Origin: Owenia fusiformis
Lineage: Eukaryota
Length of the DNA: 64,000 nucleotides
Direction: 5' to 3'
Assembly: GCA_903813345.2 (NCBI GenBank)
Contig: CAIIXF020000001.1
Coordinates: 11,966,001-12,030,000 of the forward strand
Shown here: one piece after another, positions 1 to 64,000 of the stretch
Position numbering within the stretch: the stretch's first letter is position 1
Layout of the letters: every line of letters begins with the position of its first letter
Made by a program: the position numbers and the translations under genes
The notes under the pieces: model-generated
Databases searched by the model: none
Seen by the model: the letters and a program-made list of their open reading frames with translations, nothing else
Told to the model about the DNA's origin: nothing

Positions 1-1431
1 TGATTTACATAATTAGACGCTCAATATATCCACCAATTTGATCAATTATAGCTCTCGATTTTAGCCTTAACTGGTCAAATGCATCATTGACATGCTGTTG
101 AGACAGTGAATTTGCCTTTCCAATAATTCTGTCCTTAAGGGACTGAGTAGATGTAAGGGGTTCATGGTAAACCAATTCTGTTAGTTCTCCAAATACGCGG
201 TAGTCGCAGACATTGACATCAGATGATCCAATTATGTTGTTTTTGGACCATCCTGATATGAGCTCACTTTCGAATTATTACATTTTCCAACAAGATGGGG
301 TTCCAAGCAATAGATCTCACAAGAGTGTCAATTGTTTAAAGGAAAATGTGCCTAGATTCATTCCCCTTAATCACTGCCTCGCCCAGATCACCTGATTACC
401 CAACGTCTACCACTACCACGTATGGGGAGGACTGACAGAATTGGTATACCATAAATCCTTAAAGGGTTCCGATTAGCATCCCGTATAAAAACAATATGGC
501 GGCTCCAGGCGAATTAACAGGATCAGTCCATTTTTAAGAAATAAGGGGAGTTCTGTAAAATCCAGTTTATTGAAATTGTCTTTGAGATAAAGTAATCCGT
601 TTATAATGATTTTGAAAACGTTATCCAAAGAGTGATTGCGTTCAAAGAATACATGTACAACAGCTAATATAAATCCTTGTATTAGAAACCGGTTTGTCTT
701 GCTTTGTTTCATTTGTAGGATATTTCATATGCCAAGCTGTGTGCTATTACGTTATGGGGAAATTTAGATGCCAATCTTTCCTTATTATAAACAAATAGAA
801 GATCCTGAAACTTCACCCATAAATGTGGAATTGATTTGTCAAAAAAAAAATCACCCTTTTATAAATGTGTGACGATCTACAATATACTTATGCTATATAA
901 CAGTTAGAGGTGTTGACACAACGACCTCGAACCTGAGAACCCTTGAGTATTATTCCGGGATCGGGCCTTTTATACTAAACGGTGAGCAACACCAGAAACG
1001 AGCGTTCGATTTGCTAAACGATATGCGTCACCCTTTAAGATCTATTCAGTCCCCTAAGGACAGAATTATTGAGAAGTGAAATTCATTGTCTCAACAGCAT
1101 ATCAATGATGCTATTGACCAATTTAGGCCAAAATTGAGGGCTACAATTGATCAAAATGGTGGACATATTGAACATCTGTTTATGTAAATAAAGTTGACAA
1201 TAAAACTTGGTTTTTGCTACTTTTGGAAAACCTGTTTTGAAACGAAAATGACGTCATTTATTTATATTATGGACGCTGATTGACAGACATTAAAATAAAT
1301 TTGAATTTATGATATACCAAATTAAAGATGAGTAAATTCCCTATCCACTGGTATATAATATGACATGTTTCATCAAGAAAATCAATATCTATTTTCGAAA
1401 TACGAGTGTCCCATTTTTTTGGACCACCCTG
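1..1431. mobile_element. Degenerate Tc1/mariner-superfamily transposon relic with inverted (fold-back) arms; left end runs off the window
   Basis: The + strand at about 280-460 encodes FQQDGVPS..., then a frameshifted DY.VWG-like segment. 1040-1185 encodes a Tc1-type C-terminus (KDRII...DAIDQFRPKLRATIDQNGGHIEHL*). 1-215 is an inverted copy of the same segment. The right terminus is ...GGACCACCCTG followed by TA (1432-1433). Confidence 0.8.
463..1034. mobile_element. TTAA-flanked non-autonomous element (AGGG...CCCT termini; T2/Kolobok-like MITE) inserted into the Tc1 relic
   Basis: TTAA at 459-462 and 1035-1038. Removing the insert restores ATAAATCC-TTAA-GATCTATTCAGTCC, matching the uninterrupted inverted arm (ATGAACCCCTTACATCTACTCAGTCC). 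Confidence 0.65.
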
Positions 1432-1939
1432 TATATCCAGATGAATATATTCGATAGTAATAAACTTTTAAAAGTATTAAATGGGAGAATTCAATGATAT
1501 AAGCCAATTCATGCATATACAATAATGTATGCCTTTGTATTAAATAATAATATATATGGCATTGTACTAAAATACCTTAATTGGTGACTTCAATGTAATG
1601 TCTACATCTTAAATCAGAGACATTGATTGTGCTTTTAATATACAGAACTACCTCCTATAACCATAGTACAGTAGACCTATCAAGAGTTCAATGATTGTAG
1701 AAGGAATGCACATGAAAATGTCCAAATTATCCTATATTTATAATTAACTCAGTAAGACCCTGATAAGTCCAAAAGGCAGATTCTCATGGTGATTCATTTA
1801 CTTCTTTTTAATAGAGATCTACTGATGATATGATCATTTTAAATCTGTATCTCCAAGTTTGATTATATTCTACTTTCCTCCATTTTTTACCTTCTCCCAT
1901 TCAAATTCATGTTTAAATACATAATTAATAATGTCAGCT

Positions 1940-4900
1940 CTATAGTTCATCTAAGTCTAGGGAGTCATCACTGTCAGCCGTATCCACATCACTCAAGTTT
2001 AAATCATCAAGCTCCTCAGAGAAAGCTAAAAAATAATAACATGTTGTTCTAGGATTTTTGGTATGTTGAAGTGAATTACAGTTAAACTTGTATAATTTGT
2101 CAAATTTTTATGTCACCACTTCATGGGTGACATATTGTTATACAGTGTATAACTTGTGTTGTATACATTTTTTCCTAATGTTTAATTCACCAAATATTTC
2201 AAATCTACCTCTATCAAACAACATTTTCTCTAGAAAGAGCCAACATCAATGATTATTTTGGCAAAATCAAGATTTTTGAATTATGATTCGAATACTCGCG
2301 GGATCGCTATACTATGGTAAAAGTGTTATGTCAGAAAAATTTTAATTTGACAGAGGTAACATAACATAACAGAGTAGTGCGATTGTGCCTTATAAAACTC
2401 ACCAGATACTTTTTCTTTTGGCCCATTGTGTTTAGATTTTCTATTCGACCTGAGAGACAAATCTGAGGTATAATCTGCAAGGCTTAGGCTGCTACTTAGA
2501 TCAAGGTCACTACTGTGTATACTGAACATATCTGCTGGTCCCCTGATTTTGGCTTGTGGTTTCTTTTTGTGCCGTTTGGATTTTTCTGCAATATAATCAA
2601 TTAAAATTAGAGCAGGTAACATTATACCAGTATGATTTTGTGATATTTTGTCCACAATGTGATGACAAAAACCTCGTCTTTAATTTACAAATATTGAAAA
2701 AGATAATATGAGGTGCCCCTTGGCCTGATATATAATATGAAAGGTGAAACATATTTTAACAAGGCATTAACATGACAAAATGTCACCACCTAGATGCTCA
2801 CAATATTATTAGTTCAAAGATTTGAATTTCTGAGAACTCTATAGATGATTTTGAAAAAATGGTCAATTTGAAACAAGTTTTTTGACCCTGAGAAGCTCAT
2901 TGAAGATGAAATCTCAAATCTAGGGTCAGATTTGAACTTATGAGAACTTGAAGATGATTTTGAAAAAAAACTAGTCAATTTGAAGCAAGTTGAAAAAATA
3001 CCTTTTTTTGACCTTGAACAGGTCATCAAAGGTCAAATCTTAATTCTAGAGTTAGATTTGAACTTCTGAAAACTTGGAGATGATTTTGAAAAAAATGAAG
3101 TCAGTCGAAACAGTATTTGTCAAGTTATTGGAAGTTGTAAGAAATTGTTACAGACACCGGTCACAACCAGTCAACCGCCATCCGCCGATCACCGTCACAA
3201 AAAATGGAGACCATAACAATATGTCACCACTTTTTGGTAGTGACATAAAATACCCTACAAGTTGTCCAAGAAATAAACTTTTCTTTGGTGGCATCCATCA
3301 TGCATTGTATACCCAAATAAAGTTACAAATACCCGCAACAATATTATTGCTACTTATATCAATGTTCAATTTAATGTTCTTTCTGGCTGCATACTAGTAC
3401 CTGTATTTTGTTTTATTGGCTGGGAATGTGTGAGTTGATTGTTTGTCTCCATGTGTCCTATTCTGTCTCTTAATGCAGCTACAGTCAGGCTGAAAGCAGT
3501 AAAACTTATTATCAATCAACAGTAATATCAAATTCTAAATACAGTAAAACCTGTATCAGTGGAACACCTTAGGCACCTCAAAATAATGTACTTTGAAGGT
3601 GTTCCACTTTATTTACAGAGGTTCGTTTTACATTAAGTTGAAGGGAAACTGGGCTTTGAAGTGTTACACTTATGGAGGGGTTCCACTTAGTGAGGTGTTC
3701 CATAGGTTTTACTTATAATGTTCCCCGACAAATTTTAATTAATACTTAAGAGGATGAGGTAAAAATTTTAGACAAGGCTTTAACATGCAAAATGTCACCA
3801 CCTGCCATATGTTACAGGCACTTTCCACTTAAAAATTGTAGACTATAACAATATGTCACGACTTGTGATGGTGACATAAAAACTAACCGAAGTTCTGTTA
3901 TTTGATGTTTCTCATGATCCCTGTCTTCCTCCTGTCGATTGCTATTCTGCTGCTGTGTCTGGTAGGTGTCTGACAGTTCCCTAAATATCTGAAATAAATG
4001 ACTCAAGAAATAAAATGTCATAAGCTTTCAACTTTTATCACATTTTAAAAACTCAATAAGCAACACTGATTAATATTAATGACACAGACACAATGATGCA
4101 GTGACTCAAAAATGGATTTTATAATTAAGCCCATTTGAAGTAAAATATTGAATATTTGCGGGCCTGTTATGACATTTCTATCAATTCCTATCACATATTT
4201 AATCAGAATATCTTTGATTACCCTTTCGAGTCTGTCATTCCTCCTACTAAGATCTTGGTTGTCTGCCCTTAAAGTGGTCATCTCAAGATCTGTTTTCACT
4301 GTAAACAGAATACAGTAAAACCCTAGATATTCACTCATCTACTACTTGAAAGGATATGTGTTCCCTGTATGGTGTCAGATTTGGTCACACATAATGCAAC
4401 GAGTATATACAGTAAAACCTGTCTAAGTTGAACACCTTTGGTACATCTAAAATGTTCTACTTACCCATTCTAGTTTTAACAGATTCCAATTCCCTACGTA
4501 ATGAGTCATTATCCTCTCTAACAAAGCGCTTCCTGAAAATAGTAACGAAGCCAAAATAGAGCAAGAATTTCCATTCCAATAAGACATTGTAAAACAGACA
4601 AAAATAGCAAAAATTTAGAGATTACGATAAAAAATATATAACAATATATACAATATATAAGTGGTATCAAGGTCATTCATGATGATGATGATGTCAGTTC
4701 TTTAGTGCATATAGGCAAAATATAGGTATCCTGAAATAGTTGTCATTGATTGGTCAGACTGGTTGAAAGTTGGAAGAAGTTGTTGCTTTGAGAAATTACA
4801 ACCTCATACTTAAGCCATCTGCATTTCAAGATCATATAAGAGATCGCTTATCAAAAACGGAACTTCTTTAATATTATCAAGAATTAACCAGGTATAAACC

Positions 4901-7900
4901 CATTCTTACAAATCTTGAATTTCTCTAGTCGCATCAAACATTTGATTGGTGCCTAGGTGTGTGAGGTCATCACTCTTTTTCTGCGCCTGTAGCTGGCTTT
5001 GTACCATATGTAGTTCTGTCATCATATTGCGCTTCCATTGCTCAATCTTACGCTCTGTTTCCAGATCAACACCTTTCTCATATACCCTGTCACTTAGCTT
5101 ATTGAGCTCATCTACAATAATACATATACAATACAAATACAATAGTGCAAATTAGTATCAGATATCATATGATTTTATCAATGAGCCGAGGAAATGATAT
5201 TGAGATATATGAAAAATATGGAAATATGAAATTGGATTTACCTATTAAATTCATGTATGCTATCATTCATATGAGAATGTGTTTAAAGGCAAACTCATAT
5301 TTATGTGTTAAAAGATGTCTCTCAGTAAAAACTGATCACTACCATCTCTTACAGGAAGTACATGTATTAGTATAATCCCCACTTAAGATACCATTAAGTT
5401 AAAAAATAATGGGATACCTTGTATACTTTTGAGCTCCTTTTTGTAAAAGTTCCTCTCTCCTTCCATCTTATCAACTGACCTTCTCAGCTTATCTATCAGC
5501 TAAAAATAAAGAAAATATAATTTGTCTTCATTTGGCAAAATACAGAGTAGTTTGTTTTCATAAATTCCCAAGCATAATTTTCATGTGTACAGTATCTTCA
5601 TGGGCGTAGCCAGGGGGGTAAGATAGGTGTGATCATACACTTTGCTCAACGCCACATAAAAGAAAAAAGCAATTTTGTAAAACTTGTTGAAAGTTTGAAA
5701 TGCTTAGAATGCACCATATACAATGTAAATTTCAAAAAATTTCTGGGGGTGAACCCTCATAACCCCTTTTTGGGGCTCGTTTTACTCGCTGTGATGCAAA
5801 CCCCAAAAATCACACCCCCATGACAATTGCTGGCTAAGTCCCAACTACTTGTATATGACTGAAGCAATTCAGTGGTACATATATAACAAAAGAAGCAATA
5901 CAGTGGTACATATATAACACCAGATTCAGTAAGCCACACTGTCTCTGTCTTTCTGTATATTCTATGATGCAACGGAGAGAGATGCAATGAACATCAAAAT
6001 ACTAATACCACCACCAGCCAACCCAATGAAAGTTTCTCTGCAAAAATACACAGTAAATACCACGAAGTAAAACACTATAGTAAATGAGAAAAGTGTCCCA
6101 GGGGATAAGTTTATTGAAGAGTACTTTATCATATTGTCAGGTAAATCACCAATGAGGTGTTAAACCCTGAAATAAAACATCACGCTAGGATTGTGTTTAG
6201 TTCAAAAGCATCTAAAACAAGAAGAAACAAGGCAATGCAAAATGACACCACCTGCCATGGAATGCCTAACACCAACCACCAAACACAAACTGCCAAACAC
6301 CAACCACCGCTACAAAAATATTTGGAGACTACAACAGTTTGTGGTTGTGAAAAAATGATAAACTGAATAGAGGTATTCTCAATTGTTTTTAACAATATAA
6401 AATATTTCAAAAAATGATTTCAGGAAACAATGAAGAATAACCATCACCAGACTGATATTTTGAGTTAAGGGGAAGTTACATCTCTTACTTTATTTCTAAG
6501 TGATTACACCGACCCTGTGACTGAATACCAAGGACAGATTACCTCCATACACGCAATAAACGCAATTATCTAAAGAGAAGATGTGTGTTCAATGATCAAT
6601 GGGGGAATTATAAGAGAATGGTGTTTCTAGAAATCATTGCAGTAATTTGATACAAGGCATTAACATGCAAAATGTCGCCATTTAACCATTTGTTACAGAT
6701 GCCAACCACCGAATGCTAAACACCAACTGCCTAACACCATCCATAAAAAAGTTGGAGCCTGTAACAACATGTCACTATTTGTGGTGGTGACATATGGATC
6801 TCTTGTACCATTTTCAGATTGGAGGACCTTTCACGGAACATAATTAATGTGACCTGACATAAACTAGCCATCTATTAATCTGATCATGACCCTAGTGTAA
6901 CCATGGCCTTGTAACCTTTGACCTAAGTTTGACCATGACCTTAATGCAGCATTCCATGGCCTTGTAACCTTTGACCTTAGTTTGACCATGACCTTAATGC
7001 ACCATTCAAAGGTTTGCATGCAGGGAGGGTTGGGAATTTGACATGGAGTATTGTCCCAGGAGATAGGATTTTGACATATCACTTCATCTCAGGAGTAGGG
7101 ACTTTTGGAACCTTTGAATGGCATGCAACATTCCAACACTTGAGCAGAGCTTGTTTGTCCCTAGGCTCAACATATAAAATGCAAACCATATCCGTCAATT
7201 AGCATTTGAGTTATCAAAGATTACATTCCTTTTTTTAAGAAAAAATGGCAGCCATTTTGAAATTCTCTTAGCATCATCATACAAAAATTGAGTTATCGCC
7301 CGGACAAACGGATGGAGGGGCGAATTGATGGATGGACAAATGGACGGACAGACGGAAGAATGGATGGCTTTCCTATATTCCCCTCGAACTTTGTTCGGTG
7401 TGATAATAAATAAAATTTGGCAAGATTACACCAAGCAATACATACCCTCTCTTGGTGTTCAATTTTATCATTCAGAAGAGCTACCACTGCTGGAGATTGA
7501 TCTATTTCTATATATGGGGCATCATTTGACATCATCCCAGGTTCAGGATTTGATGAATACGATCGCCCAGATGATGAATAAGCAGGGTAATTACTCTGGG
7601 ATGGCACTGTGCTTTGTCCAGCCTCAAGGTCTCTGAAGCCAACATGTCTCGTCTTAGGGGTGGAGGCCATGAAATCGCGAGAGGAACCAGCTCGTAAATG
7701 GGAAAATTCTGGAGACAAAATTGATATGTTCCATTGTATTTTTTATTAACAAGGTACCCCATTAACAATATTAATATTAATTACTTGATTTATTAATACA
7801 ATTATGACACATTAGTTGATTTAATATAAAGTAATTTTACTAAAAATCAATAATAACAATAACTAAATTGCGATGTTTTTTTGTGAAATTCTGTCAACAT

Positions 7901-10900
7901 TGTTTAATTATTCATACAAAAAATGGCCAGGGAATTGATAACATTTGCCATATATTCATGGAATATTCTGGCTTGCCATTTCCCAATCTTAATGAAAGAA
8001 GGAAACAGACAAAATGACACTTACATGTATATGTTGATTTGTATGAATGAAATTGTTCAAAATTTTGTCAAAAAGATATCTATATTTGGAATCTATATTT
8101 AAAATCAATTTGTTACAAATATTCACCTGGTTTGTGTGATTTAAATAATACTCACCTGGTTTGAGTGATTTAAATAATACTCACCTGGTTTGGGTGATTT
8201 AAATTATACTCACCTGGTTAGTGTGATACAAATAATACTCACCTGGTTTGTGTGATAGAAACAATACTCACCTGGTTTGTGTGATTTAAATAATGCTCAC
8301 CTGGTTTGTGTGATACAAATAATACTCACCTGGTTTGTGTGATACAAATAATACTCACCTGGTTAGTGTGATATAAATAGTACTCACCTGGTTAGTGTGA
8401 TACAAATAATACTCACCTGGTTTGTGTGATATAAATAATGCTCACCTGGTTTGTGTGATACAAATAATACTCACCTGGTTTGTGTGATACAAATAATACT
8501 CACCTGGTTCGTGTGATATAAATAATGCTCACCTGGTTTGTGTGATACAAATAATACTCACCTGGTTTGTGTGATTTAAATAATACTCACCTGGTTTGTG
8601 TGATACAAATAATACTCACCTGGTTTGTGTGATATAAATAATACTCACCTGGTTTGTTTAATACAAATAATACTCACCTAGTTTGTTTAATACAAATAAT
8701 ACTCACCTTGTCTGTGTGATATTAATAAAACTCACCTGGTTTGTGTGATTTAAATAATACTCACCTGCTTTGTTTCATACAAATAATACTCACCTGGTCT
8801 ATGTGATACAAATAATACTCACCTGGTCTGTGTGATACAAATAATACTCACCTGGTTTGTGTGAAACAAATAATACTCACCTGGTTTGTGTGATTTAAAT
8901 AATACTCACCTGCTTTGTTTCATACAAATAATACTCACCTGGTCTGTGTGATACAAATAATACTCACCTTGTTTGTGTGAAACAAATAATACTCACCTGG
9001 TTAGTGTGATATAAATAGTACTCACCTGGTTAGTGTGATACAAATAATACTCACCTGGTTTGTGTGATATAAATAATGCTCACCTGGTTTGTGTGATACA
9101 AATAATACTCACCTGGTTTGTGTGATACAAATAATACTCACCTGGTTAGTGTGATATAAATAATGCTCACCTGGTTTGTGTGATACAAATAATACTCACC
9201 TGGTTTGTGTGATACAAATAATACTCACCTGGTTAGTGTGATATAAATAGTACTCACCTGGTTAGTGTGATACAAATAATACTCACCTGGTTTGTGTGAT
9301 ATAAATAATGCTCACCTGGTTTGTGTGATACAAATAATACTCAACTGGTTTGTGTGATACAAATAATACTCACCTGGTTAGTGTGATATAAATAATGCTC
9401 ACCTGGTTTGTGTGATACAAATAATACTCACCTGGTTTGTGTGATTTAAATAATACTCACCTGGTTTGTGTGATACAAATAATACTCACCTGGTTTGTGT
9501 GATATAAATAATACTCACCTGGTTTGTTTAATACAAATAATACTCACCTAGTTTGTTTAATACAAATAATACTCACCTGGTCTGTGTGATATTAATAAAA
9601 CTCACCTGGTTTGTGTGATTTAAATAATACTCACCTGCTTTGTTTCATACAAATAATACTCACCTGGTCTATGTGATACAAATAATACTCACCTGGTCTG
9701 TGTGATACAAATAATACTCACCTGGTTTGTGTGAAACAAATAATACTCACCTGGTTTGTGTGATTTAAATAATACTCACCTGCTTTGTTTCATACAAATA
9801 ATACTCACCTGGTCTGTGTGATACAAATAATACTCACCTTGTTTGTGTGAAACAAATAATACTCACCTGGTTTGTGTGAAACAAATAATACTCACCTGGT
9901 TTGTGTGATTTAAATAATACTCACATGGTTTGTTTGATACAAATAATACTCACCTGGTATGTGTGATAAAAATAATACTCACATGGTCTGTGTGATATCA
10001 ATAAAACTCACCTGATTTGTGTGAAACAAATAATACTATCCTGGTTTGTTTGATACAAATAATACTCACCTGGATTGTGTGATACAAATAATACTCACCT
10101 GGTTAGTGTGATATAAATAATACTCACCTGGTTTGTGTGATACGAATAAAACTCACCTGGTTTGTGTGATTGCAATAATACTCACCTGGTTTGTGTGAAA
10201 CAAATAGTATTCACATGATTTGTGTGATACAAATAATACTCACTTGGTTTGTTCGATACAAATAATACTTGGCTGGTTTGTTTGGTACAAATGATACTCA
10301 CCTGGTTTGTGCCAATGAATAATACTCAACTGTATTGTGTGATATAAATAATATTCATCTGGTTTGTTAAACAAATCTAGGTGAGTATGGAGAGAGAATT
10401 ACCTGGTATGCGTGAAGATACAAATGTTGACATGGCAATAGCAGAGATACCAATACAATGTACAAATATGGTGTGTGAGAGAGTGGTCTTACCTGTTGGG
10501 TTTAAAGGAGATAAAGCACGTTGTGATGTGGATTTTGCAGACCCAAGATGACTCTAAAAGCATAAATGTTGTTTTTTTAACAATAAACTAAGTGATCAAC
10601 CTGTTTCTATGGTGATTTGGTTAACATTAATCACTATAAAGATGTTTTTTCTCTAAAAGTGATCGTAACCTCATATGAATAAATCATGTAATTTTAATAT
10701 AGGCCTTCTATAGCTGAATAAATGTGAAATGAAATAAACACTATATGGAAATAAACACTTGGGAATTAAAATAAAATATCAATGCCACAAATGAAGCAAC
10801 TGAAATAAAAAAGATGTAAAGCTGTAAGAAAACAGGAAAAATTAGTTGAAATACTATAACAGGAAAAGCGACAATGGGTCTGGTAGAACAATGAATTATT

Positions 10901-13900
10901 TAGTGTATTATTCTGGAGCTGCTCCTTATTTCAATTTCGTACCTATTGTGTTTCGGCATAAAAAACAGTAAATAAACTAACATCATCTTACAGCCATTAT
11001 AGCGAACCCCGAACAGGTGATAAAATATAAACAGCTGGATGAACATTTCATAATCATGACATAACAATTGGATATGGGGAAAAATAAGAGCTTTTTAAAA
11101 TGTAGTTTATTTTTCATTCATGCAAAAGATGCGACAAACAACATATTTCATCGTTTTTAATTTTTTAGCAATAGCCATATATGGAGAGGGTGAGTAAATA
11201 TACATCAAGTTATACTCATATCAATAAATTGAATTGTTTCTTTTATTTCTGAATATTAAAAACATATTTCCATAGCAACAGAATGTTAACAATATTGTTG
11301 TGCCATTATATTTTTAGAAGTTCACTTTTGGTTACTTATTCTGCCTTTATTATTACAGGGTGACCCGAAAAACAGAACTACTCAAAATTATAATGATTGT
11401 AATTAATTTTTCATTCAACATCAATTTTGAGACCTCTTCAAAGAATGGCGTTATTATACTTAAATCAAAGATAAAAATACCATAAAGGTTTACCAAGTCC
11501 ATGTAATTATTAAATAATACTACCAGTATGTATTTCTCATTTCTTTCAGATTGCATTCCCCAATCTGGGCCATACCAACTAAAACTGCCAACTGGATATA
11601 TCAATGTCGCTGATGTGGTTGGAGGTGACATTAAAAATACAATGTTGAAGGTTGGAAAAAAGAACAAGGATCTCTTCATATTTCATCATCACAATGACAA
11701 TACAATCACAATCGAGTCACTCACATATCGTGGCTATAGAATTTCTCATCATCAAAATAAAAACCCATTCTTGAGTAACAAGATCAAAGCACCTTTCAGA
11801 AACAGATTTGAAAGAATTGAAGATAAGGATGAGTTATGTCATGCATATGTACTCAACGATGAAGGAGAAAAATACGCACTTGGACTTCCGAGAAATGCTG
11901 GTGATGATATAGTTTTTATTGATGTATATGACACAGGAACATCTGATGCTCTATACTGCTTCAATGAAATAGGTAAAAAGGTGTTTCTAAAAAATTGAAC
12001 GGCATATTTAAAGGGAACAATTTGTAGCCCTTGAAACATACAACAAAGAATTTATGTATGATGCTATAATACATTGTCAAAATATGTAATATAATTTGCT
12101 GTTCTTTTAGAAGTGAGAGCTCTGGAGTTCTGTCCTGAAGATATGTTTCCATGTGAAATGAATGAAGGTGAGAATTTTAACATTAAGGCGCATGAAGTCA
12201 AATACATTTTCAATATGCTTAATCAGTGACTTTCTAATATTTCTTAATTCATTCTCCAGAAAAAACTTTAAAAAATGTTAAATGTAATATAGAACAAGTA
12301 TTATACTAAAGTTTATAACTGATATGATTTTTATAGACAAATACTGGAGATATCTGCACAAGGGAGCATTGTGCGAGAGTGCAAATATAAATATCTATTA
12401 TCCATGAATGAATAGAAAATATCACAGGCATCAATATCACAGAAAAATGTAACAATCTGTTACAGATAGTAACACTCAGCTTATCACAAAACACAATATA
12501 TCACTATATCTTAGTCATTTTATTCAGCTCTACCCACCTTAATTGCAAGTTTAAAGTTACTATCATGATGAATTGCTTCTTTATGATAATGATGGTAATT
12601 CCTTTTATATAAAAATCCAATTACAATAACTGATGTAATGATGCATTTAAATGCTTCCTTTACACCTATGCATAATGAATTACTATTCAATACATCATCT
12701 GCAGCAAATACATCCTTTCATTTCATATTAGACATCCAGGGGTGGTCTACCAGATCATAAGAAAACCTTTAATGGAGATTTTCACGTCTTAAAGTACCCA
12801 AAGGTCTAAACTGAATGAGGTTTCAGTTCAGCACTTTTCACGCCTGCAGCCAGGATTTCTCAAGTGGGGTTCTATTTTTGCTTTTCCATGGGCACTTGCA
12901 AGCATGTGCAACCTAATTCTAAAAGATGTGCCTGTCATCATGGTCAGAAAGTAGTGTTAATCTATAACTGTCTAAAATTATTTGCGATAACCTATGTGGC
13001 CTTTTGTATTGACAATGTTGCGATATTACTTTTTACGTCAAGTTGATTATTTAAATTTTTGACACAAATCTTATTTACTTTAGATTTAAATTTTAAAAAT
13101 ACACTTCATTATTAAATATTGATTCTAAAAGATACCCGATGCGTCATTGTGAATTTGCAACTTTTCAAAATGAATCAAATTAAATGGCCAATGTTTTTAT
13201 CCTCTGATGTCTAATTTTGCTTTTAGACATCCCACCCTTATAATAAATATGAATAAGACCATTACTAGAGATGTCAATGAAAAAAAAAATCTGAACGGTT
13301 TTGTTCGGAACATTTTGCTTCGGAAATTGTCTATTTGTTAGCGAAAAGCTCTTCAAAACTCTTCAAAGAGAAGGAGTAAAAGGAATAAACCTATTTTGGT
13401 ACAAAATATTGAAAGAAAATGCTGTTTTGTGGAGATTCAAGGGCCAGAAGTTGGGAAAGGGTAAAATGTTCTTATTCCGGAACAGAACCGAAATGCTAAA
13501 AGTTTATCCAGTGAAAATTTCATGAAATATTATTGAGAAGTGAAATTTTTTTCGAAAGAGGAGTATGGCTTGTTCTGTCCCAGCTACTATGAACATAGTA
13601 AATGTGAATGTAATCTAATATAATTAATGAGAAATTTTGGGAATTTTTGACTGTGGGTGCACAGGAACCCCTTGAACCCCAGGTGGCTACAGGCATGCTT
13701 ATATGTGTTACCAGAAGAAAAGGACAAGGGGTCATGCAAATCTATGGATATATCAATCATTAGTCATTGAAACATAAACATTGAAATTATCCCAATATAA
13801 TGAGGGAAGATAATGAATTTTTTCCGAACTTTTACAATTTTTTAAATCAACTGGACCCAGAGTATTTTTTCAATCGACTGGACCTAGAATATTTTCAAAG

Positions 13901-16900
13901 AACAAGAACAACAATGCACTTGCACTCTACATTTCTTTGAGCCAAAATATATTTCATACAAAAGCATTTAGGTCCCCAAAGATCTACATAATCTAATGGT
14001 CAGTCCCTTCTGATCTTTACAGGAAACCATGTATGTAACCGTGTCAAGATCATTACACCAGATAATCCATCTTTAAATGAAAAAGAATTTAGACGCACAT
14101 CAACCATGAGTCACAACCGTCCAGTGTTTGAAGAAACTGGACAAAGTACCACGCCATATATTCTAAAGTATCACAATGGTTCTGAATCTTCTATACATAT
14201 TGATGAGAATAAAGTTGCATATATAAAGTGTTCCTGTGAGAAGAAAATACAAGTAGAAGCTGCATCGTATCAAAAAAAGGGAGATGGAAATTGTACAAAC
14301 GTAAATAGGTATGTGTTGAAGCAATACTGTTAGTGAAATAAGGGTATAAAGGGTAACAAAGATTACAGTTGAGGTGAGAGTTACTGTCCAGACCCATAGC
14401 CAGGATTTACCAAGGGGCGGTTCAATTTTTGAAAAATTTCAGGGGGGGTTCACTTTTGACAAATTTGGCCCAAAAATGGTCAAAACCACTTGAAACGTTC
14501 TAAGAATGGTGAAAAACTGCATGATTTTGAGAGAATTTTACACCGTGGGGGGGTGCTGTCTAAATGATGTTCAATGAAAGTCCCCTTTTTCAATATCACT
14601 GAATTTGGCAATATGACTGAAATCTTCCTCATTTCCATATTTGTTTAGATGTTGATATTTCAAGGACACTATTGGCATACCTTTAAAAATATTGCTTTCA
14701 AAATTTCAAACTCTCTGATCCATTCTTTGCTGTCACAACTTTAAATTGATAACTGATTAAGAAAGGTTCAACAAATATAACTAATAAATATGCCCTCAAA
14801 TCTTTTATGGTTCCAGTTTAACAGTAGAACAGAGGGACCTTGCCTCAAAAACCATAGTGGAAAACCTGTGTAATAATGAATCAAGCTGCAGCATCAAGCC
14901 AAACAATAATGTTTTTGGTGAACCTTGTGAAGGGGTGCACAAACAGCTTGTTGTAAACTATAAATGTCATCCACCAAATGGATTGAGTAAGTTAAAGGTT
15001 GTATAAACTGAAAAAGTGTTTTCACTCAATTTCAAAGCCTAATTACAGCATGTTGTAGTGTATATATATTACTGATTCTTACTTGAAATTGATACTCAGC
15101 TTTATTCCCTATAAATGTGTAAAAAATATTGACAGAGTGGGAGCGGTTACAATGATCCCTAATTTGAGCAATTTTCAGAATGGTTCATCCAGTGTTTTTA
15201 ATCTGTGGTCTGTATACATTTTCTCAAACATAAGCTATATCCTAATTGTAAAAATGTTATGTATTTACTCGTAAGATACTTACTATATTTTCAAATATTT
15301 AAAATATTTACTAACAAAATACTGTGCTGTATGATGCAAATATCTCCATGTAATTTACAATATCAATGGGAGCTAATTAATTATTCCAGGCTGCAGCTTT
15401 AGATGGAGTGTTCTCAACCATATTGAAGAAGAGATTATATTTGCCCCTGCTTATATCAAAACTAGTACAGACATTCTAAGAGGTCAATGGCAGATTCCAA
15501 CAGCTGGTTGTGAAAGTCAAACACAACACAGGCCCAACTACAATGTATATTGTGGTATGTGATTCATTGTTTCATAATCAAGTTTATATATGGCATTTTT
15601 TGGCGTATAATTTAATACACTGTTGGACAAAGTGTTTTATCACCAATTCTAATATGATATGTGACATCACAATAACAAGAACAATTGATTTACTGGTCTA
15701 TATTGGAGTATGTATGACCACTAAAATTCATGAATGCAAATATTTGTTTTTCTTGTCTGTTTATCATATTAGAATCGTAACAAAGACCTCGATTTCATGA
15801 TTATGTCAAATATATGACCTGAAATTTTATTCAGGCTATTAACGATGAACAGAATAAATTTTTTGGTCATATATCACGCCATAAATCATAAAATCTCGGT
15901 CTTTATTCCTTAATTACATGTACAATATAAAATAGTTGTACGCATTCTTGAAACCATGGAATGATGAACTAATACTATGGCATTTACATTCACAGGATAT
16001 TATATCTCTATCTAGCTCACATTGGAGAACTTCTTTCTATTATTGTGACACTATATGTACATGTATTCATTTCTTAACCAGTATTAGGGATGAAATAGGA
16101 CAGAAAAGTTTAATATCAAAACTTAACATTTTCTATATATATTTTTATTTTCTAGTAAATTACACCAAAATCACTAAAGCAACAACACTGGCTCCTACAA
16201 CTTCTGCTGAACTGACCTCTGATACTACACAGCCTTCAACTTCTTCTCTCGCAACTTCTACCAGTTTAGCTGAGACCACGCAAACTCCAACAATTAACGA
16301 CACCCCTGTTTGTACAGTCATATCAAACACAACCCCAGCAGTAATCTTGCATCCTTTAAGTGAATCAAAACATTCAGAAGGAACCGTATATTATGTGAAT
16401 GGGAAAAGGAAATTAGTATTTTCCCCCGTTGAGGCGGAATTTGCTGCTGTTGTTGGCTTCCCCTGGTTAGCGGTTCTTATAGGTTGGGCTGTATTCATTT
16501 TCTTAACAGATATTCGTCATTTTTATATAAGTTTAAAGTATGCATGGCGTAACATCAAACAATTTAGGAAAAACTGTCAGGATGGAAAATACAAAAGGTA
16601 TGTTAACAATAAAGTTGATGTCACACAAGATGAAGTGACCTCACAAGAATTCAAGAAGGAACCAGATGCTGCACCCAATTAAAAAGGATATTTTGCACAA
16701 TTCAAAGGTTTGTGTGGGACCTCCCCCACGCGGGAAGGGGTGAGGATTTTGACAAAATAAAAATTGGACTGTCAAATGCCTTTCCCTGGGAGCAACCGAG
16801 TGAGTGAATCCCCCCCCCCCCCTAGGAGAGCAATAAAAGCTGATTGACGGAATATACAGTTCAAAAGTCGCAACTCCAGGAATGAAGTACTCTATGAATT

Positions 16901-17855
16901 TCCCACCACATGGGGCAAAAATGCATGTTAAATTGCCGACATTTTCTGTAAATACTCCAAACTTCATGTTATGTGTATTCATAACATATCCCATGATATA
17001 TATGAACCACTAATTAAATTATAGAGGTGACTCTCAATATATTTGTTATGGCAAATCTAGTTTGCTAGTTTTCAAGATTAGTGAGTAACCACATGTACTA
17101 TTTATAGTATTTAGACTATATCCTATAGTTCTGGCATTTTTGAAAGATTGGCTGAAACTACCAAAGCATAAGAAGTTTGGTACAGGTACTCATAAAATAT
17201 TTGTTTACAAGAAAAATGTTATTCAAAATGGCCATATCTTTTTTCATATCTGTTACTTATTATATCATTTAATTGTACTTATGTTACTGCCTAAAAGTGC
17301 TGATGAAAAATAATTGAGGAGTCGTATATTTGGCATATTTTCTTGAATTTTAAACATTAAAATAACTCTTCCAAAACTGCTGAAACAAGAAAACTCAAGG
17401 CAAATGCGTGACATAGACTCCCCTCCATAAGTTTGGCAACCTTTTCCCCCCATTGAACTACGTGTTAAAGCCTCTTTACGTTCGTTTTTTTAGACATTTG
17501 TTTTTTTGATGTTCTCCTGAAATGTTTTTGCTTGACAATAATCAGAAAAATGTGTATTTGCATGACATATTCTGTCATGCAGAAAAACTGGTGAGACAAC
17601 AAATGTGTGACAAATACGCAAATTGCGGGACAGTTGGATGGCCTCACTGTATGAGGTGTCTATATGCAAATCTGATTTAGAAGGCACATTCTGTTTAGAT
17701 TAAAAACCTACTGGTTATTTATTATTACCATATTCTATGGCCACTGAGTGTGGCCATACAATATAAATAAGACACTCTTTGTTGTTTTGAATTTGCCTTT
17801 AAATTGCCGAGCTGTCTTATTTTTATTGATGTAAACATAATAAACTCACCTTCAT
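1940..17855 (-). CDS. Coiled-coil protein, about 405 aa, CCDC159-like (tentative); 11 coding exons
   Basis: complement(join(1940..2025,2403..2585,3401..3489,3888..3988,4222..4298,4465..4532,4910..5111,5418..5499,7446..7708,10493..10553,17850..17855)). All junctions are GT-AG and phase-consistent, total 1218 nt. Long heptad region (LLNDKIEHQERLIDKLRRSVDKMEGER...REIQDLKRFVREDNDSLRRELESVKTRM...ITELRLTVAALRDRI) and an acidic Ser-rich tail. The CCDC159 resemblance is from memory, not a search. The 6-nt first coding exon (ATG AAG|GTGAG) is the least certain part. Confidence 0.8.
2759..3250 (+). mobile_element. Non-autonomous Helentron-associated (HINE-like) element, family A, long copy
   Basis: Starts ACAAGGCATTAACATG..AAAATGTCACCACCT and ends in the hairpin ATGTCACCAC..GTAGTGACATAA. 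The same ends recur at 3772-3880, 6227-6330, 6652-6795, 29587-29720 and 35649-35795, with an inverted end at 2109-2140. Confidence 0.65.
3542..3713. mobile_element. MITE with CAGTAAAACCTGT terminal inverted repeats (Tc1/mariner-pogo type)
   Basis: TA-CAGTAAAACCTGT...GGAACACC at the left and GGTGTTCC..AGGTTTTACT at the right. Same family at 44166-44604, with fragments near 4410 and 27690-27748. Confidence 0.6.
3772..3880 (+). mobile_element. Short family A HINE-like element
   Basis: ACAAGGC.TTAACATGCAAAATGTCACCACCTGCCAT ... AACAATATGTCACGACTTGTGATGGTGACATAA. Confidence 0.6.
5599..5842. mobile_element. MITE with GGGCGTAGCCAG / CTGGCTA.G.CCC terminal inverted repeats
   Basis: Imperfect TIRs and G/C-run interior. 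Related elements at 27352-27658 and 58421-58625, with fragments at about 14395-14545, 40680-40770, 42020-42165 and 54010-54190. Confidence 0.55.
6652..6795 (+). mobile_element. Short family A HINE-like element
   Basis: Same 5' motif and 3' GTCAC...GTGACAT hairpin as 2759-3250. Confidence 0.6.
6850..7408 (+). mobile_element. Family B HINE/pearl-like element
   Basis: TGACCTT-rich 53-bp tandem duplication (6901-7007), AAAATGGCAGCCATTTT palindrome, (GGAC/GGAT)n microsatellite and terminal hairpin CCCTCGAACTTTGTTCGG, shared with 39350-40630. Confidence 0.6.
8115..10388. repeat. Minisatellite, about 77 x 29-bp unit (AATACTCACCTGGTTTGTGTGATACAAAT), intronic
   Basis: Contiguous head-to-tail 29-bp units with point variants and no unique spacers. 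An internal 870-bp higher-order duplication and one inverted unit at the right end. Confidence 0.97.
10603..10616. promoter_or_regulatory. RFX X-box-like motif GTTTCTATGGTGAT (others at 10426-10439 and 11266-11279)
   Basis: Match to the GTTNCCATGGNAAC-type consensus; motif match only. Confidence 0.35.
11120..16682 (+). CDS. Type I membrane glycoprotein, about 565 aa: signal peptide, AbfB-like beta-trefoil, SUEL/rhamnose-binding (Gal_Lectin) domain, Thr/Ser mucin stalk, TM helix, cytoplasmic tail; 7 coding exons
   Basis: join(11120..11189,11550..11972,12111..12167,14023..14308,14817..14986,15390..15554,16156..16682). GT-AG, phase-consistent, 1698 nt. Signal peptide MQKMRQTTYFIVFNFLAIAIYG. SUEL signature LCNNESSCSIKPNNNVFGEPCEGVHKQLVVNYKC. 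AbfB-like ITIESLTYRGYRISH. TM AVVGFPWLAVLIGWAVFIFLTD. Confidence 0.85.
15782..15904. repeat. Imperfect palindrome (hairpin MITE) in the last intron of the lectin gene
   Basis: AAAGACCTCGATTTCATGATT..ATATATGACC..AAATTTTATTC pairs with GAATAAATTT..GGTCATATAT..AATCATAAAATCTCGGTCTTT. Confidence 0.55.
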
Positions 17856-17958
17856 TGATCTTTACACGCAGTCCTATTTCATAAATTGGTCTACTTCGCA
17901 GGATATTATTTATTCACAAAAGAATTAAAACAAAACTGAAGGAAATTTTTTACAACAA

Positions 17959-17970
17959 GCGGCCATCTTG
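17959..17970 (-). promoter_or_regulatory. YY1-type initiator motif CAAGATGGCCGC marking the probable TSS region of the coiled-coil gene
   Basis: Near-consensus AAGATGGCGGC about 105 nt upstream of the ATG at 17853-17855, in a locally CpG-richer patch. Confidence 0.5.
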
Positions 17971-18056
17971 ACTAAATCGCTATAGCGGAAAAAAGGCATG
18001 CTTTCAAAATGGAAAACGAGACGACATCTATTTTAAATGAAAATGTTCAATATCTC

Positions 18057-18089
18057 ATCATGGGCTTTCAACTAGTGAAAGCCCATGAT
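18057..18089. repeat. Perfect 14-bp stem hairpin ATCATGGGCTTTCA-ACTAG-TGAAAGCCCATGAT
   Basis: Exact inverted repeat. The arm recurs at about 18407-18419, consistent with a transposon end. Confidence 0.6.
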
Positions 18090-21000
18090 CTCATCAACAA
18101 GATAAGCTGTTACCATTTCAATTCATGAAATATTAACAGAACGATTTTTAGAATATTATATAAATTCATTGAAGGACGGCTTAAGATTTTACAATAGTTC
18201 ACGCCTTCACGGTGTTCCAGATGGAATCACTTCTAGCCAAGAATTGGCTTTAGACTCGAGTAAATTTATTATACTGTAATTCAATGAAGTGTTATAATAA
18301 TTGGTTATTTTTTAAGAATAGTCACTCATGTTGATAATTTTGTGCATAGAATTTCACTGGAAAGGACAATATGTAGGGTTGATGAATGACTTACCGGTCT
18401 GTCGGATCATGGGCTTTCTCTTGATGGTCAGATACAGACCTGAATATAGACTCATAGGCGGAGCCACCTTTCAGTCAGGGGGGTCCATTTACCACAAAAA
18501 TATTGATGTTGCACTCTGGGAGTCAATCCTCCTTGTTGATAAATTGATGATAGATCTAGTCACAAAAATTTGAAAAAAGAAAATAAAAAATTGCAAATTA
18601 AAAGTGTCAAAATCAAGAGAAACTTACCTTCACTCGGGCTAAATTATTTTCTGTATCACGTAAAATCGACGAAAACTGGTTCTCCCAATCCATACTTTCT
18701 TACATACGACAGCATTTGCGTATAAAACGCTATAAATCGATCGTGGCCCCTTCAAAATTTTTGAAATCTTTTTTCCTTTATTTTAGAGAGCTCTGTTTTG
18801 CATTGAACGAAAATAAGGTTAAACATTTTCATTTAACCGGGGATTTCGGTGAGAGCTTTATGGCATTTGCAAACATAAGAGCCTATTCAAGATGGGGCTG
18901 TAAATCCTAATAAGAACATCAGCCTACAATACAATCCCCTCCATTTATCTTGTTCCAACACCATCCTCTTCTTAGTGATAGTCTTGGAACGAGATAACCC
19001 TCCATAAGTTTGGCAACTGGAAGATTTTGGGCTTGTCAAAAGACAAGTCTGCGTTTGGAGAACGAAGTTCATCAGTCTACTGCACGTTACACCTGCTTTA
19101 GACAATTTTGATATTTTTACATATTGTAGATTTAACAGTCCTCTTTTGAATATCCAAAATTTAATTTGGGTGTTATTTATATATTTTTCATAAAAAAATA
19201 TTTGCACAGTAGACTGATGAACCCGCTGATGAACTTTATTCTCCAAATCGAGACTTGTCTTTTATTGAATCAATCTACTGCACTTAACACCTGCTTCGGA
19301 CAATTTTGATATTTTTTACATATTGTAGATGTTTGTCAATGTACTTAAAGAATATGGTGAAATTTTACTGGAAGGGATTAAGGATTAATGCCTAAGACTC
19401 ACTGATTTGTGGTTGGTTTCTTGTCTGCAGCTTAATATTGGAAATAGATCCATGAGGCTGAAGCCACAATTCATTGGGTCAGGTGCATGAATTATTTTCA
19501 CACATAGTTAAATTATTTTAACTGTAAGATTTGAAATTCAACCAGAACCTTTTGCAAGGGTTATTTCCAGGGATCAACATAATATTCAGTTTTTACACAA
19601 GGTCATGTTTCAGTTTTTTTTAGTTTTCTCTTATTAACATGTTTAGTTGTTTGGCTATAGTGCTCTGATTGGCCAGAAAGTGATCCAACTTTGCAGGAAA
19701 ATACCTAACCAAATTAATTGTTTCATCAACAATTATGATACTTGAAAGTAAAGTTTAATGATCATTACAACATATCAAGAGTTATCCAACATACTTGTGT
19801 CTCTCTCATTTGTATCTTTCAATTGTTGCATTACTTGAATGTATGACATTAAAAATTTGAATTGAATAGTTGTGGTTTGCTCTATTGATCAGAATGTTGG
19901 ACTGATGCATCCCTAGCTGTTTCGCATCCTCCTAAACAGGTGTCCAGAATCCATACCGAAGATATTCTGGATTTTGGAGCCCTGCGTACGAATTATGCTA
20001 TTTCGAGATAAGATAATTAAGGATAATTTTGTTAATAAATACTAAAGAAGAGATATTTATAACACACTGTACATACTACTTAAAATACTGTAAAATAATT
20101 AGTTTATTGCATTTCACTTTTCTATATGATAGGCAAATATGCATGCCATCTATATACATACATGTCTAACATAATGTTTGAATGAAATATATTTTCATAA
20201 CAGATTTACATGGATAATGTATAACGTAGAAATCTTGTCTACTTATTTCATAGAAATGTCTAAAATGTTAAAATGCATGCAGTTTCATCGTGATAAGTTT
20301 ATTTAAATGTAAAACTTTAATTTTTTAATATTTCTGTAATACCAGGGTACACTGTACATCAAAATCGAATAATGTAATATCCTTTTTTATAACATGATTA
20401 TGAATACAGACTTTTAAGTCCTAAAATACTCATACAAATGAATCAAAATTTGATTCACTATTCACTGTGATCGATTTTCATGTACCTCTGTACCATACAT
20501 GTATAGTATAGTTGTACACCTTTATTATGCATTATGTAAATGTTTAGTCTATTGTAAATGTAAAAATAAGTGATAAAACTTAAATAAACAAATCTACATA
20601 TGATATGATTCTATAATGTCTTACATTATAATACGTTACTTTGTATATTGATGCAGTTAGTAGAACAGAACAGAACACAAGTTCTTTGTCGGATAAATGA
20701 ACGGTAACATTATAAAAGTTCAAAATAAATGAAACTTCACATATAAATCAATTTTCAATGTTTTATATTGCAAAATAATTATTGGCAAGAATTTTCAAAT
20801 TTTGTTGCCTTGGCAAGATAAACAAGTTTTTCTTTTATTTGGCAATCTACAGGTTTCAATGTATAACATAGCACTTGCATAGTGACAGATTTCACCATTC
20901 TTAAAGTGGTCATTAAAAATGAATTTCAAGTTATCTACAAAGCGCCTTTTTATACATTCTGAACTTTAAAGAACAGATTTCCTGAAACTACTCAAAATTG

Positions 21001-22567
21001 GGCTATCATAATTATATCACTAGGTGGCAGCACTAAAGCTACTAGATTCCTTATATGAAGGATTGAGCCAGTATTACAAATACTTCAAGTTCAGCAGAAG
21101 TTACAAAATCAGCAGTTTGTAGTGCCATGTTTAAACCTGTTAAATACACATACAACAAATATGCTCAATGTGAAATCTAACAAAAATATGCTGATGTGAG
21201 TATATGTATAGCCTGGCAAATAGATTCTCCTTTAGGAGACAATGGGAGCTCTAACTTGGCTGTGATACTGTGATGTCAAAACCTGATGAAAAGCCAGTGA
21301 GATATGTTGAGTATTAGTATTGCTTTATCTATAGAAGACTATCGTGTACATAGTTGCTTTAAAATATAATAAACTCAGATCTGATTATAATATAACTAAA
21401 ACTGAACTATATATGAATGTATGAAAACATACACTACTGTATCACTAAAATATGTACAAACTGTATAAACATACAAATGAGTATTTTCGGTACTGAGTAT
21501 TTTCAAATGATGTACAACAAGATGTGTACTTCTGCTCTTTAAGAATTAGCACCAGGCAATGTCATAAAATTTCATTAACATATCAAACATCAGATATGTA
21601 TACATTATCTACATTGCAGATAAAAAACAAAACTTTTTTGAGCTAAGACACATGCATGTTACACATACATGTACTTCTCAAGCAGACATCATTAGGTTCT
21701 TGGAGTCAGACCATAACCTAATCAATTCAAAAGTAGTTCAGGGCTGCCTTTTTGAGTGAATTTTTACCATTGGATATTTAACACTGTTAAGGTAAGCAAA
21801 CAATACAATATTTTGTGCAATGAATAATTTGATCCAGAAGAAATATTTTGATAGGGGTCAAAGGTAAGGTTTCAGCTTCCAAGATCTAATGTTCTGCCTT
21901 TATTACTTGATGTAAATTGATGTATAAAAGTCAACAAACATGTACTTAACATGTACATGTATTACACTTCATAATTATGCAGTATTTGTTCATACATTTG
22001 AACTAATCTCAAATGGTTTGTTGAGTATTGTATCCTCCTTAATTGAGATTCTGTATTATGTTGTTACATATCTACTTCCATGTACATAAGAAGTAATTGT
22101 CACATAATACTTGCAATATGTACATGTACTTCATAAACATACCATTGTAATCTCAATAGCCTCAAATGAGACTGTTCTCCACTCTTCATCTCCATTGTCT
22201 TTGGTTCTCATACACACATGAGATCTGTACAGTTGAGATCCTAATATACGAACACACGTTTTAAGTTGCACTTGGTCCATTGCTTAGAAATATACATTGC
22301 TTGATGCACTCAGCATTGTCATCATATTTGCTTTATGGGGTGGGATCACACAGATTGAATACTTCCTGGTCTTTGAACTCATTAGCTTTCTGGTGGTGTA
22401 TCACATGTATCACCCTTTCCATTTTGTTGCAAAATCCGGTAAAGACTCAGTCATTTCGTTTCTTTAGATTTTACATATGTCCCTCATTTTGAAACCATTA
22501 AGTCTTGCATTGCTTTTCAATTTGGATATCTGTTTCTTTCAATCCCGATTGTGTTCTGTATATGTCA

Positions 22568-36510
<13,943 letters not shown>

Positions 36511-38176
36511 TTTAATACATATAATCCAAGTAAATAATTTATGATTAATAGATCCTGACTAGTTGTGGTCAGTATACAATGTATAAAGTCCTAGATATGG
36601 TTTTTACCAAATGGCAAGCATTTAGTGGATGTGAATGACTTAATCCTTCTAATAATCCATGTTGCTACTGCTTGTGTACTAAAATTCAACCTATTTGTAA
36701 CTGTCAAAATATATTGTCCCAAATGTCCCATAAAACATGAGTAGATTTCCTCTCAGAAATTCAATCACAGGCAACTACGTCATCCATCAATTAAAAACCT
36801 TTCAGATTCACTTTAACTTATCCATTCACTCACATAATGTCTTTCGTTATGGCCTTTTTTGGTTTCCAATTCAATGCAGTCATAATCAAAACTTGAATAA
36901 AAAAACTCAGTGCATTTTAAAATGATATGGTGCATTTCCTTGTTACACTACCAGTATCTCAGATATAAATGACTGGTCAAGAATGACAAACAATCAGCTT
37001 TTCCAATGACAAACCATTTAAAGGACATTTACTAAATAATCGTTCTATTTGTGCCAATTTACTGGACAATGCCAAACAAGGTTGTTATGCTTAATTTTAT
37101 TCAGTTACTTTTGTAGCATTGATGTCCATAACCGATAAATGTTGCCATCATATTCATAATCACAGAGTGGATCCAAGTTATTCAAAATTTCTCACAGAGA
37201 CCATGTCTAATGAGGCAAATTCAAAGATATTTCTTGTCCAACTTGTCAAATATCTTCAAGAGCCTTTACATGTTTCATCTAGGCTTCTTATACAGTTGTT
37301 ATATGTGAATAAGCTGCTACTTATTTTAACATCCCTGCTCAACCACTCTGCGACAATCCACATATATTTTCTGATGAGTTACACAAATCTCATTTTAAAG
37401 TATCCAAAATCATCAAATTAAAAAGATGATGATAAGCTTTGTGTTGTGTTCTTAATCTGTAGATGTCACACAATGTATACAAATACAAGAATGAGATAAT
37501 AGAAGTAGGGTTACAAGTGAAAGTTGTTTACACGTGCCAGAGGAAGTCCAAGCCATAACCTACATACTCATCCATGACTAACTAATTAACATGTGAAGGG
37601 TGCTTTGCAAGTGAAACCAACAAAATATTGTTCATATTTAGAACATTGTCTCTCCAGGGAAATTCTTGGAAGTGTCCATAGCTGAATCAGACTTTGAGAG
37701 CATCAAAATCATCGATGTCAATCCAGGATACAGTAATTCGATCTAATCACAATGATTTTTATTTTCATTTAATTGTAAATTTCCGTGCTGATGTATCCTT
37801 AATTTTATTAATGTGTTTTATAAATGGAATTATCATCCATTAGAGTTGATTGTAAGTAAACACATTAAATCTTCGTAAGTCCAATCTTGTCTTTTAGCTC
37901 ATTGGTAGCCTCTCCTGAACTCCAAACTCAAATGTAACGTATCATCCATCCTTTTTTGAATTGTTAAATAAACTTTTTGTAAATATGTCTTCAAATGCTG
38001 TTTATCATCAAGATAAAATCTTGAACATTTATCTTTTTCTCTGCGTTCAATGAAACTTTGATTGTGAATAAAGAAGTTAAGCAGGCGAGTTGAACTTATT
38101 CATTTTTTGATGCTCATCATTTCGTGTAATGAAATCATTTGGCTTGAGTCTGGGATCACATCACTGTGGTTCAAGT

Positions 38177-38185
38177 TGGGTGGTC
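38177..38185 (-). promoter_or_regulatory. Perfect Gli-binding consensus GACCACCCA
   Basis: The + strand reads TGGGTGGTC, about 1.7 kb upstream of the proximal Gli ATG. Confidence 0.45.
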
Positions 38186-39349
38186 TAAATCATTGAAAAA
38201 GTAACGTAAAGTAACCATTTCAACAATAACAAACACAGGGAGAAGTTCTATAGCGCCTCTGACACCTTGTTACCCGCCAAACCCACCACTCAGTCCACAA
38301 CAACATAATTAAAACATTAAAACCAACTTGATGGTCAATGAAGTAAATCAAAGAATTTCCTAAGTGACAAATAAACTGAATGCATTGATATTTTAATTAG
38401 GGATGTCAGAACAACTGGTTTTGGCTTCCACTACTTGGTTAAATGGTTAATTTTGATCTGGTCCACATGGACCCCAGATTCCTGTTCGCTAAATGTTTTA
38501 ATAATTGTAGCATTTTAATCCCTCAAAAGTTATGACTCATTTGTATTGTATTACCTTTTATGGCATAAATGTATCCGCTAAATTGCATGCAACTAAAAAA
38601 CATTATGAAAATCCTAATGCGTGAAACAACTTTCATCTCAATAGATTTAAGACATTAAAAAATGTTTTTAAGCTGTCAAGTTGCATTTTATTAGAAACGA
38701 ACAAATTGGAAAGTTAAAACTACAGTGTTGCGAAGAAAGGCATTCAGTAATTTTATATCATTTTTTATAATAATTATTATGTTTAAAGTGAACTTTAAAC
38801 CCACGAAATACCCATTCACACAAAGCATATAACATAGGTGGCGTAACTCTGGCAACCATACTATGAATGAGTCACAGACTGATCAAATCCTAGGATTTCA
38901 AAGCTGGCCTTTTTACAGCCAGCTTGGGGTTGTAAGAAAATTGGCAATGTTTTGGTAAGAATATCATATTGAGCTAGCGTAGAAAGGAAACACTGGTAAA
39001 ATAAACACCATGCCAAACCTGGTAGCAGCCTATAGGTACATAAATACAACCCTCAGATTTCAAAATATGCACCATTAATCAGCCAACTATTAAATATTAC
39101 ACATATGAGGTAATGCCTACTGGTAGTGATGAATAACATTCTTCCTGGTTTGTCCGTACATACTACAAAGTGGGGGAGGGTTGTAGGTAGGAGAAGGGTA
39201 TGGAGATTCAATTTTGTAAGTATCATTTGTAATGTACACTGATATGGAGGGGGAAGGGGGCCAGTAAGCTTAAAAGTTTTTTTTCTTTTCTCACTTTACA
39301 TCTTTGATTTAGTCAGTAACATAACTGAATTCTTTTATGCCTTTATACT

Positions 39350-40630
39350 AATTAGAGATATCACGGAATAGAAAAAGATTGGAAAGGCTCTGTTCGAAAC
39401 ATTTGGTTTCGGAGAGGAATAATTTCAGGATGGTTCTGTACAGAGTGACTGCCTGTATTAGAACAACGGCAACGCCAAAGCGTAGCGAATCCCATCAAAC
39501 AGAAATGGCTGGCATTTTTACAAACGAAGCGCAAATATCATACAAAAAAAGACACCAGAAAGGCCACCATTTTCAAAATGGTTGCTCACTAGCCAAGTTG
39601 TCATCAGAAGAAATAATATGCTTTTAAGTAGCCACCTCTAAAATTTTTGAAAAATCGCACATGTACTTGTAAAATAACACACATAAAAATGGTGGCCATT
39701 TTGAAAAATGGCCGACTACTCCCCAAAGTTTTATTAGACAATGTGCCATGCTTAAAGTATTCACATATCAAATATGAACAAAATCGCTCCACTACTTTTC
39801 GAGTTATAGTAAAATACGTTAAAATGGCGGCCATTTTTCACAATGGCCACCTTCTACCAAAAGCGTCATTAGAAATAGACAGTGTGCCATGCTTATAGTA
39901 TTCATATACCAAATATGAACAAAATCACTCCACTACTTTTCGAATTATAGTGAAATACGTTAAAATGGCGGCCATTTTTCAAAATTGTTTTCAAAATGGC
40001 CGCCTTATACCAAAAGTGTCATAGGACAGTGTGCCATGCTTAAAGTATTCACATACCAAATATGAACAAAATAGCTCCACTACTTTTCGAGTTATTGTAA
40101 AATACATTAAAATGGCGGCCATTTTTCAAAATGGCTGCCTTCTACCAAAAGTGTCTTTAGACAGTGTGCAATGCTTATAGTATTCACATACCAAATATGA
40201 ACAAAATCGCTCCACTATTTTTTGAGTTACAGCAAAAATCGTAAAATGACGAGTAAAGGCCGCCATTTTTCAAGATGGCTGCCATGTGCTTCTTTAATAT
40301 CTACATTTGTAGCATTATTAATGTCCTTTATAATTTTTTTACATTTAAAACATATTGCTATTGCAGTTTTACATATTGCACCTAAATTTCTGTAAAATCG
40401 TCACTAAATGGCCGCCATTTTGAAATGAGTGGCCATTTTGAAAATCGGCTTTCGAGCAGAACTTCTACCCCCATAGGGTGTATGTGTACAAAATATGAAC
40501 AAAATCGGGCCAACGGTATTTGAGTTATTGCCCGGACGGACGGACGTACGGACGGACAGACGGACGGACGGACGGACGGACGGACGGAGGCATCCCCTAT
40601 ATCCCTCCGAACTTCGTTCGATGGGATAAT
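39350..40630 (+). mobile_element. Family B HINE/pearl-like element with internal tandem core repeats
   Basis: About four 125-150 bp cores (AAAATGGCGGCCATTTT...GACAGTGTGCCATGCTTA.AGTATTCACATACCAAATATGAACAAAATCGCTCCACTACTTTTCGAGTTA), (GGAC)n at 40534-40588 and terminal hairpin ATCCCTCCGAACTTCGTTCGATGGGAT. Confidence 0.8.
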
Positions 40631-43056
40631 AAGTCGATCTATATCTTCAATGAGAAGGAGTGAAAAAATATACTTTTGAATTTTGGCCATTTTTGGGCCA
40701 AAGTTGTCAAAAGTGAACACCCCTGGAATTTTTAAAAAGTGAGCCCCCTTGGCAAATCCTGGGAAAGGGCCTAATAAATGCAGTTTTTATTCATCCATAA
40801 TAATATTTTATCAACCCCTGTGTCCTACTGCAGCTGTAAATATATATTTTTTGAATAAACATCATTTCAGAACAAATAAAATAATACAGAAAATATACGA
40901 CTTTATCAAATAACACAAGTTGAGCAATGAAGAGTATGTTTTAAGATACATGTATGACTGATGATAAGTGAATATACTCCAAAATCTACTAAAGCTACTA
41001 ATCACAGCAATTATGGTGTTATTTGAGCCATAATCACCAAGTAATCTGGTAACTCTATAGGAATTTATATCCCAGTGACATTCTCCCATGTTTAACTGTC
41101 ACTCTACATGATCTGTCATCGTGCATTTTTTCTAAAAAAACAGAAAGAATTGTTTCGTTTTCTTATACTTCTTGCAATTAAAAATGTCAATGTCAGATCC
41201 ATTTGCTTTATTCTGTGATAATTCTATATATTATTGCTCTATTCTGTATTTAGAAAATAATTTCCTGTTGTTTCATTTACAGATTGTGTGACCTCTTTGG
41301 GCAAGAGGACAACCATGTTGCCTTGTGGATCTATCAACTTTGCACCAGTTGCCTCCCTGGGTTAACCCTTAAAACCACCATTAAGCATGTCAAGAACTTT
41401 CATAGTAAATAAATACTGCAATTTTTAATTTGCAACAAGTTTAGAGATCAATTTTCTTGGAATGAACATATCTTGTTACTTTAACCCTTATCGTTTAAAA
41501 ATTTTTTTTAGAAAAAATGTGTAACAAGTGGAAAATATATATTTGCACCAAGTGGGAAATCACAAAATTATTGGGATATTTTGTTCTGTTTTAGACATTA
41601 AATTCAATTCAGAAAATGTAAAATGAGAACATTGCACTAGTTTCAGAACGTACCTAGGGAAACACTGAACACGGTTTTGCTTTGACAGAACAAATTAAAA
41701 CATTCCTTGTGTTTAGACTCTGTGGAGCAGGCTGATTATTTAGCAACAAAAAATACAAACAAAGAATGTCTGTCAACTTTTTCATACTTATTCGCAATGT
41801 TACTCTATGTATTTGCCCCATCAACAGCAACGTATCTGGTTTCATTGTTATTTCAGGTTTTTTGGAATTGTACAAATCAAACAAGGTGACATTTTGATAC
41901 TCATCACATCTTTTCTGTTTTCAATATATCAAGAAAGGAACAGATAGAGGGGTAATATTAGGGGTATGATCTCTCATGAAGTCTCTTACACCTATTTTCC
42001 AATCCAGTTTTTGCCTTATATACAGGCCCGATTCAGGGGAGATCTGGGGGTCCCAGCCTCCCCCCAGCCACAAATTTTTCAAAATCATGCAGTTTTCACC
42101 ATTCTGAGCACTTTTCAAATGATTTTGGGCCAACATTAAATGTAAACCTCCTTGGAACATCCTGATATGTATTTTCTTTATTTGTGAATATGTCTGTAAT
42201 GCTTAGTAGGGCGATTGCCATTATAACATTTTGTTAATTTTGACATATTTTTTTCAAATGTTACATAAATATAACTGATTTTTATTCATGGAATATATGT
42301 GTATTGATAAAAAAATTAGGAGAACCACAAAAATTTAAAAAACAAAAAAACATATGTTTTCTGATTATCTATAAATGAGCATTGACGTATGAGGATACGA
42401 TTTGTTAGTTATATAAATATTCACTTAGTCCATCTACCCAACAGCATCAGCGGGATCTGGTAAGTGGAATAAAGCAGGTATTAGCTCATGTTACCCAGAT
42501 ATAGTAAGTAAGAATATTGCTAAGTGTTAATGGAGAAGTGCCATGTGTACAAAACACAGGCCCATTAACCCACTATATACCAACTACAACAAACATTGGC
42601 AGATCTTACATGGCCTGCTATCTACTTTCCATAGCAACCTGTGCTTAATTCTCCCTTAGATACACAAACAGACAACATATTCCCCCTTTAATCAGCCTCT
42701 ACTTCAAAAATACAATTACAAGATTATGTAACACAAATTTTTGTTTGCATTCAGATTATTGCAAATATGAGATACATATATCCATTATGTAGTCTTAAAC
42801 TGATATTTTAGAGATGAAATAAGCTGATATATTCAAAGCTTTATTTCTAAAAAGGTATCTATAACTACCAAAAATACTTATGTTGAACATGATTGAAAAA
42901 TCAGTTAACAATTGTTTCTTCACTTTAAAAGCCTTGTTTTGAAAATAAGCTCTCAAAGTGTAGAATATCAGAAGTTAAATGGTTAAGTGCTCATTTTAAA
43001 GATTTCACTTTATCATAAAACAGAAATGATGAATGACTGAAGCTCTGAGACATGAT

Positions 43057-43070
43057 GTTGCTATAGTAAC
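43057..43070. promoter_or_regulatory. RFX X-box consensus GTTGCTATAGTAAC in the large Gli 5' intron
   Basis: Near-palindromic canonical X-box; motif match only. Confidence 0.35.
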
Positions 43071-44165
43071 GGGAATATTTGATACATTCACTACATCTTT
43101 TGGGAAATCCTGGTACAGTAACAAAACAATATACTGTACAAAAGCATATATGACAAAAACAGTAATGAAAAAATATATATTTTCCTCCAAAAAAAATCTT
43201 TTAAATTTTCACTTTATTGTAAAAATTGTTGGATATTAAGCTATTTGTTGAAGGCAACATGACACACATATGTTTCTAATAATCTTGAAAATCTGTGATT
43301 TACTTCAAATGTAATCTTGTTAGACCAGAAATCTACAAGAAAACATACCTAATAACCTGTGCATGATGCCACTGGATATATAGACTGACAGAACAGTAAT
43401 AAACATCGTGACATCTTATACTTCTCAAGGCAGGTTGGAAAACTGAATCTAATATATTAAGTCGACTGACTGAAGTCATATTTTCAAAAATAAACTTTAT
43501 ATTTAATATGTATTCTCGAAAGAAAAAAACATCGACTTAGTAAATATAATCTCAACATCAGCACGATAACTCCAAAAATATATTCTTGTCAGCTGGTTGA
43601 CTGATTTTCCCATTCTCAAGATATATTCTAGATAATGCTTTTAAAAAGAATTAGCAACATCACTGAAATATATCAAATACCCCCTTTACATATTTGGAGA
43701 AATAGGGAAAAAATCAAAATGCATTTTAGACAATCTTAAGAATATGTTATAAGAAGTGAGAATATGGGAAGGGGAGTAACGGCTCACTGACACCCCAGAC
43801 AAGAAACATAAATGTTATTATACAACACCATGGTAACAAAATAATCAAATAGGTCTAAGTTTATATGAGACCAAGTGGAAATGTATGTTATTTGAGTGAC
43901 ATATTTGGGGTTCCAATTACAATGTTAATCTGTTCTGTAGACCACAATTAAACAGCAAGATTTAGGAACATATTTAAAGTGTCACTGAGCCATAACTGTA
44001 ATTTTCTTGATTTAACATTTCCTCTTTTGTATATATACTTCTTAGTTTCTTAACTGTATGTAGAAATAAAAAAGTAACTTTTAGACTTAAAACACATACC
44101 TGGTTTTGTGATAAAATATGCTTCTAGATATTTTGAAGAAATTATTTCTTATTTAAAACAATATA

Positions 44166-44604
44166 CAGTAAAACCTGTCTAATCCAAATGCCTATGGGAC
44201 CAGCCAAAAGCGTTCAAATTGGCAGGTGTTCAAATTTCAAAGTTTTTGTTGGTCTGGGGGGATTTTTATTTAAAACTGTATTTTTTAGGAGGCATTTCAG
44301 TTACTATATAGGCTATTATGAAGTTGAATTTTTCTCTTTCTCTTTGATTACATTGTATATGTAAAGATAAATAACAACTATAACATTGACTCAATGTGTG
44401 ACATTTGATTTCTGATAAAAAATGTTCAGATTAGACAGGTCAGTTTTTCAAATCTGGTTGTTCACTGTTCAGATTAGGAGGTGTTCAGATTTCAAGTTTT
44501 TTTTAACATGGGAGTCAGGGGAGGAAAAAATGGGACTGAAAAAAAAGTGTTCAAGTAAGAAGGTGTTCGGATTAGCCAGGTGTTCAGATATACAGGTTTT
44601 ACTG
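44166..44604. mobile_element. MITE with CAGTAAAACCTGT / ACAGGTTTTACTG TIRs
   Basis: 13-bp perfect TIR, TA at the left flank, subterminal GGTGTTC(A/G)GATTAG repeats. Confidence 0.75.
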
Positions 44605-47600
44605 TTCTAACACTTAAAAAACTTAAATATGGAATGTATAATGATATGACAAAAATAAGAACTCTGTTTGTTCAAGGTTTATTACTAACTTGATTTTTTA
44701 TAAATCGCTTACCATTTTCATTTGGTATAATGGTTGTCTCCTTGGGATCCATATAATCCTTTTCTTTCTTGATCATACGCTCAGCGGTCTGGGTCTCCAT
44801 GACAACACTAAGGTAGCATCACACTGGAAATATAATTTTAAAATATTTATAACAATTATGACAAACAGCGCATATGCACATTTTGTGAGTTTACTGTAGT
44901 GACTTATATGTCATTGTAATGACATCAGAGAGTCAATAAAAGATATACATATTTGAATATAAGTCACTCAAAGCACCAACGTGTCTGGATATATCATCTT
45001 CAAAATATACAGACTCTGGCAGCTACAATGTCTCCTACGCTGATGTCAAGAGGCTAGTAGTGATGAATTTCTCTTTTGAATTAAAAACTCTTAAAAAAAG
45101 AAACTTGCCCCCAGCTTTGACAATATTTTACATATCCTTTCTTATAAATCATATCTCAGAGTCAAAATTGTTGATTTTAAATTTAAACGTTTTCAAAAAA
45201 TGTCTAAATGGTAAAAATAGTTTTTGGTTTTGTATCATGTTTAGGTTCGAAAGCATATAGTTCTGAGAATATGTGTTTCTTGAGATAATCATATGAGTAA
45301 ATAACTAGATACAAATTGTGCAATTAAACTTAGTATAGGTTAATAATATTTACTAATAGTTATTCATTGCAGCATAAATGTTCTTCTTTATTACTTCATA
45401 TATACTATATATCATCACTCTATCTATTCTGTTCACTTACTCAAACTTCATCGAAATGATTTTCTGTAATTATGGTTTTCAATGGATGAAGAAATACCAC
45501 AAAACTGTCTCATACTTCAAGTTAAATCTAAACCTTTCCCATTATTATCGGTGTAAATGATTTTTTTACTTGCATCCCAAGTACCACTCTCTAGCATGGT
45601 TGTAACCACATAGAAACTAAAGCATAATGTATCACCATATCTTCTTTAATGAGCACATCCTAGGAATTCTGGTTATCCAAATTGCTTTTATTGGGGACTG
45701 GCATCATTTAACCTATAAACTCTTACAAGCATTTATTCGATTCAATCTCCTTCAAAACTGAACTTGCGATTGGATATCCGTGATCTTATGAACGCATCTT
45801 GTAGATAAGTTCCCTCACAGGTTGGAAGCATTCCCAAATAAACAGGGCTTCCCTACAAGTGCTGTTCAACTAATTATACCATTATGGAACATCCAAAGAA
45901 ACAACGCTAAGACAACAACCAAGCATAGCTTACATCAGATTGAGGTGCCATAGAGAATTCTAAAAAAGATATTTTTAGCACTTTGATATCTTAGTCCTGT
46001 TTGAGAACCTGTTCTAGAATATAAGCAATTAATCTTGTGCTTATCTTATGAGGGAGCTGGGAGACCAAAGCAGGCAAAAGGTCCTGATATTTTCAAACAA
46101 ATGTGAAACCAAAATACGGAATCAGAAAATGTATCAATAGGTGGCGTATTTATATGTCATTTTATAGATTGTTATACCTATCATATTTAGTTTCAAGTTC
46201 TTTTGAAAGATACTGTAGAATGTAAATTATCATAAATATATTATCTCTTTAAATATAATTATCATAAATAACTCCTACCACCAGAATTCTTCAGACTGAC
46301 ATTCCTTTCACAAGTTTAAACTTTGTTTTTAATATTTCTCATTTGACTCACATCCCCAGCAGGATTTTCAACATGTCTTATCTCCCCTATATCTCTATAG
46401 TTCTTCTGAAACAATTTGTCAGAAATATAATATTTGCACAAATAAATACCTTACCATTGAGGTTCTTTAGATCAATTTCTACATTCCATTCCATTAACAT
46501 TCTCTTGAAAAGAATTCCATGCTGATAATGTCTTCAATTCCAGAGGTGTTAGAAATGGTAAGATTTACATAGATTAAAATAAAAGGGTTTAAGTTAAGAA
46601 ACCAACTTTGAAAGACATGCAAAATTGAGACTTTTCATAAAAGAGAAACAGTCAATAATAAGCGTGAACAGAATTTCACTTTAAAGGATAGGTATCTAAC
46701 ATACATCATCACCTTATCAGGGCCTTTATCAGCTGCTTATGTATAGCATAAGGCACAAGCAAAATTATTTTCTGAACCTCAAAAAATGCAGGGATCAAGA
46801 TATGTTGAAAAATGTTTAGACTAAACAAATCAAATGTTTCGTTGAAACAGTCTCAAAGCCTATACTGAGGGGAACACCATTAGATCATAAAAGACTCATT
46901 CAATGAAGGATTTTTTTTAAATGGCGTCAGGTCTGAGACACAAAATATATTCTGCAAGTTAATTATTATTTAGATCCTGAATCATGTTTACAAAAATGTA
47001 TTTTTAATAAGACAGGCAAAAACATTTTTGGTTTAGTCATGCTCATAAAAAATGGTTTCATTGAATAAAAAAGATTTGATCCCTATCAAAATCTAATGGT
47101 TCGCCAACCAATGTTAAGTGATACAACCCATTCTCAAAACAGCCCCATATGTCACAAACTTCTCTACTAAAGAAAGTACTCCATAGCATTGCATCAAGAG
47201 AATGTTTTGAAGTTGTTTTCTTTTTTCAAGATGTTATTTGTAAGTAGGCAATTAAACTAAAGAGTTTTAAATGAGTAAAATACAAAAACACAAATGTCAT
47301 GTAATTGATTGAAAGATAAACAAATTATCTATTTAATGTGTTCAATTTCATTGAAAAGCCATGGAATTGAGGAACAAAAACAATCAAAGACAATCCACTC
47401 TTCCCTGCCTCATCAAGAGAAATCATGGCCTTCTATTAGCTTCACTCATATATCAAGTTGAAGACAGAACGATGTGATGTCCCTGCCTAGGCTCCATATA
47501 AGTTAATAATGAAAGTCCCTTCCAAACCCACTTTACCCAAACTGTGTTGTCCTCCCAGACTGAATCTCACCATAACATTAATGTTTATTTCATCCCTTGG

Positions 47601-49424
47601 CACGTGACTTGTCTACGGTATTCCAAAGAAAACCAATGAGGCCTCAGTATGCTCCCTAAGTAAACCATGAGAAAATATTAGGATCCAATTTTCAAAGCTG
47701 TCTCTTCCACAGCAGCAAATAAACAAAGATTTACCTGGCAGAATTGATAGCTCTAAAATAGCTCAACATGAAGCAATACATGCAAAGGAGTCAGGTTGTC
47801 TTACATCCAGCAGTACATCCTACGTGGTTACACGGTAATCCAAGTTGACAAGAAAGCTACAACATCTAATCTCAAATGAAGATAAAAATGAGTTGAACTG
47901 CTATGGGATACATACCAGTAAGTTTGAAATATATTGGAAGCTATGTACCAGAAGGAATGTAAAGTGGGAAAATATAAGTTTTAACAACCTTATGCAAATC
48001 CAAACTCACTTTAGAAAGTTTCACTGCGCTGTTATCCTCCAATCAAAAAGTACTTAGTCCAAATTCTGTAATTTATTTTCATAAGATATGCTAATATAAA
48101 CATGTATATTTATCCTTTTAAATTCATATTCAGCCGGAAACAAGGTCCAAAATGATCACTTTGGAAATCATAAAAAATATGCCCATCTGTTGATCCGTAT
48201 TTAATCAATACCACTTCCACAAGAGCAAATGGGAAAATCCCCCTATGAAAACCATTGAAATTGTATCCAGTCTAAATCCTTGATCCTATCACTAGTGTTG
48301 TCCTTCTACACATCCTTTTCTGTTTTTTAGTCAACCTATTAGTATTAAATACATACTTTACCTAAGTTATTACTTGGAAAACACCAAAATTCACTTTGAA
48401 GTTTATCAACTATTTCTACAGCTTAAGTTATTGTATTTTTAAGATAAGATTTTATGCATTCTTTACATTGGCATAAAACCATTTGCCTTGACACTTTTGG
48501 CAAAATTAGTAAAAATGTCAAATTCAACGTACTTAACATTCTATTATGCCAAAATCAACATTCAATATTATAAAAGTGAAAATACTTAAGCAGTAAGCAA
48601 TCTACCAATATCCCATTATGATGCTAACAAACTTTCCCAGACAATGTTTGGCCTAGACTGCCAAGAGAACAAAACAAATCTGTGTTCCTGTAGGGTTTAT
48701 CTCATCGGTTTATTGGAAGCTAGGGGGTTATGTCATCCCCTGATAGTATAACTTAATTAGCTACAACTTAGTATATACTCAATCAACTAAAATTGCCTAA
48801 TTAAGTACAACTCCTCTGATTTAATTACAATAGGGTATCGTTGATAAAAAAGTTTAAAATATACTTGACTAAACAGTGAGTTATTCAGACCTCTAACTAT
48901 ACTACTTTTCATCCCTCATGCACAGTTATATGCAAATATGAATCACTATACTCTGAGAATCTTGCGCTTCATCTCCCCAATTTTACAAACAGAATTACTG
49001 CAATTGAGAATAAAAGAAGGGCCGTAACAGAACCAAATAAACCTATTTAGGCAACTAACTACTGGTAATAAATGCTACTCAAACTTCAAAGAAACAACTA
49101 AAGTTGTCCAAATCATATTTTTCCAGTACATTCATATATGCCAATCCTTAAAGATTGCCTGTTAAGTATGGCAACTAGATGAGTCTGATTTAGCACTTAC
49201 ACATGAAGACAATATTGATGTTATAATAGACAGGTATAGTGCTAAGGCCCTTATTGCTTTACCAACATCTACTTCAATATAAAGCCTGACATCAGTAAGA
49301 TACCAATTTCATTCTTGCACCACATCTCTGGTGAGCCCCTACTCTATTCTTTTATTATTCATATTAAGAAATTGGAAACATGAGTTTGATGCAAGACTAA
49401 GGCCAGTTGGCAACATTTCTATTC

Positions 49425-49540
49425 TGCTATCCCTCAAAGGAGATGTGTTCATGCCTTCCAAAGAAAAAAGTATCGGTCTCCCAAAGGAAAGGTATGTCTG
49501 CCTTCTAAAGGAGAACCTTACCTGCCTCCCAAAGGAGATT
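49425..49540. repeat. Degenerate tandem repeat of about 21 bp (TGCCT.CCAAAGGAGA...), about 5 copies
   Basis: Periodic CC.AAAGGA motif. Confidence 0.5.
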
Positions 49541-52500
49541 GCTATCAGAAGATGTGTATTTTATTCACATCATCCACTTTCTGAACCATAAAACTGATCT
49601 ACCAGAACTCAACTGGTAAACTCTGATTCTTGGATTTAAGTTTCATGCCTTTTTGATTGAGTGCTTGTGTTTCCAAATAATGATCAGGCTTAAGATTTAT
49701 AAAGTGAAATATCAAAGCTCAAGGTTTAAGACACCCGAGGGGAAGAAACTAGATGTCTACATGGTAACAAAGAGGCCAAGGTTTCTGGAGTAACACACAC
49801 CAAACAGATTGCTTAAAAGGAAGTACTTTTTTGAAACACTTCCTTGGAGGGAAGGAATACTTCTGAGTTGGTTTCCTGGAGCAGGATACAACACTATCTA
49901 TGGCAGACACAGTTTGAGGAACTTTGAAGAATTAAACACTGGATAGAGTTTCAACTTTTTCAATGAGTCATTCATGACAAATGACCTGATAACTGATTGT
50001 TGAGATATCAAGGTAGACCATTTATAAACAATTCTTGATCTGTTAAAGAATCAAGTTAGTGTATCTGTGATAAGAACAACTGGATCACAAACTTTTCTCC
50101 AAACTAATTGCTCAACTGTTTTTCGATGTTTAGAGCAATGTTAATACCTTAGGCTTTAACATATATAAATTGCAAAAAAGATTGTAGCATTAAAACAATG
50201 AGCGAAAAGATACATCTTTAATGGTTGCACCTGGGCTGCTAAATATGCCATAATCGCAATTGGAGCATTCCACCTTCCCGCCTCATTTTTCTCTGTGATT
50301 TGCTTCCCGGCTGAATCCATCCATAACTCAAACTAGGCTGAAATGAGCTCTGTATGGGTGTACTATAGAAACAAAGAGCAGTTGAAATAATAGCCCTTAG
50401 CTTCCATCAGATCTATGTTGCTGTTTTTCTTTACTCTGTTACACATGCTTGCTTGGAAACTATATTACAAAATGTTTGTGTTAGTTTGTTGAATAGAACC
50501 CCAGCTTCAGACCATGAACAGATGAGCAGTGTACGAGAGCCACTAAGCTAAAACTTATAGAGAGCAGGTTAAAAAGCTTTAATTAACATTACAGTCGACC
50601 AGTTTCTGGTTGGTTCATTGTGGCTCTGTTCCTGTATATACATCCTGTCTACGATTTATAAAAAAATAAATGTTTAAAAAACCTTCTGTGTATTTTACCT
50701 TCTGTTATACCCCTTCGTACAATTATATGAAATACCTTGATATATCAAGTTGATCAATATCAGTTATTTATTGATATGTATTATCATTATTACACTTATT
50801 TATGAATTTGTATGACTGATCATTTGTATTTGTGTTCATTGTTTGATAGGAGATATCTGGTTGAAAAACAACAAAAGTGGTAAGTGCTACTTTCTGATAT
50901 ATTCTGGATCCAACTGGGCACTAATTCCAAGTAATCCTTCAATAATCTCCTCAACCAACAAACTCTCCAGGAGTCAGATAGTTGGGATGACTCATTTAAT
51001 ATTATGCCATATATCTCATCAAACAACTCCACAAAACCTATGTTTACTCCTCACCCCATGGAGACACTATCAGACCTGACCAAATGGTTTTTTATTGGTC
51101 ATATTGAACTTAATATTTATTTAAAATTTGATTTGAAATGTTGGATTTTCTCATATTTTTACAAACCATAAATTAAGGTTTTTATCTAGTACCAGTCATG
51201 TTAATGATTTTTCCTTTTTAGTGCATTACTATTAAATAATGTTCGCCATGGAAACGTCTGATATTTCCTGACTAGGCCAGTTCCTGTATATAGACTGACA
51301 TACCTGTATGGGGCTTTCACAGTCTGTCAAATACCCAGTAGGAAAGGTTTATCTTCTATATCTTATCCAAGTTTATTTCGTGTTGAATTGTCCAACTTTA
51401 TCTTACCTTTTTAGCGAGTTTCCAGCACCGTGTAACATACCTTCACAATGTAATGTTCCTGTTCAATTCTAATCTTCATGTTCCTTAAGTTATATTTTAT
51501 TATTAAGTGGGCCTGGTCGGACTATTTTAGGACCTGTTGCACATATGGTACAAATTAATTGGCACCATCACTAATTTTACTTACCTACCTGAATTCATGC
51601 ACTCTGGCATATACAGTATATATATACCAAAGGAAGATCTCAGAGAAAAACTCTAAAAAAGACTATTCAATATTTATCTAAGGGCGACTTGGATCTATTT
51701 TCAATAAATCTAAACAAATATCAAAGATTTCGATTTTGCCTCATTTGGTCATATCTTACACACAGTCATGCTGACTAATACCTCACCTTTATTCCTATAA
51801 TTCATTGGATTTTTTCAGACAGTTTCTTTGACTTTGAATTAAAATATATTTTAGGCATGTTTTCTTTAATTCCCAGTGAAAAGACCAGATGTAGTACTAG
51901 GGATTATTTAATTGAAATGTAAGAGTGGGATTCAATGGTATAGCCAGTTTAAAGCCCCCGAGATGTGACTATGAATTCTAGAAAATACAACTTCAATACA
52001 TTTCAATCTTGAAAATGAAAATACAAAAATCTTTTCAGTATTGGTACGAAAATGAGATCAATATCTGAAGTGTTTCATAGATACTCATTTCTCACTAAAC
52101 ATTAATTTGTAACTTTTTAAAAACTTTTAAAGATTGAGTACCACATAGCGAGATACATTTACCAATATTTCAACAAGTAAATTAAAGACCAGACTTTTAT
52201 CTTCAAATAAAGAACATAGGCTGTATAACTATGTCACATAATGAATTATAAAATGATGAATTGTGAAAAGAAAATTTTGTGATTACAGCAGTGCTGTTAC
52301 AGAGTCCCATACACCCCAAAACACATCTGCTTGAAATTTATAAGAATCTGGGCTGTTTTTTCATGGGACCTACTAGGATATAATCTGGGAGGCAATTAAA
52401 TATGACAGATTGATAAATCTCTATATGAATTAATCAAGGAAGGTTAACACCTATCTCCCACCCATTCAAAAATATTGCTGCGGCATACTTCAAAATATGT

Positions 52501-53523
52501 GTAAAATTTGGAAATAAATAACAGACATGTCTGGCATATAGGAGTTATTCCTATTGCAAAGATGGATCACTCTATAAACCAGTGGCAAGGCTGGTCAATT
52601 AACCATACAAGGTAGAGGTGGTTTTAACAACTGAAGACAGCCTCCGGAAAATAATTAGATGAATCCTTCAAAATATAAAAACATGACCACTAAATTTGAT
52701 GTAGCATTTTACACCAAAATAAGGATGTATAATTTTGTCATTCTAACCTCATTATGTATCCAAGACATAGAAATATGTAAAGATATCGCCATTTGACAAA
52801 CTGCGTCCCTGACCACTAAACACAAGTTATTTCTACATCATTGAAAAAAGTTTATAATTTGCATATGGACCCACCAACCCTGAAAGCATTTTCTCACTGG
52901 TTTTCTGCCTTGGTAAACTAATGACCCTTAGCTTTGACTATTAACATTATAATCTCACTTGAACTGCTCTTGGGGTGTTATAAAGCAGGGGTCATAGTCA
53001 CAAAAGCTAACGGGGTGTACTAACCGGAGCCCTGGGGCATAGTAACACGCTGGTTGCTACACATACTGTTGGGCCTCAAATCTACTGAACCATTGTGAAC
53101 TACATTATTAGAATACTATAGCCCTGTGCATTATAATACTACTGGACACAAATAAGATGAAAATGAGGAGGAAGAAATGAGTGAGCTGTGTTCTTTCACA
53201 TGATCTACCCATTTTGATCTTTTGACACATTTTTGTCTGTATTGAGCACTGCATAATTCTGATAATCATAACTTTTTGATTTTTGAATGGCTACATTGAG
53301 AGACAGATCCTTTAGATAGATGAAACTAAACTTCAATTTTTCAAGACAAACGTCGGTGTTTCCACAAACCTCTTGTAAAGAATTACTTACTAGTTAATAA
53401 AAACATAGACATATAAAAGTATAGAAAATTATACCCTTAATGTCAGGGCTTTAATGCATTATTTAGATATAGATGATTAAAGAAGCAAAACCAAAACGGA
53501 TGTACATATCCCCTTAATTAATC

Positions 53524-53954
53524 AGATGCGAGTAGGTAGTTACCAGTTTCGCCACCAGGTGGCTGATTCGGGGGAAATAACATGGCAGGGTATTACAAAA
53601 TTCCCTTAATCTTGAATATACATCAGTTTAGTGGTTCACTTTTCATATTACCCTTATGTATCTGATAGTTATACAAATTGAAATATGTCCAGTAAAGGAA
53701 AATTTTATCTGCCCAACACAAGAAAAGATATTTCACTTTTTGTGATTTTACAACATGGGCTCTACGGGGAATCTCCCCGACCTAGAAGTCACATTTTCAA
53801 AGAAAATTAAAATTCAAAGTTGATAAACTCTTTTCAAAACCACATTTCTAGATGTAATTTTACATGTAGATTCCAAATATGGCGTCAGTTTGACGTATTT
53901 TTTTAATGTTTTAATTTTTAATGACTTAAATCAAGATTATTTCTACTCGCATCT
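53524..53954. mobile_element. TIR element AGATGCGAGTAG ... CTACTCGCATCT
   Basis: 12-bp perfect inverted termini about 430 bp apart. Confidence 0.6.
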
Positions 53955-55732
53955 AGTCTATTCAAAGTACACTATACTGTAAATGAAAATGTTTTATAGC
54001 ATTAAAGTAAGTGGGTGCAGCACCCACCTGAGATTTTTAAAACAGGCTTGCACCTACCTGAAATTCCATTTGCACCTACTTAAAAATGAGAAAAATCATG
54101 AAAAATTGATCATATTTTGACCAATTTTGGTCTGAATTGTGAAAATGATAATTTTGCACCCACCTGAGAAAAAGTCCTTTGGAGATCACTGGTAGGTGTA
54201 TAATTATGTATATTTATATATTGATTTTGGCTTGCACCATCCCTGAGCACTTTCCTTATAAGTAGTTTTGTCACTGCATGCTGACATGATGACTATTCAT
54301 CTTACACCAGATCAAAAACTGATACTGTCCTTTTTGTACATTCCAAAATTTAAAAGCATACAATTTAGTTGAAACCCATCCAACAATATCTTGAAAGCAT
54401 GACAATATATGACAAACATACCCATGGCCAATTTGATATCTGAAATAGGCGAATCCAAACAAAAAACTGAAGGAGATGTTTATGTCACTGTTCACTATGT
54501 GAAATTACTTCATATATGTGTTACATGTTTAAATCACAGCAGTTTTCTTTTTAAAAAATGATGTTTAATGCAGGATGCATCCATGATGCATAATCCTATG
54601 ATTAATTCACTGCAACACTGACATGTCAAAACGTAGAATAATTTGTAGTTTGAAATGTTTATTTTGGATCCCATTGAGCACCATGGAAAATCATTGGCTT
54701 ATACAGGTGTAGACTCTAATCAAGTGTCAAGCTGGGAGAAATTTATTATTGTAAGGGATAAGGTATCATTAAACAGTCAAATAATGTATGATAAAAGCAG
54801 TAAAACTATGTCCACTTTATACCATCTCTAATGTGTTTTAAAGTTTCACTTTTTGTTGTTGCCAAGATATAACAGTTAATAGCATCTTCGATCAATTAGG
54901 TCCGGACAAAGTCAAGAGCAAAGATATGTTTATTAGATAGTGGTGAACAATTATTAAAGTTCTAAGTTTTAAAACAAATTTTACAAATCAAAGATGGTTT
55001 TATTAGATAATGGTGGACAAAAAAGATGTTAGAACTTATATCATTCAATACGTGCCTGTTTGAAACTAGAACCTTAAATGGTTGAGATTAAGTGTTGATA
55101 CTAGTTAAAAGGTTTATTTTAATGCTTCTGTTTTTCTTTTAGGTATTTCATTTGAGAATATTTGGACCAGGTTTTCAAAGATCCATGTACCTTATGACTG
55201 TTTTTAATACATCTTATCGTGTAGTAGTTTCTAGTATAAAGAATCTTGCCAGTGATTTTTTGACTATGCATGCTTTTAATTATGTTTTGTTTACTTTTCA
55301 AGGGAATATACAACAGTTGTAACCAATTATTTGAAGAACTTATTTACATTTCTCCCGATCTTGTATTACAAACAGTGCAGAAATAATTTAGTCAACTTGC
55401 TATTTGATTTTTATGTTTACACAAAATATTTTCAAAATATAAAATCTGTGTATTTTTCAATTCCATCTATACTATCAAAATCAGTTTTAAAATTGTACAA
55501 ATAGATTTAGTAATTCGACCTGTGGACGTATAATATCATTTAACAATGTTGCAATATGTCTAAGTAACAAGACACCATATTAAACCTACATACACTACCC
55601 GAGAATTTTAGAAACTTATTTTACACCATTTACACCTATACATTTGTGTTTTCAAGTAGTTTACCCCATTCAAAAAACTTATCAAAGGCATTCAATTCAT
55701 CATGTAGCAACTGACAAAGAAACGGAACTCAC

Positions 55733-55751
55733 CTCCGCTGAGATTGTACAT
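55733..55751 (-). CDS. GLI: Probable distal alternative first coding exon of Gli (MYNLSG), splicing to an internal acceptor at 36344
   Basis: ATG TAC AAT CTC AGC GGA G|GTGAGT, a phase 1 strong donor with an upstream in-frame TGA. It joins in frame to cttcctgattctcttcttgtag|AT CTT GGA TTA AAG. Confidence 0.55.
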
Positions 55752-58420
55752 GTTAGGAGCAGTAGATGTAATAACTCCAATGTTTCACAATGATGCAGAG
55801 AACATATCGCAAATCACAGCAAGTCTGTAGTTTACTGTACAAGTGTGTTGGCCAGCCAGCCGTGTCACTCTCCACTTGGTTAACCCTATTCTCCCCAGGC
55901 AGATCTAGAAAACATTTATAACATTAAATATATCGTTAACACAGTTGAATTGACTAACACATGGAGAGTCATTTCTATTGGTCTGTTTGAGGAACTACTG
56001 AGCGCTATTCAACAAAACTTATGACCCGCCAAAATTACAAGTTGTCTATTGAAATATTGGAGCCCTCAAGCACACTTTTATTTAGTGGTATTCATACAGA
56101 TATCAATACAAATGGCTGTCTAATGTCTATCCTCACCTAAAATTTATCAGGGCTTTATTTTAAGAAATATGTAGACAGAGCAACTGAGAAAAACTAACAA
56201 ACGCCACCTTTTCTGAGTGAGGCTTGAATATTCCTTGGTTGAATCAAACAATCAAATAATAAAAAAAAAACTTCAATGACCCAAATGGTATTATAGAAAT
56301 GTGTAAAACATATAAAGATGTGTTTAAAATATAATATTACAAGATTTAATGATTATTCAATAAAACAATTTACAATTTGATTTCACTGACAATATATAAT
56401 ACTGAATATTCAAAATTGTTATCACCCCAAAAAACTCAAAATTTACCACATCTTTATTTTAAGAACTCATTACTAAGTGAGTTAAACATGCAGTTATCTC
56501 AGTAAAATCTTTAACTCTATTGTATTTTTATATTTCTTTCTGTAAAGAGTACCTTTAACGGCCTTTAACTGAGATAAAGCATAAGATTGTTGGTTTTTAC
56601 ATTTCTTTTGCATGATCAATTGATCATCCAGTAATGTTGCAAAAGTATTTTTAATAGAGCAATTCACAATTTCAAATTAGATGTTTTTATAAATATCAAC
56701 TTAACATGCAATAAGTAATCACTAAAATAAGACTTTATGTTGTATTAGGTATATAATATAAAAAAGATTTCAAAGGATTCTGCTACCTCCCATGTTACTT
56801 GTTGATTCATATTTCAATATACCCTTTAAAATATTAGCTGAAAAAACCACAACCTATTTTCTATTGTGGGTGAAGTGTTAAAACAGAGACAGCTTAACAG
56901 TTGCTGAATACCCTCATCAAACATGTTCCAATACTTCAGACATAGGTATGTTTCTCATGATGATTCTCACAGTACTTGAAATAAAAGTAATTTTCTGATA
57001 ATTTGGTGATATTCAATGATTAGTGAATAGTACAATAACTACAATTAGTCAATACTCAACAAGCTCTTTTTAAAGACTCCCTGAGAAAAGCGAGTAGGAG
57101 CCCATTGAAACTGTCTCAAATACAGGAACACTGGGCTATATTTGTACATGTAAAGGTTACAGCAGACGTGATATTATATATTTGATTAACTGATTTTACA
57201 TGCACTGTCAAAACCTTGGAAAATATTTGCACAAATAGTCAAACAAATGATATAAGAAATAAAACAACATTATAAATAAACAATTTTCATAGCTATTGCT
57301 TTTTCCAAGCAGTCTCATTCGCAGGAAAATAATACCCCATTCAAAGACGTTCATGAATTTCACATCTAATAATATGACCAGCGCCAGTTAGCATATCATG
57401 CATTTGGTATTAAATTTTCTAGACACAATAATAATTACAAGAATTTGACTCAATACAATAAACCAATTTGGCTTATTCCATTTTCATTTTTCTAATTTAC
57501 AACATGCAACTAAGTGCCACCTTGACACTGCATTATTCACAAGACTGATCTAATGATATCTTGTTTTTTTTGAGTCTACTCAAATGTGTAAAATGATGGC
57601 ACTAGAATGAACATAAATTATCACAAATATTCAATTATCACAGTTAGTGTCAGTTTATGAACTGAGTATGCCTTGTTATTTAACCAAAGACAGCTGGCTG
57701 TGATATCCATTAATTTGAGGAACAATGCAACAATTGTTCTTCAAGCAATTCTAATGCACTGATAACCTTCAAAAACAGCAAAGATTACACAAGGTGTTTA
57801 AGGCCAGACAAACCAAGTCCCGAAGATGATTTATTGAAATTTAAATATGGCTAAAGACAATACATCAGGACAATATATCTGAGTATTTACATGCAATTAG
57901 TTTATTTGTACAATTAAGGACTGGCAGGCCTGTTTTTTAGACCTTCAAGGCTATATGTAACAAATTGATATATTTTAAAGAAAAGTAAATTAGGACTTGT
58001 AATTAGCCTTTTTTAGAATGAACTTCATGAAGTGAACGAACATTCTCAAGTTTTCGTATCTCAAACAGTTTGATCGAAAATCCTGAATGTTTAGAGACTC
58101 ATCAGCTAACCCTTCATTAGCAACCCAAATTAAAACAACCCATCAGATATTTCTTTTTCTTGTTGCAATGTCATGATGGCTGTATTAAGATATTATGAAT
58201 TATGACTGACAATTCTGTTCTCAAAAAATATGTTTCAGCTTCTTGGCGCCAATTTGGAGATAACACAATTTCAAAATCCTCTTTTCTTGATCACTAAAAA
58301 TTAAAGACCAACTTGACTCCAGGTGACTAGAGATGGAAAACTTGATGTGAAACAACCTGGAATGATGTAGAACCATGTCTTAAAATGACCCTTTCCTTCT
58401 ACCATTTGCATGAAGACCCA

Positions 58421-58625
58421 AGGCCTGTAGCCAGAGGAGGGGGGGTCACGGAAGGGGCGGCTGCTTTCCCCATCGCCAGAAATTCTTTCAAAATCATGCA
58501 GTTTTTTCACCATTCTGAGCATTTTTTGCATTGCTTTTTGCCCAAACTGTCAAAAAGCTCCCCTCTTGGCAAAAACTCCCCCTTGGTAAAACCGCTCCCC
58601 CCTGGTAAATCCTGGCTACAGGCCT
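58421..58625. mobile_element. MITE with AGGCCTGTAGCCAG / CTGGCTACAGGCCT TIRs
   Basis: 14-bp perfect TIR. Interior TTCAAAATCATGCAGTTTT.CACCATTCT is shared with 42080-42110 and, inverted, with about 14505-14530. Confidence 0.75.
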
Positions 58626-61600
58626 GCACCTCGACAATGGCTTCTTGCAGCATGTACCTTACATACTATTGTTAATATTCATTTCACATTCAAACTCCCA
58701 TAAAAGGCCATAGAAGTTTCATTTGAGATTGTTAAGATCTCATCTGCATAATATTGCAGAATCTTCTGTGATAGTAAGAGGGTAATGTGGCAAGCCAATG
58801 GGAATCAGGGTGATTGAGATTTGAGGTGTTCTTTTAGTTTATTTCAAGTTGAAGGCAGAAAGATGTGATGAGTATCAGAATGGGGTGATTCTAGGATAAA
58901 AACATCCACAATTAAACTCACATTCTAAACAAAGAAGGGAAAATTAGTCTTGCTTCAAGAATGAACCCTAATGTATTTCACCTTCCAAACAATACAACTA
59001 TTACAGTCTTGGGGCAAAACTATGGGAAAATCTAAGATCTCTATTGCTTGAACAATCAATCAGAAGTCAAGCACATCATTAACCTTGACATCTCCATCTG
59101 AGATGTAAACCATGTATAAGATTTAGTACACAGTAGGTAAGGTCATGTATAGATCCACTAGTACTAGCACCACATATCCTGTGTATATGTAGTTTACTGG
59201 TGTTTTCAATTCTTTATTTTTTCCATTTTTTTGAAGCAATAAATAAACTTAAGTTAGGCGTTGACCCTTATTGTTCCTTTATTTTTCTCAGAGAAAAGGT
59301 ATTCTTTATTTACTGCCAAAACACCACTAGTTTTTTCTGTGAATGATATAGCCATACATTAAGACATTCACCTACCTACTTATCATGTATGTTGTAAATT
59401 AGAAATGTCTATGTTCTTAGAGGATTTTCGAGATCTCACCGGGCTTGTTTGTAGGTAAAATATAGCCCATGTAGAGCTCAGTCCAGCCCTGTTCTTAGTA
59501 TGTGCTGTGTGTGAAGTCGTGTCAGTTTAATTGACAGGCTTAACACATCATGAGCAACCTCAACAACTGTTGTTTCAATCTCGCAACTTTCCCAATGTGA
59601 ATGCACATTTATTTTTTTGGAAACAGAGACAATACAGACTTTAGCACACACAGACAATTTTCTCAATTTTTCATTTTGTAAGGCCTACACAGGGAGAACC
59701 TGATGTTCGGTAAATCAATTTCAATGACTTCATCATATTTTGTTGTGTACTTGAATGAATGATGGCTACACATGTTAAAATATATGCTAACATCTTAAAC
59801 GTAAGATAAAAATCATTATGAAACATTTGTGCTCTCTAAGTAGAGTTATAAGCAGCTGCATCAGCTCAACTACGAGGGTCTAAATCAGCTCCATGAACTT
59901 CATTTTTGCCTAATGATTATTACTATTTTGTTTCTTTCATTGTCTCATATCAAGTGTGGATGTCTGACTAAAAAACACACTCTCTCAATTAACTCACATT
60001 TTAGTAATTCAATGGCCAAAAACACAAGTGTTGCACAATTAAGACTTGAGTAGGAACATACTGTCATTTTTTTATATATTCAATGTCAAATGTTTTGTCT
60101 CTAACTCAAGGATGCAAAATATAAGCATAAAGTAAAAAGCAAGCTTGTTGGATCACAACTAAATGAAGACTTTCAAATCTACTCCAGGAAGTCCATCATA
60201 ACATTCTGCAATTTTCTTTTTTCAACTAGCGATTTCATTTTTAACTATTAATTCTGGAATAAAAATAAGGACCTCTTTATTAAAGAATCTATACCCTTGT
60301 TAAAAACCAAAGTAAGCGATTAAATATGATCTGCAACTTATTTCAAATATCTGGAAACAATCATTCTGAGCATCTTCGTCATGTCTTTAGAGGTCTCAAG
60401 AAGAAAAGAGTTGCCATTCATTGTTAGCGAGGGGAAACAGATACGCAGAAAGCTACATCAAAAATACAAATTAAACCACTCATTGAAGATAAATGGATGA
60501 CCAATGCACCAATTAACTTCCAAGAAGTTTGAAAAATGTCTGCCAGTTGAGCATCTGACACAGCAGGGGGACTCTGGACTCTACTTTTAACTGGTCATAT
60601 AATACTTCCAGACAATCTATGAAACCTTAGACTTTAATCCAAAATATGACTTTTTACCTTGGGCTCTCTCTGAATGTTTCATCAGGATTGATTGATCAAA
60701 AGTTACATATATGACAAAACATACAGTTATATATTTTTGTTAACATTTTTTGAGCGACAAAGCAGTTTTAATGCATATCAATCCAAATAATAATTGATGT
60801 GATGTTCATGCATACATCTTGAAGTTACATTTACAGTACATGCCTTTCCTTACTCTTTATAAGTCATTCTTCAATCATAAAAACATGATCCTGTCTACAT
60901 GCTGGTTGAAGCCTGACCGGAAAAGGAAATTCATAAGCATACACAATATGTTAGTATTTCTCTTTTGATTAAGAGCCATTTTGGCAAATAAAAACTATGA
61001 ATGCTCAAACCTGAGCCAAGAATCATGCATTACCGAACATACTCCATCAATAGGAGACAATCAATATCCAAACAAGCCACTTTGCAAGAAAAACTTAAAA
61101 TAAATTACGAAAATCATATGTCTGTTTTTCAGAGGTGAACCAGAGATAACAAAGAAACAGACAAAAACATCACAGTGGGAGCAACAGACAAACATCAGAA
61201 CTTACGGTTCACAGCTTCAGTTTGGTGTTTAATCCAGTTAAGACAGCTAAACCTCCCTGATGTAAATCCCTTCCGTTCTAATCCAGTATGTCTCTATAAA
61301 ATGCTTCACAACATGTATGGTTTAGCTTCTCTCCAAGAGGTTTCTTTATTTCCACAAGCAAGATCTTTGTAAGCAGCCATAGAGTGCAGAGTGCTTGTAA
61401 TAGTATCCTGTGGCCAATGGCTGTAACACACAAGATAAATACAGGTTCAGTTTCACTCAAGTTTAAGACGGATTCAGGAAGGATTCAGGAATCTCCCGCA
61501 GTGGTATAAATCGTCATGGTAGCCATGTTTTATAAAGTTTAAAATAGAGTATAAAAAGGAATTATCTATCATTAAAGTACAGAATTATGAAGAACTTAAA

Positions 61601-64000
61601 TTGTCAAAAAGCCAGGAAATTCAATTAATTTTTACATAAATATCTTTCATACAAATATTAAAAATTCGAAACCTCTCAGTAATAAGAAAGAATCATGATT
61701 AATTACCATTGAGGATGTGAAAAAGTTTAACTTTAAAAAGAGATTACAACTCCTGGGAAAGTATATGCTGTGCCATCATGAAGTTAACTAAAGAGAACCT
61801 TAACACTAGCTCCCCCAATTAGCAGCACCAAGAACTAAAGTTTTAAAATTGGATTCTGTACACTTTTCATTATTTTACTTATCACAATTTTATCAATATA
61901 TATATTCTCCTGACAAAGAAGTACAGATAAAGTATAACAAGACATGATAAATGCATATTTTAACCCTAGAAAGACCCCAATGCATTAGTATGTTTAAGTA
62001 GGTTTCAATAACATTTTGATACTCATCACATTTACTTGAATCTTACAGTAGATATTCCAAATACAGAAATTGTTATGGTATTCTACGTTTTATCAATGCC
62101 AAATTTGATATTTTCCTCACAACCATGCAGACAATTAGTAGACCTTCACTTGAATATCTTAATTAATCAATTAGATGATATCCACCAAACAAGATTCTGA
62201 TAATTATCTATCTCTACTATCATTCTGATATTAATAGGATTACTTGTGTTGTCATAGATACATATGATATAACAATTACACTGAAACGGATATGTGTAGA
62301 AATAAACATTATCAAAAGTCAATAAAGTAAGCCAGAAGAGTTGAAGAATAAAATATGAATTGAACTCAAATTAATCAAAGTGAATATAAAGCTCATCTAG
62401 CACAAATCATGAATACCATAATAATGGCAATATGAACTTCATTTTTATCATTTAACTCTTGACTGACTAGTAGCCAACCGTGATGTTTTCTCAGAAAAGA
62501 CAAGACTGAGAAAATAAGATTCAATTTTGAAATCAGAAAACGTAAGGAGCAAGGCTAGAAAAATCTAGAATAAATTCAAGAAACCCGAATTCAAAATATA
62601 ATCATTACTTCTTCAAATGGAGGTGGGTCAAATTCTCAAAAGTGACAATTTGCCACATACCTCCCCTAGTTGATGTATGATGATATAACTATGTAACTGA
62701 TAATTAGCAGATCCTAATCTGTCATTAGGATGTTAATTTTCCCTCCAGTTCTAGGATGCACTAATACAGGGGAATTAAACACCTAATGGGGCCATTAACA
62801 AGGAGTAATTAAATCAAGCTGTCTTTGATGGAATAGCTTACTGGTTAGAAGAGTAATATTTCAAGAATATGGCTAACCCTCATCTCGATTCATAAAGTTC
62901 CAGTTGCTCCAACTTATTACCACTTAGACGTCTAAGATGGCCAAACCCTGTGAAAAGATCTTTTCAAATCCAAGATACTGAATGAATTCTATGATATGAT
63001 GAGTATAAAAATTCAAAAAGTTCCACCTCAAAAATTCCTACAAGTTAACTTGAGAAATCAGTCAAGATTCTGCAAAGCGGTATTTCACACAAAGACTGAT
63101 ACGTTCAGCACCAGTTGCCTCTTGGCACACCTGTGCACTGATGTGTGACTTTGATTCACTTCACAACATGTCAACCTTCATTTACTTCATCATCAATTTT
63201 CCTTACTTCCTGATAAACTGCTGATTGATGGCAAACTGAGAGTTCAAAGTTTTTCAAGACTATAAATGTCAAGATCATTTCATTATACCCTTTTCAATTG
63301 TTTTCTTCAAAAGAGGGTTTCTGTATTTAACTACAAGCCACTGGGTACTTTCACCATGATAATAACAAAAAATGTCTTATGACTCCCCCCTGTCCACCAT
63401 AAACACACACCATCTCCTTGGTAGGAGGATAGGGGGGATTTGTTGTAATAAGACCAAAAGGAATGTCTTCAAATGTTAAGCAATTTATCTAAAAACTGGG
63501 TGTTTCAGAACTATTTTGCAACAAGAAACAAGAAAACTTCATAAAAAACTCCTTATTCATTCATATCATGTAGAATAAATCAGCACCACAAGTGTTCCTC
63601 TGGAGATAAATGACTTGCAACCATCTCAAACTTTGGACTACCTACTAGAAAAGTAAATCTCCTCCATAAATTTGATATGGCCAACAGGTGCAATGGCCAT
63701 TAATTCAAGACTTTGGAGGTTGGTCCAGCTATAAAGACAACATCTGAAATCTATAGCTTTCTCTACTTTGAAAAAAGATATCAAAGATGCAGACTTGTAT
63801 GTGGGAAAATATCCATCAGCTAAATTCTACTAATCTTTAGACACTTAACTTCAACTATCTATCATTAATAAGATAATGAACTAAATTATAAATGATAATT
63901 CAAAATTGAAATTTCCTGGTCATCTTCACGCGAACTCTTGTTGGTTGCTCTCATTGGATGAGGAACAAAATTTATAAACAATAATTAAAAATTGAAATTT

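What the first reader, a model, noticed from the sequence alone, without database searches (positions are those of the whole stretch)
8115..10388. Intronic array of about 77 repeats, most carrying a near-perfect U1 snRNA-binding 5' splice site
Seen: on the - strand (sense for the host coiled-coil gene) the 29-bp unit reads ...ATCACACAAACCAG|GTGAGTATTATTTGT. The array fills most of the intron between exons 10493-10553 and 7446-7708 and starts about 100 nt after the real donor (CAG|GTAAGA). Established: the U1 5' end (AUACUUACCUG) pairs with CAG|GUAAGUAU, so CAG|GUGAGUAU pairs at all 11 positions with one wobble, a better match than the authentic donor. Each unit is also an AG|GT junction, the core of recursive splice sites. 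Inference: the pre-mRNA carries dozens of decoy donors. It could act as a U1 sponge or telescripting platform, a copy-number-tunable switch to unproductive (NMD) splicing, or a ratchet for stepwise intron removal.
Basis: partly seen in the sequence, partly recalled or inferred. Interest (0 to 1): 0.72.

Follow-up and report, generated by a model that had tools for sequence, protein, structure and literature searches.

The report
Detached splice-donor minisatellite in worm intron
An intron of a marine worm gene holds 78 tandem copies of a strong splice signal that probably grew out of a duplicated exon end; such repeats are common in this genome and known from human and lancelet genes, and the little RNA evidence here fits use of the first, genuine signal only.

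Summary
There are 78 units of 29 bp (8112-10372, - strand), filling 81% of intron 2 of a 425-aa coiled-coil gene. 56 of 78 carry CAG|GTGAGT, and 49 pair with this genome's U1 5' end at all 11 positions, against 8 for the real donor. The functional reading is mostly unsupported. The unit is found only here, but 19 other arrays with unrelated units also repeat a strong donor; 15 of the 19 have a likely coding exon ending at or just before the first unit. This is the known exon-boundary minisatellite (human F7, ABCA7; amphioxus 'mirages'), where the most upstream donor wins even against stronger ones. Here the real junction has a 90-nt duplicate (10403) that resembles the unit. The donor core is not significantly more conserved than the rest of the unit. 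Units lack the T-rich tract of this gene's 10 acceptors, so a recursive ratchet is unlikely. One spliced-looking contig covers exactly 61 nt at exon 2; the exon 2-3 junction was not seen. Unusual points: the array is detached, its donors are stronger than the real one, and donors are broken mainly in exon-proximal units. The scan found this class before, in this and other genomes.

The parts
8112..10372 (-). 29-bp minisatellite, 78 units, donor CAG|GTGAGTAT in most units
8286..9851 (-). Recent 870-bp (30-unit) internal block duplication: 9851-9156 vs 8981-8286 differ at 4 of 696 bases
   Evidence: also the 99% hit at offset 870
9910..10372 (-). Exon-proximal 16 units, more diverged; 8 of 16 lack AG|GT against 1 of the remaining 62
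10374..10388 (+). Inverted partial unit (13 of 15 bases match the unit); in the pre-mRNA it reads like the U1 5' end and can pair with an array donor
10368..10427 (-). Diverged 90-nt duplicate of the real exon 2/intron 2 junction, with an in-frame latent donor CAG|GTAATT at 10403/10402; its upstream side resembles the array unit
10493..10553 (-). Exon 2 (61 nt) ending in the authentic donor CAG|GTAAGA
7446..7708 (-). Exon 3; acceptor with T-rich tract at 7709
18628..18769 (-). Exon 1 (start codon at 18693); a 1643-nt contig of run X9 matches 18769-18628 and leaves the genome at the donor
1940..5499 (-). Exons 4-11 of the host coiled-coil gene

Best explanation
The array is an exon-boundary ('mirage', F7-type) minisatellite that has come loose from its exon. 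Step 1 (inferred, with alignment support): the exon 2/intron 2 junction was duplicated 90 nt downstream. Step 2 (inferred): a ~29-nt piece around the duplicated donor began to amplify and drifted to CAG|GTGAGT. Step 3 (shown): it expanded by ordinary block duplication, including a recent 870-bp one. Step 4 (inferred from F7 experiments plus weak RNA evidence): the spliceosome defines the 61-nt exon and uses the first donor, so the whole array leaves with the intron. Any read-through to an array donor meets an in-frame stop at 10379 and would probably be degraded. The array persists because it is tolerated, not because it has a job. Donors nearest the exon may have been weakly purged.
For: At least 12 loci with CAGGTGAGT x3 (first 100 of 112 matches) against 1 locus for the reversed control; 8 more loci with CAGGTAAGT x3. 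Of these 19 other arrays, 8 have a Pfam-matched coding stretch (E<=1e-4) ending at the first donor or, in L031, at a donor 68 nt before the array; 7 more have open frames of 56-150 codons ending there; 4 show no clear exon. The single 9-mer is only 3-fold more common than its control (4876 vs 1607), and 12 vs 1 arrays is compatible with equal birth per site (p=0.13). Acceptor-like arrays also exist (18 matches vs 1 control). Real junction vs 10403 site: shuffle p=0.004, window null p=0.0003. 10403 site vs unit: null p=0.0004. No clear core constraint. X9 mean depth in the bin holding exon 2 is 3.03, which equals 15.3 x 61/308; extension to 10403 would give 7.5. P0001 joins exon 2 to exon 3 at the first donor, and orthologs have no 30-aa insert there. 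Precedents: PMC1557585, PMC3087553.
Against: The real exon end is not itself similar to the unit (null p=0.47; exon side of the two junctions p~0.4), so descent is a two-step inference. CAGGTAAGT x3 gave 76 matches vs 56 for its control (control loci not listed). Across 12 large arrays the donor core ranks somewhat better conserved than average (mean rank 0.34-0.36 vs 0.5), though arrays were picked by that motif. The all-unit core test reaches p=0.047. RNA support is one contig of one run whose RNA status is a guess; contigs drop rare forms, and the exon 2-3 junction was not displayed. P0001 is a gene model, not a read.
Confidence: 0.78

Rival explanations
1. Length-dependent side effect (ABCA7-like): the array is neutral in origin, but long alleles divert some transcripts to proximal latent donors (10403, 10301) or alter exon 2/3 inclusion, which lowers expression through NMD.
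For: Unit donors beat the real donor by 3 pairs, the largest gap among 19 arrays scored. Donor loss is concentrated near the exon: -1/+1/+2 changes make up 9 of 54 mismatches in the first quarter and 0 of 33 in the last (Fisher p=0.012), as expected if proximal sites had competed. ABCA7 VNTR length tracks exon skipping and expression; CBS and 6-16 use proximal pseudo-sites (PMC5954066 passages; PMC1557585 introduction).
Against: The polarity test was post hoc. Within the first 16 units the excess is not significant (9 vs 5.5 expected, p=0.09), and 11 other arrays pooled give p=0.10. No extension of exon 2 is seen in X9. At ABCA7, use of the second donor did not change with length.
Confidence: 0.13
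2. Selected U1 platform or sponge: the array is kept to load U1 (telescripting) or to titrate it.
For: 49 full 11-position U1 matches in sense orientation; mild core conservation; the intron has 2 AATAAA and 6 ATTAAA.
Against: The longer intron 1 (8074 nt, 13 AATAAA) has no such site and is evidently transcribed through. Without the array, intron 2 would be only about 520 nt. A single locus offers few sites compared with the U1 pool (U1 abundance recalled; 42 U1 gene matches). Predicted donor accessibility in the units is low (about 0.001-0.003, like the real donor's 0.003). The class is explained by origin.
Confidence: 0.05
3. Recursive-splicing ratchet: each AG|GT serves first as acceptor and then as donor.
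For: 66 YAG|GT junctions in the array.
Against: The unit has 0 T at -12..-4 against 5-7 in all 10 authentic acceptors. No Y5+N0-4YAGGT site in intron 2, although that human motif also misses 9 of the 10 authentic acceptors, so it is a weak test here. 29-nt spacing leaves little room for a branch point and tract (established knowledge), and the intron is only 2.8 kb.
Confidence: 0.03

Closest known systems
Human F7 intron 7 37-bp VNTR (Borensztajn et al. 2006, PMC1557585; abstract, introduction and passages read)
   Same: Intronic minisatellite that repeats a 5' splice site behind a real donor; the most upstream site is used even when downstream copies are made stronger (consensus value up to 91).
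   Different: In F7 the first unit is the real donor and there are 5-9 identical copies. Here there are 78 copies, 120 nt away from the exon, with a unit that has diverged from the real junction and binds U1 better.
Amphioxus 'mirage' minisatellites (Ebner et al. 2010, PMC3087553, passages read; Canestro et al. 2002 seen only as cited there)
   Same: Locus-specific tandem copies of exon-intron boundaries in a marine invertebrate, at both donor and acceptor sides; edge units are excluded from homogenisation; no interference with normal splicing was reported.
   Different: Those were described gene by gene. Here 19 further donor arrays were found in one annelid genome, and this one is detached from the exon.
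Human ABCA7 intron 18 25-bp VNTR (De Roeck et al. 2018, PMC5954066; passages read)
   Same: Donor-bearing VNTR of similar size (median 2.4 kb in controls) with a second donor that gives a frameshifted transcript.
   Different: It starts at the real donor, and length polymorphism and length-linked exon skipping are shown there; neither was testable here.
Recursive splice sites (PMC10156609, passages read)
   Same: YAG|GT junctions inside an intron.
   Different: Recursive sites need a working 3' splice site before the AG; these units lack the T-rich tract of this gene's acceptors.

Membership tests
Exon-boundary (mirage/F7-type) minisatellite | Head-to-tail intronic repeat whose unit holds a splice donor in sense orientation | tested here: met
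Exon-boundary (mirage/F7-type) minisatellite | First unit spans the authentic exon-intron boundary | tested here: not met
   The array starts 120 nt downstream and the real exon end is not similar to the unit (p=0.47); hence a detached form, as also seen in L031
Exon-boundary (mirage/F7-type) minisatellite | Unit descends from the boundary sequence | tested here: inconclusive
   Two-step link: real junction to 10403 duplicate (p=0.004/0.0003), and duplicate to unit (p=0.0004); no direct link
Exon-boundary (mirage/F7-type) minisatellite | Locus-specific unit, not a dispersed satellite | tested here: met
   15 of 15 matches lie inside this array, one candidate region; the tool warns that no match does not prove rarity
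Exon-boundary (mirage/F7-type) minisatellite | Mature mRNA uses the most upstream donor | tested here: inconclusive
   Depth arithmetic on one contig of X9 gives exactly 61 nt and the gene model agrees; the junction itself was not seen
Exon-boundary (mirage/F7-type) minisatellite | Copy-number instability between alleles | not testable with these tools
   Only the internal 870-bp duplication is shown
Recursive splice site array | Functional 3' splice site (pyrimidine tract, branch point) before each AG|GT | tested here: not met
   0 T at -12..-4 vs 5-7 T in 10 of 10 authentic acceptors
Recursive splice site array | Lariat or sawtooth evidence in total RNA | not testable with these tools
   Only assembled contigs were available, and none were laid on the array
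Selected U1-binding platform | U1-pairing positions more constrained than the rest of the unit | tested here: inconclusive
   p=0.047 (all units, not independent), 0.069 (distinct types), 0.31 (distinct alleles); best-conserved window starts at +4
Selected U1-binding platform | U1 occupancy in vivo | not testable with these tools
   Needs CLIP

The most novel reading that the evidence does not exclude
A detached donor array whose units out-pair the real donor has been tamed at its 5' edge. Donors nearest exon 2 are mutated, and the first intact one can be covered by an inverted piece that mimics the U1 5' end. The distal ~60 perfect U1 sites remain and act as a length-tunable modifier of expression or exon 3 inclusion. 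If so, the many such arrays in this genome would be an overlooked class of splicing VNTRs.
Probability: 0.08. Interest if true: 0.6.

Novelty: new member of a known kind. Interest (0 to 1): 0.25.

Why it matters
Mainly as a natural test case. It shows that about 50 near-perfect U1 sites can sit in a 2.8-kb intron behind a weaker real donor without obviously disturbing the gene, a larger version of the F7 result in an invertebrate. The genome offers 19 more arrays, and acceptor-side ones, for asking how first-donor choice works and whether proximal decoys are purged. It does not by itself point to a new mechanism.

Tried and rejected
Dispersed satellite or transposon-borne unit: not found, all 15 matches are in this array. 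Coding or micro-exon use: the 29-nt unit shifts frame and meets TGA within three units, and extension of exon 2 stops at 10379. The in-frame 10403 donor as the ancestral exon end: orthologs lack a 30-aa insert and X9 depth does not fit. Degenerate units between the real donor and 10432: only borderline (p=0.04-0.06). Inverted piece as a silencer: the 131-nt fold is strong (-27.6 kcal/mol, z=-3.7; array windows average -18.2, best -24.0), but masking the piece only moves the predicted accessibility of the 10301 donor from 0.0016 to 0.0032, and none of 18 other arrays has one; unsupported. The human recursive motif test is uninformative here, since it fails 9 of 10 real acceptors. No RNA holder is on record. 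X1, X2 and X3 cover introns continuously and look like DNA or unspliced RNA, so they say nothing about splicing. No reads were laid on the array or on exon 3, so junctions from array units to 7709 remain untested. L033 was left out (ambiguous period), and arrays under 12 units were left out of the pooled tests. One donor (3884) was mis-picked by the script and is not used. Pfam found no convincing family for seven host-gene stretches. Paper searches found no genome-wide survey of such arrays in annelids; the library is partial and no supplements were read.

Full report
Observation. The array is real: period 29, 77.6 copies, 8118-10367. Tiling gives 78 units (10372-8112, - strand) of 37 types; 56 carry CAGGTGAGT, 49 CAGGTGAGTAT and 69 AG|GT. 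A database protein, P0001 (425 aa, labelled Owenia fusiformis by its source), maps exactly onto eleven exons of the - strand, including 10553-10493 and 7708-7446. The array therefore lies in intron 2 (2784 nt) and fills 81% of it. The gene is an uncharacterised coiled-coil gene with relatives in a hemichordate, fishes and an amphibian. The genome's U1 begins ATACTTACCTG. The unit pairs at 11 positions and the real donor at 8.

Not a one-off. The unit itself was found only here. The pattern CAGGTGAGT three times at 10-40 nt spacing gave 112 matches against 12 for the reversed control. The 100 listed fall in 12 loci with unrelated units; the control's 12 fall in one. CAGGTAAGT gave 76 matches against 56, in 9 loci, 8 of them new. 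I fetched all 19 other loci. I sent 25 open frames from 16 of them to Pfam; three loci had no frame of 20 codons. Seven have a domain-coding stretch ending at the first unit's donor (Rieske, BTB, C2, ERAP1_C, Kringle, Il2rg, B56). One (L031, methyltransferase) ends at a donor 68 nt before its array. Seven more have open frames of 56-150 codons ending at the first donor, and four show no clear exon. These arrays are therefore mostly tandem copies of real exon ends. The donor 9-mer is three times as common as its control as a single site (4876 vs 1607), and 12 arrays against 1 does not reject equal birth per site (p=0.13). Acceptor-like arrays also occur (18 matches in 11 places vs 1; one place is a donor array; exon adjacency not checked).

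Origin of this array. It starts 120 nt after the real donor, and the real exon end does not resemble the unit (p=0.47). However, the real junction aligns with a second junction 90 nt downstream, at 10403 (shuffle p=0.004, window null p=0.0003; the intronic part alone p=0.007). The sequence before that second donor matches the unit at 18 of 20 aligned bases with a 3-nt gap (null p=0.0004). The likely path is junction, then 90-nt duplicate, then 29-nt unit; this is inferred. Later growth was by block duplication: two 696-nt blocks 870 nt apart differ at 4 bases.

Is the donor core under constraint? The 9-nt core has 27 of 162 mismatches over all units (expected 50, p=0.047, not independent), 20 of 105 over distinct types (p=0.069) and 13 of 47 distinct alleles (expected 14.6, p=0.31). 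Without the two hypervariable positions the values are 0.10, 0.15 and 0.40. The best-conserved 9-nt window begins at +4, not -3. Across 12 large arrays the core ranks at 0.34-0.36 on average against 0.5, a mild signal that is expected partly from picking arrays by the motif. Constraint is thus neither shown nor excluded. The clearer pattern runs the other way: 8 of the first 16 units lack AG|GT against 1 of the other 62. Changes at -1/+1/+2 are 9 of 54 mismatches in the first quarter and 0 of 33 in the last (p=0.012, post hoc). Eleven other arrays pooled lean the same way without significance (11 of 120 vs 10 of 227, p=0.10).

Ratchet, sponge, NMD switch. The unit has no T at -12..-4 before its AG, whereas all 10 authentic acceptors of the gene have 5-7. 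A published human recursive motif finds no site, but it also misses 9 of 10 real acceptors and is weak evidence here. For telescripting, the 8-kb intron 1 has more poly(A) hexamers and no such site. Any extension of exon 2 beyond 10403 meets a stop at 10379, so use of an array donor would give a likely NMD target (established knowledge); whether it happens is untested.

RNA. No run is on record as RNA. Four runs were laid on 10375-19600. X1-X3 cover introns and are uninformative. In X9 a 1643-nt contig at depth 15.3 matches 18769-18628 and leaves at the exon 1 donor. X9's mean depth in the 308-nt bin holding exon 2 is 3.03, exactly 15.3 x 61/308, while use of the 10403 donor would give 7.5. 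This fits use of the first donor. It rests on one contig, the piece at exon 2 was not listed, the exon 2-3 junction was not displayed, and contigs drop rare forms.

What is known. Human F7 intron 7 has a VNTR that repeats the donor; only the most upstream site is used, even when downstream copies are strengthened, and CBS, 6-16, LMNB2 and PDGF are cited as similar cases (PMC1557585; abstract, introduction, passages). Amphioxus 'mirages' are the invertebrate precedent, on both boundary types and without effect on normal splicing (PMC3087553, passages). ABCA7 shows that such a VNTR can affect splicing by length (PMC5954066, passages). I reached the F7 and mirage reading before opening the scan's notes. 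Those notes list several more arrays of this class in this genome and in urchin and shark genomes; they are unchecked and not independent support.

What is particular here. The array is detached. Its gap in U1 pairing over the real donor (11 vs 8) is the largest of 19 scored; 14 of the 18 others tie and 4 gain one pair. An inverted partial unit at 10374-10388 can pair with the first intact array donor, but masking it barely changes predicted accessibility and no other array has one. Strictly, the array fails one defining feature of the F7 type (first unit at the boundary), so it is best called a detached member that works like it.

Verdict. Observation confirmed; mechanism most likely passive (0.78); a length-dependent side effect possible (0.13); selected U1 platform (0.05) or ratchet (0.03) unlikely. 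New member of a known kind; interest 0.25.

Noticed in passing
window 11507-16770, + strand: A gene with a SUEL (galactoside/rhamnose-binding) lectin domain (14788-15006, Pfam E 1.1e-10) and a likely mucin-like stalk and membrane segment (15936-16682) lies nested antisense in intron 1 of the host gene; the exons may belong to one or more genes.
   Followed up: partly
window 22568-30050, - strand: A Gli/Ci-like zinc-finger gene (C2H2 exons at 26.5-28.3 kb, 670-codon last exon; family name from recalled motifs, ORFs) ends about 3.8 kb upstream of the host gene in the same orientation.
   Followed up: no
window 10374-10388: Inverted partial unit that reads like the U1 5' end in the pre-mRNA; may be a template-switch product.
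   Followed up: yes
L031 (G000:C8:19705500-19710000): A second detached donor array: the real donor of a methyltransferase exon lies 68 nt before the array, and the unit still clearly resembles that junction.
   Followed up: partly
L025, L032, L022, L023: The unit boundaries show short microhomology between exon-internal sequence and the first intron bases, which suggests microhomology-driven birth of these arrays.
   Followed up: no
G000 C1:49005784, C2:26927247, C3:31874049, C7:31439988 and others: Tandem arrays of acceptor-like TTTTTCAGG: 18 matches vs 1 control.
   Followed up: no
G000:C9:23745153-23771556: Tandem array of U1 snRNA genes at about 750-bp spacing; 34 of the 42 listed matches lie here.
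   Followed up: no
window 39686-40248; 14503-14539; 17400-17550; 18503-18535; 19075-19290: A 135-bp x 4 tandem repeat and several short, very high-copy interspersed elements seen as depth spikes.
   Followed up: no
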